A stretch of DNA of 48,725 nt from a virus (lineage: Duplodnaviria; Caudoviricetes), in the IMG/VR virus record IMGVR_UViG_3300011335_000092, positions 1-48,725 of that record; one strand, 5' to 3'. The position numbers were made by a program, and so were the translations under genes. The notes beneath the pieces are model-generated. The model was given only the letters and a program-made list of their open reading frames with translations. It was not told the DNA's origin and did not search any database. Below, piece by piece: positions 1 through 48,725 of this stretch. The stretch's first letter is position 1; each line of letters opens with the position of its first letter.

Positions 1-919
1 ACTACAACCTTCTACTCGCCTTTGGATGCTAACTGGAACACCAGCGTCGCAGTCACCTATAGATGCGTATGGTCTCGCTAGATTAATTAATCCAGGAAAT
101 GTACCTAAATTCCAAAACGCATGGCGTGATAAAGTAATGAACCAACTATCTAGGTTTAAGTGGGTTCCAAAGCCTACGTCTAAACATGATGTATTTAAAG
201 CCCTACAACCAGCTATTAGATTTGCTAAGGAGGATTGCCTTGACTTACCCGAAGTTATGTACCAAACGCGTGACATACCGCTTACTCCACAGGCAGCTAG
301 ATACTATAAGGGGCTCAAGGAAAATATGCTTATCGAGGCAGCGGGCGAACAGGTTACTGCGGTCAACGCAGCGGCTAACCTTAACAAACTACTACAAATT
401 TCAGGTGGCGCTATTTACACGGACTCAAAAGAAATCGTTGAGTTTGACGTATCACCAAGGTTTACAGCGTTGCATGAAGTTATTGATGAAACAGAACACA
501 AAGTCATTATCTTTGTACCATATAGACACACCATACAGATGGTGGCGGAATATTTAGATAAGCACGGCATCAGCAATAGTATTATTAATGGAGACGTGTC
601 TGCTACAGATAGAGCAATAATTATCCGTAGGTTTCAGATAGAGAAAGACCCTCATATTTTAGTTATCCAACCTCAATCTGCATCTCACGGGGTGACGCTA
701 ACTGCGGCAAATACGGTAGTCTTTTGGTCTCCAGTAATGAGCGTCGAAACATATTTACAATGTATTGCTCGTATTGATAGGTTCGGGCAGAAAAACAAAA
801 TGACTGTTGTTCACTTGCAAGGGTCAGATGTTGAGCGTAAAATGTATAAGATGTTACAAGGCAAAGTCACCTTGCACAATGGGCTTGTTGACTTATATCG
901 TGATGAGTTAGAAACTTAG
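1..919 (+). CDS. SNF2/SF2-family helicase, 5'-truncated by the window edge
   Basis: Frame is open from base 2 (LQPSTRLWMLTGTP); motif III LTGTP, motif IV KVIIFV, motif V SHGVTLTAAN, motif VI QCIARIDRFGQ. Confidence 0.9.
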   Translation, partial: LQPSTRLWMLTGTPASQSPIDAYGLARLINPGNVPKFQNAWRDKVMNQLSRFKWVPKPTSKHDVFKALQPAIRFAKEDCLDLPEVMYQTRDIPLTPQAARYYKGLKENMLIEAAGEQVTAVNAAANLNKLLQISGGAIYTDSKEIVEFDVSPRFTALHEVIDETEHKVIIFVPYRHTIQMVAEYLDKHGISNSIINGDVSATDRAIIIRRFQIEKDPHILVIQPQSASHGVTLTAANTVVFWSPVMSVETYLQCIARIDRFGQKNKMTVVHLQGSDVERKMYKMLQGKVTLHNGLVDLYRDELET

Positions 920-934
920 TTAAGGAGCAGTAAA

Positions 935-1384
935 ATGTCAGTAGATACAGTAGAAGAAGTAAAAGTAGAAGAACCAGCCGAGTATGATTTAGATGAATTA
1001 GTAAAAATATACTTGACGATTAGAAAAGAACGTGAAATACTAACCCATCAGTATGAAGCTAAAGATGTCGAGTTAAAGACAGAAATGGCAGCTATTGAGC
1101 AAGTTATGCTTGCACAGTGTAATAGTATCAAAGCCGATAGTATTAAGACAGGTAATGGCACTATTATTAAGTCTCTTAAAGAGAATTTTGTGTGTGGCGA
1201 TTGGGATAACTTCAAGAAGTTTGTTTTAGAAAACGATGCTGTAGAGTTATTGCAACAACGTATTCACCAGACTAACTTTAAAGAGTTTCTTTCCAGTCAC
1301 GAACATGAAGGTTTACCACCTGGTATTAGCGTAATGCGTGAGTTTAGTATTACAGTTCGTAAACCTACTTCTAAATCAGTTTAA
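935..1384 (+). CDS. Conserved phage replication-module protein (coiled-coil N-terminus), 149 aa
   Basis: SD AAGGAG upstream of ATG; heptad-like N-half followed by SIKTGNGT..DWDNF; function not assignable. Confidence 0.75.
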   Translation: MSVDTVEEVKVEEPAEYDLDELVKIYLTIRKEREILTHQYEAKDVELKTEMAAIEQVMLAQCNSIKADSIKTGNGTIIKSLKENFVCGDWDNFKKFVLENDAVELLQQRIHQTNFKEFLSSHEHEGLPPGISVMREFSITVRKPTSKSV

Positions 1385-1394
1385 TGGAGTTATT

Positions 1395-2270
1395 ATGAGT
1401 ACAGAATTAGCAAATATTTTAGCGAATGACCCATCGCTTATTGAAATAGGTCTAGATGAAGACACGTTAGCTGTTGCTGGTGGTAATAGTAATCAGTCTA
1501 AGCGTTTGTCAATCAAAGGCGGTGTATTCCGCAAAATGTCGGGTGGTAAGGAAATCGGTGCTATCGAAGACCGCCACATGAACATAGTTATCGTTAAGAT
1601 GGCACATAGTGCGTCACGTACATTCTATTCACAAGGTTATAAAGAAGGCGAAAAGGTTAGCCCTGTTTGCTGGTCTAGTGACTCTCGTGTACCCGATGCA
1701 GAAGTAAAATCACCACAATCTAAATCTTGTGAGTCATGTCAGTTTAGCACTAAGGGTTCGGGTTCAAATGGTACAGGTTCAGCATGTCGTTTATCATGGC
1801 GCATGGCTGTTGTTCTTCCTAATGACCCAAGTGGTGATGTTATGCAATTAGTATTACCAGCGACATCTTGTTTTGGTAAGGAAGAAAACGGCAAGTTCCC
1901 ATTCCGCCCTTATGTCCAAATGCTAGCTAACCACAATATCAGTGCTGGTCGTGTGATTACTAAGATGCAGTTTGATACTAAATCTCCTACACCAAAAGTG
2001 ATTTTCTCACCAGCGGGTGCTGTTCCTCCAGAGGACAGGGATGCAATCTTACGTCAGTCTAAAGGTCATGCGGCAGAGTCAGCTATTAAGATGACAGTAT
2101 ATCAAGCTGATTCACAAGGCGAGTCACAGTCTGAAGGTAGTGTGGAAGAGTTTGCCCCAACACAGCAAGCTACTTCTAATGATGAGCCTACATTACGTGA
2201 GCCGTCAGCACCAAAGTCAGAGAAGGTTAATAACCTTAGTGATGTAGTAAACAAGTGGTCTAAGAAATAA
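1395..2270 (+). CDS. Putative ssDNA-binding/annealing protein, 291 aa
   Basis: Start moved to ATG 1395 behind a GGAG SD; four Cys (CWS..CESC..ACR) suggest a Zn site; acidic low-complexity C-terminal region; position in replication module. The CDS is solid, the function is inferred. Confidence 0.5.
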   Translation: MSTELANILANDPSLIEIGLDEDTLAVAGGNSNQSKRLSIKGGVFRKMSGGKEIGAIEDRHMNIVIVKMAHSASRTFYSQGYKEGEKVSPVCWSSDSRVPDAEVKSPQSKSCESCQFSTKGSGSNGTGSACRLSWRMAVVLPNDPSGDVMQLVLPATSCFGKEENGKFPFRPYVQMLANHNISAGRVITKMQFDTKSPTPKVIFSPAGAVPPEDRDAILRQSKGHAAESAIKMTVYQADSQGESQSEGSVEEFAPTQQATSNDEPTLREPSAPKSEKVNNLSDVVNKWSKK

Positions 2271-2281
2271 GGGAGATAAAG

Positions 2282-2593
2282 ATGCCACGATTCTATAGCG
2301 AAAGGTTTATGTTAGCAGTACATCAATTAGATGATGAGCGTTTAGGTGTTCAATTAGCTAAAGCTTGTATTGATAATAATATTCCAGCTACATACGTTGC
2401 TGATGTTATGGGAGTATCACGTATGACTATTCATAGTTGGTTTCGTGGCAAACCTTTACGTGACAAAAATGCAACGCTTGTTAAACAATTTATTAATCTA
2501 ATCACCGAAGGTGTATCAACGGGTTCTTTACCCGCTCAAAAAATGAATGAAGCGAAAGATTTTATAGAGAAAAGCATAGTTAAACTGCGCTAA
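2282..2593 (+). CDS. Cro/XRE-like helix-turn-helix protein
   Basis: ATYVADVMGVSRMTIHSWFRG is a typical HTH; SD GGGAG. Confidence 0.75.
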   Translation: MPRFYSERFMLAVHQLDDERLGVQLAKACIDNNIPATYVADVMGVSRMTIHSWFRGKPLRDKNATLVKQFINLITEGVSTGSLPAQKMNEAKDFIEKSIVKLR

Positions 2594-2630
2594 AACAACA
2601 CTAGCTAGAGTGTGCCTCCGAACTAGCCTT

Positions 2631-2652
2631 GAAGGTGAGATGCCTTCTTTTT
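2631..2652 (+). terminator. Intrinsic terminator/attenuator ahead of the primase gene
   Basis: GAAGGT-GAGAT-GCCTTC hairpin followed by TTTTT. Confidence 0.55.
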
Positions 2653-2674
2653 CTGTCTCTTGAAAGCCGCGCAT

Positions 2675-5521
2675 ATGCTAAGAAAATTCTACGAAAAAGT
2701 ATTGCCTGCTGATGGTGTGTATTGCGTAACTGGCATCGACACTTCTGTTGAACCGCCCCGTGTAAGAAACTATTTCTGCGAATCACAAGACCAGCTAATT
2801 GAAACAATTGAATCAACAAAAGCACGTAAACATAATGTATTTGTAGCACTAAGTTCGTTTAATGAATTTACCCGTAAGGCAGACAACGCCATTTTATCTA
2901 AGTCTTTATTCATTGACCTAGATGTTGGTGATACTAAAGACTATAAATCTAAACAGGAAGCACTAGAGGCCCTTGATAAGTTTCTTGAGTCGAGCGGACT
3001 TCCACCACCTATTAGAGTAGATTCTGGTAGGGGCGTTCATGCCTATTGGCCTTTTGAAGAAGCCATATCTATTGACGAGTGGAAGCCTTGCGCCGAGAAG
3101 TTTAAGTCCTATTGTATTGAACAAGGGCTAATGATTGATAAGGCTGTAACCGCTGATGCGGCTAGGGTTTTACGTGCGCCTGATACATTCAACTATAAAG
3201 AAGACCCACCATTACCTACGTTTATAATGGACGAGGAGATGCCTCAGTATGTATTTACTGAGTTTAAAGAGTTCTTAGGTATAGAAGACGAACCCTCTAT
3301 TGCAGATATTCTTGCGCTTGTACCAAAAGGTGACCTATCTGATGAGCAGAAGTCATTACTAAAAACAAACAACTTTGAGACAACATTTGAGCGTATTGCT
3401 ATACGAAGTCTTGAGGGTGATGGCTGTGCGCAGATTGCTGAAGTATTAACAAACCCTAATGGTATTAGCTATGACACATGGGTTGGTGCATTATCTATTG
3501 CAGTTAAATGTGATGACGGCGAAACAGCTATTCACAAAATGTCGGAAGACTATGAAGGGTACACATATGAAGCTACAGTTAAAAAGGCCTACCATAGCGG
3601 AATTGAAGGCGCTAGAAGATGCGAAACGTTTGCAAGAGAAAACCCATCAAAGTGCGAAGGATGTAAACATAGAGGAACTATCAGCTCCCCAATCCAACTT
3701 GGAAAAACCCTTAAGATTGCATCCCAGCCGCTTGAAAAAACCGAGGGGGCTTTACGGGTACAGGCGGGTTCCTTCACGCTTCCAGACGCACTCTATCCCT
3801 TTATCAAAGGAGTAGACGGAGGTATTTATTATGTTACGCCATCAACAGTAAATAAGAAAACAGGCCAAGTAACACACAATGACCCTGTACTTATCGCTGA
3901 CTATGACGTGTATCCAATCAAGCGTATTTATAGCCAGTACGACGGCGAGTGTTTCTTAATGCGGGCACACCTTCCTAATGATGCGACTAGGGAATTTATG
4001 TTGCCAATGAAGCAAATCTACGCACAGGAAAAGTTTAAAGAAATTATGTCTAGTAACGGGGTATTGATGAACCCGATAGGTAACGGAGTGCAGTATCTTA
4101 TGACTTATGTATATAAGTGGGGCAGGTATTTAATTGATACCCAATCAGCAGAAATTATGCGTACACAGATGGGCTGGGCAGATAAAGAGCGTTCAGCGTT
4201 CGTTTGGGGTGTAAAAGAGTTCAGTAGAGACGGAAAAACAACGGACACTCCAGTGTCTGGCCTATGTAAGAAGGTAGCTAATCTCATAAGGGCTGAAGGT
4301 TCCTACGCGGAGTGGAAGGCGTCGATGGAGAAACTATCTAATGAAAGTATGGAGATTCACGCCTTTACGCTACTATGTGGATTTGGTTCGGTGTTAATGA
4401 ACTATACTACAACTCCTGGTGTTACGCTTGGTTTATCTGGTGCATCGGGTGCGGCTAAGACAGGTGCAATGTATTCTGCTTTGAGTGTATGGGGTGACCC
4501 AGTAGGATTAAGTATTCACACGGATGAAGGCGCAACAGGCAACGCGCTGGTCGGTCGTATGCTAGGACTACATAACTTACCATTTGGGTTTGATGAGATT
4601 GGTAACATGAAACAAGAGAACCTATCTAAGGCTGTACTTAAAATCTCAGATGGTTCAGCTAAACTTAAAATGCAAGCCTCTGTAAATGCCGAACGTGACT
4701 ACGAAGCATCAGCATCTTTAATTGCAATCATGACCGCTAACGGTGACTTGTATGACAAGCTAGGTGCATTGAAAGCAAACCCCGAAGGTGAGTTAGCCCG
4801 TTTGGTTGAACTTAAGTTTTATGGTGTACCAGATTATCTAGCGAACAACACTAGGATGGGCCCGTTTATGTTTGACAGGTTAAAGAAAAACTTTGGGTGG
4901 GCGGGGCCAGATTTTATTCAGCAACTATACGCCACCCATACTGACGAGCAAATTACAGACAAGTTGAACGTAGTCATTGAGAAATTTAAAATTGACTTTG
5001 GTGATTACATGCCCTATCGTTTCTATGAGAATATCATGGCTACAGCAATGGTTGTGTGTGACTTGCTTAAAGAGTTTAATATCTTAGACCTACCTAAAGA
5101 GCGTATCTACAATGTTATCTTGGGTAACTTGATTGGCATTAAAGACGGCGTTCGTAAGATTAGTAAGGTGGATTACGAGTCCGTAGTAGGTAGCTTTGTT
5201 AATATGCATCAAGGCAATATGTTAGCAATCAAGGACGGCAAGATTACTATGGAACCAAAAGGCCCTCTGTATATCCGTGCCGATATTGATAAGTCATTGC
5301 TGAGTATTGACGCTGGTGAGTTTAATAAATACTTAGCGGGGCTGCAAGTAAGTTCGCGTGAGTTAATACATCATTTAAAGTTACTAGGCATCAATACAGC
5401 TACTAGCAAGCGTGTTCGGTTAGGTACGAAGTGGAAAGACGCAACTGGGGTGTATAACGTGGTGTGTTACCAATTTGATTCAACTGAAGCAGTAAAAGAG
5501 TTAATAGTAGAAGATGATTAG
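2675..5521 (+). CDS. Primase-helicase fusion (AEP/RepB-like primase, PriCT-like/Cys-rich region, DUF927-like region, P-loop helicase), about 948 aa
   Basis: AEP motifs FIDLD, DSGRGVHAYW, DAARVLRAP; CETF..CEGCKH cluster; Walker A-like GASGAAKT and Walker B FGFDE; ATG 2675 preferred to TTG 2660. Confidence 0.85.
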   Translation: MLRKFYEKVLPADGVYCVTGIDTSVEPPRVRNYFCESQDQLIETIESTKARKHNVFVALSSFNEFTRKADNAILSKSLFIDLDVGDTKDYKSKQEALEALDKFLESSGLPPPIRVDSGRGVHAYWPFEEAISIDEWKPCAEKFKSYCIEQGLMIDKAVTADAARVLRAPDTFNYKEDPPLPTFIMDEEMPQYVFTEFKEFLGIEDEPSIADILALVPKGDLSDEQKSLLKTNNFETTFERIAIRSLEGDGCAQIAEVLTNPNGISYDTWVGALSIAVKCDDGETAIHKMSEDYEGYTYEATVKKAYHSGIEGARRCETFARENPSKCEGCKHRGTISSPIQLGKTLKIASQPLEKTEGALRVQAGSFTLPDALYPFIKGVDGGIYYVTPSTVNKKTGQVTHNDPVLIADYDVYPIKRIYSQYDGECFLMRAHLPNDATREFMLPMKQIYAQEKFKEIMSSNGVLMNPIGNGVQYLMTYVYKWGRYLIDTQSAEIMRTQMGWADKERSAFVWGVKEFSRDGKTTDTPVSGLCKKVANLIRAEGSYAEWKASMEKLSNESMEIHAFTLLCGFGSVLMNYTTTPGVTLGLSGASGAAKTGAMYSALSVWGDPVGLSIHTDEGATGNALVGRMLGLHNLPFGFDEIGNMKQENLSKAVLKISDGSAKLKMQASVNAERDYEASASLIAIMTANGDLYDKLGALKANPEGELARLVELKFYGVPDYLANNTRMGPFMFDRLKKNFGWAGPDFIQQLYATHTDEQITDKLNVVIEKFKIDFGDYMPYRFYENIMATAMVVCDLLKEFNILDLPKERIYNVILGNLIGIKDGVRKISKVDYESVVGSFVNMHQGNMLAIKDGKITMEPKGPLYIRADIDKSLLSIDAGEFNKYLAGLQVSSRELIHHLKLLGINTATSKRVRLGTKWKDATGVYNVVCYQFDSTEAVKELIVEDD

Positions 5522-5708
5522 TGAGCCTAACTGGATATTGCCATTGGACTTCCTAGAAGTAGGAGAGAGTTTCTTTATACCGACCGTTAAGCCTAGCGAG
5601 TTAGTTTACTCAATAGACTGTGCATCTAAACGTGTCGGTATAAAGACTAGGACTTACATAGTGGCAAAGGATGGCATACTAGGTGTTAGAGCCTGGCGTA
5701 TACGTTAA
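5514..5708 (+). CDS. Small hypothetical protein, 64 aa
   Basis: Overlaps the primase stop (coupled); LEVGESFFIP..GVRAWR pattern typical of small phage proteins. Confidence 0.7.
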   Translation: MISEPNWILPLDFLEVGESFFIPTVKPSELVYSIDCASKRVGIKTRTYIVAKDGILGVRAWRIR

Positions 5709-8700
5709 TCTAAGTTAGCATCCCTACGAGTTTTTAAGTCTGGTTTAAGAATCTTATACTGATTAATTAAGCCTTTTTTCAATAAACGTTGTTCGTAGGC
5801 ATTATCTTTTAGTAAATCATCTCTAACTTTTTTAGTATTTTCCTTATCATTACGAATATCGTTAGCTTCTTCTCTTAAGTCTTTTAGTTCTCCGTTTACA
5901 TCAGCATTGTATCTCTCTATTAAATCAAATGCTTCTGGGTGGTCAACCATATACTCATATTCTTTAGATAATTTCTCTTTACCAGTCATAGCTTTCTTGA
6001 TATTTTTAATTTCAGCTTCTACTCTAATAAATTCTCTAGCTTCATAATCTGGTAATTTACCTATAAAACTACCCGCCACAATACTATCTGCTTTAGCATC
6101 AAATTCTTTTTCATCAGTAGAAAGCATCGAAATACTATCCACAGTATTAGCAAATTGAGTAACACCATTAACATAGCTAGATAATAAGAAAGATATTGTA
6201 TTAGGGTTTAAGTCTACCTCCCCGTCAGATATATCAAACAAATGGACTGCAAAATCATTGAGCCATTCTGGTGTAGAACCGCGTCCTTTAAATGCATCTG
6301 GGGTATTAGATAAATCACTATCATCGTAAATTTTACGACCTAAACCGTTCATGTTCATTAAATATTCAATAAAAGGTCTACCAACTGTCGGTGTAAAAGT
6401 ATCTAGAATCGCTTTACCTGGATGTTCTTGGAATGAAATACGGCTCACAGGAAGAGGTACATATGAGTCCAACCCAACCTGCGTACAGTTACTTAAAAAC
6501 TCTCCGTAAGTCTGGTTACCATTTACTAGAATACCTAATTGAGCGCCCCACGCTGTTAATGCACCTAGGCCAAAACCCCAAGGCAATTGAAATACTTTAT
6601 TATTATCATTTCCAGGTAACGTAAAACGCATAGCACGAGTCCATAATGCTGCATCATCTTTAGCTACTTTATTATCATTTAACTCATCATCGTCTGCGCC
6701 CATAAACATCATAGAGTATGAAGCAAAACCAAGACCTATTAATACCATAGATAGCACGCGGGCTCTAGTAGCTTTTATTTCATAATTCTTTTTAAACTCT
6801 GCCACTATCTGCGGGTTAGCCCTTTCAGCAGCTGATAAATCCTTCATAGCTACTTCTACTGGAAGTATATAACTTAAAGAGTCGATAGCACGCACTGCAC
6901 CTGTAGCCTGTGCCCTTGAGAACATAAACAATGTACCCATTTCTTTACCTCGCGTACCAGACTGTTCAAAGTTAGCTAAGTTTTTAACCTCATAAGCTGC
7001 TTTAGCCGCTATTTCTTTTGGTGTCATACTAGGATTTTGACGTTTAATAGCTTCTTTTATTGGCTCCATTGCACCAATTTTTGAGGTAAGTTCAAACATG
7101 TTAAACCAGTATTGGAATGCTGATACTACACCATCTCTAGTTTTTGCTACATTACCTTTACCTATCTCATCAGCTAATTTAATAACTTCACTCTTATTAG
7201 CTACACCTTGTAAGTATGTAACAATAGCGCCATTCTCTACCATCTCATAGAATGTTTTATAGAATGGGTTACCAGATTGAGCTAATTGTTTAAGTTTAGT
7301 AATATTATTTGCTTGATAAAGACGCATTGCTTTACCGCAGCTAAACATACCCCCGCCAACTAAAGTATCTAGTGTAGACATTTTTATTGAGTTGCCAAGA
7401 CTCTTAGCCATAGCAATGGCACCATACTCTACGTTAATATTTAAAATGTTTGTAGCTAAGTCACGTGCAAAGTTCCAAGGAGCAAATGCTACGTTAAATA
7501 ACGTAAATCCTTGCCCTACATATCGAGTAGCGCCACCAAAAAAGTTCCATGTAGCTTCTTCTAGGTCGCCCCTAACTTTATATGGAACACGAAGTGACTC
7601 TAATATCGGCCTTTCTTTAATAGTATAAATATCAATAGTGCCATCTGGTCTATAATGAAATAATGTATTTTGTTTAGCAAGTTCTTCTTTTGTTAAATCA
7701 TTTTCTCTATTTTCAAATTTAATTGATTTATAAGGTTTTTTATCTTTTGTAGTAGTTGCAATATGACCTTGACGAATATTATTAGCTACTGATTCCGCTA
7801 CTTCATTAGATACGACCGCAAATCCAGACTTTTTAGCATCAACAATAATTTGAACTAACGCGTTAGCTGCTTTAGAACGACGACCAGACATACCCCTTGT
7901 AGCTTCATGATAACGTTTACTTAATGGGTCTGTATCGTTGTAGAAAAGATTATCTGATTTTTCCATAGCCATTTGAGGCATACCTTTAAAAGGTACATAG
8001 TGCTCAAACCCATAGAAATCTACATAGTTAGTAGCATACGGAGACCAATAGTTAGCTTGTTTATATAGCTCTTTAGTACCCTCTTCAATATCTTGGAGCG
8101 TTTTAAAAGCTTCTTTAATTTTAGCTAAGTTAGTGTCAGCGTTCATTACTCCTCTTATCCTATCAACTTCAATAGGTTGCATTTCATTTACTGGAGAATA
8201 CTCTTGGTCATTTTCATCTAATAGATTTGGTTTATTAGCATAGTACACGCTATCTACCATAGACATATTTAAAGTGCCTTTACGGTCTTTACCTAAGACA
8301 GCATTCAAATCACCTGTGTCGGTAAATACCATAGCATCTAATACAGAACGTAAATACTTAGCTTGAGCCTTTGTAAGAACCCTAGTATTTAAAGCATCAA
8401 ATATATATTGTTTGATGTCAGAAGGAGTACCCTGTAAGTTACCTATCTTAATAGTAATATCGTCACGTAATTTTAAGTTTTTAATAAATAATAAACGGCG
8501 ACGTTCTGGTTCATGCATTGCTTTTAAGTAAGCATCTAATGTACCCATTGTTTCAGCAAAAGATTTACCAGTAATATTTTTAAGTTCTTTTACCTGCTCA
8601 ATTAATTTAGTGTGGTATTTACCCATTTTTTCATTGAACAATACATCAGCTCTAGCAAACATAGTAGATTGTAGTTCATAAGTATTATTAAATTCAGTAT

Positions 8701-11700
8701 TACCTTGAGCATCACGTAATGATTGGTTTCTTATAGATTGATTTTTTAAATCTGTTTTACGTTGCAACATCTTAAGTGCCACTGACGCATTTTGAAACCT
8801 TTTTACTAAGTTTCTATAAGTTTGCCTTGGGCTAGTTATTGTGCTCCAAACATTCTTTGCAAATTCTGCTTTTTCAGGAAGGTCATCTTCAACTGTTTTA
8901 GTAGAGTCCTCTATCATTTCATCTGTAGTTCTTGGACGAGCAGGGGCTTTACGCCGAGGTTTAGCTGGTGCATATGATACTTTCTTACCACGGAACTCTT
9001 CTGATGGGGCCACATAACCATACTCTGGACTAATCATTTGTTGAATAGTACCAATAACATCTTGTAAGCTATACCCCATGTTGCGTTCTTCATACGGAGT
9101 ATCTACTAAATCTTTAGCAGTGTAGAACCTATTAAAACCAAGTAGTCTAGCTATTGAACGTGATAAGTCTGTAAGGAAACTAGGTCTAGCTTCCCGTTTT
9201 GTCTGAGCTTCTTCGCCAGTTTCTAAAGACTTAACTATACTTGAAGCACCTGCTATTGCAGAAACTGATGTCTCTTTGAATGGAAGTTCGGCAACCGCTT
9301 TTTGAAACTCCTTATTGCTCATAATCTCAGCAATAAATTCTTTTAGATTAGGTATATCAAACTTTTGCCCACGGTTATTTAATTCAGTTTTAATGCGTTT
9401 ATATTGGTTTCTTAACTGATTAAGAGCTTTCTTTTGTTCTGCAGATAGGAGTTTAGGGTTATCAACAAGATGGTCTAGTAAGTAATGAGTTACCTCATGG
9501 TTAATAATCTCGTCTAGAGTTTCCTGTCCATTATATGTTTCACTAATGGTGATAGTATTAGTTGCAGGGTCAAACTTAGCTGGTCTACCATTCTCAACCG
9601 CACCATATACAATCTTAACGTCGCCTTTAATTTGCTTAATAAGTTTTGCATAGTGGGCTGAAATAAGCATAGCCGTAGTATCATTTTTGGTATAGTCTTT
9701 ACCAGCGATGGTTTTAAGAACCTCAACAATATTTTTACCAGCTTTAATTGCTTCTTCAAGTGCAGCAGCTAGTCTATTTTGTGCTTCAATTGGTTCGTTC
9801 TTAATCTTTTCTTGCTCTATTTGTTGTTGAGCAAGTTCTTTTCTAGACTGTTTACGTCCAGCAATATGTTTACGTACCGCTGCTACGCGTTTGTTAAAAT
9901 CTTCTTCGTCTCTTAAACGTTCTTGTTCTGCTAATTGCTCTGGAGTACGAACTTTAGTAACACGAGTTTTAGTGTTTTCAGCACGGGTACGGTTAGCACG
10001 GAGTGTGTGGTCTTGATTGATAAAGTTCTTTTTTAAATTATCAAACTTGGCTTTTTGTTCTGGTGTTAAAGACTTAATAAAATCTTGACGTAATTCTATA
10101 TCAGCTTTTTTAGCTGGACTTTGTTGTGCTGCAGATTCTTCCTCGTCTATAAACCCTTTACTAAATTCATGGAACTCATCTGGTTTTTTAAGTGAGATAA
10201 CATCTGTTTTAGTTTTAACAGTTTTTTTAAATCCGCCAACTTCACGACGAGCCTGACTAAGAGTTAGACCCTGCACCACTAACTCCGCTACTTTAGCATC
10301 GTATTCTGCTTTACGAGATTCATTTGATTGTTTAGCTTCTGCCTCTAATGCTTTATCACGTTTAGCAATGTCAATTAAACTTAACTCATCTGTGGCATCT
10401 TCTGCTGCTGCGGTCGCAATTGCTTCGTCTACATCCTTTGGGGCACGCGCCGCGTCTTCACCTTTAGACAACAAGTATGGATGAAGAAACATTTGAGCGA
10501 GGGTTTTCTTATAGGCTGGAGTATTAGGGTCACTAATTATTTTTGACAAAACCTCCTGAGCTTTGGTATTGGCTGGTGTTTCTTGTTCAGCTTGTTTTTC
10601 CTCAACAATACCCGCTTTTTCTTTAGCTTTTCTTACTTTTGCCTTTTTCATAGCAGGTTCAGTTGTTTCTGTTGCATCTTCTAAAAGCTCTTGTGCCTTA
10701 GCTGCCTTTTTGCTTTTAGGTTCTTTCTTTTTAACTTCCTCAATTATATTTTGAGTATCTTCAAGGTCAGTTAAATGATTTTCATCCTGTTGGTCTTTTT
10801 GTTCTTGGTTTTTAGTAGATTGATTTTTATGCTCGGCTAGCAAGCGTTTAAAAATCTCTGGGTTGTTTTGTTGAAGTTGATTAGTGCCATCAAGGTCACC
10901 TTTGAAAATATGTTTCTTTACCCAGTTTTTTACATGGTTTACATCTTTAAACTCACTGCCAGACTCTTGCATCTTAGCAATTAGGTTTTGCTCTATTTCA
11001 TTTAATGGAGACTGTTCTCCCTGCGCTCCTGCATCAGTTGATGATATAGCAGCTCCAGCCCCATCCACTCCAGCTGTGTTAGTTGCTCCAGCTCCTTTGG
11101 CAGACTTTCCTCTTCTTGGTTTAACAACTTCAATGCTAGGCCCAATTGGTGCTCCGTCAGCTCCGACATTATCAGCTCCTTCTAAAAGTTTATTAAGATT
11201 ATCATCTTTAGATGTAACCCCAACTGTTTTGCCTGTTTCAGATTCATTTAATTCGTCTGCACTAAACGCGGATGATGTAGCTGCTGCTTGTTGAGTTCCA
11301 GGAGGCGTAGTTGGAGGTGTAGTTGGAGGCGGTGTAGTTTCATCAGTTTCAGATTTTGCTCTAGCCCCAGACACTGCGCCAACTGGTGCACCACCAAGTG
11401 CGCCTAATACAAAGTTAGCAAACGAGTCAGCACCAATTTCTTTTACAACGGCTTTATTAATACCTATGTCTGAAGCAATACCCTCAACAAATTCTTCTGT
11501 ACCTTCTTCTGTTGTACTAGCGGCTGTTCCTAAAGCAATTTTAGCTAAACGATTTTTAGCGTACTTATCAATTACTTTATCAAACCCACCAGTAATTAAC
11601 TTGCCAGTAACTTCACCACCAAATGCTGATACAGCGCCTTGTAATTGCCCTGCATACTCAGCAGCACGGTCTGATACAACTTTTCTAGCTTCTTCTGGAG

Positions 11701-12658
11701 AAACCCCATCTTCAATCATTTTTTTATAGTACGGGCTAGACTGCGCTAACGTAGCCTCATCCATATTAGCTACATATTCTTTTGCGGATTGGATACCTTC
11801 ACCAGCACCTTGCCCATAACCTACTGTACCAACTGCAGCGGATTGAGCACCAGGAGCAAGCTTCTTAGTAATAAGTGCCGTAGCAATGACAGGAATTAAT
11901 GAGCCTAATGCTTGAGTAGCATTTAATGAATAACCGTATAATGATGGGTCTTTACCAAAGGATAAATTTTTAGTACTACCCGTTTTGATTGCTTCTAAAA
12001 GATTACCAGATGGTTGACTAGCCTCCATAGCTTGTTTAGCTTCAGGAGTTACTGATTCGTTTAATTCTTTTTGTTTTTGTATACCATATTCAGCAGCTTC
12101 TTCTGTTCCTGGAATATGAGGTACGCTAGATATAGCCCTATCTAAAGCTATTTTTTGGTCTAAGTCTTTTTGGCGTTGTTCTTTAGTACCAACAACATTA
12201 CTTACAAAGTTTTCAGATACTCCAGCAGGTTTACCTTGTACTAAATTTTCCCCTGCCTGCAACGCTGTTTTTGCTAAAGCCCCAGTAAATCCTGGGCCTG
12301 ACATATTATTAGTCTGTAAAGCCTCTAACCCCATACGAGGTAGGTTACGCACACCAGCTTCTAATGCTCTAGGTAATCCAGCAACTGTATTTACAACAGG
12401 GCCAACTACACCAGAATTTAGATAGTCTAATGCCTTATCACCAAAACTAGATTTAACTTCTTCTTTTGGTTTAGGTTTTTCTTCTGTGGGTTTAGCTTTA
12501 GCTGATTCTTTATTAATTAAATGAGAAGTAATTTCATCTTCATTTACCCCAGCTTTACGTGCGCCATCTAAATTATAATTATGTTTTTTGGATAAATAAT
12601 CATTAATTTCAGCGTTACTAAGGCCAGCTTTACGTGCACCTTCAATATCATATGCCAT
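5705..12658 (-). CDS. Giant internal virion/ejection protein of large-polyvalent type with zincin-like metallopeptidase domain, 2317 aa
   Basis: Last gene of the structural operon (P22 gp16/T7 gp16 position); HExxH INHEVTHY at about 9485-9499 with downstream EFIAE; Ala/Gly hydrophobic N-terminal region; C-terminal LPD38-like helical region (QLPWGFGLG). Confidence 0.75.
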   Translation of the reverse strand: MAYDIEGARKAGLSNAEINDYLSKKHNYNLDGARKAGVNEDEITSHLINKESAKAKPTEEKPKPKEEVKSSFGDKALDYLNSGVVGPVVNTVAGLPRALEAGVRNLPRMGLEALQTNNMSGPGFTGALAKTALQAGENLVQGKPAGVSENFVSNVVGTKEQRQKDLDQKIALDRAISSVPHIPGTEEAAEYGIQKQKELNESVTPEAKQAMEASQPSGNLLEAIKTGSTKNLSFGKDPSLYGYSLNATQALGSLIPVIATALITKKLAPGAQSAAVGTVGYGQGAGEGIQSAKEYVANMDEATLAQSSPYYKKMIEDGVSPEEARKVVSDRAAEYAGQLQGAVSAFGGEVTGKLITGGFDKVIDKYAKNRLAKIALGTAASTTEEGTEEFVEGIASDIGINKAVVKEIGADSFANFVLGALGGAPVGAVSGARAKSETDETTPPPTTPPTTPPGTQQAAATSSAFSADELNESETGKTVGVTSKDDNLNKLLEGADNVGADGAPIGPSIEVVKPRRGKSAKGAGATNTAGVDGAGAAISSTDAGAQGEQSPLNEIEQNLIAKMQESGSEFKDVNHVKNWVKKHIFKGDLDGTNQLQQNNPEIFKRLLAEHKNQSTKNQEQKDQQDENHLTDLEDTQNIIEEVKKKEPKSKKAAKAQELLEDATETTEPAMKKAKVRKAKEKAGIVEEKQAEQETPANTKAQEVLSKIISDPNTPAYKKTLAQMFLHPYLLSKGEDAARAPKDVDEAIATAAAEDATDELSLIDIAKRDKALEAEAKQSNESRKAEYDAKVAELVVQGLTLSQARREVGGFKKTVKTKTDVISLKKPDEFHEFSKGFIDEEESAAQQSPAKKADIELRQDFIKSLTPEQKAKFDNLKKNFINQDHTLRANRTRAENTKTRVTKVRTPEQLAEQERLRDEEDFNKRVAAVRKHIAGRKQSRKELAQQQIEQEKIKNEPIEAQNRLAAALEEAIKAGKNIVEVLKTIAGKDYTKNDTTAMLISAHYAKLIKQIKGDVKIVYGAVENGRPAKFDPATNTITISETYNGQETLDEIINHEVTHYLLDHLVDNPKLLSAEQKKALNQLRNQYKRIKTELNNRGQKFDIPNLKEFIAEIMSNKEFQKAVAELPFKETSVSAIAGASSIVKSLETGEEAQTKREARPSFLTDLSRSIARLLGFNRFYTAKDLVDTPYEERNMGYSLQDVIGTIQQMISPEYGYVAPSEEFRGKKVSYAPAKPRRKAPARPRTTDEMIEDSTKTVEDDLPEKAEFAKNVWSTITSPRQTYRNLVKRFQNASVALKMLQRKTDLKNQSIRNQSLRDAQGNTEFNNTYELQSTMFARADVLFNEKMGKYHTKLIEQVKELKNITGKSFAETMGTLDAYLKAMHEPERRRLLFIKNLKLRDDITIKIGNLQGTPSDIKQYIFDALNTRVLTKAQAKYLRSVLDAMVFTDTGDLNAVLGKDRKGTLNMSMVDSVYYANKPNLLDENDQEYSPVNEMQPIEVDRIRGVMNADTNLAKIKEAFKTLQDIEEGTKELYKQANYWSPYATNYVDFYGFEHYVPFKGMPQMAMEKSDNLFYNDTDPLSKRYHEATRGMSGRRSKAANALVQIIVDAKKSGFAVVSNEVAESVANNIRQGHIATTTKDKKPYKSIKFENRENDLTKEELAKQNTLFHYRPDGTIDIYTIKERPILESLRVPYKVRGDLEEATWNFFGGATRYVGQGFTLFNVAFAPWNFARDLATNILNINVEYGAIAMAKSLGNSIKMSTLDTLVGGGMFSCGKAMRLYQANNITKLKQLAQSGNPFYKTFYEMVENGAIVTYLQGVANKSEVIKLADEIGKGNVAKTRDGVVSAFQYWFNMFELTSKIGAMEPIKEAIKRQNPSMTPKEIAAKAAYEVKNLANFEQSGTRGKEMGTLFMFSRAQATGAVRAIDSLSYILPVEVAMKDLSAAERANPQIVAEFKKNYEIKATRARVLSMVLIGLGFASYSMMFMGADDDELNDNKVAKDDAALWTRAMRFTLPGNDNNKVFQLPWGFGLGALTAWGAQLGILVNGNQTYGEFLSNCTQVGLDSYVPLPVSRISFQEHPGKAILDTFTPTVGRPFIEYLMNMNGLGRKIYDDSDLSNTPDAFKGRGSTPEWLNDFAVHLFDISDGEVDLNPNTISFLLSSYVNGVTQFANTVDSISMLSTDEKEFDAKADSIVAGSFIGKLPDYEAREFIRVEAEIKNIKKAMTGKEKLSKEYEYMVDHPEAFDLIERYNADVNGELKDLREEANDIRNDKENTKKVRDDLLKDNAYEQRLLKKGLINQYKILKPDLKTRRDANLD

Positions 12659-12666
12659 ATTAACCC

Positions 12667-15045
12667 TTATTGACTATCAAAATCCGCTGCTTTTGCCCCT
12701 GACTTACTAGATGGGTAGTTAGCTGTAGATAACGCGTCTACTACATTAGTAGGTAAATTATGTTTTTTAGCAAGATAATTAATAAATATCTTACCATTTT
12801 TTTCCATATTATTAATATTTTTTAAGCTAGCGTCTACTTTTGCAAGATATTTTTCAGCGGCTTCTTTATTTTTTACTTGTGTAGCGTCGGGTTGATTACC
12901 TTTTTCAATAGTCTTATTATAATTATCTATTTTAGACTGAGCACTTTTAATATCATTGTCAGTATAATCTGACGCATGCTGTGTCCTTGCCGCAGTTAAC
13001 CTAGTATCTAGGTTTGCATTAGCTTGGTTAATATGACCTTCAGTAGCGCCGCCAGATGCAATTTCTGCTGCTTCTTTTTTACCAAAGTTTTCAAGGAGTT
13101 GTTTGCGCATTTCTGTAACAAAGTTATATTCAGCTGTAGCTGCTTTTTCACGAACCGCATTTCTAGCACCCTTGTCTTGGTTTTCAGCATTAATAATATT
13201 AGTCTTGCGTGTGGCAAATTCGTTTTGAGCATCGGTAAATGCCTTAGCATCACCGTTCATCTGAGCTTGTAACATAGCGTTTTGTGCATCTTGAGCCAAG
13301 AATTTCTCTTTACGTAGACCAGCTTCTTGAGCACGAATATCTTTAAGCGCTGGAGCGTATGCCTCGTTAAACCCACTAATACCTGCACCAATGCCCATAA
13401 GACCAGGCTTGTTAGCATTTTCTAAAATTTTACCAGATGCTTGAAGTAGTGCAAGACCTTTAGCTGTACTCTTAGAATCTTCAATATCAGTTTTTGTTTT
13501 TTCAAACTCTTTTTCGCGTTCTGGGTACAGATTTTTAATACCCATAGATGTTTCTTTAGCACGACGTTCAGCCGCAATTTCTTCTTCAGTATATGGTTTA
13601 TTAGTTTTTGGATTGAGGTAGTTAGCTAATATGTCTTGTAGCCCTGTAGTATCTGTCCTTTCTAATAGATTTGGGTCTAAACCATATTTAGGCTGAACTA
13701 AATCGCCTGTAGAAAACGACACAATACCGCCTTCAGCCATAGTCTGCGTTGGTAGATTAGTTGGAGCTTCGTCAATACCAGCCATGCGAGCAGCTTGTGC
13801 TTCTCTTAAGTTATCTTCTTGGATAGCCTTACCCATAGTTGGAGGGATAGTGCGGTTTTTAATTACTTGTGCTAGCTGTTCTGGGTTTAAATCTTCAGCA
13901 ATGCTTTGACGATTAGCTAGGCTTGTAATGCCGCCGCCCTTGTAAGACTTAACCGTACCGCCTTCGGCTTTCATTAGCTGTGCTGCGCCAGCAATACCAG
14001 TTCCTAAACCAGCTAGTGTGTTTAACCCAGACGGACCCGCTTGATAAGACTGTGTTGTTGTAGACTGCATCGGTAAGCCGCGTAGTAAGTTGCTGATGTT
14101 ACCAAGTTGCATCATTGGGTATTGCTGTGCAGTAGCGTAATTCTGAATTGCTTGATTAATTTTTTGTTGTTCAGAAGCTTGTTGTTGTGCACCATATTGG
14201 TTTTGCATACCAATAATATCTTTTTGTGAGTTAAACTGTTGTTGACCAAGTGCACCTAGTGCGTTAGCGGCTTGACCTAATTGGTTGTAACCTTGAAGCG
14301 CCGCTTGTTGACCCTGTAAATTTAAACCAGACCCATACTGAATATTCTTTTGAGCTGTATCGTAAGCGTTTTGGTAGCCTGTACCAATCATTTGGTTCAT
14401 GGCAGAGTTCATGTTACGGTTGTTTTCAGAAGCCATTAAAGCCTCACGAGACCCGCCAAACGCACCTGCCCTAGTAGCATTACCTTGCTGTTGTTGCCCT
14501 GTAATACCATACTGACGACGTGATTCTTCTAGTGCTGGGTTGAGTGCATTTTGCAAGTATGGGTTCATGAACGCCTGAGTAGCGCCTGGGTTTGTTGCCA
14601 TACCAAAGTAGTTATTACCAGCTTGACCCGCCTGCCCTGCAGTTTGTAGTGAGCCTAACCCCGCCATACCAGCCATCTGCGATGCTTGACCAAATTGACC
14701 TGGAGATTGTAAGTTAGCTGCGCCTTGAAAAGACTTTTGTTGCATAGGGCTAAATCCAGCAACGTAGTTATCCATGTTATTGCTATATGGGGTGTAGCCT
14801 TTAAATCCGCTTACTGTACCGTTAGGGTTAAAGGTATAGACTTGGTTTTGTGCTGCACCAAGCATTGACTCTACATATGGTTGTACGTAGTCAGGTAAGT
14901 TTGAGTTTTGAACCGTAGTATTAGTTGGACCTGGGTCACCACCACCGCCACCGTAGGTTCTAAGTTTACTACCAGCTAATTGTTTCGTAGCTGAAGCACC
15001 AAAGGGTTCACCAAAAGCGTATAGGTCTTGTCTTGAATAACTCAT
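12667..15045 (-). CDS. Internal virion/DNA-ejection (pilot) protein, 792 aa
   Basis: Gln/Gly/Ala-rich helical N-half (AGAFGGSR motif), hydrophobic Gly-rich segments, coiled-coil C-half; position in ejection cluster. Confidence 0.65.
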   Translation of the reverse strand: MSYSRQDLYAFGEPFGASATKQLAGSKLRTYGGGGGDPGPTNTTVQNSNLPDYVQPYVESMLGAAQNQVYTFNPNGTVSGFKGYTPYSNNMDNYVAGFSPMQQKSFQGAANLQSPGQFGQASQMAGMAGLGSLQTAGQAGQAGNNYFGMATNPGATQAFMNPYLQNALNPALEESRRQYGITGQQQQGNATRAGAFGGSREALMASENNRNMNSAMNQMIGTGYQNAYDTAQKNIQYGSGLNLQGQQAALQGYNQLGQAANALGALGQQQFNSQKDIIGMQNQYGAQQQASEQQKINQAIQNYATAQQYPMMQLGNISNLLRGLPMQSTTTQSYQAGPSGLNTLAGLGTGIAGAAQLMKAEGGTVKSYKGGGITSLANRQSIAEDLNPEQLAQVIKNRTIPPTMGKAIQEDNLREAQAARMAGIDEAPTNLPTQTMAEGGIVSFSTGDLVQPKYGLDPNLLERTDTTGLQDILANYLNPKTNKPYTEEEIAAERRAKETSMGIKNLYPEREKEFEKTKTDIEDSKSTAKGLALLQASGKILENANKPGLMGIGAGISGFNEAYAPALKDIRAQEAGLRKEKFLAQDAQNAMLQAQMNGDAKAFTDAQNEFATRKTNIINAENQDKGARNAVREKAATAEYNFVTEMRKQLLENFGKKEAAEIASGGATEGHINQANANLDTRLTAARTQHASDYTDNDIKSAQSKIDNYNKTIEKGNQPDATQVKNKEAAEKYLAKVDASLKNINNMEKNGKIFINYLAKKHNLPTNVVDALSTANYPSSKSGAKAADFDSQ

Positions 15046-15458
15046 ATTAATTTCTCCACCACTGTCTCAGTAGCAATAAGTCCAACTTTTTGTCTATATA
15101 ATCTAATCCGTGCCCCAGAAGCGTATGCTCTAATTTTAGTAGCCCCTTGAGCTTTAGCCCACGCAATTACTTGGTTAAATGTTTCTTCATCTACAACACA
15201 TCTACCGCCTACAGTAGTCATCGTTGCAACCCTGTGATTAGGGAATGAGCTTACTACTATTGTCGCTGCCCCTATAACTTTCTCGTCTTCTACTGCTACT
15301 AACAAAGTTTGTGAGCCGTTAACTAACTGCATCTTTAATTGGTCTGCAGAACAATCAGGACTACCTAACGCTACATCAACTGCAGAATTAATAAATGGAC
15401 CTACTATATCCCACATTTGATGCACATGGACTGGACTTACGGTTTGTATTGTTATCAT
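15042..15458 (-). CDS. GNAT-fold-like protein in the ejection cluster (P22 gp14 position)
   Basis: LLVAVEDEKVIGAATIVV..TTVGG..WAKAQGATKI pattern resembles an acetyltransferase fold; ATGA overlaps on both sides. Confidence 0.55.
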   Translation of the reverse strand: MITIQTVSPVHVHQMWDIVGPFINSAVDVALGSPDCSADQLKMQLVNGSQTLLVAVEDEKVIGAATIVVSSFPNHRVATMTTVGGRCVVDEETFNQVIAWAKAQGATKIRAYASGARIRLYRQKVGLIATETVVEKLI

Positions 15459-17281
15459 CTAGGCATAAACTTTTCTGGTTTAATTTGTTTACCTTGAGCC
15501 TTTTTACCTGTACGTGCAGTACGCACCTTGTCCATCATCTTATATAAGTGTTTAGCGCCTGCATCTGTTGAGCCATTACCTAAGTGACTGACTACGTCAG
15601 CTGGAACTACAAACTCACCATCAGCCAAACGTGCTGGTTGTTTATTACCAATTACTGCAGGGATGTTGTCTGACATGCCATCGCCTGGACCTTTAAGCAA
15701 TCTTGGGTTACCGCCAGCAGCATAACCACCTAAGCTATAACCTGTAATACCGCCGCTTGCCATTTGTTTTTCTTTAGGTTGAGCTTGTGCATTTTGATTT
15801 GTTACTTGGCTAAACACACGGTTAAAATCTTGTGGAGCTACACCTTGCATCATTGCATCATATGATGGAGACGCTACTGCTTGTGCCGCTACTGCCGCTG
15901 TATTAGGATTATAGTCCATCATAGGCACTTGTGCCGCTTGGCTTGCTTGTTGGTAGACTTCAGGTCTAGCTTGAGATGCTTGGAAGTTTGAACCAATAGT
16001 GCCATTAGCACTTTGAATGCCCTCACTAAGCTTACCACCTAGACTACCATCTACAGGTCTTCCACTTCCATCTATATATTGACGATTTTCTTGCCCACCA
16101 AATGCAGATGCCATACCTCTCATCATGCCTGCAGGATTACCTGAAGCAAACCCTTCTAAAGAGCTACCCATAGTATAGTACTGCCCTCTTTGCGGGTCGT
16201 AGTAAACTTGACTTCCTTGACCGTCACTTGCATACCCACCATAAGCATAACGAGCTACGCCGCCTTCAGCCATTTTTAGTGGAGAGCCCATGTATGGGTC
16301 AGTTGGTACTTCATAGTCCGCATTAACTACTTGTGCACTTGTTGGCATTTGGCTTGGTGTCGCATACTGCGTTGTATCTAATCTACCTTGTGGATAATTT
16401 TGATTGCCCCCCATACCACCTTGTGCAAGTGCTGTAATACCACCTTGTGCATACGATTGCATTGTTCCGCCCTCAGCCGCATATTTAGCACTGTAGTATG
16501 GGTTAGGTTGTTCAGGAACATAAGCTGTAAAGTTATCAGGGTCGTAGCCGTGGAGTTTACTTTTTTCTTTTTCAGGTAACTCAGGAATTTTTTTAGGCTC
16601 TAATGCACCCATACCATAGCCAGCCGCCGCCCCTAAACCTGTTTTAGTTAATAAGTCTTGTTTACCATACCAATCTAAACCTTGACTTGCTAAGCTATCT
16701 GGCTTAAGACCTAATGCGCCTCGGATACCTGATTGAGCTGTAGTTGCTTCGTTAAGTCCTTGAGAAGCTTTTAATGTATCCGCAAATGTTTGAGGTTGTG
16801 TAATTGCAGTTTCACCTAAAGTGCTGAGGCCTCTTGGGTCAACTACTTTACCAGCAAAATCAACCCCCGTAGTACCTAAACCCTGAGCAGTATTAATTCC
16901 ACCTATATTTTGTGTAAGACCTGTAAGACCCTGATTAGCGGCTATACTTGGTTGAACAGTTGCTAGAGCTACATCATCTGCAATGTTAGCCCCTGTATTA
17001 ACAGTATTTGTAATAGCTGGTGTAACCGCATTTTTTGCTACTTCTCCTGTAGCTCCCGCAGCCCCTGCTAGAGCTTCTTTACCAAATACAGCACCTGTAA
17101 TACCCGACATTGCACCACCAGTAATACCACCAAGCAGAGCACCTTCTAATACGTCATCACCCGTTGCCAAAGATTTAGCGCCACCCATCGCTGCTCCAAT
17201 AAGCGCAGCCTCACCGATACCTCCACCGATGTTATATCCTGGATGTTTTAAAACGCCTATGTTAAATTTGTTGCTAAACAT
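15455..17281 (-). CDS. Internal virion/ejection protein with tape-measure-like C-terminal domain, 608 aa
   Basis: Gly-zipper N-terminus (AALIGAAMGG..GALLGGITGG); C-terminal GPGDGMSDNIPA..RLADGEFVVPA motif as seen in tape-measure C-termini. Confidence 0.65.
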   Translation of the reverse strand: MFSNKFNIGVLKHPGYNIGGGIGEAALIGAAMGGAKSLATGDDVLEGALLGGITGGAMSGITGAVFGKEALAGAAGATGEVAKNAVTPAITNTVNTGANIADDVALATVQPSIAANQGLTGLTQNIGGINTAQGLGTTGVDFAGKVVDPRGLSTLGETAITQPQTFADTLKASQGLNEATTAQSGIRGALGLKPDSLASQGLDWYGKQDLLTKTGLGAAAGYGMGALEPKKIPELPEKEKSKLHGYDPDNFTAYVPEQPNPYYSAKYAAEGGTMQSYAQGGITALAQGGMGGNQNYPQGRLDTTQYATPSQMPTSAQVVNADYEVPTDPYMGSPLKMAEGGVARYAYGGYASDGQGSQVYYDPQRGQYYTMGSSLEGFASGNPAGMMRGMASAFGGQENRQYIDGSGRPVDGSLGGKLSEGIQSANGTIGSNFQASQARPEVYQQASQAAQVPMMDYNPNTAAVAAQAVASPSYDAMMQGVAPQDFNRVFSQVTNQNAQAQPKEKQMASGGITGYSLGGYAAGGNPRLLKGPGDGMSDNIPAVIGNKQPARLADGEFVVPADVVSHLGNGSTDAGAKHLYKMMDKVRTARTGKKAQGKQIKPEKFMPR

Positions 17282-17321
17282 AATTTAAACCTTTATTAAT
17301 TTAGTTGTATGTTATCATGTA

Positions 17322-17624
17322 TTAAACTGCAGTGCCAGTAGCATCTACCCAGTTAGTGCCATTCCACCAGATAGGAACCCCCAACGTAGTATCAAAGTAA
17401 TTCTGCCCTGTTAATAGTTTTGGGTCGCCTGTGTTAACTGGTCTATCTGCTGTTACCCCTGAGTCAGGAATTACCGTTGCTTGAGTAAAGTTATCTACCT
17501 GTGCAAAATATTGGCGTAGTGCATTAGTTATCTGGTCTTGATACTGCTGACTATATTCAACTGGGCCAATAGGTAAGTTAGGTGCCTTGGTAGCACGGAG
17601 TGGTATGTTCTTTTCGTTAGCCAT
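17322..17624 (-). CDS. Small tail-associated protein, 100 aa
   Basis: Directly follows the nozzle gene (P22 gp26 position); C-terminal YFDTTLGVPIWWNGTNWVDATG fibre-type motif. Confidence 0.6.
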   Translation of the reverse strand: MANEKNIPLRATKAPNLPIGPVEYSQQYQDQITNALRQYFAQVDNFTQATVIPDSGVTADRPVNTGDPKLLTGQNYFDTTLGVPIWWNGTNWVDATGTAV

Positions 17625-20074
17625 TATCTGCGCCCATCTGGTCTAATATCAATACGCGGTAAACCTAACTGCCACGACACACCAAGTCCTGTTGACTCAA
17701 TACGGAATGCCAACTGACGACCTCGAAGCCTTGTATATACCTGCCCTGTAAACTGCTGAATATTGTAGACCTGTGAAACCCCATAATTATCTGCACTTAC
17801 TACTGCTGGACTATCTGCTTGGCTATATGCAGACCCTGAGTTTACACGCGGTTTTACCGTCATTGTTACAGTTGGGTTATTTACTGTTGAGCCGTTAAAG
17901 TTAATATCGGGTAGTATGCGCCACACAAACCCAAAGTTATGTCCATCTTGAATATCAAAATCAGACGATTGAACATAAGAATAAATTGGTTGTGAGCTTT
18001 CTCCAGCGTTATCATCTACTGAAGACTCATGGTATAAAATCCTGTTATTGTAGTCTGCAGCCATTGGGTACTCACGGATACCTGAATCTAACCAAGCAGT
18101 GCGAGCCATAGTGCCATAATACCAAACGCGGTCTACGTAGTTATAGATGACATACTTATCAACCGTTGTACCCTTACTAGATATACTTACATAGAACCAC
18201 CAGATTTCATTGTACCCTTCATTAGAACCCGCAAATACTTGGAATGCTTGGTCTTTATTAATATCATTAAAGATATACTGACGTAATGCACATGGTAAGG
18301 TTTCAACACGGCCTGAATACATATAGAACTTATCAGTACCCATCCAGTAAGTAACGTTGTTAACTGTAATAGCTGCATTAGGTGACATGATAGAAATATT
18401 GTCCATCATGATATTAAAACCCCATACATAAGGCGCACCTAAATACTGCATAGAATATAGTGCTGAATCAGTCCATACTAAGATTTCTTGACGCGTTGCG
18501 CGGGCACACATAATAAATGAACCATTAGTTAAAGCAAACTCCCCTGCCTGATTAGTAACAGCTGGTATCCATTGGTATGGGTCTAATTGGTCTGACCAAC
18601 GAACAAGCATTGGGTTAAAGTCAGTAGCAGGGTCACCTGGGGTATAAGGGTTTGCACCAAAAGCAATAACGAATTTTTGAATTGCTGAGGATACTACTTG
18701 GTTTGTTTGTGTTGGGACATAGGCACTGCCAGCTAATGTTGATAATAAAACCGCACGGGTACTTACCCCGCTTGCTGCTTCCCAGTAAAATATGTTGCCG
18801 CCACGAGGTGCAATTACTAAGTCTTGACCAAAGTTATCTGAAGACCATAGACGTAATTGCTGTTCAATGCCGCCACCTGTAAATGCTGTACCCCAACCGC
18901 GTGTACCTGATTGAGGAATAATAACTACATTAGACCCACCACCCGTGCCTGATGAAGTAGCTTTATCAATTGTACCTGCATCACTATTACTTACGAGTCT
19001 ACCTGGAGTTTTTATTGAGTATGTATTAGCGGTTAAATATGTAATAGCAAAAGTATCATTCAAAGATAATGCTGGGATACCCCTAACTGTAGTATTTGTC
19101 ACTGCAGCTAAAGTTAAATGTGATGCGGCGGTAGAACCTAACGCTCCTCTAGTACATCCTGTAAGCGTATTAACACCTAACCCAGTATAAGTAATAGTTT
19201 CTGAGTCGATAGTAACCGTGCCTGTAGTCAAAAACCCAGAGTTAGAAGTAACAGGAATAGTAGTTGCCGATGCATTTAATGCCCCATTTAGCGTTGTAGC
19301 TAACGGTGCTACGCCTGTAACAACTACATATTGCCCTGTTGTAAGTCCATGTGCGGTTTGGGTAACTGTTACAGTGCCGCTAGTATTTACCATGGTTAAA
19401 GGGTTTGCACCAAGTGTTACTGGAGTATATGGAGACCAAGGACCTGCACCCCAGCCTGTACCCAAATTGAATGTATTTAAACCAACTGGGACTTCATATG
19501 AAATAGTATAGGCTACGCCATTCCCTGTGTCTCCAGCGGCAGCTAATACAGGCAGTCCTGTTGTAGGGCTTTTTGCATTAATTGTGTAAGTTGTGCCTGA
19601 TACTATTGTAGCTACTTGATATTCTTGATTTAAAACTGCAGCGGTAATGTTGGCACCAAGACCTGTAGCGCCTGAAATAATAATATAATCACCGACACTT
19701 GGGGTATATCCAGAAGGGTCAACAATAGTTAGTTTTGAAGAGCCAGTAGATGCAGTAATTGTAGATGTAGGGTTGGTAAGGTTATTTATTTTAACGAACG
19801 GAGTAATATCGTTGTATTCGCCACCTGACTCAATATAGTACTTAATATTAGTACCTACACCAAGATAATTAGAACCGTTTAATGCTTGCCAGTTCCAAAG
19901 ATTTCTAGCCACCCCTTGATAGGTTTCGTTTGATAAGCGTGACCAGCCACCAATCTTTTCAGGAAAACCAGAACGAAAGCGAACCTTGTCCCCATCGTAC
20001 CAACCGCCCTCATTAGCGTAGTCAGTACCTTCACGGTTTAGTCCTGGTCTAAATTCTAGTTTCTGTAATGGCAT
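17624..20074 (-). CDS. Tail nozzle / DNA-stabilisation protein (P22 gp10/T7 gp12-like) with inserted beta-domains, 816 aa
   Basis: Beta-propeller-type motifs (VRWSDQ, ILVWTD, YWMG..FYMYSG, EIWWFY), size and position; Thr-rich insertions in the N-half. Confidence 0.75.
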   Translation of the reverse strand: MPLQKLEFRPGLNREGTDYANEGGWYDGDKVRFRSGFPEKIGGWSRLSNETYQGVARNLWNWQALNGSNYLGVGTNIKYYIESGGEYNDITPFVKINNLTNPTSTITASTGSSKLTIVDPSGYTPSVGDYIIISGATGLGANITAAVLNQEYQVATIVSGTTYTINAKSPTTGLPVLAAAGDTGNGVAYTISYEVPVGLNTFNLGTGWGAGPWSPYTPVTLGANPLTMVNTSGTVTVTQTAHGLTTGQYVVVTGVAPLATTLNGALNASATTIPVTSNSGFLTTGTVTIDSETITYTGLGVNTLTGCTRGALGSTAASHLTLAAVTNTTVRGIPALSLNDTFAITYLTANTYSIKTPGRLVSNSDAGTIDKATSSGTGGGSNVVIIPQSGTRGWGTAFTGGGIEQQLRLWSSDNFGQDLVIAPRGGNIFYWEAASGVSTRAVLLSTLAGSAYVPTQTNQVVSSAIQKFVIAFGANPYTPGDPATDFNPMLVRWSDQLDPYQWIPAVTNQAGEFALTNGSFIMCARATRQEILVWTDSALYSMQYLGAPYVWGFNIMMDNISIMSPNAAITVNNVTYWMGTDKFYMYSGRVETLPCALRQYIFNDINKDQAFQVFAGSNEGYNEIWWFYVSISSKGTTVDKYVIYNYVDRVWYYGTMARTAWLDSGIREYPMAADYNNRILYHESSVDDNAGESSQPIYSYVQSSDFDIQDGHNFGFVWRILPDINFNGSTVNNPTVTMTVKPRVNSGSAYSQADSPAVVSADNYGVSQVYNIQQFTGQVYTRLRGRQLAFRIESTGLGVSWQLGLPRIDIRPDGRR

Positions 20075-20083
20075 AGCTACTTT

Positions 20084-20458
20084 CTACTTTTGTTTTTTTA
20101 CATAGAACAGACTGCGCTCACCGAATAAGTAAAATCCAATCACAGATGCAAAGTTAGATACTTGTTCGTTCACTTCACCATTACCAATAATTGCAAGGTA
20201 GGCCCAAGTGCTTAATACGATTATACCAATCAACGGGCGCATTAGGCGAATAATAGCTTCAACCCAAGGATAACTAGCATTACCACCACCAGCTTCGTTC
20301 ATGGTTTTAAATAGCTCTAGGTCAATCTCTTTCATCTTTGCATACTGCTCGATGGTTGCAGGTTTGAACTGGTCAGGTGCAATGAAACGATTGATTAAAG
20401 ACTTTCCTAAGTCTACTGCTACTGGGCCTAAAGCCGCTAGGATTGTAATCGGGTCCAT
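20084..20458 (-). CDS. Holin-like membrane protein, 124 aa
   Basis: Start at MDPITIL (ATG overlapping the endolysin stop); RPLIGIIVLSTWAYL and IGFYLFGERS transmembrane motifs with a basic C-terminus, resembling 3TM/GTA-type holins. Confidence 0.7.
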   Translation of the reverse strand: MDPITILAALGPVAVDLGKSLINRFIAPDQFKPATIEQYAKMKEIDLELFKTMNEAGGGNASYPWVEAIIRLMRPLIGIIVLSTWAYLAIIGNGEVNEQVSNFASVIGFYLFGERSLFYVKKQK

Positions 20459-20874
20459 TATAAAGTCTTCCCTTCTTGAAAGTCTGCAAGTGTTAAACCG
20501 TGTGTATATTGGCAATGCGCCATTTCAATCATTTTCCCCTTCCAACGTCCAGCCCATTCCAAGCCAAGACTTTCAGCAATCTCACCACATTGTGTAAATA
20601 ATGCAGTATCATTCCACCTAGCTTTACCATCTACAATAGGTACAAAATCAAAGGCTACGCGCCAGTTATGGAAAGATTGACCGCCTTTAGCATTAGTTAC
20701 TTTACTGCCTGGAGCTGTACGGCCTTGTGCGTATAATGCATTTTGTGACTCTGCATCCCTGTACGTTGACGTAATTAGCACGTCAATATTGTGTTTGGCG
20801 CAAGAAGCAATAAACTGCTCGCATAGCGTCTTTACTTTAGGATGTAGGTCTTCTAGTTTACGTGAGTTAATCAT
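20458..20874 (-). CDS. Endolysin, M15-family peptidase (L-alanyl-D-glutamate peptidase-like)
   Basis: YR..Q.ALYAQGRT, SFHNWRVAFD (SxHx6D), LEWAGRW..EMAHCQ zinc-ligand motifs. Confidence 0.9.
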   Translation of the reverse strand: MINSRKLEDLHPKVKTLCEQFIASCAKHNIDVLITSTYRDAESQNALYAQGRTAPGSKVTNAKGGQSFHNWRVAFDFVPIVDGKARWNDTALFTQCGEIAESLGLEWAGRWKGKMIEMAHCQYTHGLTLADFQEGKTL

Positions 20875-23453
20875 TATGCAAATATTACTATGCTAATTAA
20901 AGATGAATTTTCCAAACCTCCACTAGTAGGCTGGACGCAAAATCCACGAATTGATTGTGTTGTTCTAAGACCTAAATTTGACCCAGTATTAAATATAATA
21001 ACATTATCATCGCCAGATTGATTTGTCCCACCATTGTTAGTACCAGCAGATGCTGTAGCAACATAATTTACAAAAGGCATTGCTGTTGTAAAATTAACCA
21101 CAAATGAACCAGTACCTAAGTAAGGTACGTTAGCTACGTTTTGAGAGCCTGTATAGATAGAACATTGCTTAATAGTCGCATTGCCTGATGTCGTTAAACT
21201 TGTACCCGCTGTATATGTAATTGTTGTTGCTGTAACTGCCGTAACTACATATTGCCCATCAACGCCTGTTCCTGAAGTTATGTCTACATATATTTGATGT
21301 CCAACTTGATAAGCGTGTGATGCTACTGTTAGTACTACTGTTGTTCCTGATTGACTATATGTGGCTGAAATATCTGCAAGTGTTATAGTTGAAAATGATG
21401 CAAATGCTCTAGCACCAAAATAAGGTGCTGTCCCTGAAGTTGTGGTAAGGTTTGTTGCTGGGGTTGAACTTGCCCATGTTGTAACTTGCGCTGTACCTGT
21501 ACCTGTTGCCGCGCCTGATGCAGTAAACGTTGGGTTAAGTGCCGTAATGGTTGTAGAAGCTACAGTTTGTGATGCGCTTACAATATATGTACCTGTGCCG
21601 CCTGACCCTGAACCTAAAGCTGTAATAGTTGTGTTTGCAGTTACGCCTGTGCCACTAAGGATTTGACCCACTGCAATACCACTACCTGCTGATACAGTTA
21701 AAAGAGTACCGTTAATAGAACCTGTGATTGATGTGCTAGTAGCCCCAACCGCAACAAAACCAGCTGCCAAAGTTGTTCCAAGTGTTAGTACTGAATATTG
21801 AGTACCTGCAACCAAATCAACTGCGTTTACGGTTGAGCCAGCAGTTGATGTTAATACGTTATTAAGCTGTCCTGGTCTTACTGTTGCAACTGCACCTGTA
21901 TTTGTAGAACCACCTGTTATTACTGAGTTTGGAGTTAATGATGTTACACCTGTGCCACCTACAGACACACCAAGCGCAGAAAGTAAATTAGTAATTGTAA
22001 CCCCACTAATCGTGCCACCCAAGATATTAACTGCATTGTCGTTTTGAGTGCCTAGTGTACCAATTAGTGATGCGATGTTAGCTGAGAATAAAATATTACA
22101 TATTTGTAATGGTGATAAGTATGAAACCATCGGGGTACGCACTGCTGTTGCCATACCATAAGCACTATCATTTTGAACGTTTACCCAGCCGCCAGTATTA
22201 TTTACCGCTGCATTATTTGCAACAGCCTGACTTGTTAATGGCCCATATGCAGTAAATGTAACAGGGCTTGTAGCTGAACCTAATAGTTGTGACTTATCAA
22301 CAGTCCATGTTAATCCCGAACCGCCTGTAATTTTTGTATTTATAGTTAATGTAGGCGCGGCATTTGCTGTCAGGTATTGGCTATTTGTAATTGTGCCTGT
22401 TACTGAACCTGAAGTTACTGTTAATGTTGTGCCTGCACCACCAGAACCATTTGAAATATACCCTGTAAACGTTGCATTACCTGTAGTACCTGTACCCCAA
22501 GATTTAATATACGTACCATCTGAAACGTTATAGCCATTAATATACTGACCTAGTTGAAGCGTATTAATATATCCGCCCATACCATCTGGGCTACCTAAGA
22601 CATAGTATTGGCTTGCAATCATAATGCCTGTGGTACTTGTAACTAATCCAACTATACCTTCGTAGGCTGCAGCGTTTGCTGTGTCTGCTGTTGGCTGGCC
22701 TTGTAAGTAAATTGATTGTGTTTTATTTTGAACATAGTCTACTGTAGCAATTTGGTTTAATGTAGTTAGTGCTACGATAGGTTGAGGGTAGTCAACTGAG
22801 CCTACTGTTGAAGCTGCACTGATTGTATATGTACCTGTACCACCCGTACCTGTACCCAAAGCCGTAATAGTTGTGCCACTAGGGAACCCACTAGTTGTCC
22901 ATAAAATACCTGGGTTATAAATTGTTTGCCCAACCGCAAGAGTGCCTGATGTCACCGATGTAATAGTTAATGTTGTACCTGAGCAATAGCCTTGAGCAAC
23001 GATAGGCACGGCGGTGTATGCAGTGAATGGAGCAACTGTATAACAGTCAGAGCCTGTACAGTAAATTAAAATACTCGCACCGCTAGGAATGACCGCAGCG
23101 TTTCCAGAACCTGTTAACCCACTACCTGACCAAGTCTGCACATTGAGGTTGTATCCGCCTGATGTGTTATTAACAATTACATAAGTTTTAGTTTGTCCGT
23201 TAGGTACCAAAAGTGTACGAACCGCGCCAGGTGTGCCATTAACTATAAGAACTGCATTACGTGCCTCGTCAGATACTCCGTTAAGGTTTGTTAAGAGTTT
23301 GTTGGCAGTTGTGATTGTGATAGTCTGGACACCAGCAATAGCTTGTTCAAGCAGTGTACCTAAATTATTATTGGTAGTAGTACCCCATGTACCCGACTGG
23401 TCGGCGTTACCGATGAGCTCTAACTTTAGACTGGGTGAATACGTTGATGCCAT
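20874..23453 (-). CDS. Tail fibre protein, 859 aa
   Basis: N-terminal [17 protein letters not shown] anchor; three internal GTxLT(I/V)..GQ..T(T)IT..G.GGTGTY modules; C-terminal [13 protein letters not shown] gp53-like tip. Confidence 0.8.
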
Positions 23454-23469
23454 GATGATTCCTTAAATT

Positions 23470-25998
23470 CTATGGTTGTTTGTTATTAATTTGAACCCAA
23501 TTAGGGTTTTGGGTATTGCCTACATTTGTCCAAGTAACTGATTGTGCATTATTAACATTAGTCCAAGTGATTGTTTGGCTATTTACAACTTTGAACCAGC
23601 CATAGCCTATTAATTGGTCTAACATTACCATATTTTCACGAATAAAACTAGCGAATATCGCTTGCGCTGCTACTACATCGGCTGCGTTTATGTTCTCGCT
23701 TACATTACTTTGGAATATTGCGGTACGTGTTGAACTATCTGCAGCGGATTGAGCTTCTGTTAGTGAGACTAAATAGGTTGCTTGGGCGCTTTGGCTAGTA
23801 TCTGACGTTACGGCTTCGGTAATTGCACTAGTAATAATGTTGATATATGCTTGAATATTTGCAAGCGTTGTTGGCTCTGTAATTGATACCGCAAATACAA
23901 AGTTAGCAGTATTAGAATCGGCTAGGGTTGAGTTTTCTGTAGCACTTGACGTAGTTACCCAAGATACTGATTCTGTATCAGCTATGGTTGCATTTTCTGT
24001 TGCATTTGACGTAGTTACCCAAGATACTGATTCAGAGTCAGCTAGGGTTGCATTTTCTGTTGCATTTGATGATGTTATCCAAGATACTAATTCGGAATCA
24101 GCTATAGTTGAGTTTTCTGTAATGGATGGGTTATATGCTTGTACTGCACTCTCACTGTCTGCTAAAGTTGAGTCTTCTGTTGTGCTACTTGCAAAAACAC
24201 TAAGTGTACTAAGTATATCGTTGAATGTTGAGTTTTCAGTAATTGAATCTGTGTATGCATTACCTAAAGGCGTATAAACAACAAAAATTACACCTTGTGT
24301 ACCTACGTTACCTACTGCAATACCGCCAGTTGTAGTTACTGCTCTAGCGCCACCACCTGCACCAAATCCTAACGAGGCAAGCGATGCAAAGCCACCACCG
24401 TTAGCGCCGCCTGAACCAAAGCCACCAAGAATTTCTATGCCTGATGAACCTTTACCGCAAGCACTTGCAACACTACCAAAAGCACCAGAACCGCCACCCC
24501 CATTTGAACCTGCAACGCCTGCACCTGCTGAACCAGCGCCGCCGCCAGAACCTAATGAATTATTACCGCCTGCGCCAGATAATACGGTAGTTGCATTTCC
24601 GCCAGCAGAACCGCCACCATTACCGCCACCCCCGCCGTGTGAGAATGAGTTTATAGTATTGCTAACGCCGTTACCCCCATTGCCGCCGTTACCATTAGGA
24701 CCAGCAGAACCGCCACCACCACCGCCTGAATTGCTTGTACTAGCTGCTGTACTTGTAGCACCATTACCACCTGTACCACCCGTAAATGTTCCTGTACCAC
24801 CTGTACCACCTACAGATGTAGGTACTGTTGTTACTGTGCCCCCAAGGCCGCCTGTTGCGGTGTTAGTAGTATCCCATATAGTAGTACCACCTGCACCGCC
24901 AGACCCAGCCCCTGCAGTTCCTGCAGCACCAATAGCGTAAGTAATAGAACCACTTAATGTTTGATTAGTAAGTAGTCTAAATCCGCCACCGCCGCCGCCT
25001 GCGCCGCCTGCTCTATTATTTCCTGATGCTGCTGAACCTGAACTACCGCCACCGCCGCCTATTAAATAAATATTATTGGAAGCATTATTCCAATCAGCAG
25101 GTGTAGTAAACGATGTGCCTGTAGTTAAAACATAAGCGCCAGTAGTTGAACCATTTGCAAAAGCAATACCTGCATTGTTACTTACGTTAGTTGAGTTAGC
25201 GCCAGCAAAAAAAGTAACAGGGTTTATATTTACGCTATTAATATCTTGAATTGAAAGATAGTCAATACCTGTCATTTTATTAGTGACAGTTAGACTTCTT
25301 TGACTTCCTGGCAAAGATGAACTTACTGTAACTACATTACCTGCTGACCCTGTAACAGACCAAGTTGTAATGGTTGGCACACTTGTTTGAAATGTTATTG
25401 TATGTGCTACTGTTTTAGTAGATGCTAATTCTAAAAATGTACTTGTAGTAGTATTAAATTGAGTAATAGCTGTAGATGTATTTCCACCAATAGTTATTTT
25501 GTTATACGTTAATGCAGTTCCACCAGAAAACTGTTTTGTTGATGTTGTATTATTACTTAAAACAATAGGGGCTGATGCGCCACTAAACGTAAGCCCTGTA
25601 TTATTTGTTGCCATATCCCAAGTGGTTGTGCCACTTAAAGTCCAAGTGCCTGTTCCCATAATAAGGGATTTTGTACCTACACCAAGGACAACTCCAGCTG
25701 CTGATACATTCCATCCATTGGCATCAAATGTGCCGTTGGTAAGTGTAATTAGGCTTGTTGCTGTTAAGTTTGCACCAAGTGTCAAACTGCTTAACGTAGA
25801 TGAGTTATATGTTAATGATGAACAAGTTGCACCAGTTGAAGTTGTAACTATACCTGTACCACTATTAGCATCAAAAGTAACCGTATCAGCAGTTGTTGGT
25901 GCAGAAGCTCCAGCAGAGCCACCTGTTGTAGCAGACCAATGTGTTGTGCTAGAAGTATCCCAAGTACCTGCACCGCCTACCCAAAATCTAGCAGCCAT
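23470..25998 (-). CDS. Glycine-rich fibre/adhesin with C-terminal 20-aa repeat stalk, 842 aa
   Basis: FWVGGAGTWD beta-helix-type start, central polyglycine domain, repeated (I/A)TEN(S/A)T(L/I)AD(S/T)E units, W-x-x-V-x-N tail. Confidence 0.7.
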   Translation of the reverse strand: MAARFWVGGAGTWDTSSTTHWSATTGGSAGASAPTTADTVTFDANSGTGIVTTSTGATCSSLTYNSSTLSSLTLGANLTATSLITLTNGTFDANGWNVSAAGVVLGVGTKSLIMGTGTWTLSGTTTWDMATNNTGLTFSGASAPIVLSNNTTSTKQFSGGTALTYNKITIGGNTSTAITQFNTTTSTFLELASTKTVAHTITFQTSVPTITTWSVTGSAGNVVTVSSSLPGSQRSLTVTNKMTGIDYLSIQDINSVNINPVTFFAGANSTNVSNNAGIAFANGSTTGAYVLTTGTSFTTPADWNNASNNIYLIGGGGGSSGSAASGNNRAGGAGGGGGGFRLLTNQTLSGSITYAIGAAGTAGAGSGGAGGTTIWDTTNTATGGLGGTVTTVPTSVGGTGGTGTFTGGTGGNGATSTAASTSNSGGGGGGSAGPNGNGGNGGNGVSNTINSFSHGGGGGNGGGSAGGNATTVLSGAGGNNSLGSGGGAGSAGAGVAGSNGGGGSGAFGSVASACGKGSSGIEILGGFGSGGANGGGFASLASLGFGAGGGARAVTTTGGIAVGNVGTQGVIFVVYTPLGNAYTDSITENSTFNDILSTLSVFASSTTEDSTLADSESAVQAYNPSITENSTIADSELVSWITSSNATENATLADSESVSWVTTSNATENATIADTESVSWVTTSSATENSTLADSNTANFVFAVSITEPTTLANIQAYINIITSAITEAVTSDTSQSAQATYLVSLTEAQSAADSSTRTAIFQSNVSENINAADVVAAQAIFASFIRENMVMLDQLIGYGWFKVVNSQTITWTNVNNAQSVTWTNVGNTQNPNWVQINNKQP
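23921..24120 (-). repeat. 60-bp tandem repeat (about 3.3 well-conserved copies) encoding SVSWVTTSNATENATLADSE
   Basis: Sequence lines 23941, 24001 and 24061 align with each other in register; more degenerate copies flank them. Confidence 0.9.
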
Positions 25999-26222
25999 TA
26001 CTCAATGACCTCTACAGGCACTTCTTCTACTACGATTTCTTGGGGGACTGATGGATTGCCATTGAAGTCAATGAAGTTTGTACCATCGTGAGTAAACCCA
26101 ATAGTAACAAATACATTATCTGGAATTAAAACAAGGGTGCAGCCTTCTGGGGGCGTGTCTGTAGGCTCGGCAACTATAGTGTTGACGACAAGCCCGTCCT
26201 GAATAACTGCACATCCTGACAT
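25998..26222 (-). CDS. Small acidic protein, possible fibre assembly chaperone, 74 aa
   Basis: AVIQDGLVVNTIVA..IGFTHDGTNF; stop overlaps the fibre start. Confidence 0.6.
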   Translation of the reverse strand: MSGCAVIQDGLVVNTIVAEPTDTPPEGCTLVLIPDNVFVTIGFTHDGTNFIDFNGNPSVPQEIVVEEVPVEVIE

Positions 26223-26244
26223 AACCTACCCCTTTAAAAGTAGA

Positions 26245-26850
26245 TTAAGATGTTGCTGTAGTGCTATAAGTTACGTTTAATTGGTCTGTTGATGCAACAG
26301 TTTTGTTACCGCCAGTGAATGAACCAGCTGAGTACAATGTACCTGTAGTATTATCAATAGTTGAAGAGCCATTAATGTTAATAAAACAACCTGCAACTGT
26401 ACCAGAGCCTGTAAATGTAAATGATACTGCAGCACTTGTTGTTTTAGTTGTTACGTTTGTAGGGGTTGTACCTGATGATGTAGCAGAGCTAAATGCTGGA
26501 GTCTTACGTGTGCCAGAATATGTAGGGGCATTTGTTGCGCCTGACTCTAGCCAACCTGCGTGTGAGCTTTGTGTATCCGCAGCTGCGTATGTAGGTGTTG
26601 AAGCACCTGATACTAAACCCATTACTACAGTCGCTGTATATGCGCTACCTGCAAGAAGCGTATCTAACATTAGTTGCTTACCTACAGCCATTACCAAGTT
26701 GTTGATTTCGTCTTCCCATTTTAAATTGCCATCTTTATCATAGCATTTAGCTACGAACTGACCTTCCATACCAACTGTCTCGTTAAAGTCAGCTGATTTT
26801 ACTAATGCGGCGTTGCTGATGTCGCCAAACCCTGCTACTTCTTTATGCAT
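26245..26850 (-). CDS. Virion structural protein, 201 aa
   Basis: SD AGGAG; Thr/Ser/Gly-rich beta protein with DKDGNLKWED..NLV motif. Confidence 0.7.
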   Translation of the reverse strand: MHKEVAGFGDISNAALVKSADFNETVGMEGQFVAKCYDKDGNLKWEDEINNLVMAVGKQLMLDTLLAGSAYTATVVMGLVSGASTPTYAAADTQSSHAGWLESGATNAPTYSGTRKTPAFSSATSSGTTPTNVTTKTTSAAVSFTFTGSGTVAGCFININGSSTIDNTTGTLYSAGSFTGGNKTVASTDQLNVTYSTTATS

Positions 26851-26859
26851 ATTATACTC

Positions 26860-27282
26860 CTATGAAATGCGAATTATGGCGTTTGATGCGTCCGCCGTTG
26901 GAAAAGTAATTGTAAATGTACCATTTGCTGTTTTATCTGCGCCAAAGTTTAGTACGGCTACAGCAGAATATGTTACTGCATTATATATCAAGGCCCCTCT
27001 ACAGGTAAAACTAGCTGGGGTCCAAACTACAGGTTGGAATGAAACGTATGCTGTTGAACCACTAGAAGCAGGGGGGATAATAATTAAATCTTGACCGCCT
27101 GTGTAATATCCTTCACCTACAACTTCGTTATCAGATGTATATTCCAAAGTATTTGCACCTAAATTAGCATTAGCGTTGTAGAGTGCGATAGCATAAAAAT
27201 ATGGTGTACCGACCGAAAAGTTTTCTAAACCTTTTAATAGATTCTCTTTAAATACTGTACATTGTGTTTGAACGATTGCCAT
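26860..27282 (-). CDS. Virion structural protein, 140 aa
   Basis: IALY..RGALIYN..VAVLNFGADKT motifs; coupled to the upstream gene. Confidence 0.7.
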   Translation of the reverse strand: MAIVQTQCTVFKENLLKGLENFSVGTPYFYAIALYNANANLGANTLEYTSDNEVVGEGYYTGGQDLIIIPPASSGSTAYVSFQPVVWTPASFTCRGALIYNAVTYSAVAVLNFGADKTANGTFTITFPTADASNAIIRIS

Positions 27283-28202
27283 TATAGACCTTTATATTCC
27301 AAGCTAGTTTGACCCTTACGGTATGCATCATTGCGTTCAAGACCATCACCAAGACGTTTAAGCTGCATTAATGATTCTTGAAACATCTTTTCATAGTAAC
27401 TAACCATGTCAGCCTCACCCTTCATAAAGATGACTGCTTCACGCATAGCGCCATAAAACAGCACTGGGTCATAGTTATCACCAAGCCATGAAGTACCTGT
27501 TGAGTTAAGAACCGAACCTACCAATACAGAAAAACCTGTACCTACTCCACCAATACTTGATGCTGCTGCAGATAATGTATTGCCTACAATATAAAGTGAA
27601 CCTGGACTATTAATCGTTACTGAAGATACGCCATTTTGTGACACAACTACTGTAGCTGTTGCAGATGTACCTGACCCGCCTGTTAAAGGCACGTTATAAT
27701 AAGTACCGTTCGTATAGTTAATACCTGGAGTAATTGCCCCAAACGCAGAGATTCTTCCCTGTACAATAGAAATTGGGTAGTAGAAATAGTGTAGTTCTGT
27801 TGTGTAATACTGGTCTGGAGTTGGTGCCATAATAGCTGACAGCTCTTCTAGATTACCTGTAGTTGGCCCGAACACTGCGTAGTATTTAGGTGTACCTGTA
27901 GAAGTTGGGTTTGGGTATGACTCACGAAGAAAGTTTACATCTTTATTTAATAGGTAGTTGTATTTACCTGTGCTATCAATAACAGCAATAGAATATGTTG
28001 CTAACCAATCATCAGGAAGCGAAAGATATGGGTTGTTAATAGTTAGCGTACCTGTCACGTTTTTACGAAGTGATGGCAACTGAACTGTATTATATATACG
28101 TCTCTCGGCTTCTTGCACAAACGTAGGAATGTTCGCTACGAATAGCGACTCCGTGTTTTCAGAGTAATCCTGAATTGCTTGTGATAGCTGGATATAGTTC
28201 AT
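27282..28202 (-). CDS. Head-tail adaptor-like protein with an inserted Gly/Ser/Thr domain, 306 aa
   Basis: FVQEAERRI..GTPKYYA..APTPD..ELHYFY..SWLGDN..LFYGAM pattern. Confidence 0.65.
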   Translation of the reverse strand: MNYIQLSQAIQDYSENTESLFVANIPTFVQEAERRIYNTVQLPSLRKNVTGTLTINNPYLSLPDDWLATYSIAVIDSTGKYNYLLNKDVNFLRESYPNPTSTGTPKYYAVFGPTTGNLEELSAIMAPTPDQYYTTELHYFYYPISIVQGRISAFGAITPGINYTNGTYYNVPLTGGSGTSATATVVVSQNGVSSVTINSPGSLYIVGNTLSAAASSIGGVGTGFSVLVGSVLNSTGTSWLGDNYDPVLFYGAMREAVIFMKGEADMVSYYEKMFQESLMQLKRLGDGLERNDAYRKGQTSLEYKGL

Positions 28203-28546
28203 TAGCCCATTTTTCCACTAATCTTACGACCTTTAGTTGCAGCGCCGTAGCCACGCATCTCACCAACGCCATATGGATTCATCACTTCTTTTTTACCACT
28301 GATGTTTACATCCATAGCAAGAGTTGAAGGGCTTACATCTTTAGCTGCACGGGCGTTTGGATTAACACTAGCCTTGATGTCTGAACTATAAGTGTTGTTC
28401 ATTGGTTGCTTGTAAACACCAATATCATTACCGCCACCTGATGGATATTTAAAGTCAGTATATGCACTAGCATCTTTGTTTTCTTTAGCATGACCTAACG
28501 GATATGCGTCAGCTGGTGTTGTTTTTACAAAATCATTCTTTGCCAT
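28202..28546 (-). CDS. Small low-complexity virion-module protein, 114 aa
   Basis: In operon; ends in MRGYGAATKGRKISGKMG motif. Confidence 0.7.
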   Translation of the reverse strand: MAKNDFVKTTPADAYPLGHAKENKDASAYTDFKYPSGGGNDIGVYKQPMNNTYSSDIKASVNPNARAAKDVSPSTLAMDVNISGKKEVMNPYGVGEMRGYGAATKGRKISGKMG

Positions 28547-28550
28547 GATA

Positions 28551-28727
28551 TTATCCTTGGTTTGCTACACGAGCTAGGTTACGACCTACTGACTTCATTG
28601 AGTCAGATGAAACGCCTTTTGAACCTTTGCCTGATTGAACGCCAACTTTTTTACCGTCGTCGCCTAAATTCTTACCTTTTGTCTTACCTGATTTTGTGAT
28701 GCCATCAGCACCTGATTTAAAAGCCAT
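28551..28727 (-). CDS. Small Lys/Gly-rich protein, 58 aa (not in ORF track)
   Basis: Hand translation: MAFKSGADGITKSGKTKGKNLGDDGKKVGVQSGKGSKGVSSDSMKSVGRNLARVANQG*; SD TAGGAG; fills the gap in the operon. Confidence 0.85.
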   Translation of the reverse strand: MAFKSGADGITKSGKTKGKNLGDDGKKVGVQSGKGSKGVSSDSMKSVGRNLARVANQG

Positions 28728-28743
28728 TTTAATACTCCTAGAA

Positions 28744-29133
28744 TTAAGTTGTTGTTATCGTTACTATACCTACTTGACCAATTCCAATCAAGTCATTTGG
28801 TGTTAATACTGTATCAAACCCACTTGCCCCACCAACAGGTGCCCAGCCCCACTGAAACTGACGACTACCATCTTGTGCATACCCATCTTTTCCTAAGCCT
28901 GACACCGCATAACTGGTATCTGGTCGGGGTTCTCTAACCCCTTGTGGGTCATTAACTGGGTAAAGCCCTAGTTGTAGTTGCGGTTGGTCAGGTTCCCAGC
29001 ATTCAAAACAAACTTTAATACTGACTTGCTTAGTCTTAATCGTAAGCTTTCTAAGCTCTGATAACTTGTATCTTTGTCCACATCTATCGCACTCGGCAAT
29101 ACTGTGCTTACCACTAGCGTACTTGGTTGGCAT
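28744..29133 (-). CDS. Zn-finger-containing conserved phage protein, 129 aa
   Basis: CDRCG..VCFECW, QPQL..PRPD motifs. Confidence 0.75.
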   Translation of the reverse strand: MPTKYASGKHSIAECDRCGQRYKLSELRKLTIKTKQVSIKVCFECWEPDQPQLQLGLYPVNDPQGVREPRPDTSYAVSGLGKDGYAQDGSRQFQWGWAPVGGASGFDTVLTPNDLIGIGQVGIVTITTT

Positions 29134-29645
29134 TATATAGCTACCTTATACTTATTATTTTTTCTATGGTTATCCGTAGCTGAGATAACTTGCATATTAG
29201 CTGGGACGTGTAATCCACTAACTAACTTACCCTGAAGGGGGATAATATGGTCCACGTGCCATTTAAATCCGTGCATTTTTGTTCTCTTAGCCGCTAAATC
29301 ATATATCTCATTAATAATCCATAAGTCATCATCAGTCAACCATGATGGTGTTCTATCTAATTTAGATGCCTTACGTTTTGCGGAGGCTTTATTTATAATA
29401 TGAGGGTTATTCTTACCATACTCTTTAGCATAGACTGCGCGTTTTTCTTTAATCCGCAAGTAATACTTTTGTTTTTGTTCCGTTATTTTTTCACAATTTT
29501 TTTCGTTATATTCTTTAGCTTGTTGCTTAAGTTTTTCTTTATTAGCTACCTTCCATGCTTTAATACGTGCAGATTCACTAGCTTTGTTATCAAGCCAATA
29601 TTGATGTGCATACTCTTTTTGCTTATTTTTATCTTTAAATGCCAT
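29133..29645 (-). CDS. HNH homing endonuclease
   Basis: Lys-rich helical repeats then WHVDHIIPLQG..GLHVPANMQVISATDNHRKNN. Confidence 0.85.
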   Translation of the reverse strand: MAFKDKNKQKEYAHQYWLDNKASESARIKAWKVANKEKLKQQAKEYNEKNCEKITEQKQKYYLRIKEKRAVYAKEYGKNNPHIINKASAKRKASKLDRTPSWLTDDDLWIINEIYDLAAKRTKMHGFKWHVDHIIPLQGKLVSGLHVPANMQVISATDNHRKNNKYKVAI

Positions 29646-29646
29646 A

Positions 29647-30369
29647 TTATCTAGTATATGAAAAATTCCTTGGCACGAAACGAATACTCGCTTTCTCGCG
29701 GTCTTCCTCTGCAGCTAGTTGGAACTGTTGTTCGTAGTCTGCTTTAAGTGCCATTGAACGGTTAGGGTCTACACCTGGAAGCTTTAAGCTCAAGTAATAA
29801 GCTAACCCCGCAACCATGCAGGGAAGAAAACGGCATGGAATATCCTGAGTATTAACAACATCGCCAGCCTCCTGTAGTCTACGTAAGCTCCAATAAACAA
29901 AAATATATTGCCCGTCAGGAGCATTAGGTGTAGGCCAGACGTTGATTTGAGGGTTCTTAATTCCACTTGGTGTTGTAGCTCCCGACTGCCGATTAATCCA
30001 TACTTGGATTGGTTTACCTTGTGTTAACTTGTTTGGGATAGTTGAATAGGTAGACTCTGAGATACGGTTAATATTAATATCGGTTTGTTGTATCGTGCCT
30101 GGCTGTGTTCTAATTACGTGGTCTAGTAAGTCAATCGTATCAATAGGCAGGTCGTATATCCCCACCCCTGTAGTAAGCGTAATCTGACCTTGCTCAATCG
30201 TCCACAAGTTAATGCCACGGTTAGCCCATTCTATCGTTAATAAGTTTAAACTACGACGCGCTGTACGGAAGTCATACCCTGTACGTAGCTCTGAACCACA
30301 ACGCTCAAAAGCCTCTTCAACAAGGTCATTTAAATCTAAGTTAAACGCTGTAGTAGCTGTAGTTGTCAT
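29647..30369 (-). CDS. Head-to-tail adaptor / tail tubular protein A-like, 240 aa
   Basis: EEAFERCG..ARRSLNLL..EWANRGINLW..VWPTP..GLAYYL pattern and position. Confidence 0.7.
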   Translation of the reverse strand: MTTTATTAFNLDLNDLVEEAFERCGSELRTGYDFRTARRSLNLLTIEWANRGINLWTIEQGQITLTTGVGIYDLPIDTIDLLDHVIRTQPGTIQQTDININRISESTYSTIPNKLTQGKPIQVWINRQSGATTPSGIKNPQINVWPTPNAPDGQYIFVYWSLRRLQEAGDVVNTQDIPCRFLPCMVAGLAYYLSLKLPGVDPNRSMALKADYEQQFQLAAEEDREKASIRFVPRNFSYTR

Positions 30370-30497
30370 TTATTTTCCCACTCAAACATAATTTGCACAA
30401 TGAATAAATCTATAATTAAAAAGTTGCTATCTTCATATTCGGCTAGTTCAATACCAACCATCATGCCTGTGATAAAACTAACGTAGCAACCAATCAT
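30366..30497 (-). CDS. Small hydrophobic protein, 43 aa (not in ORF track)
   Basis: Hand translation: MIGCYVSFITGMMVGIELAEYEDSNFLIIDLFIVQIMFEWENK*; starts 1 nt after the upstream stop and ends in an ATGA overlap. Confidence 0.7.
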   Translation of the reverse strand: MIGCYVSFITGMMVGIELAEYEDSNFLIIDLFIVQIMFEWENK

Positions 30498-30498
30498 T

Positions 30499-30750
30499 TT
30501 ACTTCACCTTTCTAAAGGGCTTAACCTTGCTTTTAATCTTGTCTGGCTGGGCTACAAACTGTTTACCTGCTGCCTTACCTGCACGTTTTGCTTTGGTTGT
30601 TGCTGCATACTCTGCTGGGCTAAGTGCTTTAATCGCCTTTTCAGGTAGGTATCGTTCACCAGTGTCAGATGATTTTTTACCTGACTTAGTTGTCCACTTC
30701 TGGTCACCCCAAGCTTTTAACGACTTTTGGCTTTTAGCTAACGCACTCAT
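30499..30750 (-). CDS. Basic protein resembling the C-half of the DUF5872-like family, 83 aa
   Basis: SQKSLKAW.DQKW.TKSG..ERYLP..KQFV motif (family name from memory). Confidence 0.65.
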   Translation of the reverse strand: MSALAKSQKSLKAWGDQKWTTKSGKKSSDTGERYLPEKAIKALSPAEYAATTKAKRAGKAAGKQFVAQPDKIKSKVKPFRKVK

Positions 30751-31082
30751 TTATACCCACCACCCGCAGCTTTATATCTTTTAGCAACTAACTGTGCTTT
30801 TCTGGCTGACCACTGACCTGCACCTGTACCTTGTGTTGCTTCTGACTTTACAGCTGATACGATACGTTTTCTAAGTTCAGGCTTTGTGTAATTACCAGCA
30901 GCGTTTACATTGCCACCTTCAGCATACTTCTTGCCTTTAGGAGCTTGCTTTGCACTAGGTAATTTTACCTTACCACCTTTTTTATATACTTCTACATCTT
31001 GTGGCTTGTCCTTACGAACAATCTTTTTGCCACTAGGCATCTTAGAAGGATTAATATCACCCATGCCACGAGAGGCTCTCAT
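30747..31082 (-). CDS. Basic protein with GG motifs, resembling the N-half of the DUF5872-like family, 111 aa
   Basis: YTKPELRKRI..GQWSARKAQLVAKRYKAAGGGY motif. Confidence 0.65.
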   Translation of the reverse strand: MRASRGMGDINPSKMPSGKKIVRKDKPQDVEVYKKGGKVKLPSAKQAPKGKKYAEGGNVNAAGNYTKPELRKRIVSAVKSEATQGTGAGQWSARKAQLVAKRYKAAGGGYK

Positions 31083-31279
31083 TACATCATCTTCCCGCGA
31101 GTCTTACCGCGAATAGCGCACCCATCTGCACGTGATGAAGCTGAACCGCCTTTTTTAAATGGACGTGGTTTAAGTGGTTTACCATCTGGGCCTGTTGGAG
31201 GGCCATCATCTTCTGCTTCAGGTGGGAGTGGAGGAGCAGATTTTTTCTTTTTCTTTTCTAACATGTCATCATTAATCAT
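31082..31279 (-). CDS. Small Lys/Pro-rich protein, 65 aa
   Basis: Coupled in operon; ends FKKGGSASSRADGCAIRGKTRGKMM. Confidence 0.75.
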   Translation of the reverse strand: MINDDMLEKKKKKSAPPLPPEAEDDGPPTGPDGKPLKPRPFKKGGSASSRADGCAIRGKTRGKMM

Positions 31280-31740
31280 ACAAACCTTCCTTTAGTTTTA
31301 CCGCGTTGAGCACAACCATCACCACGACTAGATGCTGAACCGCCACCAGCCATTTTCTTAACCTTACCACCACGTTTCATACCGTCAGAGTCAGCGTCAT
31401 AACCACCTTTGTTAACTTGGCCCATATTAGCACCCATCTCGCCTGAAGCTGAACCCATATCACCAGAAATACCATCAGCAGTATAATAATCACCACTAGT
31501 ATCTTTAAGTTTTTTTACAGTTGGTTTAGCTTTTGGTTTTGGTTTATTTACTTTACCCATATCTGGACCAACTTTAGAACCATCGCTGTTATCTACGCGT
31601 GAAGCCCTACGTGGTACGTCAAAGTTTGGACCAATTTTATCTGATGGACTTAAACGACTTGTAGTATCAGATTTAGGTTTATCTTTAGGTTTATCTTTAG
31701 TTGCTTGACTTGTTATAACGTCAATATCTTTTTTAGCCAT
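31276..31740 (-). CDS. Disordered Lys-rich protein, 154 aa
   Basis: Ends MKRGGKVKKMAGGGSASSRGDGCAQRGKTKGRFV. Confidence 0.75.
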   Translation of the reverse strand: MAKKDIDVITSQATKDKPKDKPKSDTTSRLSPSDKIGPNFDVPRRASRVDNSDGSKVGPDMGKVNKPKPKAKPTVKKLKDTSGDYYTADGISGDMGSASGEMGANMGQVNKGGYDADSDGMKRGGKVKKMAGGGSASSRGDGCAQRGKTKGRFV

Positions 31741-31742
31741 GA

Positions 31743-32123
31743 TTACACCATTTTTCCTTTAGTTTTACCGCGGACTTCAATGCCGCCGCCTTTAGCCATT
31801 TTTTTAGCTTTACCACCACTGCACATTTTCTTAGCCATACCGCCTTTTTTTAGCTTAGATAAATCTGTCTTTTCGCCTTTATGTTCTTGCTTGTCGTGCA
31901 TTCCAAAAGCTTTTTTAATCATTGCTTTGTCTTGCGCTTTGTCCATCTTTGTATCTTCTTTCATGTCTGACTTAGCCATACCGCCTCCTTTAAATTTTTT
32001 ACCTTTATCAGCGGCAGAGAATTCTTGGCCTACTGACTGTTTGATACCGACCTTCTTTGCAAACCCTGGATTATGTGCAATTGCTTCCATAAAGTTATGT
32101 TGCTTTTTAGATGTACTAGGCAT
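31743..32123 (-). CDS. Lys/Gly/Met-rich protein, 126 aa
   Basis: MPSTSKKQHNFM N-terminus; three 9-aa xxxGGxAKK repeats; ends RGKTKGKMV. Confidence 0.75.
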   Translation of the reverse strand: MPSTSKKQHNFMEAIAHNPGFAKKVGIKQSVGQEFSAADKGKKFKGGGMAKSDMKEDTKMDKAQDKAMIKKAFGMHDKQEHKGEKTDLSKLKKGGMAKKMCSGGKAKKMAKGGGIEVRGKTKGKMV

Positions 32124-32328
32124 TTTTCTTGCCCCATTTCTTAATTAAATTCTGCACTGTCTTTGTTTCGTAAATGCGGATTAGGGTCCACACGACTGAT
32201 AACGCTGCTGCTATTGATGGTAGTATTTGTAACAAGGAACCAAAGGCAACGCCGATTGAAGTCCAGTCAATTACGCTTTTAGTATGCTCGTTGACCGCAT
32301 CCAGTTTTTCGAAGAGTTCTTTAAACAT
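32116..32328 (-). CDS. Small membrane protein (possible holin/antiholin), 70 aa
   Basis: About 30-aa hydrophobic stretch SIGVAFGSLLQILPSIAAALSVVWTLIRI followed by a basic tail. Confidence 0.6.
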   Translation of the reverse strand: MFKELFEKLDAVNEHTKSVIDWTSIGVAFGSLLQILPSIAAALSVVWTLIRIYETKTVQNLIKKWGKKNA

Positions 32329-32619
32329 TTAACATTTCCATCTTTTAAGTGAGGCTGCTTTACGAGTAGGTTTGCCGTTTTCATCTTTCATTGGGCCTGG
32401 CATCCCTGACATACGTGCGCAGAACGATTTTTTACGTGGACCACCTTCTGGTTGTGGAGCCTTTAAATGGCTACCTGTTGCTGCATTATATTTTGCTCTA
32501 CCTTTGGCTGTAAGTCCAGCACCTTTATCGGTAGCAAGTTTTTCACCTCGACCCACTGCAAGCGTAGGTCCGCCTTTTTTCATAGGCTTACATTCGCATT
32601 TTTTAGTTTCTTTAGCCAT
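32329..32619 (-). CDS. Basic protein, DUF6321-like, 96 aa
   Basis: GLTAKGRAKYN..RKKSFCARMSG..RWKC motif (family name from memory); start MAKETKK at 32619. Confidence 0.65.
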   Translation of the reverse strand: MAKETKKCECKPMKKGGPTLAVGRGEKLATDKGAGLTAKGRAKYNAATGSHLKAPQPEGGPRKKSFCARMSGMPGPMKDENGKPTRKAASLKRWKC

Positions 32620-32896
32620 TATGTTTATCCGCAAATACGTTAATGAATACGGTGTTGTCTTCTAGTGCTTCTATCTCGTGCCATTCGGTTTCTTTTAAGT
32701 TCACGGGCTGTGTGGTTTTGTCCATCACAAGCTCTTTGTTTTCTTTACGAATTATACATGAACCCGCTGTACAAAACGATGCATGAGCATAAATGTGGCT
32801 ATGCTTAGGTAGCCCCTCACCCTTGTTAACGTGGAATACGTTAATTCTCGCACCATCATAGGTAAACGAGTGGGCTGGTGGGACGTTCTTTATCAT
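32612..32896 (-). CDS. Cupin-fold protein, 94 aa
   Basis: GEGLPKHSHIYAH and WHEIEALED cupin metal-binding motifs. Confidence 0.8.
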   Translation of the reverse strand: MIKNVPPAHSFTYDGARINVFHVNKGEGLPKHSHIYAHASFCTAGSCIIRKENKELVMDKTTQPVNLKETEWHEIEALEDNTVFINVFADKHNG

Positions 32897-33270
32897 AGCT
32901 CTTGTGTGCCTTTTGTGACAGGTTGTACTGGCGCTACGTAAAGTTGTGGTGTTTGCACAAAATCAGCTAAGAACTCGTCAATTAATTTTTGCCGTCTAGC
33001 ATACGCAGCTGTGCGGCCCTTTACGTTTTCATACTGACCAAACTTAGGTACAAATACCATGTAGGTAGCGTCTTCCTCTGAGTTCTCTGACGGTGAAATC
33101 CACATCACGCCTTGTGCCGTTGGCACAGTTAGAATCACGCTAAATGATTGTGCATGTTTTGCCATTAGTTCGGCTTCAATTTCTTTAATACGTACATTAG
33201 CTTCTTCTTCTGAGTCAAATAACTCAGGATTGCCATTAATATAGTTTTGAATTTGATATTGTTTTGCCAT
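32893..33270 (-). CDS. Hypothetical protein, 125 aa (possible fibre chaperone)
   Basis: Directly follows the Gly-rich fibre; coupled to the cupin gene. Confidence 0.65.
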   Translation of the reverse strand: MAKQYQIQNYINGNPELFDSEEEANVRIKEIEAELMAKHAQSFSVILTVPTAQGVMWISPSENSEEDATYMVFVPKFGQYENVKGRTAAYARRQKLIDEFLADFVQTPQLYVAPVQPVTKGTQEL

Positions 33271-33279
33271 AAAATTTCC

Positions 33280-35265
33280 TTAATATATTGCGCCTGCGAT
33301 GTTAGCTGGGTTAATTACGTACACAGGCAGTCCTAATTCAGAAGTAAATGCAGTGCCTGCAGCACCTCCCGATTGCGTTGTTATAGTTTGTCTTCTTCCT
33401 GCGCCACCATTACCACCCCAACCACCGCCACCACCACCTGAAGCTATTGGGGTAGGAGAGTTATTTTGAGTTCCGCCAGCTTGGATAAATCCGCCACCGA
33501 TGTTAGTAAAATTAGTTGATATAGCAGATGTTTTACGTGCTGCACCTGAACCACCACCTGAACCTCCAATGCCTGGGAAAGCTGCTGCGGTTGTTTTTGT
33601 TCCTAGTGAAACTGAAGTTCCTGGGAGAATTAATCCTCCACCCCCACCTGATATATACTCGCCTGAACAATCAATAATTGTTGTACCATTACTACCTGAA
33701 GTGCCTACTGTTGTAGCTCCACGGGCAAGATTTATACTTGAGCCATTTCCACTATTACCACCGCCTGCGCCACCACCACCATATATGTAGTATGAGCTGC
33801 CTGGTGACCAAAGTGCATACCCACCACCACCACCGCCGCCTGCTACGTAGCCATATGTACAATCAATTGTAGTTGACCCAGAGAAATCAATTGTAGTTGC
33901 AGCAACTTTTATTGCAATGCCTCCATCTTCAGGGACAGCTGCTTCACTACCCCCCATACCACCTTTACCAAGAATAGCTCCGTTTACAATAATTTTTAAT
34001 CTAAGTATAGGAGTTTCACCTAAATTCTCAACAGTTAATGCAGGGACAACAACACTATCACTTCTTAACGTAACCCCTGTAGGTACTATAATAATAGCGT
34101 CTGTGTACCCACCGTCAGGAATTGATACTGTTGTTGGGGTTGCGGATGAGCTTAGTGTTGTTACATAGGTTGTGGTATTAGTTTTAAGGCTTCCATATTG
34201 GGTACCTGCGGTAATTGTAGTGATTGCGTTACCGTTTGTAATGATGCTGTTACCCCCTCCTTCACCTGCGCCTACGATAGAAGTTCCTACTGAACTCTGA
34301 GCGCCACTAGCCCCCCATCCACCACCACCACCGCTTATTACTGCATCTGCATATCTTGTTGGTATTGGAGCCAACCCATTAGCGGTTCCACCATTGTTGT
34401 TGTATGTACGGGATATTGTGGTACTTAATGCAGAACCTGCGCCCCCAGAACCACCACCATTTCCAATAGAGCTATATCCTGTGTTTGCTAACCCGCCAAC
34501 ACCAGGTAACACAAACCCACCACCACCACCTGAAATAAAAACCGATGGAAGACATGAACAAGGGCCAAAATACGCAACTTGATACTGCCCAACATTTCCA
34601 ATGTTTGGGGGTACTGCACGAGTTGAAACTGTACCTATTTGGTCAATTCCTAATCCACCACCTGCGCCACCACCCCCGCCCATAACATTATAATTAAATG
34701 AAGGGCTAGGTAAAGCTACGGCTCCACCACCGCCACCGCCAGCAATGTATCCATTATTTTCTAGTATGAGTGGGTAAGTTATTTCTAATGCAGCTTGACC
34801 TGGTGTTGATGGAGCTAAAGTCCATTGATATGAATAAGTACAACAACATCCATATGGGGTACCAAAAAGCGCTCCACCACCATCTCCGCCAGCACCTAGG
34901 ATGTATCCATTGTTGACTAGCTTGATTGTGTCCCCTGTAGTCCCACCAAGAATGTTCATTGATGCGCTAAATGGAGAATTATTAAATCCATTATATGTAC
35001 TAAAACTATACCCATACACATACACGCCAGCGTTTACTGTGATTACTAAATCTGATTTACCTGCAATATAACCTGGGATAGCTGAGACGTTAATGGTTGG
35101 GTACTGCATGTTTGTGGCAATAACAAAAGATAAAGCTGCTCTATCAACTACATTAACAGACTCGCCTGAGCCACCCACCCCGTTATCGGCAACAACATTA
35201 GTCACCTTACCTGATGAGGTATTTGCGTAGTTTGCTACGGTTGATTTGCCGACTGAGTATGTCAT
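33280..35265 (-). CDS. Glycine-rich adhesin with two tandem T-even gp38-like domains (possible head fibre), 661 aa
   Basis: LVNNGYILGAGGDGG..NNGYIAGGGGGG and IVNGAILGKGGMGG..YGYVAGGGGGG, each followed by polyglycine motifs. Confidence 0.65.
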   Translation of the reverse strand: MTYSVGKSTVANYANTSSGKVTNVVADNGVGGSGESVNVVDRAALSFVIATNMQYPTINVSAIPGYIAGKSDLVITVNAGVYVYGYSFSTYNGFNNSPFSASMNILGGTTGDTIKLVNNGYILGAGGDGGGALFGTPYGCCCTYSYQWTLAPSTPGQAALEITYPLILENNGYIAGGGGGGAVALPSPSFNYNVMGGGGGAGGGLGIDQIGTVSTRAVPPNIGNVGQYQVAYFGPCSCLPSVFISGGGGGFVLPGVGGLANTGYSSIGNGGGSGGAGSALSTTISRTYNNNGGTANGLAPIPTRYADAVISGGGGGWGASGAQSSVGTSIVGAGEGGGNSIITNGNAITTITAGTQYGSLKTNTTTYVTTLSSSATPTTVSIPDGGYTDAIIIVPTGVTLRSDSVVVPALTVENLGETPILRLKIIVNGAILGKGGMGGSEAAVPEDGGIAIKVAATTIDFSGSTTIDCTYGYVAGGGGGGGYALWSPGSSYYIYGGGGAGGGNSGNGSSINLARGATTVGTSGSNGTTIIDCSGEYISGGGGGLILPGTSVSLGTKTTAAAFPGIGGSGGGSGAARKTSAISTNFTNIGGGFIQAGGTQNNSPTPIASGGGGGGWGGNGGAGRRQTITTQSGGAAGTAFTSELGLPVYVINPANIAGAIY

Positions 35266-35267
35266 GG

Positions 35268-35576
35268 TTATGCAATACCTGCTTGGATGACTGTCATTGT
35301 TGCTGTACCTGAGCCTGAGTTGACTAGGACTTTAATAGCCGCTACTGGGAATGCGTAGTTGCCGTCTTGGCTTGCTGTTAGTGCTGCGACTGTTGGGTGG
35401 TTAAACCATGTTGGGCTTGCCACTGTTTGTGGGTTATCAAACGTATGTTGAACTGTGTAGTTCACTGTGCCTGTTACAACAACGCCAAAACCCACGTTAA
35501 ATGGGTTGATATATGTGTCCATAATAAGTACGTTACTTGAACCTGTGCCTGCCTGTGCTGCGATTTGCTGACGCAT
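35268..35576 (-). CDS. Small beta-sandwich capsid-accessory protein, 102 aa
   Basis: SD AAGGAG; YTVQHTFD..WF..AIKV pattern; capsid-proximal position. Confidence 0.6.
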   Translation of the reverse strand: MRQQIAAQAGTGSSNVLIMDTYINPFNVGFGVVVTGTVNYTVQHTFDNPQTVASPTWFNHPTVAALTASQDGNYAFPVAAIKVLVNSGSGTATMTVIQAGIA

Positions 35577-35598
35577 AATTAATCTCCTTAGTTGATAT

Positions 35599-35656
35599 TA
35601 AGGGCTGTCATGTGGGCGATTGACATTTAAGGCCCCTTATTAGGAAGCCACCCTTA
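35599..35656 (-). ncRNA. Intergenic three-way-junction RNA structure
   Basis: P1 UAAGGGU/GCCCUUA encloses hairpins GGCUUC/GGGGCC and UGUCA/UGACA; G-U pairs form only on the minus strand. Confidence 0.5.
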
Positions 35657-35662
35657 GATTAA

Positions 35663-36139
35663 TTAGACTTGGCTAGGGTTAGCTGCGCCGTCAGAGTTAC
35701 GAACAGTGTACATAATTGTAATTGTTGCTGTACCAGTAGTTAGTGTAGAGCCTTTAGTTGCTGTGTAATTAATGATAGCATCTGTAGCACCTACGTTTAA
35801 CCAACCGCCTGGAGTAGTAGCATTAGCATTTAAGTTTACACCACCTACGCTTGTGATTGTACCTGTAGTTGTAAAGTCTGTACCACCAATATCAAATTTA
35901 ATTGTAGTAGCTGCACTGAATACAGTAGATGTAACGATAGTTAAATGATTAACCAAAGCGCCTGCTGGCAATACTAATGAAGTAGCACCTGTTAATGAGC
36001 CATTAATAACGTCAAATGTAATGCTTGCTGTTTGTGATACTACTGAAGCACCCATATTACGGATTGTGCCAGCTGTAGTTCCTGTGGTATTCTTAACTGT
36101 GCCCAATAACCATGGGCCTAAATGTGAAGCGAAAGCCAT
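35663..36139 (-). CDS. Capsid decoration/accessory protein, 158 aa
   Basis: Thr/Gly-rich beta protein (LPAGALV..G.ATITIMY); SD AAGGA. Confidence 0.6.
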   Translation of the reverse strand: MAFASHLGPWLLGTVKNTTGTTAGTIRNMGASVVSQTASITFDVINGSLTGATSLVLPAGALVNHLTIVTSTVFSAATTIKFDIGGTDFTTTGTITSVGGVNLNANATTPGGWLNVGATDAIINYTATKGSTLTTGTATITIMYTVRNSDGAANPSQV

Positions 36140-36146
36140 AATAGAT

Positions 36147-36220
36147 TCCTTTATGCAAAAGTTTTCTTACCATCTTTGCATCGTCTGCTGGGGCAGTTGG
36201 TAAGAATTTAAATCCCAGAT
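36147..36220 (-). ncRNA. Pseudoknotted structured RNA, candidate Mu-gpT-DE motif
   Basis: Three crossing stems: CUGGG/CCCAG, UUCUUACCA/UGGUAAGAA, AUGCAAAG/CUUUUGCAU around a CAGCAGACG core; lies downstream of a Mu-gpT-like capsid gene; family name from context and memory, not from a CM search. Confidence 0.6.
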
Positions 36221-36226
36221 AACTGA

Positions 36227-36254
36227 ATCATACACATTTTATATAATTACGCAA
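36227..36254 (-). promoter_or_regulatory. Sigma70-like promoter for the structured RNA and downstream late genes
   Basis: TTGCGT-N16-TATGAT; predicted +1 near 36220 coincides with the RNA 5' end. Confidence 0.5.
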
Positions 36255-36270
36255 GTATTTTGGAGAGTTT

Positions 36271-36642
36271 ATGCCTTATAAAGACCCTGCTAAAAAGAAA
36301 GAAAAGCAAAAAGAATATGCGAAGAAATACTATGAAGCAAACAAAGATAAGATAATAGCCGCGTCAGGTAAGGCAAGAAAGTCCAAGAGAGCTGAATTTG
36401 CAGCTTTTAAGTCCCGTTTATCCTGCACACATTGTGGTGAAAACCATCCAGCAACACTAGATTTCCATCATGTAGTACCCAATCCAGCCAACAAAAAGAT
36501 TACAGAACTTCTACGTGCAGGGCGTTTTAACTTTGCAATGGAAGAAATTATGAATAAGTGTGTAGTGTTATGCAGTAATTGTCACCGCAAGCATCACTAT
36601 AATGAGGATAAATCGCGAAAAAGTGATATATTGACAAAATAA
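36271..36642 (+). CDS. HNH endonuclease, opposite strand to the late operon
   Basis: CTHCG..LDFHH..CVVLCSNCHRKHH; SD GGAG. Confidence 0.85.
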   Translation: MPYKDPAKKKEKQKEYAKKYYEANKDKIIAASGKARKSKRAEFAAFKSRLSCTHCGENHPATLDFHHVVPNPANKKITELLRAGRFNFAMEEIMNKCVVLCSNCHRKHHYNEDKSRKSDILTK

Positions 36643-36684
36643 AAAACCCCACAAGGTTGCGCTTCTTTGATAGGCGTGTGGGGT
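36641..36684 (-). terminator. Terminator for pqqA, between the convergent HNH and pqqA genes
   Basis: ACCCCACA/TGTGGGGT 8-bp stem followed by a U-tract on the minus strand. Confidence 0.55.
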
Positions 36685-36703
36685 ATGTTGCAGTTATTAT
36701 AAC

Positions 36704-36775
36704 TTATTTGTTCATAACGTAACAAGTTACTTCAAAGCCAAAACGCATTTCTGTAGCTGCTGGTTTTGTCCACAT
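36704..36775 (-). CDS. pqqA: Pyrroloquinoline quinone precursor peptide PqqA, 23 aa (not in ORF track)
   Basis: Hand translation: MWTKPAATEMRFGFEVTCYVMNK*; W..P and GFEVTxY with the ExxxY core; SD AGGAG 7 nt upstream. Confidence 0.95.
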   Translation of the reverse strand: MWTKPAATEMRFGFEVTCYVMNK

Positions 36776-36868
36776 GTTGTATCTCCTGGTTTACAAAATG
36801 TACGGAATGTACACTATGAGTATAGTTATACGCCTAAAATTAAACTAATCCATACGTAAAATCATGAA

Positions 36869-36929
36869 TTACCGAGCGGTAATAAATAAAGAAAAAGCCC
36901 ACCGAAGTGGGCTTAATGTTACCGAGCGG
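36869..36929. repeat. 11-bp direct repeat TTACCGAGCGG (36869-36879, 36919-36929) flanking the capsid-gene terminator
   Basis: Exact repeat at 50-bp spacing; the first copy extends to the dyad TTACC-GAGC-GGTAA. Confidence 0.75.
36892..36914 (-). terminator. Intrinsic terminator of the major capsid gene
   Basis: AAGCCCAC-TTCG-GTGGGCTT then U-tract; cUUCGg tetraloop. Confidence 0.9.
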
Positions 36930-36932
36930 GAA

Positions 36933-37841
36933 TTAAGCGCCTGGAGAACCGTACATACCTAGTGGGTCTGAGTAACCAAAGCTGTAACGTTCACGAGCTT
37001 TGTAACGTACGTTACCTGTGTCGAAGTCACCATCCATAGAATTTTGCAATGGTGTACGAACAAAGTGTTTCATACCGTTAGGAACATCAGTAGTCAAGAA
37101 CCAAGCGTTGCTGTCTGTCAAGAAGTGGTTAATTGTGTAACCTTCTGGAATAGAACCGTTGTTTTCAAGAGCGTTGATGTCGTTATCAGTTGTACCTACG
37201 CGAAGCTTAGTTTCCAACAAACGTGTTGCAACGAATTGCAATGCTGGTGGAACGATAAGTTTCTTAGGTTTAGCTGCAATCAATAGACCACGTTCATCAG
37301 TCCAAGCTGCGATTTGAATTACTGCATTTTCCAATGAAGTTTCGTTCAAGTCAGCTGCAACTGCTGGCGTGTTGCTGTTTGTACCGCCGTTTACAAGACC
37401 GTGTGATGTTGAAAACAATGAAACACCATCGCCACCAACTACAGCACCGTTGAAGCCGTTGTTCAATACTGCAGCAGCTTTAACTTGTTTTGTGTATGCC
37501 ATAGCACGAGCCAATGCTTTAGTATAACGAGCTGACAATGAGTCATACAAGTTATCTTCGATAGCTTCTTCAGTTAAGCTGAAGCCATAAGCGATTGTTT
37601 CGTGGTTGTAGCGAGCAGTCCATGCTTCTTGTGCATTGTCATAAGCGATGGCAGAACCTTCGTTTTTAACAGGTGCAGCTGAGAAGCCAGACAATTTTGT
37701 TTCTTCTTCGAAAGAACGTTCTGAAGTCTCTGTTTCGTAGATTTCTTGATGTTCTTCACCATAGCGAGCATATTCCAAACCGAACAAAGCGTTCAAGCCT
37801 GGGAGCAACTCTTTTAATAATTGTGCGCGTGAAATTGCCAT
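36933..37841 (-). CDS. Major capsid protein (HK97 fold, Mu gpT-like), 302 aa
   Basis: MAISRAQLLKELLPGLNALFG, ITEEA-like LTEEAIEDNLY, KLIVPPALQF, RERYSFG motifs; strong codon bias, SD GGAG, own terminator. Confidence 0.9.
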   Translation of the reverse strand: MAISRAQLLKELLPGLNALFGLEYARYGEEHQEIYETETSERSFEEETKLSGFSAAPVKNEGSAIAYDNAQEAWTARYNHETIAYGFSLTEEAIEDNLYDSLSARYTKALARAMAYTKQVKAAAVLNNGFNGAVVGGDGVSLFSTSHGLVNGGTNSNTPAVAADLNETSLENAVIQIAAWTDERGLLIAAKPKKLIVPPALQFVATRLLETKLRVGTTDNDINALENNGSIPEGYTINHFLTDSNAWFLTTDVPNGMKHFVRTPLQNSMDGDFDTGNVRYKARERYSFGYSDPLGMYGSPGA

Positions 37842-37853
37842 TTATATTACTCC

Positions 37854-38684
37854 TTATACGCCAGCAGCGAGGTTATAACGATGAACGCCGAAGTTCACTT
37901 TAACCAAAACTTCTGGTGTTTGAACTAAAGCAACTGTGCCTGCAACAGTAACTGTTGAAGCTGTAACGGTTAGTGTAGTGCTACCTGTTGTAGTAACTGT
38001 AGATGCTGCAGTCAAAGTAGAACCTGTGAATTGCAATTGACCGTTAACTACGTTAAATACGTCTGTACCGATTGGTAATACTGTGCCAACTGGAAGACCA
38101 GAAACCACTAGTGATGTACCACCTGTACCAGAAACGTATGTACCACCTACTGATGTTTGTGTATCTGGAACTAAACGCAATACACGGAAGCCAGCTGTAG
38201 AAGCTGCAGAAGTAGAAGTTGCAACAACTGCACCTGCACCATTACCTGTAGCTGCTGAACCAGTCAATGTATTACCAACCATATTACCGCCAAGCAAAAT
38301 TGAAGATGCTGAAGCAATAGTTGTAGAACCTGCAGCGGCAGTAACTGCCACTTTAAATACTGTGTCAGGGTCATCAACAACAATAGCTGTGATGTCACCA
38401 GCTGTTACGTTACCTGGGTAGTATTGTGAATACAAACGTTGTTTAGTCGTTGGGTTTGTGTAGTAGCAGCCCAAGAATACGCCCATAGTTGTGTTAGTTG
38501 AGTTAACTGGTAATGTTGCAGGGATGCAATAACCAGCAGAAGTTGTTACAAAGTCACCGTTGTAAATCGCGGTACCGTAGTTATACGCAATAGGTATATT
38601 ACGGGTTGAGCCAGCAAAAACCTGACCACCGATAAGATTTACAGGGTCAAAGCCATAAGGCGCTGATACTGTAGGATAAGCCAT
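37854..38684 (-). CDS. Capsid cement/decoration protein, 276 aa
   Basis: APYGF.PV..GVFLGCYYT..VDDPDTVF motifs; immediately upstream of the MCP; Thr-rich insertion near the C-terminus. Confidence 0.65.
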   Translation of the reverse strand: MAYPTVSAPYGFDPVNLIGGQVFAGSTRNIPIAYNYGTAIYNGDFVTTSAGYCIPATLPVNSTNTTMGVFLGCYYTNPTTKQRLYSQYYPGNVTAGDITAIVVDDPDTVFKVAVTAAAGSTTIASASSILLGGNMVGNTLTGSAATGNGAGAVVATSTSAASTAGFRVLRLVPDTQTSVGGTYVSGTGGTSLVVSGLPVGTVLPIGTDVFNVVNGQLQFTGSTLTAASTVTTTGSTTLTVTASTVTVAGTVALVQTPEVLVKVNFGVHRYNLAAGV

Positions 38685-38705
38685 AAAATACTCCTAAAAA
38701 TTAAA

Positions 38706-39158
38706 TTAATTACCTTTGCCAAAGCTAGTTGTAGACTTACGCTCAGAGAACATAGGCATACGGGCATCGCTTTGACGCATGATGTTATTATCTACAGACT
38801 CTGTTTGAGATTGTGACAATTTATCGAAATGTGCATTCCGTTGTTCTACAAACTCTTTTGGAGTCTTACATAGTAATAACCCACCAACTTCAATGTTATC
38901 TTTAAAGCGACTATTAGGGTCAGCTAACATTGCTAGTTGTGGTTGTTCTTCACTCTTTACTGCTTCCCAACCTTCCCTGAGTTTGGCAGATAAGTTACGT
39001 GGGTCAGCACTGTTTAAAGTTGAAACACGAATCCAGCGATAAGCATAACCTTCTTGTTTATCGGGTTCTGGCAATAACTCTGGTTGTTGCCACTGTTTTG
39101 GACGTTCGGTTACTGCACGAGTTTCTAGTTCACGTGGCATATTTTTAGTAGTAGTCAT
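38706..39158 (-). CDS. Conserved head-module protein, 150 aa
   Basis: GYAYRWIR..LREGWEAV..VGGLLLCK motifs; lies between scaffold and decoration genes. Confidence 0.75.
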   Translation of the reverse strand: MTTTKNMPRELETRAVTERPKQWQQPELLPEPDKQEGYAYRWIRVSTLNSADPRNLSAKLREGWEAVKSEEQPQLAMLADPNSRFKDNIEVGGLLLCKTPKEFVEQRNAHFDKLSQSQTESVDNNIMRQSDARMPMFSERKSTTSFGKGN

Positions 39159-40129
39159 TATCTATTCTCCAATTTTCTCATTTCAAGGACATATTGTTCA
39201 GGTGTAACTCCTAATTTTTTGGCTAGGTTTACCTGACTCATTTTAAGTTTGATTTTGTTTGACGCGGTGCTCCGTGAAGCTGGCGCTACAACTGTACTCG
39301 GTTTTGTAGGAGTACTATCAACCTTTACCTTGTTAGTAGAATCTTCGCTACTAAAATAACCCCCAAACGTTTCCCGTACTGTTTTGTCCAATGCGGAGTA
39401 ATAAGCATCAGAGCCAGCCTTATATCCTGATTCTACAAGGTCTTCGTGAACAGCTAAAGCTGCAGCAGTCATTACCTTATTAGTACCATACCATTCGTTG
39501 TTATCTAGCCACTTTTCGAGTTTTGGGTCTTGGTGGGTAACAGCGGTCGGCTGATTTTGCTCTGTATATTGATTTTGTACACCCTTTTCTTCATCTTGTA
39601 AAGGGGGTAGCTTAAAGTTTTTTATCTGATTAAGTTTAATGTTAGCATTTTGCATTGCTTCTTGTGCTTCAATAACTTTATCAGTGTCGCCTTCATCGTA
39701 TGCTTCTTTATATGCTTTCTTAGCTAATTCAAGTTCATATGTAGCTGATTGTTGCATAGATTGCACATACTCTTTTTCACCAGTAGTAAGCACGTTCTTA
39801 ATACGTTTATTTTCTTCTAACAGACGCTGGGCTAGATTAATAGCTTCGCGTTGCTCACGTATAGCAGACTCTTTTTCACGACGTTCATCGTGGTAAACTT
39901 TACGCATCTGTTTAAGGCGCTGTTTAGTCTTTTCATCATATTGTTCTAGCTCGTCTTTATCTAACTCCTCGACAAGCTCTTTAGGCATGGGTTGACGACC
40001 ACGGTCCTCTTCAGGTGTGTCATCTTCTACTTCAATTTCAAATCCCTCATCAGCCTCTACTTCTAGTTTTGTTGCTTTTTCATTAACTTCATCGGGAAAT
40101 GTATATTCTTCATTCTCAAATTCAGGCAT
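39158..40129 (-). CDS. Capsid scaffolding protein, 323 aa
   Basis: Start moved to MPEFENEE behind an AGGAG SD; acidic N-terminus, long coiled coil, C-terminal AKKLGVTPEQY helix-loop-helix. Confidence 0.75.
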   Translation of the reverse strand: MPEFENEEYTFPDEVNEKATKLEVEADEGFEIEVEDDTPEEDRGRQPMPKELVEELDKDELEQYDEKTKQRLKQMRKVYHDERREKESAIREQREAINLAQRLLEENKRIKNVLTTGEKEYVQSMQQSATYELELAKKAYKEAYDEGDTDKVIEAQEAMQNANIKLNQIKNFKLPPLQDEEKGVQNQYTEQNQPTAVTHQDPKLEKWLDNNEWYGTNKVMTAAALAVHEDLVESGYKAGSDAYYSALDKTVRETFGGYFSSEDSTNKVKVDSTPTKPSTVVAPASRSTASNKIKLKMSQVNLAKKLGVTPEQYVLEMRKLENR

Positions 40130-40139
40130 CTTGTACTCC

Positions 40140-40607
40140 TTATTTGCGACTAATACCACGTGGCTCATCAACTACAGCCTCGACAGTGTCATCATTGATT
40201 AAACGGAACTCACGACCGTGAATTACCAACCTACTACCAGAATGCGGACGTACTAAAACAAAGTCGCCTTCTTTACACCATGCACCACTAGGAAAACGCT
40301 TTTCATCTTTATAGCAATCAGGACCAAGAGCCACTACAAATAATACTGTAGTTAAAGCTTCTTCCATACGCATTGTTTCATCGGCTTTTGCTAACTTAAA
40401 CCCGTTAACATCTATCTCTTTTTCAATCTCTGGAATTGCACATAAAATATGATACCCAGTTGGTTTAGGTACTTGTTTTGCACGTTCTACTTCAGTTGCA
40501 TCGCCTACGATTGCTCGTATCTCTGCTTCTTCCTGTGCTTCTTTCTTAGCAGATTCTGCCAATTTAGATAAATCTAGGGCTTGTGCTAAATTTATATTAG
40601 TCATCAA
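40140..40607 (-). CDS. groES: GroES/Cpn10-like co-chaperonin
   Basis: KPTGYHILC..VVALGPD..KEGDFVL..G..FRLINDDTVEAVV. Confidence 0.8.
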   Translation of the reverse strand: MMTNINLAQALDLSKLAESAKKEAQEEAEIRAIVGDATEVERAKQVPKPTGYHILCAIPEIEKEIDVNGFKLAKADETMRMEEALTTVLFVVALGPDCYKDEKRFPSGAWCKEGDFVLVRPHSGSRLVIHGREFRLINDDTVEAVVDEPRGISRK

Positions 40608-40788
40608 AATTTTCTTCCTGTTTTTGTTTGAGGTCTGTAATTATTAAACATGCGGCTTCGAGACCCCGTAGCTGACCACATATATACCGATATTCTTCTA
40701 TTGTTGGACAATTACCGCGTATTAATGCCTCTGAAAGCATATCCATACGGTCCCTGTATTCCTTTAAAAGATAATCTAAGTAATCCAT
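40597..40788 (-). CDS. Small helical protein downstream of portal, 63 aa
   Basis: EEYRYICGQLRGL motif; coupled on both sides. Confidence 0.7.
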   Translation of the reverse strand: MDYLDYLLKEYRDRMDMLSEALIRGNCPTIEEYRYICGQLRGLEAACLIITDLKQKQEENFDD

Positions 40789-43325
40789 TATTCATTTCCT
40801 TTTGTCGGTTTGTTTGTTTGTTGCCTTGCTGCCATTACTGCTTGTAATGTTTGTTGCATGTGCTCTTGTTTCTGTTTATCTAGCTCATGCCTATTACCAG
40901 AATGTTGTTTTTTATTCTGTGTATTTTTGTCTGACAAATGCTTCATCACGTCTACACCTAAATTCATAGTGTTTTGTTGTTTATTAGCACTAATTTGTGC
41001 AGCTGTTTTTAACATATCATTTCTAATTTGTTGCTGTTTAAGCCCAGCGTCGACTTGGTCTTTCTGAGTCTTGCGTTGTAACTCTTGAGCTTTAAGTTGC
41101 AATTCTTGTTGTTGCATTTGAATAATAGGGTCTTGCATTTGCTGTTGAGCTTGTTGTTGCGCTGCTTGTTGTTGGTTCTGTTGTAGTAACTGTTGTGCAG
41201 CCTGCGCTAACATTGGTGCTAGTTGAGCCTCAACTTGTGGGTTTAAGCCAACTTCATCACCTGACTCATCTTTAGTTGTAGGTAATGCCATACCCAACTG
41301 TTGTTCAATCTGAACACGGTACGCAAATCCTAAGTGCTCATTAATATGTGCCATCATAGCCTGTTGAAGTTGTTGAGCCATCGGATTACCCTGTAGCAAT
41401 TGTTGAATCTTAGGGTCTTGCATAGCTGCCATGTGCACAGTGATATGAGCTTGGTGGTCTTGGTACTCAAACGCTTTGACAGGCTTCATCATAAGAATAT
41501 GTTGATTCTCAGATACTGGGTCAGTCGGCTTCTGGTCTTCATCCATAGGAATTAGCTTCTGAGCGTTCTTAATACCAAGTACTTCTAGCATCTGACGATG
41601 TAATAATGGCATGTTGTAAATCTGAGGCGATTGTTGAGCTAACTGCATAACTGCTTGATACTGAACAATCTTTTGCGCCATTGTAGATGCGTTAGGGTCT
41701 GATACAGGAATAACCTCCACCATATCATAGTCAGACTTCTTAGCCTTGCGGTCACCTTCTTCTGGGTCGTAGCTATATTCTTCTGGAGTGTATGATGCAA
41801 TAATGTTTTTAAGGAGACCTAACTCTTGCTTCATAGAATAGTGTACGCGAGCTTGTACGGCAGACATAACCTTCAAGGTACGTTCTAAAATTGCTAGTGT
41901 TGTACCAACTGGAGCGTTAGCTGACATGTCGCTAATTTGTAAATCTGCTGTATTAGCGAAGCGACGGCCTTCTTCTACGATATTCTGTAGTAATGCCATA
42001 AGAACTTGTGATGGCTCTTTATATGGTAGTGGCATAATGTTGTCACGCATCGTGCCTGATGGTACATCTACATCACGGAACTCACCTGGAGCTATAGGGG
42101 TATCGTCACCCTTAACGCGTAGGCCACGGGTTTTGAAACCACCTGGAAGATTAGATAGGGTACCAGCATCAACAAGCTGGCGGATAAGAGCAGTACCAGA
42201 CTTAGCAAAAGCGCCGACAAGATGAATAAGGCCAAAATAATAAAACCCGAACCCAGGAACATATCCGTAATGGACAAAGTGTTGACGTTTTTGGTAGTTT
42301 TTATCATCTGGTTCCCAATTGCGGCGGATTGCTAAAACAGTATTAGTGCCTTTTTCAATCGTAATAACATAAGGTAGAGCAATGCCTGTCTCGTGACCTT
42401 TTTCATCTTTATGCTCATAGCCTGGCAAATTATAGTCTACGTGCATCTCAAGTACTTTGAAGCGGGAGTCGCTAGTCGCGCGGAACCCTAACTTCTCAGC
42501 AATCTTTTTCTCTACTTCATCAAGAACCTCAACAGGTGCGCCTAAGTCTACATCACGGTAAAAACCTGCTGCCTGTAAACGCAAAAGTTCGTTCTCTGTT
42601 TTCCGCATTGTGTGAGTAACACGTTCTGCGTCTTGTAAACTCTCTGCGCCGTAAGGCACAACCATGTCTTCTGCTGGGACGAACAAAGATACTTGACGGT
42701 CTTTATGTGGGTCAAAATATACTTTCTTAAATGCGTTACCTGACAAACCAAGACCCCACAACATGCGTTCATGTTCAGGGCGGTATTCTTGCATCACGTC
42801 TGTTAGCTGGTAGTTCATGTCATCTTGCACACGTATAGCAGCTTCTTTTTTCTCTGATGTTTCTTTACCAATAATCTGTGTCTTTACTGGGCCCGCTGCA
42901 GGGAACATCGACATCATCGTCTCAGCTTGGAACTTAACTAGCGCCTCTGATAGTAATGGGTGATATACACCACACGCGCCTTCCCACGGTTCACTACGTT
43001 CTTCAATTTTTAGACCTAGCAACTCTAAGCCGTCTACGTATGTTTGAATCCAATCCTTGCGAGAAGCTAAGTCGTCCTCGTAGTCAGAAGTAAGTTCAGA
43101 TGCAAGCGTAGCTAAGTCACGCTCGTCCATGTCCTCAGCTAAATTCTTATTAAAGTCATCCTCGTCTACACCAGGCTCAATATCAATCTCCATATCCCCA
43201 ATGCCAATATGCACTGCTTCTGGGTCTTCAATCTCAATCTCGATTGGTAAGTCGTTCGGGTCTTCTTGCATCATCTGTGAATCTAAGCCTAGTGGGGCTT
43301 GGTTTAGCGCTTTGTCAATTGCCAT
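40788..43325 (-). CDS. Portal protein (P22-like, Gln-rich C-terminal coiled coil), 845 aa
   Basis: Follows TerL; HPLLSEA, GNAFKKVYFD, FYYFGL..RQLVDAGTLSN motifs. Confidence 0.88.
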   Translation of the reverse strand: MAIDKALNQAPLGLDSQMMQEDPNDLPIEIEIEDPEAVHIGIGDMEIDIEPGVDEDDFNKNLAEDMDERDLATLASELTSDYEDDLASRKDWIQTYVDGLELLGLKIEERSEPWEGACGVYHPLLSEALVKFQAETMMSMFPAAGPVKTQIIGKETSEKKEAAIRVQDDMNYQLTDVMQEYRPEHERMLWGLGLSGNAFKKVYFDPHKDRQVSLFVPAEDMVVPYGAESLQDAERVTHTMRKTENELLRLQAAGFYRDVDLGAPVEVLDEVEKKIAEKLGFRATSDSRFKVLEMHVDYNLPGYEHKDEKGHETGIALPYVITIEKGTNTVLAIRRNWEPDDKNYQKRQHFVHYGYVPGFGFYYFGLIHLVGAFAKSGTALIRQLVDAGTLSNLPGGFKTRGLRVKGDDTPIAPGEFRDVDVPSGTMRDNIMPLPYKEPSQVLMALLQNIVEEGRRFANTADLQISDMSANAPVGTTLAILERTLKVMSAVQARVHYSMKQELGLLKNIIASYTPEEYSYDPEEGDRKAKKSDYDMVEVIPVSDPNASTMAQKIVQYQAVMQLAQQSPQIYNMPLLHRQMLEVLGIKNAQKLIPMDEDQKPTDPVSENQHILMMKPVKAFEYQDHQAHITVHMAAMQDPKIQQLLQGNPMAQQLQQAMMAHINEHLGFAYRVQIEQQLGMALPTTKDESGDEVGLNPQVEAQLAPMLAQAAQQLLQQNQQQAAQQQAQQQMQDPIIQMQQQELQLKAQELQRKTQKDQVDAGLKQQQIRNDMLKTAAQISANKQQNTMNLGVDVMKHLSDKNTQNKKQHSGNRHELDKQKQEHMQQTLQAVMAARQQTNKPTKGNE

Positions 43326-43334
43326 GTTTTATCC

Positions 43335-43598
43335 TTATTTTTTCAATTTTGCAGTGTTAGTTTTTGGGTTATATGTATAGGCAGTCTTTGGCTTACCTGA
43401 TTTTTTAGTTGCTCTATCTATCGCTCTCTCTTCAGCAGTCATGGCATTACGCTTAGCTCCTTCAGCTGTAAATGTTTTACCATCAGCTTTTAATTGCCCA
43501 CGGTCTTGTAATATTTTAATAGCTGAGTCCTTATTTCCTACCTGTGCTGCTAGGCGGTCAATAAGTTGCCCTTTACCCATAAATTTTTGCGTTGCCAT
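43335..43598 (-). CDS. Basic hypothetical protein, 87 aa
   Basis: Start overlaps the TerL stop; in operon. Confidence 0.65.
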   Translation of the reverse strand: MATQKFMGKGQLIDRLAAQVGNKDSAIKILQDRGQLKADGKTFTAEGAKRNAMTAEERAIDRATKKSGKPKTAYTYNPKTNTAKLKK

Positions 43599-45196
43599 TA
43601 GTAATATGCTTTTTTCTTGGTGTATTTATAAAATAATTCTTCATCTGGCTCGTCGCTTGGCAGTTTAATAAACCCACCTTGTCTAAAGCGCAGTAATGCT
43701 AATGTTGTGGAGTCGACCTGGTCATCGTTTGCCCCACTAGGAAAGTCATTACATTCCTCTATAACTTCTCTTGCCCAACGTTTATCTGGCGCCCACACTA
43801 CCCCAGAACGAAATAAGTCTGAAATCGCGTTAACTCGGCTAATCTTGTCTTGCCCTTTACCAGGTGTAAACTCTCCTAGCGGAATACCCATCCTACGCAT
43901 CTCCTGATAGAGTGCGGCTCCGTTAGATTTTTTCTCTACAATACACGCATCAGGTTCCCATTCCTTATATTCACGAATCATCATGGTTTTAAGTTCTGGA
44001 AACTCTAAACGTTCTTTTATTGCATTTAGTAAGATTATATTATAGTTATTAACTTCTTCGTTAAAGAAAACACCCCAAGTTGTCAAGGAGTTATAGTCGG
44101 CACGGTTGTTTGTTTCTTGGGCCGCGTCTAGTGCCATAATAATAAACTCACACTCAGGTGGGTACTCTTTATCCCATATCTGCCACCACTCCCTTTTTAT
44201 CAGTGCGCCTTCTTCTGATGTAGGGTTTTGTAAATATTGTGCATTCCAGTAACGGACGTCCAGCACGGCGCGTTTTGATGCTAATTCTTCTAATGTCCAG
44301 AACTCAGGCCATAGGGGGGCTTCGTATGTTTCTTTCTTTATTACTGTTGTTTCTACGCCGTCTTCGTCTACTTCGATGTAGGGGATTTCTTTTGTCTTTT
44401 CTATAATTGCAGGGAACTCAACTATCTCCCAGTCCTCTGCTTCTTCGTTCTTAATCATCTGGTTTAGAATCTGACCTGTCAAGTCTAGCTTTGACCACCT
44501 TGTCATCACGACAATAATCGCACCACCAGGCATAAGACGTTGTATAGGACCAGACTGGAACCACTCCCAAGCAGGAAGGAAAACATCCGCACGTCCTTGC
44601 TTAGCTTCTTGTTCAGAATGAGGGTCATCGATAATGAACAAATCAGCGCCACGACCAGCAAGGGCACCGCCCACACCAATAGCAAAGTACTCCCCTTGGA
44701 AGTTAGTGCCCCAGCGAGATGCAGATTTAGAGTCACTTTGTAGTTCTACCTGTGGAAATATGTCTTTATATGAATCGCTACTAACCAAGTTACGCACACG
44801 ACGTCCAAAGTTAACAGCCAAATCCGCTGTGTGAGATGCCATGATAATTTTTTTATGTGGGAATTTACCCAAGAACCACGCGGGCGCCAGATAGGATATG
44901 AGCTCAGACTTACCATGTCGCGGTGCAATATTAACAACGACACGCTTTTTCTTTCCTTCTGCGATTTCTTCAAAGATTTTTGCAAGGCGGCGATGGTGGG
45001 ACCCAACTTTATAATCGGGGTACACATGATGTATGAAGTCCAAAAACGAATCTTTTGCAATTTCTGACGTAAGTCCATCTTTATACTCCTTTAATAGGGG
45101 TAAAACGCGCCTTTTTTCCGCATCCGACATGGTTGGAAACGCATTTTCAATATCTTCAACGTCTTTTGCCGTTAATTTGCGCTTTTTTTCACTCAT
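43598..45196 (-). CDS. terL: Terminase large subunit
   Basis: Walker A APRHGKS, Walker B LFIIDDPH, coupling motif MTRW, nuclease acidic residues MALDAA and DDQVDS. Confidence 0.95.
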   Translation of the reverse strand: MSEKKRKLTAKDVEDIENAFPTMSDAEKRRVLPLLKEYKDGLTSEIAKDSFLDFIHHVYPDYKVGSHHRRLAKIFEEIAEGKKKRVVVNIAPRHGKSELISYLAPAWFLGKFPHKKIIMASHTADLAVNFGRRVRNLVSSDSYKDIFPQVELQSDSKSASRWGTNFQGEYFAIGVGGALAGRGADLFIIDDPHSEQEAKQGRADVFLPAWEWFQSGPIQRLMPGGAIIVVMTRWSKLDLTGQILNQMIKNEEAEDWEIVEFPAIIEKTKEIPYIEVDEDGVETTVIKKETYEAPLWPEFWTLEELASKRAVLDVRYWNAQYLQNPTSEEGALIKREWWQIWDKEYPPECEFIIMALDAAQETNNRADYNSLTTWGVFFNEEVNNYNIILLNAIKERLEFPELKTMMIREYKEWEPDACIVEKKSNGAALYQEMRRMGIPLGEFTPGKGQDKISRVNAISDLFRSGVVWAPDKRWAREVIEECNDFPSGANDDQVDSTTLALLRFRQGGFIKLPSDEPDEELFYKYTKKKAYY

Positions 45197-45801
45197 TCTG
45201 CGGCTACGTCTTTAATTTCTTTGTATTCTGCGTCAACAACCCGTCCTTTTATGGAACCTAGCACTTTAAGTAGCTCATCTTCCACTTCTTCCATGCTTTG
45301 ATGCTTGACTACCGTCTCAGTTCTCTTCTTAAATGCATCAATTCCATCAATTTCCCCTAGTTTTGACAAGGCAGAGATACGTACTTTAGCTTCTTTTGCT
45401 GTACCAGCCTCTTTAACCAAGCCATTTATCACAAACATCTTCAATTCTGCTAAGTCTTCAACAAGAGAGTATTTAGTTTCTGCGACTAATCCTGAAAGGA
45501 ATGCCATAGTTTCGTTTGGGTACTGCGTAAAGTCTATTTTTGTATTTGGATTTGACATTAACTGCCTAGCTAAGCCAATGGCATCTGTCTTTTGTTCATC
45601 CGTTGGGATGATAGGTTCTCCAGTTAGGTCGGAGATTAGTTTGATTGTGTTTGCCCGCATGAGTAGTTCTTCTTCAGCGGTTAATTCTGGCATGGCTTCT
45701 AGAGCACTTTTAGGTAATGGGATGTCAGCCTCGATTGGAGGCACCATAAACTCGTCGTCTTCCCTAATTAGGGTTTTGTTTATGTCTAAATCCGATGTCA
45801 T
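45193..45801 (-). CDS. Probable terminase small subunit, 202 aa
   Basis: First gene of the late operon, overlaps the TerL start; RISALSKLGEIDGIDAF oligomerisation-type motif. Confidence 0.65.
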   Translation of the reverse strand: MTSDLDINKTLIREDDEFMVPPIEADIPLPKSALEAMPELTAEEELLMRANTIKLISDLTGEPIIPTDEQKTDAIGLARQLMSNPNTKIDFTQYPNETMAFLSGLVAETKYSLVEDLAELKMFVINGLVKEAGTAKEAKVRISALSKLGEIDGIDAFKKRTETVVKHQSMEEVEDELLKVLGSIKGRVVDAEYKEIKDVAAE

Positions 45802-45842
45802 GTTTTGTTACACCTGTTTGTGGGGTGGGTCATGTAGACTGG

Positions 45843-45871
45843 ATAGTATGATGTAAGATTTTATTTGTCAA
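45843..45871 (-). promoter_or_regulatory. Sigma70 promoter of the packaging/structural operon
   Basis: TTGACA-N17-TACTAT about 40 nt upstream of the terS start. Confidence 0.8.
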
Positions 45872-46165
45872 GGCTTTTTGTACTTTATTTGTTTAATGTG
45901 TCGTATATGAGATTTTTTAATAATGTAGTTCTTAGTCCAGTTCGATTCCCAACTCTTAACTGTTTTTGACGTTTTGGGGGTAGGCAATGGTATTCCGAGA
46001 TTTTGACAATTTTTTGCAAAATATTTTTTTGTTTGTCGAATATATTTGACATGGGGGGTATTTTGAAAAATGAGGGATGATTTGTGTTTTCCTAAATGTA
46101 TAAACCGCTGGATGGAACCAAGCTAGGATTTGGGGGGTGGGGGTGTAAATACCTGCCGTAGAAAC

Positions 46166-46194
46166 TTTACAATTCCCGAAGTATCTGCGAAACT
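46166..46194 (+). promoter_or_regulatory. Early promoter 1
   Basis: TTTACA-N17-GAAACT; shares GAAACTTTACwATTCCCGwAsTAT with promoter 2. Confidence 0.5.
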
Positions 46195-46238
46195 AATCTC
46201 ACTGCACAATATTGTGTAGCAACTAGTAGGAGAATGAA

Positions 46239-46496
46239 ATGGATATTAAAGTATTTCAAACAGGCAGGCAGTACAGTGATAAGGGCCAACGCATTGCTTA
46301 TACTTCAGATGATGATTGGATTTACTATGTAGATGCAGACCGAGGGCTTGATGGTGTATTTCCTAACACGTTTGGTATGACACGCGTTCCATCTTATGAG
46401 TTATTAAAGCTATATGACAAAGGTGGTTGCAGATACTTTAAACAAGATGAGTTACACATACGTGATGCACTGAGTGACAGAGCATATAACTTCTAG
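46239..46496 (+). CDS. Early hypothetical protein, 85 aa
   Basis: SD TAGGAG, own promoter and terminator. Confidence 0.8.
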   Translation: MDIKVFQTGRQYSDKGQRIAYTSDDDWIYYVDADRGLDGVFPNTFGMTRVPSYELLKLYDKGGCRYFKQDELHIRDALSDRAYNF

Positions 46497-46501
46497 GGAT
46501 T

Positions 46502-46524
46502 GGGGCTTCGGCCCCTTTCTTTTT
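46502..46524 (+). terminator. Intrinsic terminator
   Basis: GGGGC-TTCG-GCCCC followed by TTTCTTTTT. Confidence 0.9.
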
Positions 46525-46587
46525 GTATGTTGATACCAGTTATTAATCCCGCGCACGCACAGAGTACACATCGCAAGGCTGGGTGAA

Positions 46588-46607
46588 CATATAACAATTG
46601 TTATATG
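46588..46607. promoter_or_regulatory. Palindromic operator 1 CATATAACAATTGTTATATG
   Basis: Perfect 20-bp palindrome 4 bp upstream of the -35 of promoter 2; core repeated at 47599 and 48358. Confidence 0.7.
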
Positions 46608-46611
46608 AAAC

Positions 46612-46640
46612 TTTACTATTCCCGTACTATTTTATATACT
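46612..46640 (+). promoter_or_regulatory. Early promoter 2
   Basis: TTTACT-N17-TATACT. Confidence 0.7.
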
Positions 46641-46696
46641 TCATTCACGCCGTAACATAAGGCGTTTTTTGTTTTAACTTTATTGAAAGGTTTTAT

Positions 46697-47338
46697 ATGT
46701 CACAAATTATTTATAAAAACATTGGTTATGCTTTTGCGGGTAACCTTTTGTCTAACACCGACTTGGCAAAGCAAATTGCAACTGCTTGCCCTAAGTTTTT
46801 AACTCTCAAGGCGGATGACGCTATCAAGACTGACACTCGCGCAGGTATTGTGCAAAGAGTAGCCGAGAGCCATGCAAGCCGAATTGAAGCCTTTATGGTA
46901 TTTAATAAAGACAGTGATAGTTTCATCAAGGTAGATGAAGCAGGCTTCAAGGCTCATAAGGGCGATAAGTTTCACCGAACTGTGGGCTACATTGTTTCAA
47001 CTATTCAGAACCCGCAAGAGTTTCGCGCTATCAAAGAGAAGGCAAAGAAGCAGGCTGTTGAAGATGTCAGAACCCCTGTAAAGCTAGGCGCTAACACTAT
47101 TTACAATAGGCTTGAAACTGCTGTTAAAGATATACTTGAGCCAAAACCTGAGGGTGAAACTAAGCAAGCCGAAGTTTTCCAACTGTGGTCTGACAACTAC
47201 ATTAAAGATATGGAAAAACGCCGCAAAGCTAGCGAGGCACGAAGTGATATCGTACCGCCTAAAGATTGGTTCGCTAAAGAGATAACTATACCAATGCAAG
47301 CCAAGCTAAAAGATTGGTATGCTAAGCAACCGAAGTAA
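46697..47338 (+). CDS. Early hypothetical protein, 213 aa
   Basis: SD GAAAGG, promoter upstream and terminator downstream. Confidence 0.8.
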   Translation: MSQIIYKNIGYAFAGNLLSNTDLAKQIATACPKFLTLKADDAIKTDTRAGIVQRVAESHASRIEAFMVFNKDSDSFIKVDEAGFKAHKGDKFHRTVGYIVSTIQNPQEFRAIKEKAKKQAVEDVRTPVKLGANTIYNRLETAVKDILEPKPEGETKQAEVFQLWSDNYIKDMEKRRKASEARSDIVPPKDWFAKEITIPMQAKLKDWYAKQPK

Positions 47339-47352
47339 TCCTCAACTCAACG

Positions 47353-47376
47353 AAGCCCCGCAAGGGGCTTTTTTTT
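47353..47376 (+). terminator. Intrinsic terminator
   Basis: AAGCCCC-GCAA-GGGGCTT followed by TTTTTT (GNRA loop). Confidence 0.9.
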
Positions 47377-47592
47377 CGCCCTTATTTTTTGGGGTTTCTT
47401 TGAAACCAGTTATCACCAAGCGCTCGCAAAGTATATGACAATCATACATCACACCACATATAGAACACTCATACACCACGCTACACTAAGTATGCGACAA
47501 AACCCCACAAAGCTGATACCAGTTATTAACAGAGCGCACGCAAAGAGTGTCAAGTTCGTGTTTGGTTGGTTTAGTTTTTATATGATGAGTGT

Positions 47593-47620
47593 TTAGTCCT
47601 ATAACATTTGTTATAGCTTT
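47593..47620. promoter_or_regulatory. Palindromic operator 2 (CTATAACA-TT-TGTTATAG)
   Basis: 28-bp TTAGTCCTATAACAwwTGTTATAGCTTT repeated at 48352-48379 with only the two central bases differing. Confidence 0.7.
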
Positions 47621-47799
47621 GTTTGGCTTTGTATCGTGTACCGTTTTCTTAAATGATGTAGTTGTTAGCTGGTGAGCTTGAATAGGGCTTAAGATTTGTA
47701 TCGTTGGGTGATGTGAGAATTGATGAACTTTTTTATTTTTTGTTAACTGAAATCCATGACATGGATTTTACACTCGGTTTTTGACCTTGTCAAACTTTT

Positions 47800-48150
47800 T
47801 TTAATTTTGTTCTGTTCCATATGTAAAGCGGTTTTTGTTCCGCGTAAGTCATTGATTATAAACATTGTTCGCTTGTTCCGCTGTTTTGAAATGAATAAGT
47901 GGTTTACAAATAATTTTGTATTCGTTCGTTTGGATTTTCCCGATGCAAACATTATCGCCAAGGCAGACCCCTATTTTCAAAAATCACGGAACAACGGAAC
48001 AAACCTAATAATAATAATAATATATAATATATTATATATATAAAACAACAACTTACGAACGCACAAATTCTCAAAAACCCCCAATTTCTGTTCCATATGT
48101 AAAGAGGAACAAAATCCTAAAATCGGAACAAACGGAACAAAACAAAACCC
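47800..48150. other. Probable replication origin
   Basis: Multiple TTGTTCC/GGAACAA iteron-like units in both orientations; 19-bp direct repeat (47810-47828, 48086-48104); A/T-only core at about 48006-48045; IHF-consensus sites at 47845-47857 and 48043-48055. Confidence 0.6.
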
Positions 48151-48351
48151 CTCATTTACACCCAAACCAACACCTATATAAACTCAAACTAATACCTATA
48201 CATACAACACCCCACAAAATACTTGGTCAAACCCCTATGTTTATATGTAAAGTTATGAGATAATATAAGAATAGTAGAGAAGTTGTTGAGCATGTGCAGT
48301 TAGATGTTGTTGTGTGTTTAGTTATTATTTTTTGGTTTGTTATATGTTTAG

Positions 48352-48379
48352 TTAGTCCTATAACAAATGTTATAGCTTT
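48352..48379. promoter_or_regulatory. Palindromic operator 3 (CTATAACA-AA-TGTTATAG)
   Basis: Lies just upstream of the AGGAGG SD of the 48399 gene. Confidence 0.7.
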
Positions 48380-48398
48380 ATTTAGGAGGGTATGAGTT

Positions 48399-48671
48399 AT
48401 GAGTTTATTACGTGATGATGTTCGTATGGTGTTATGTAGAGCTGACAGCGATGAAGAAGCTGGCGAGTTAGTTTGGGAGTTCCGCACAGTCAATCCGTTG
48501 TTGCAAGTTCTAAACCTAAGCATCCTACATGAGTGGTATGTCAACGACACCAAAACCAAGAAGTTCTACCGAGTGCATATCCCTCATACAAGCGAAACAA
48601 GAAATGCAGTATTCAATACCCGTGATGATGCGGTTCACTTCGTTAATGACTTTATTTTACGATACAGATAG
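48399..48671 (+). CDS. Hypothetical protein, 90 aa
   Basis: SD AGGAGG 9 nt upstream. Confidence 0.7.
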   Translation: MSLLRDDVRMVLCRADSDEEAGELVWEFRTVNPLLQVLNLSILHEWYVNDTKTKKFYRVHIPHTSETRNAVFNTRDDAVHFVNDFILRYR

Positions 48672-48680
48672 GAGTATGGC

Positions 48681-48725
48681 ATGAGTAGCGATGACTGGGA
48701 TAAGGTAGTTGGTTGGTGTTGTGCT
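48681..48725 (+). CDS. Hypothetical protein, 3'-truncated (MSSDDWDKVVGWCCA...)
   Basis: SD AGGAG then ATG; frame is open to the window end. Confidence 0.5.
   Translation, partial: MSSDDWDKVVGWCCA

What the first reader, a model, noticed from the sequence alone, without database searches (positions are those of the whole stretch)
36704..36775. Phage-encoded PqqA: a 23-aa cofactor-precursor gene hidden beside the capsid gene
Seen: ORF MWTKPAATEMRFGFEVTCYVMNK with an AGGAG SD, an upstream TATAAC -10-like box (36825-36830) and its own terminator; it is below the ORF-track cutoff. Known: PqqA is the ribosomal peptide whose Glu and Tyr (ExxxY) are cross-linked by PqqE/PqqD and excised to make PQQ, the cofactor of MxaF/XoxF methanol dehydrogenases. 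It is consumed stoichiometrically. The sequence looks like Methylophilaceae PqqA as I remember it. No pqqB-E genes are in the window. Inference: the phage supplies the substrate peptide to the host pathway to raise methanol oxidation and energy supply during infection, an auxiliary gene that works as a substrate rather than an enzyme. Viral pqqA may already be reported from freshwater metagenomes; I cannot check that here.
Basis: partly seen in the sequence, partly recalled or inferred. Interest (0 to 1): 0.88.

Follow-up and report, generated by a model that had tools for sequence, protein, structure and literature searches.

The report
Phage PQQ-precursor gene with antitoxin-like tail
A freshwater phage carries an intact 23-codon copy of pqqA, a peptide that its likely methanol-eating host would turn into the cofactor PQQ, followed by a hairpin resembling an antitoxin RNA; the same overlooked gene sits in the cultured phages of these bacteria that I could check, so its role can be tested in the laboratory.

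Summary
Confirmed. Window 36775-36704 (-) encodes a real PqqA, above the Pfam and TIGR cut-offs. It has its own ribosome-binding site and sits between the capsid and cement-like genes of an HTVC023P-like podophage; independent assemblies support the junction. Viral pqqA is already in print (Lake Baikal T4-like phage, 2020), and this scan noted it before on other DNA. It lies unannotated in all 9 Methylophilales phage records that my GenBank search returned, including P19250A, published as lacking it, and in an estimated 2,900 IMG/VR stretches. None of 80 sampled viral loci has pqqB-E nearby. Host genomes carry 3-5 copies, which fits a dose-limited substrate. Best reading (0.7): the phage supplies precursor to the host's PQQ enzymes to keep methanol oxidation running; nothing functional is shown. 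Two features seem new. The Cys before the reactive Tyr occurs in 23 viral contigs but in no clearly cellular copy of this PqqA type.

The parts
36704..36775 (-). pqqA, 23-aa PQQ precursor peptide; Glu15 and Tyr19 of the E-x-x-x-Y core intact; Cys at position 18 where host copies have Met
   Evidence: Cys codon identical in run X3 and X1 contigs
36783..36787 (-). Shine-Dalgarno AGGAG, 7 nt before the ATG
   Evidence: an SD-like word precedes 118 of 118 viral copies scored
36825..36830 (-). -10-like hexamer TATAAC (predicted promoter; no clear -35)
   Evidence: exact TATAAT upstream of 45 of 117 viral copies against 17.6 +/- 3.7 in shuffles; not called by the scanner
36640..36683 (-). 3' hairpin (36646-36683) with U-run: predicted terminator and abiF-family RNA motif, slightly diverged
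   Evidence: Rfam RF03085 35.0 bits, gathering score 37, E 2.2e-4; 45.5 bits in closest relative L001; fold
36895..36914 (-). intrinsic terminator of the capsid gene, upstream of pqqA
   Evidence: called; z -3.3
36271..36642 (+). free-standing HNH endonuclease gene, convergent with pqqA; its stop codon overlaps the U-run
   Evidence: PHROG 3106 E 8e-21; also in this slot in 6 relatives without pqqA
36933..37841 (-). major capsid protein (upstream flank), 64% identical to pelagiphage HTVC023P
35663..36139 (-). 158-aa gene (downstream flank), in the position of the gene annotated 'cement protein' in phage DSL-LC04; assignment by position only

Best explanation
The phage carries a real, stand-alone pqqA and likely uses it to feed extra precursor peptide to the PqqB-E enzymes of its predicted Methylophilaceae host, which would keep PQQ-dependent methanol dehydrogenase supplied during infection. 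Shown here: the gene, its family membership, its signals, its viral context and its spread. Inferred: (1) the host, from the peptide type alone; (2) transcription by host RNA polymerase from the -10 box and/or read-through from the capsid gene; (3) that the precursor is the dose-limiting part while the enzymes are reusable, which explains why phages take only pqqA; (4) that Cys18 is tolerated; (5) a gain in energy or burst size.
For: Family scores are above both cut-offs. The same peptide with Met18 is the second commonest host form, 32 of 133 matches, and 69 of the 80 listed host records are named Methylophilaceae or Methylophilales. Five of five host genomes carry 3-5 matches, including 3 in the 1.27-Mb Ca. 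Methylopumilus universalis, and only 15 of 80 host loci have pqqB-E within up to 6 kb. In an evolved PQQ over-producer, pqqA transcripts rose 3.5-4.3-fold while pqqB, C and D rose far less (PMC9851590, passages). The gene follows the host. It is in 9 of 9 Methylophilales/Methylophilaceae phage records returned (6 of 6 re-tested by HMM), from sipho-, podo- and T4-like lineages. It is absent from 4 of 4 cultured capsid relatives not assigned to Methylophilales hosts and 6 of 6 near-complete IMG/VR relatives, and none of the 96 other relatives of an MEP401 gene is among the hits. 0 of 80 viral loci have pqqB-E nearby. Among 110 distinct viral cores, pS is 0.56 and pN 0.21 on the 9 codons not fixed by the search pattern (uncorrected). 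Cys at this position is common in alphaproteobacterial pqqA, and 60 of 80 such loci have pqqB-E within 1.5 kb.
Against: There are no expression, PQQ or fitness data; four RNA runs gave no listed contig that ties this copy to its flanks. In Acetobacter, pqqAB over-expression raised PQQ only 29% against 8-fold for the whole operon, and a cited Gluconobacter study ranks pqqB above pqqA (PMC7936290, passages), so precursor alone may add little. Cys18 was found in 0 of 101 Methylophilaceae genomes and 0 of 133 host matches, so its processing by this host's PqqE is untested. The host assignment has no independent support; the endolysin search did not point to Methylophilaceae. Nine further methylophage names in NCBI taxonomy could not be tested.
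Confidence: 0.7

Rival explanations
1. The peptide is processed to PQQ, but the benefit is not methanol oxidation: extra PQQ would act as a redox buffer, or serve other quinoproteins, during replication.
For: Nothing in the window ties the gene to methanol dehydrogenase; no such gene appeared among the ORFs scanned. Antioxidant activity of PQQ is recalled knowledge, not from a call.
Against: The cultured carriers returned all infect methylotrophs, and the Baikal carrier also encodes methanol dehydrogenase (PMC7678222, section read).
Confidence: 0.1
2. In this lineage the selected element is the 3' abiF-like RNA, which would neutralise a host AbiF toxin as a free antitoxin mimic; pqqA supplies a strong small transcript to carry it.
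For: Rfam abiF match. No Abi_2 gene in the window. The same hairpin allele follows two tandem pqqA copies in an unrelated phage contig, L528, and its outer stem follows pqqA in L123. abiF-motif RNA neutralises AbiF in trans (PMC12373285, abstract and passages). One Methylophilaceae genome has Abi_2 with an upstream abiF RNA.
Against: The window copy is below the gathering score and differs in conserved loop bases; L528 and L123 gave no abiF hit. Only 1 of 38 other phage records tested has the motif, and 1 of 120 viral abiF-core loci has pqqA upstream. Abi_2 is in only 1 of 151 host-family genomes. The thousands of other viral pqqA copies do not need it.
Confidence: 0.08
3. The Cys18 peptide is a decoy: it would occupy PqqD/PqqE or be diverted to a thioether dead end, lowering PQQ synthesis and sparing SAM for the phage.
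For: Cys is the main residue other than Met/Leu at this position in viruses: 23 of the 27 copies whose codon lacks T in the middle (the others are 2 Thr and 2 Ala), and 0 Ile/Val. It is three base changes from ATG and was seen in no clearly cellular copy of this type.
Against: About 99% of viral copies keep Met or Leu (23 of an estimated 2,900), including the closest relative. Cys at this position sits in ordinary pqq operons of Alphaproteobacteria.
Confidence: 0.07
4. The gene is a neutral passenger: picked up from the host and spread by the neighbouring HNH endonuclease, or kept as an attachment site for integration into host pqqA.
For: HNH is adjacent in the window, L001, L025 and L173. The gene is patchy on the capsid tree (4 changes among 64 rows).
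Against: HNH also occurs in this slot without pqqA in 6 relatives. Synonymous change exceeds replacement change. No integrase was among the ORFs scanned from the window or among 126 large ORFs from 72 viral pqqA loci. Similarity to host DNA is confined to the coding codons.
Confidence: 0.04
5. The segment is host DNA mis-assembled into a phage contig.
For: pqqA is a multi-copy repeat in these metagenomes; summed contig depth piles up over it.
Against: Identical overlapping contigs join it to both flanks in run X3. The same order, capsid-pqqA-HNH, occurs in independent contigs L001 and L025 with diverged sequence.
Confidence: 0.01

Closest known systems
Viral PqqA of Lake Baikal population VP_266 (Coutinho et al. 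2020, PMC7678222; section 9 read)
   Same: Phage-encoded pqqA proposed as an auxiliary gene that boosts methanol oxidation in Methylophilaceae.
   Different: VP_266 is T4-like and also encodes methanol dehydrogenase. This is an HTVC023P-like podophage with pqqA alone in the 77% that is sequenced. That paper states P19250A has none of these genes, but P19250A does carry pqqA, unannotated.
Cellular PqqA of Methylophilaceae (PF08042 / TIGR02107), especially the dispersed orphan copies
   Same: 22 of 23 residues match a common host form; stand-alone gene with its own SD; up to 64 of 69 bases identical to host copies.
   Different: Cys instead of Met at position 18. Viral copies are often preceded by a consensus TATAAT (45 of 117) and host copies are not (0 of 120). 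The 3' hairpins differ from those after host copies.
abiF RNA motif (Rfam RF03085), antitoxin of AbiF/Abi_2 type III-like systems (PMC12373285, abstract and passages)
   Same: Short stem-loop with the conserved loop; full-length model match (1-37); doubles as a U-tailed hairpin.
   Different: 35 bits, just under the cut-off of 37; single copy; follows pqqA, with no Abi_2 gene in the record.
Cyanophage psbA (recalled, not from a call)
   Different: PsbA is a catalytic subunit; PqqA is a substrate consumed to make a cofactor.

Membership tests
PqqA (PF08042 / TIGR02107) | Score above the curated family cut-offs | tested here: met
   36.5 vs 21.1 bits; 35.2 vs 20 bits
PqqA (PF08042 / TIGR02107) | Short peptide with Glu and Tyr four residues apart near the C-terminus, preceded by a W-x-x-P leader | tested here: met
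   Glu15 and Tyr19, W2 and P5; spacing as Glu16/Tyr20 in PMC10906245 (passages)
PqqA (PF08042 / TIGR02107) | Encoded with, or in a cell that has, pqqB-E | tested here: inconclusive
   None in the window or in 80 viral loci. The predicted host family has them, and orphan copies are the norm there, but the host is inferred.
PqqA (PF08042 / TIGR02107) | Cross-linked by PqqE/PqqD and converted to PQQ | not testable with these tools
   Needs biochemistry; Cys18 is untested with Methylophilaceae enzymes
Phage auxiliary metabolic gene | Flanked by phage genes on a sound viral contig | tested here: met
   Between capsid and HNH/cement-like genes; junctions in X3; same order in L001 and L025
Phage auxiliary metabolic gene | Under purifying selection in phages | tested here: met
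   pS 0.56 vs pN 0.21 on codons not fixed by the pattern, 110 distinct cores; uncorrected, with pattern ascertainment
Phage auxiliary metabolic gene | Expressed during infection | tested here: inconclusive
   Four metatranscriptome assemblies hold capsid and pqqA-like pieces, but none listed joins this copy to its flanks
Phage auxiliary metabolic gene | Changes host metabolism or phage fitness | not testable with these tools
   No data
abiF RNA (RF03085) | Score at or above the gathering threshold (37 bits) | tested here: not met
   35.0 bits in the window; met by the orthologous hairpin of L001 at 45.5 bits
abiF RNA (RF03085) | Lies upstream of an Abi_2/AbiF toxin gene | tested here: not met
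   No Abi_2 in the record (77% complete); most viral matches also lack one directly downstream (2 of 38 scanned ORFs)
abiF RNA (RF03085) | Binds and neutralises AbiF protein | not testable with these tools
   Shown only for other systems (PMC12373285)

The most novel reading that the evidence does not exclude
One phage transcript of about 170 nt does two jobs: its 23 codons feed the host's PQQ pathway, and its terminator hairpin is a free abiF-family antitoxin mimic that disarms a host AbiF abortive-infection toxin. The cassette moves between unrelated phages of methylotrophs, and free abiF hairpins (about 220 viral stretches) would be a general RNA counter-defence.
Probability: 0.2. Interest if true: 0.8.

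Novelty: new variant of a known kind. Interest (0 to 1): 0.55.

Why it matters
Viral pqqA has been a line in metagenomic papers. Finding it unannotated in every cultured Methylophilales phage record returned, across unrelated lineages, makes it the likely hallmark gene of methylophages and testable by deletion in existing phage-host pairs. It would be an auxiliary gene that acts as a consumed substrate, not an enzyme. It may also serve as a 72-base host marker for thousands of unassigned viral contigs, and here it extends the HTVC023P-like group to a predicted methylotroph host. If the 3' hairpin is an antitoxin mimic, it adds an RNA-only counter-defence against AbiF, the Cas13-related toxin family.

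Tried and rejected
Expression: four RNA runs laid as contigs show capsid-gene pieces of related phages and pqqA-like pieces, but cannot show strand, level or which copy; no conclusion drawn. Host by a second marker: the endolysin matched scattered prophage-like and mis-binned contigs and unrelated phages; uninformative. Denominator of cultured methylophages: MEP431-434 did not appear among the top 60 of 789 hits of a Pelagivirus capsid search, and HIM624-A did not appear in two MEP401 searches. They are probably not in the collection and were not tested. The two Acinetobacter 'phage' hits are not counted as viral; the one inspected is a pqqABCDE operon beside ppk. Rfam at gathering level finds nothing in the window, and an E-value scan of 18 other pqqA loci found no family. 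Two attempts to score the leader RNA each had a helix out of register; only the correctly placed helices are cited. A loose -10 pattern was no more frequent than in shuffles (77 of 117 vs 76); only exact TATAAT was enriched. No peptide-protein complex was predicted: the peptide is too short and it is an enzyme-substrate pair.

Full report
OBSERVATION. It passes the curated cut-offs of Pfam PF08042 (36.5 vs 21.1 bits) and TIGR02107 (35.2 vs 20), and a PqqA-shaped ORF arose in 0 of 300 shuffles. AGGAG lies 7 nt upstream and TATAAC at 36825-36830. The consensus scanner called neither this promoter nor the downstream hairpin; it did call the capsid terminator at 36914-36895. The record is a linear virus contig, about 77% complete, with one PqqA match.

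SETTING. The window holds helicase and primase genes, a terminase, a portal, a capsid gene and tail genes, with no integrase among the ORFs scanned. The capsid protein is 64% identical to pelagiphage HTVC023P and 71% to MinM2. In the four cultured relatives I opened, the next gene starts about 100-155 nt after the capsid gene; in DSL-LC04 it is annotated as a cement protein. Here about 800 nt intervene and hold pqqA, a hairpin and an antisense HNH gene. Of 80 IMG/VR capsid relatives, 2 have pqqA in this slot (L001, L025; 61 of the 80 have at least 1 kb downstream). The pqqA scan added more contigs with the gene 51-1129 nt behind the same capsid gene. On a quick capsid tree of 64 rows the label needs 4 changes, at least 2 forced by well-supported branches; 4 of the 7 positive rows came from the pqqA scan. 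In run X3, identical overlapping contigs join the gene to both flanks, Cys codon included. The two best holders are river metagenomes.

SPREAD. tblastn of the peptide against 50,697 phage records gave 12 hits. Nine are Methylophilales/Methylophilaceae phages (P19250A, Venkman, MEP301, MEP401, MEP402, four Melnitz genomes), one is a spring metagenome phage, and two are Acinetobacter contigs, of which the one inspected is a bacterial pqq operon. In the seven records opened, the gene is unannotated or hidden under an antisense hypothetical ORF. The HMM confirms 6 of 6 methylophage records. It finds none in HTVC023P, CRP-901, DSL-LC04, MinM2, HTVC019P or 6 near-complete IMG/VR capsid relatives. 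Nine more methylophage names exist in NCBI taxonomy and were not tested, so 'every cultured methylophage' is not established. A pattern scan of IMG/VR stopped at 120 stretches and estimates about 2,900. None of the 80 loci with flanks has pqqB-E. Their large ORFs are phage replication, recombination, packaging and tail proteins of several lineages, with no integrase among 126 scanned from 72 loci.

HOST AND DOSE. The peptide type maps to Methylophilaceae (69 of 80 listed records). All 133 host matches have Met18. Five host genomes hold 3-5 matches each, even the 1.27-Mb Ca. Methylopumilus universalis, and most host copies are orphans (65 of 80 loci without pqqB-E nearby). Viral copies keep an SD (118 of 118), are enriched for exact TATAAT (45 of 117 vs 17.6 in shuffles; host 0 of 120), and show more synonymous than replacement change. 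Published dose data are mixed: pqqA transcripts rose most in an evolved over-producer (PMC9851590, passages), while pqqAB alone gave +29% in Acetobacter (PMC7936290, passages).

MECHANISM. The PqqA leader binds PqqD, and the C-terminal Glu and Tyr are presented to PqqE (PMC10906245, passages). One peptide yields one PQQ, whereas the enzymes turn over (established knowledge). I infer that a phage can therefore raise or sustain PQQ with 72 bases, using the host's enzymes, and so keep methanol dehydrogenase working. Each step after the gene itself is inferred; metatranscriptome contigs were inconclusive.

CYS18. A full scan found this residue in 23 viral stretches, in six groups by flanking DNA besides the window; 5 of the 23 are of the Methylophilaceae type. 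The only other residues with a non-T middle base were 2 Thr and 2 Ala, and Ile/Val were not found. The genome collection gave one match, on a phage-like contig, and 0 of 101 host-family genomes matched. Alphaproteobacterial pqqA often has Cys there inside pqq operons (60 of 80 loci), so tolerance is the simplest reading and a decoy role the alternative.

THE 3' HAIRPIN. abiF-motif RNA binds and neutralises AbiF toxin in cis and in trans (PMC12373285, abstract and passages). The window has no Abi_2 gene. The same allele follows tandem pqqA copies in an unrelated contig, L528, though there and in L123 the model did not score. One of 151 host-family genomes has Abi_2, with its own abiF RNA upstream. 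Against a general role: 1 of 38 other phage records has the motif, and 1 of 120 viral abiF-core loci follows pqqA. I therefore do not file the hairpin as an abiF member, but keep 'works like a free antitoxin' as the novel case.

LITERATURE. Viral pqqA is reported for Baikal population VP_266, with the same interpretation (PMC7678222; passages and section 9 read), and listed among viral genes in reservoir sediments (PMC13188868, passages). The Baikal paper says P19250A encodes none of these genes, which contradict. Word searches of the main texts on Venkman, MEP301, MEP401/402 and Melnitz found no pqqA (PMC8163748, PMC8024684, PMC10580990, PMC9004378), nor did PMC9564219, PMC13059738, PMC12361551 or PMC13037479. 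PMC11118758 mentions PqqA only as a cellular peptide family (passage). I read no supplements and did not see the original P19250A paper; either could mention the gene. The claim that the breadth in cultured phages, the Cys allele and a free abiF hairpin are not in print rests on the searches (listings; one search showed 40 of 60), in a library that lacks most subscription papers. This scan has noted phage pqqA on at least seven other genomes, seen after my own; none of the notes returned mentions the Cys allele or abiF.

VERDICT. A real phage pqqA of a kind already described, in a new lineage, with two features not found in print by my searches. Best mechanism 0.7; interest 0.55; dual-function case 0.2 probability and 0.8 interest if true.

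Noticed in passing
window 36153-36218 (-); also L014, L015, L025, L033, L036, L038, L046, L056, L062, L071, L072, L076: A conserved, apparently double-pseudoknotted RNA leader directly before the SD of the cement-like gene. A strict core motif is in 13 of 70 capsid loci. The CUGGG/CCCAG helix is 100% paired with one compensatory change, and a second helix is 90% paired with 3 compensatory pairs. Possibly a translational control element for capsid-to-cement ratio (inference).
   Followed up: partly
L123 3315-3520; L126, L152, L182, L198, L098, L161, L105, L201: The 3' ends of viral pqqA copies carry several short hairpin modules shared between different phages and not seen after host copies (2-6 of 149 viral vs 0 of 126 host sequences each); L123 stacks three of them. 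No Rfam match.
   Followed up: partly
L529-L648 (IMG/VR): Free abiF-like hairpins are frequent in viral contigs (about 220 stretches estimated). Only 2 of 38 scanned downstream ORFs are Abi_2 (38 of the 50 ORFs found among the first 80 loci).
   Followed up: partly
L330-L352, L474: A second viral PqqA class with D-[IL]-R-[LIF]-G-F-E-V-T-C-Y (18 of the 23 Cys contigs) has no clearly cellular match in the genome collection; the one hit is a phage-like contig in a Luteolibacter bin. Its host is unknown.
   Followed up: partly
L528 1258-1540: An unrelated phage contig carries two tandem pqqA copies beside a terminase-like ORF (my reading, not scanned), followed by the same hairpin allele as the window.
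   Followed up: partly
window 36869-36879 and 36919-36929: An 11-bp direct repeat flanks the capsid terminator and occurs nowhere else in the window; possibly an insertion scar or an operator.
   Followed up: no
window 29133-29645 (-): A second endonuclease gene (PHROG endonuclease VII match) interrupts the structural operon.
   Followed up: no
window 28202-32634 (-): A run of small Lys-rich ORFs, several ending in similar K-G-G / R-G-K motifs, typical-looking for this phage group; function unknown.
   Followed up: no
window 5705-12658 (-): A 2317-aa protein with an LPD38 domain and a weak partial PHROG 'virion RNA polymerase' match; probably an ejection protein.
   Followed up: no
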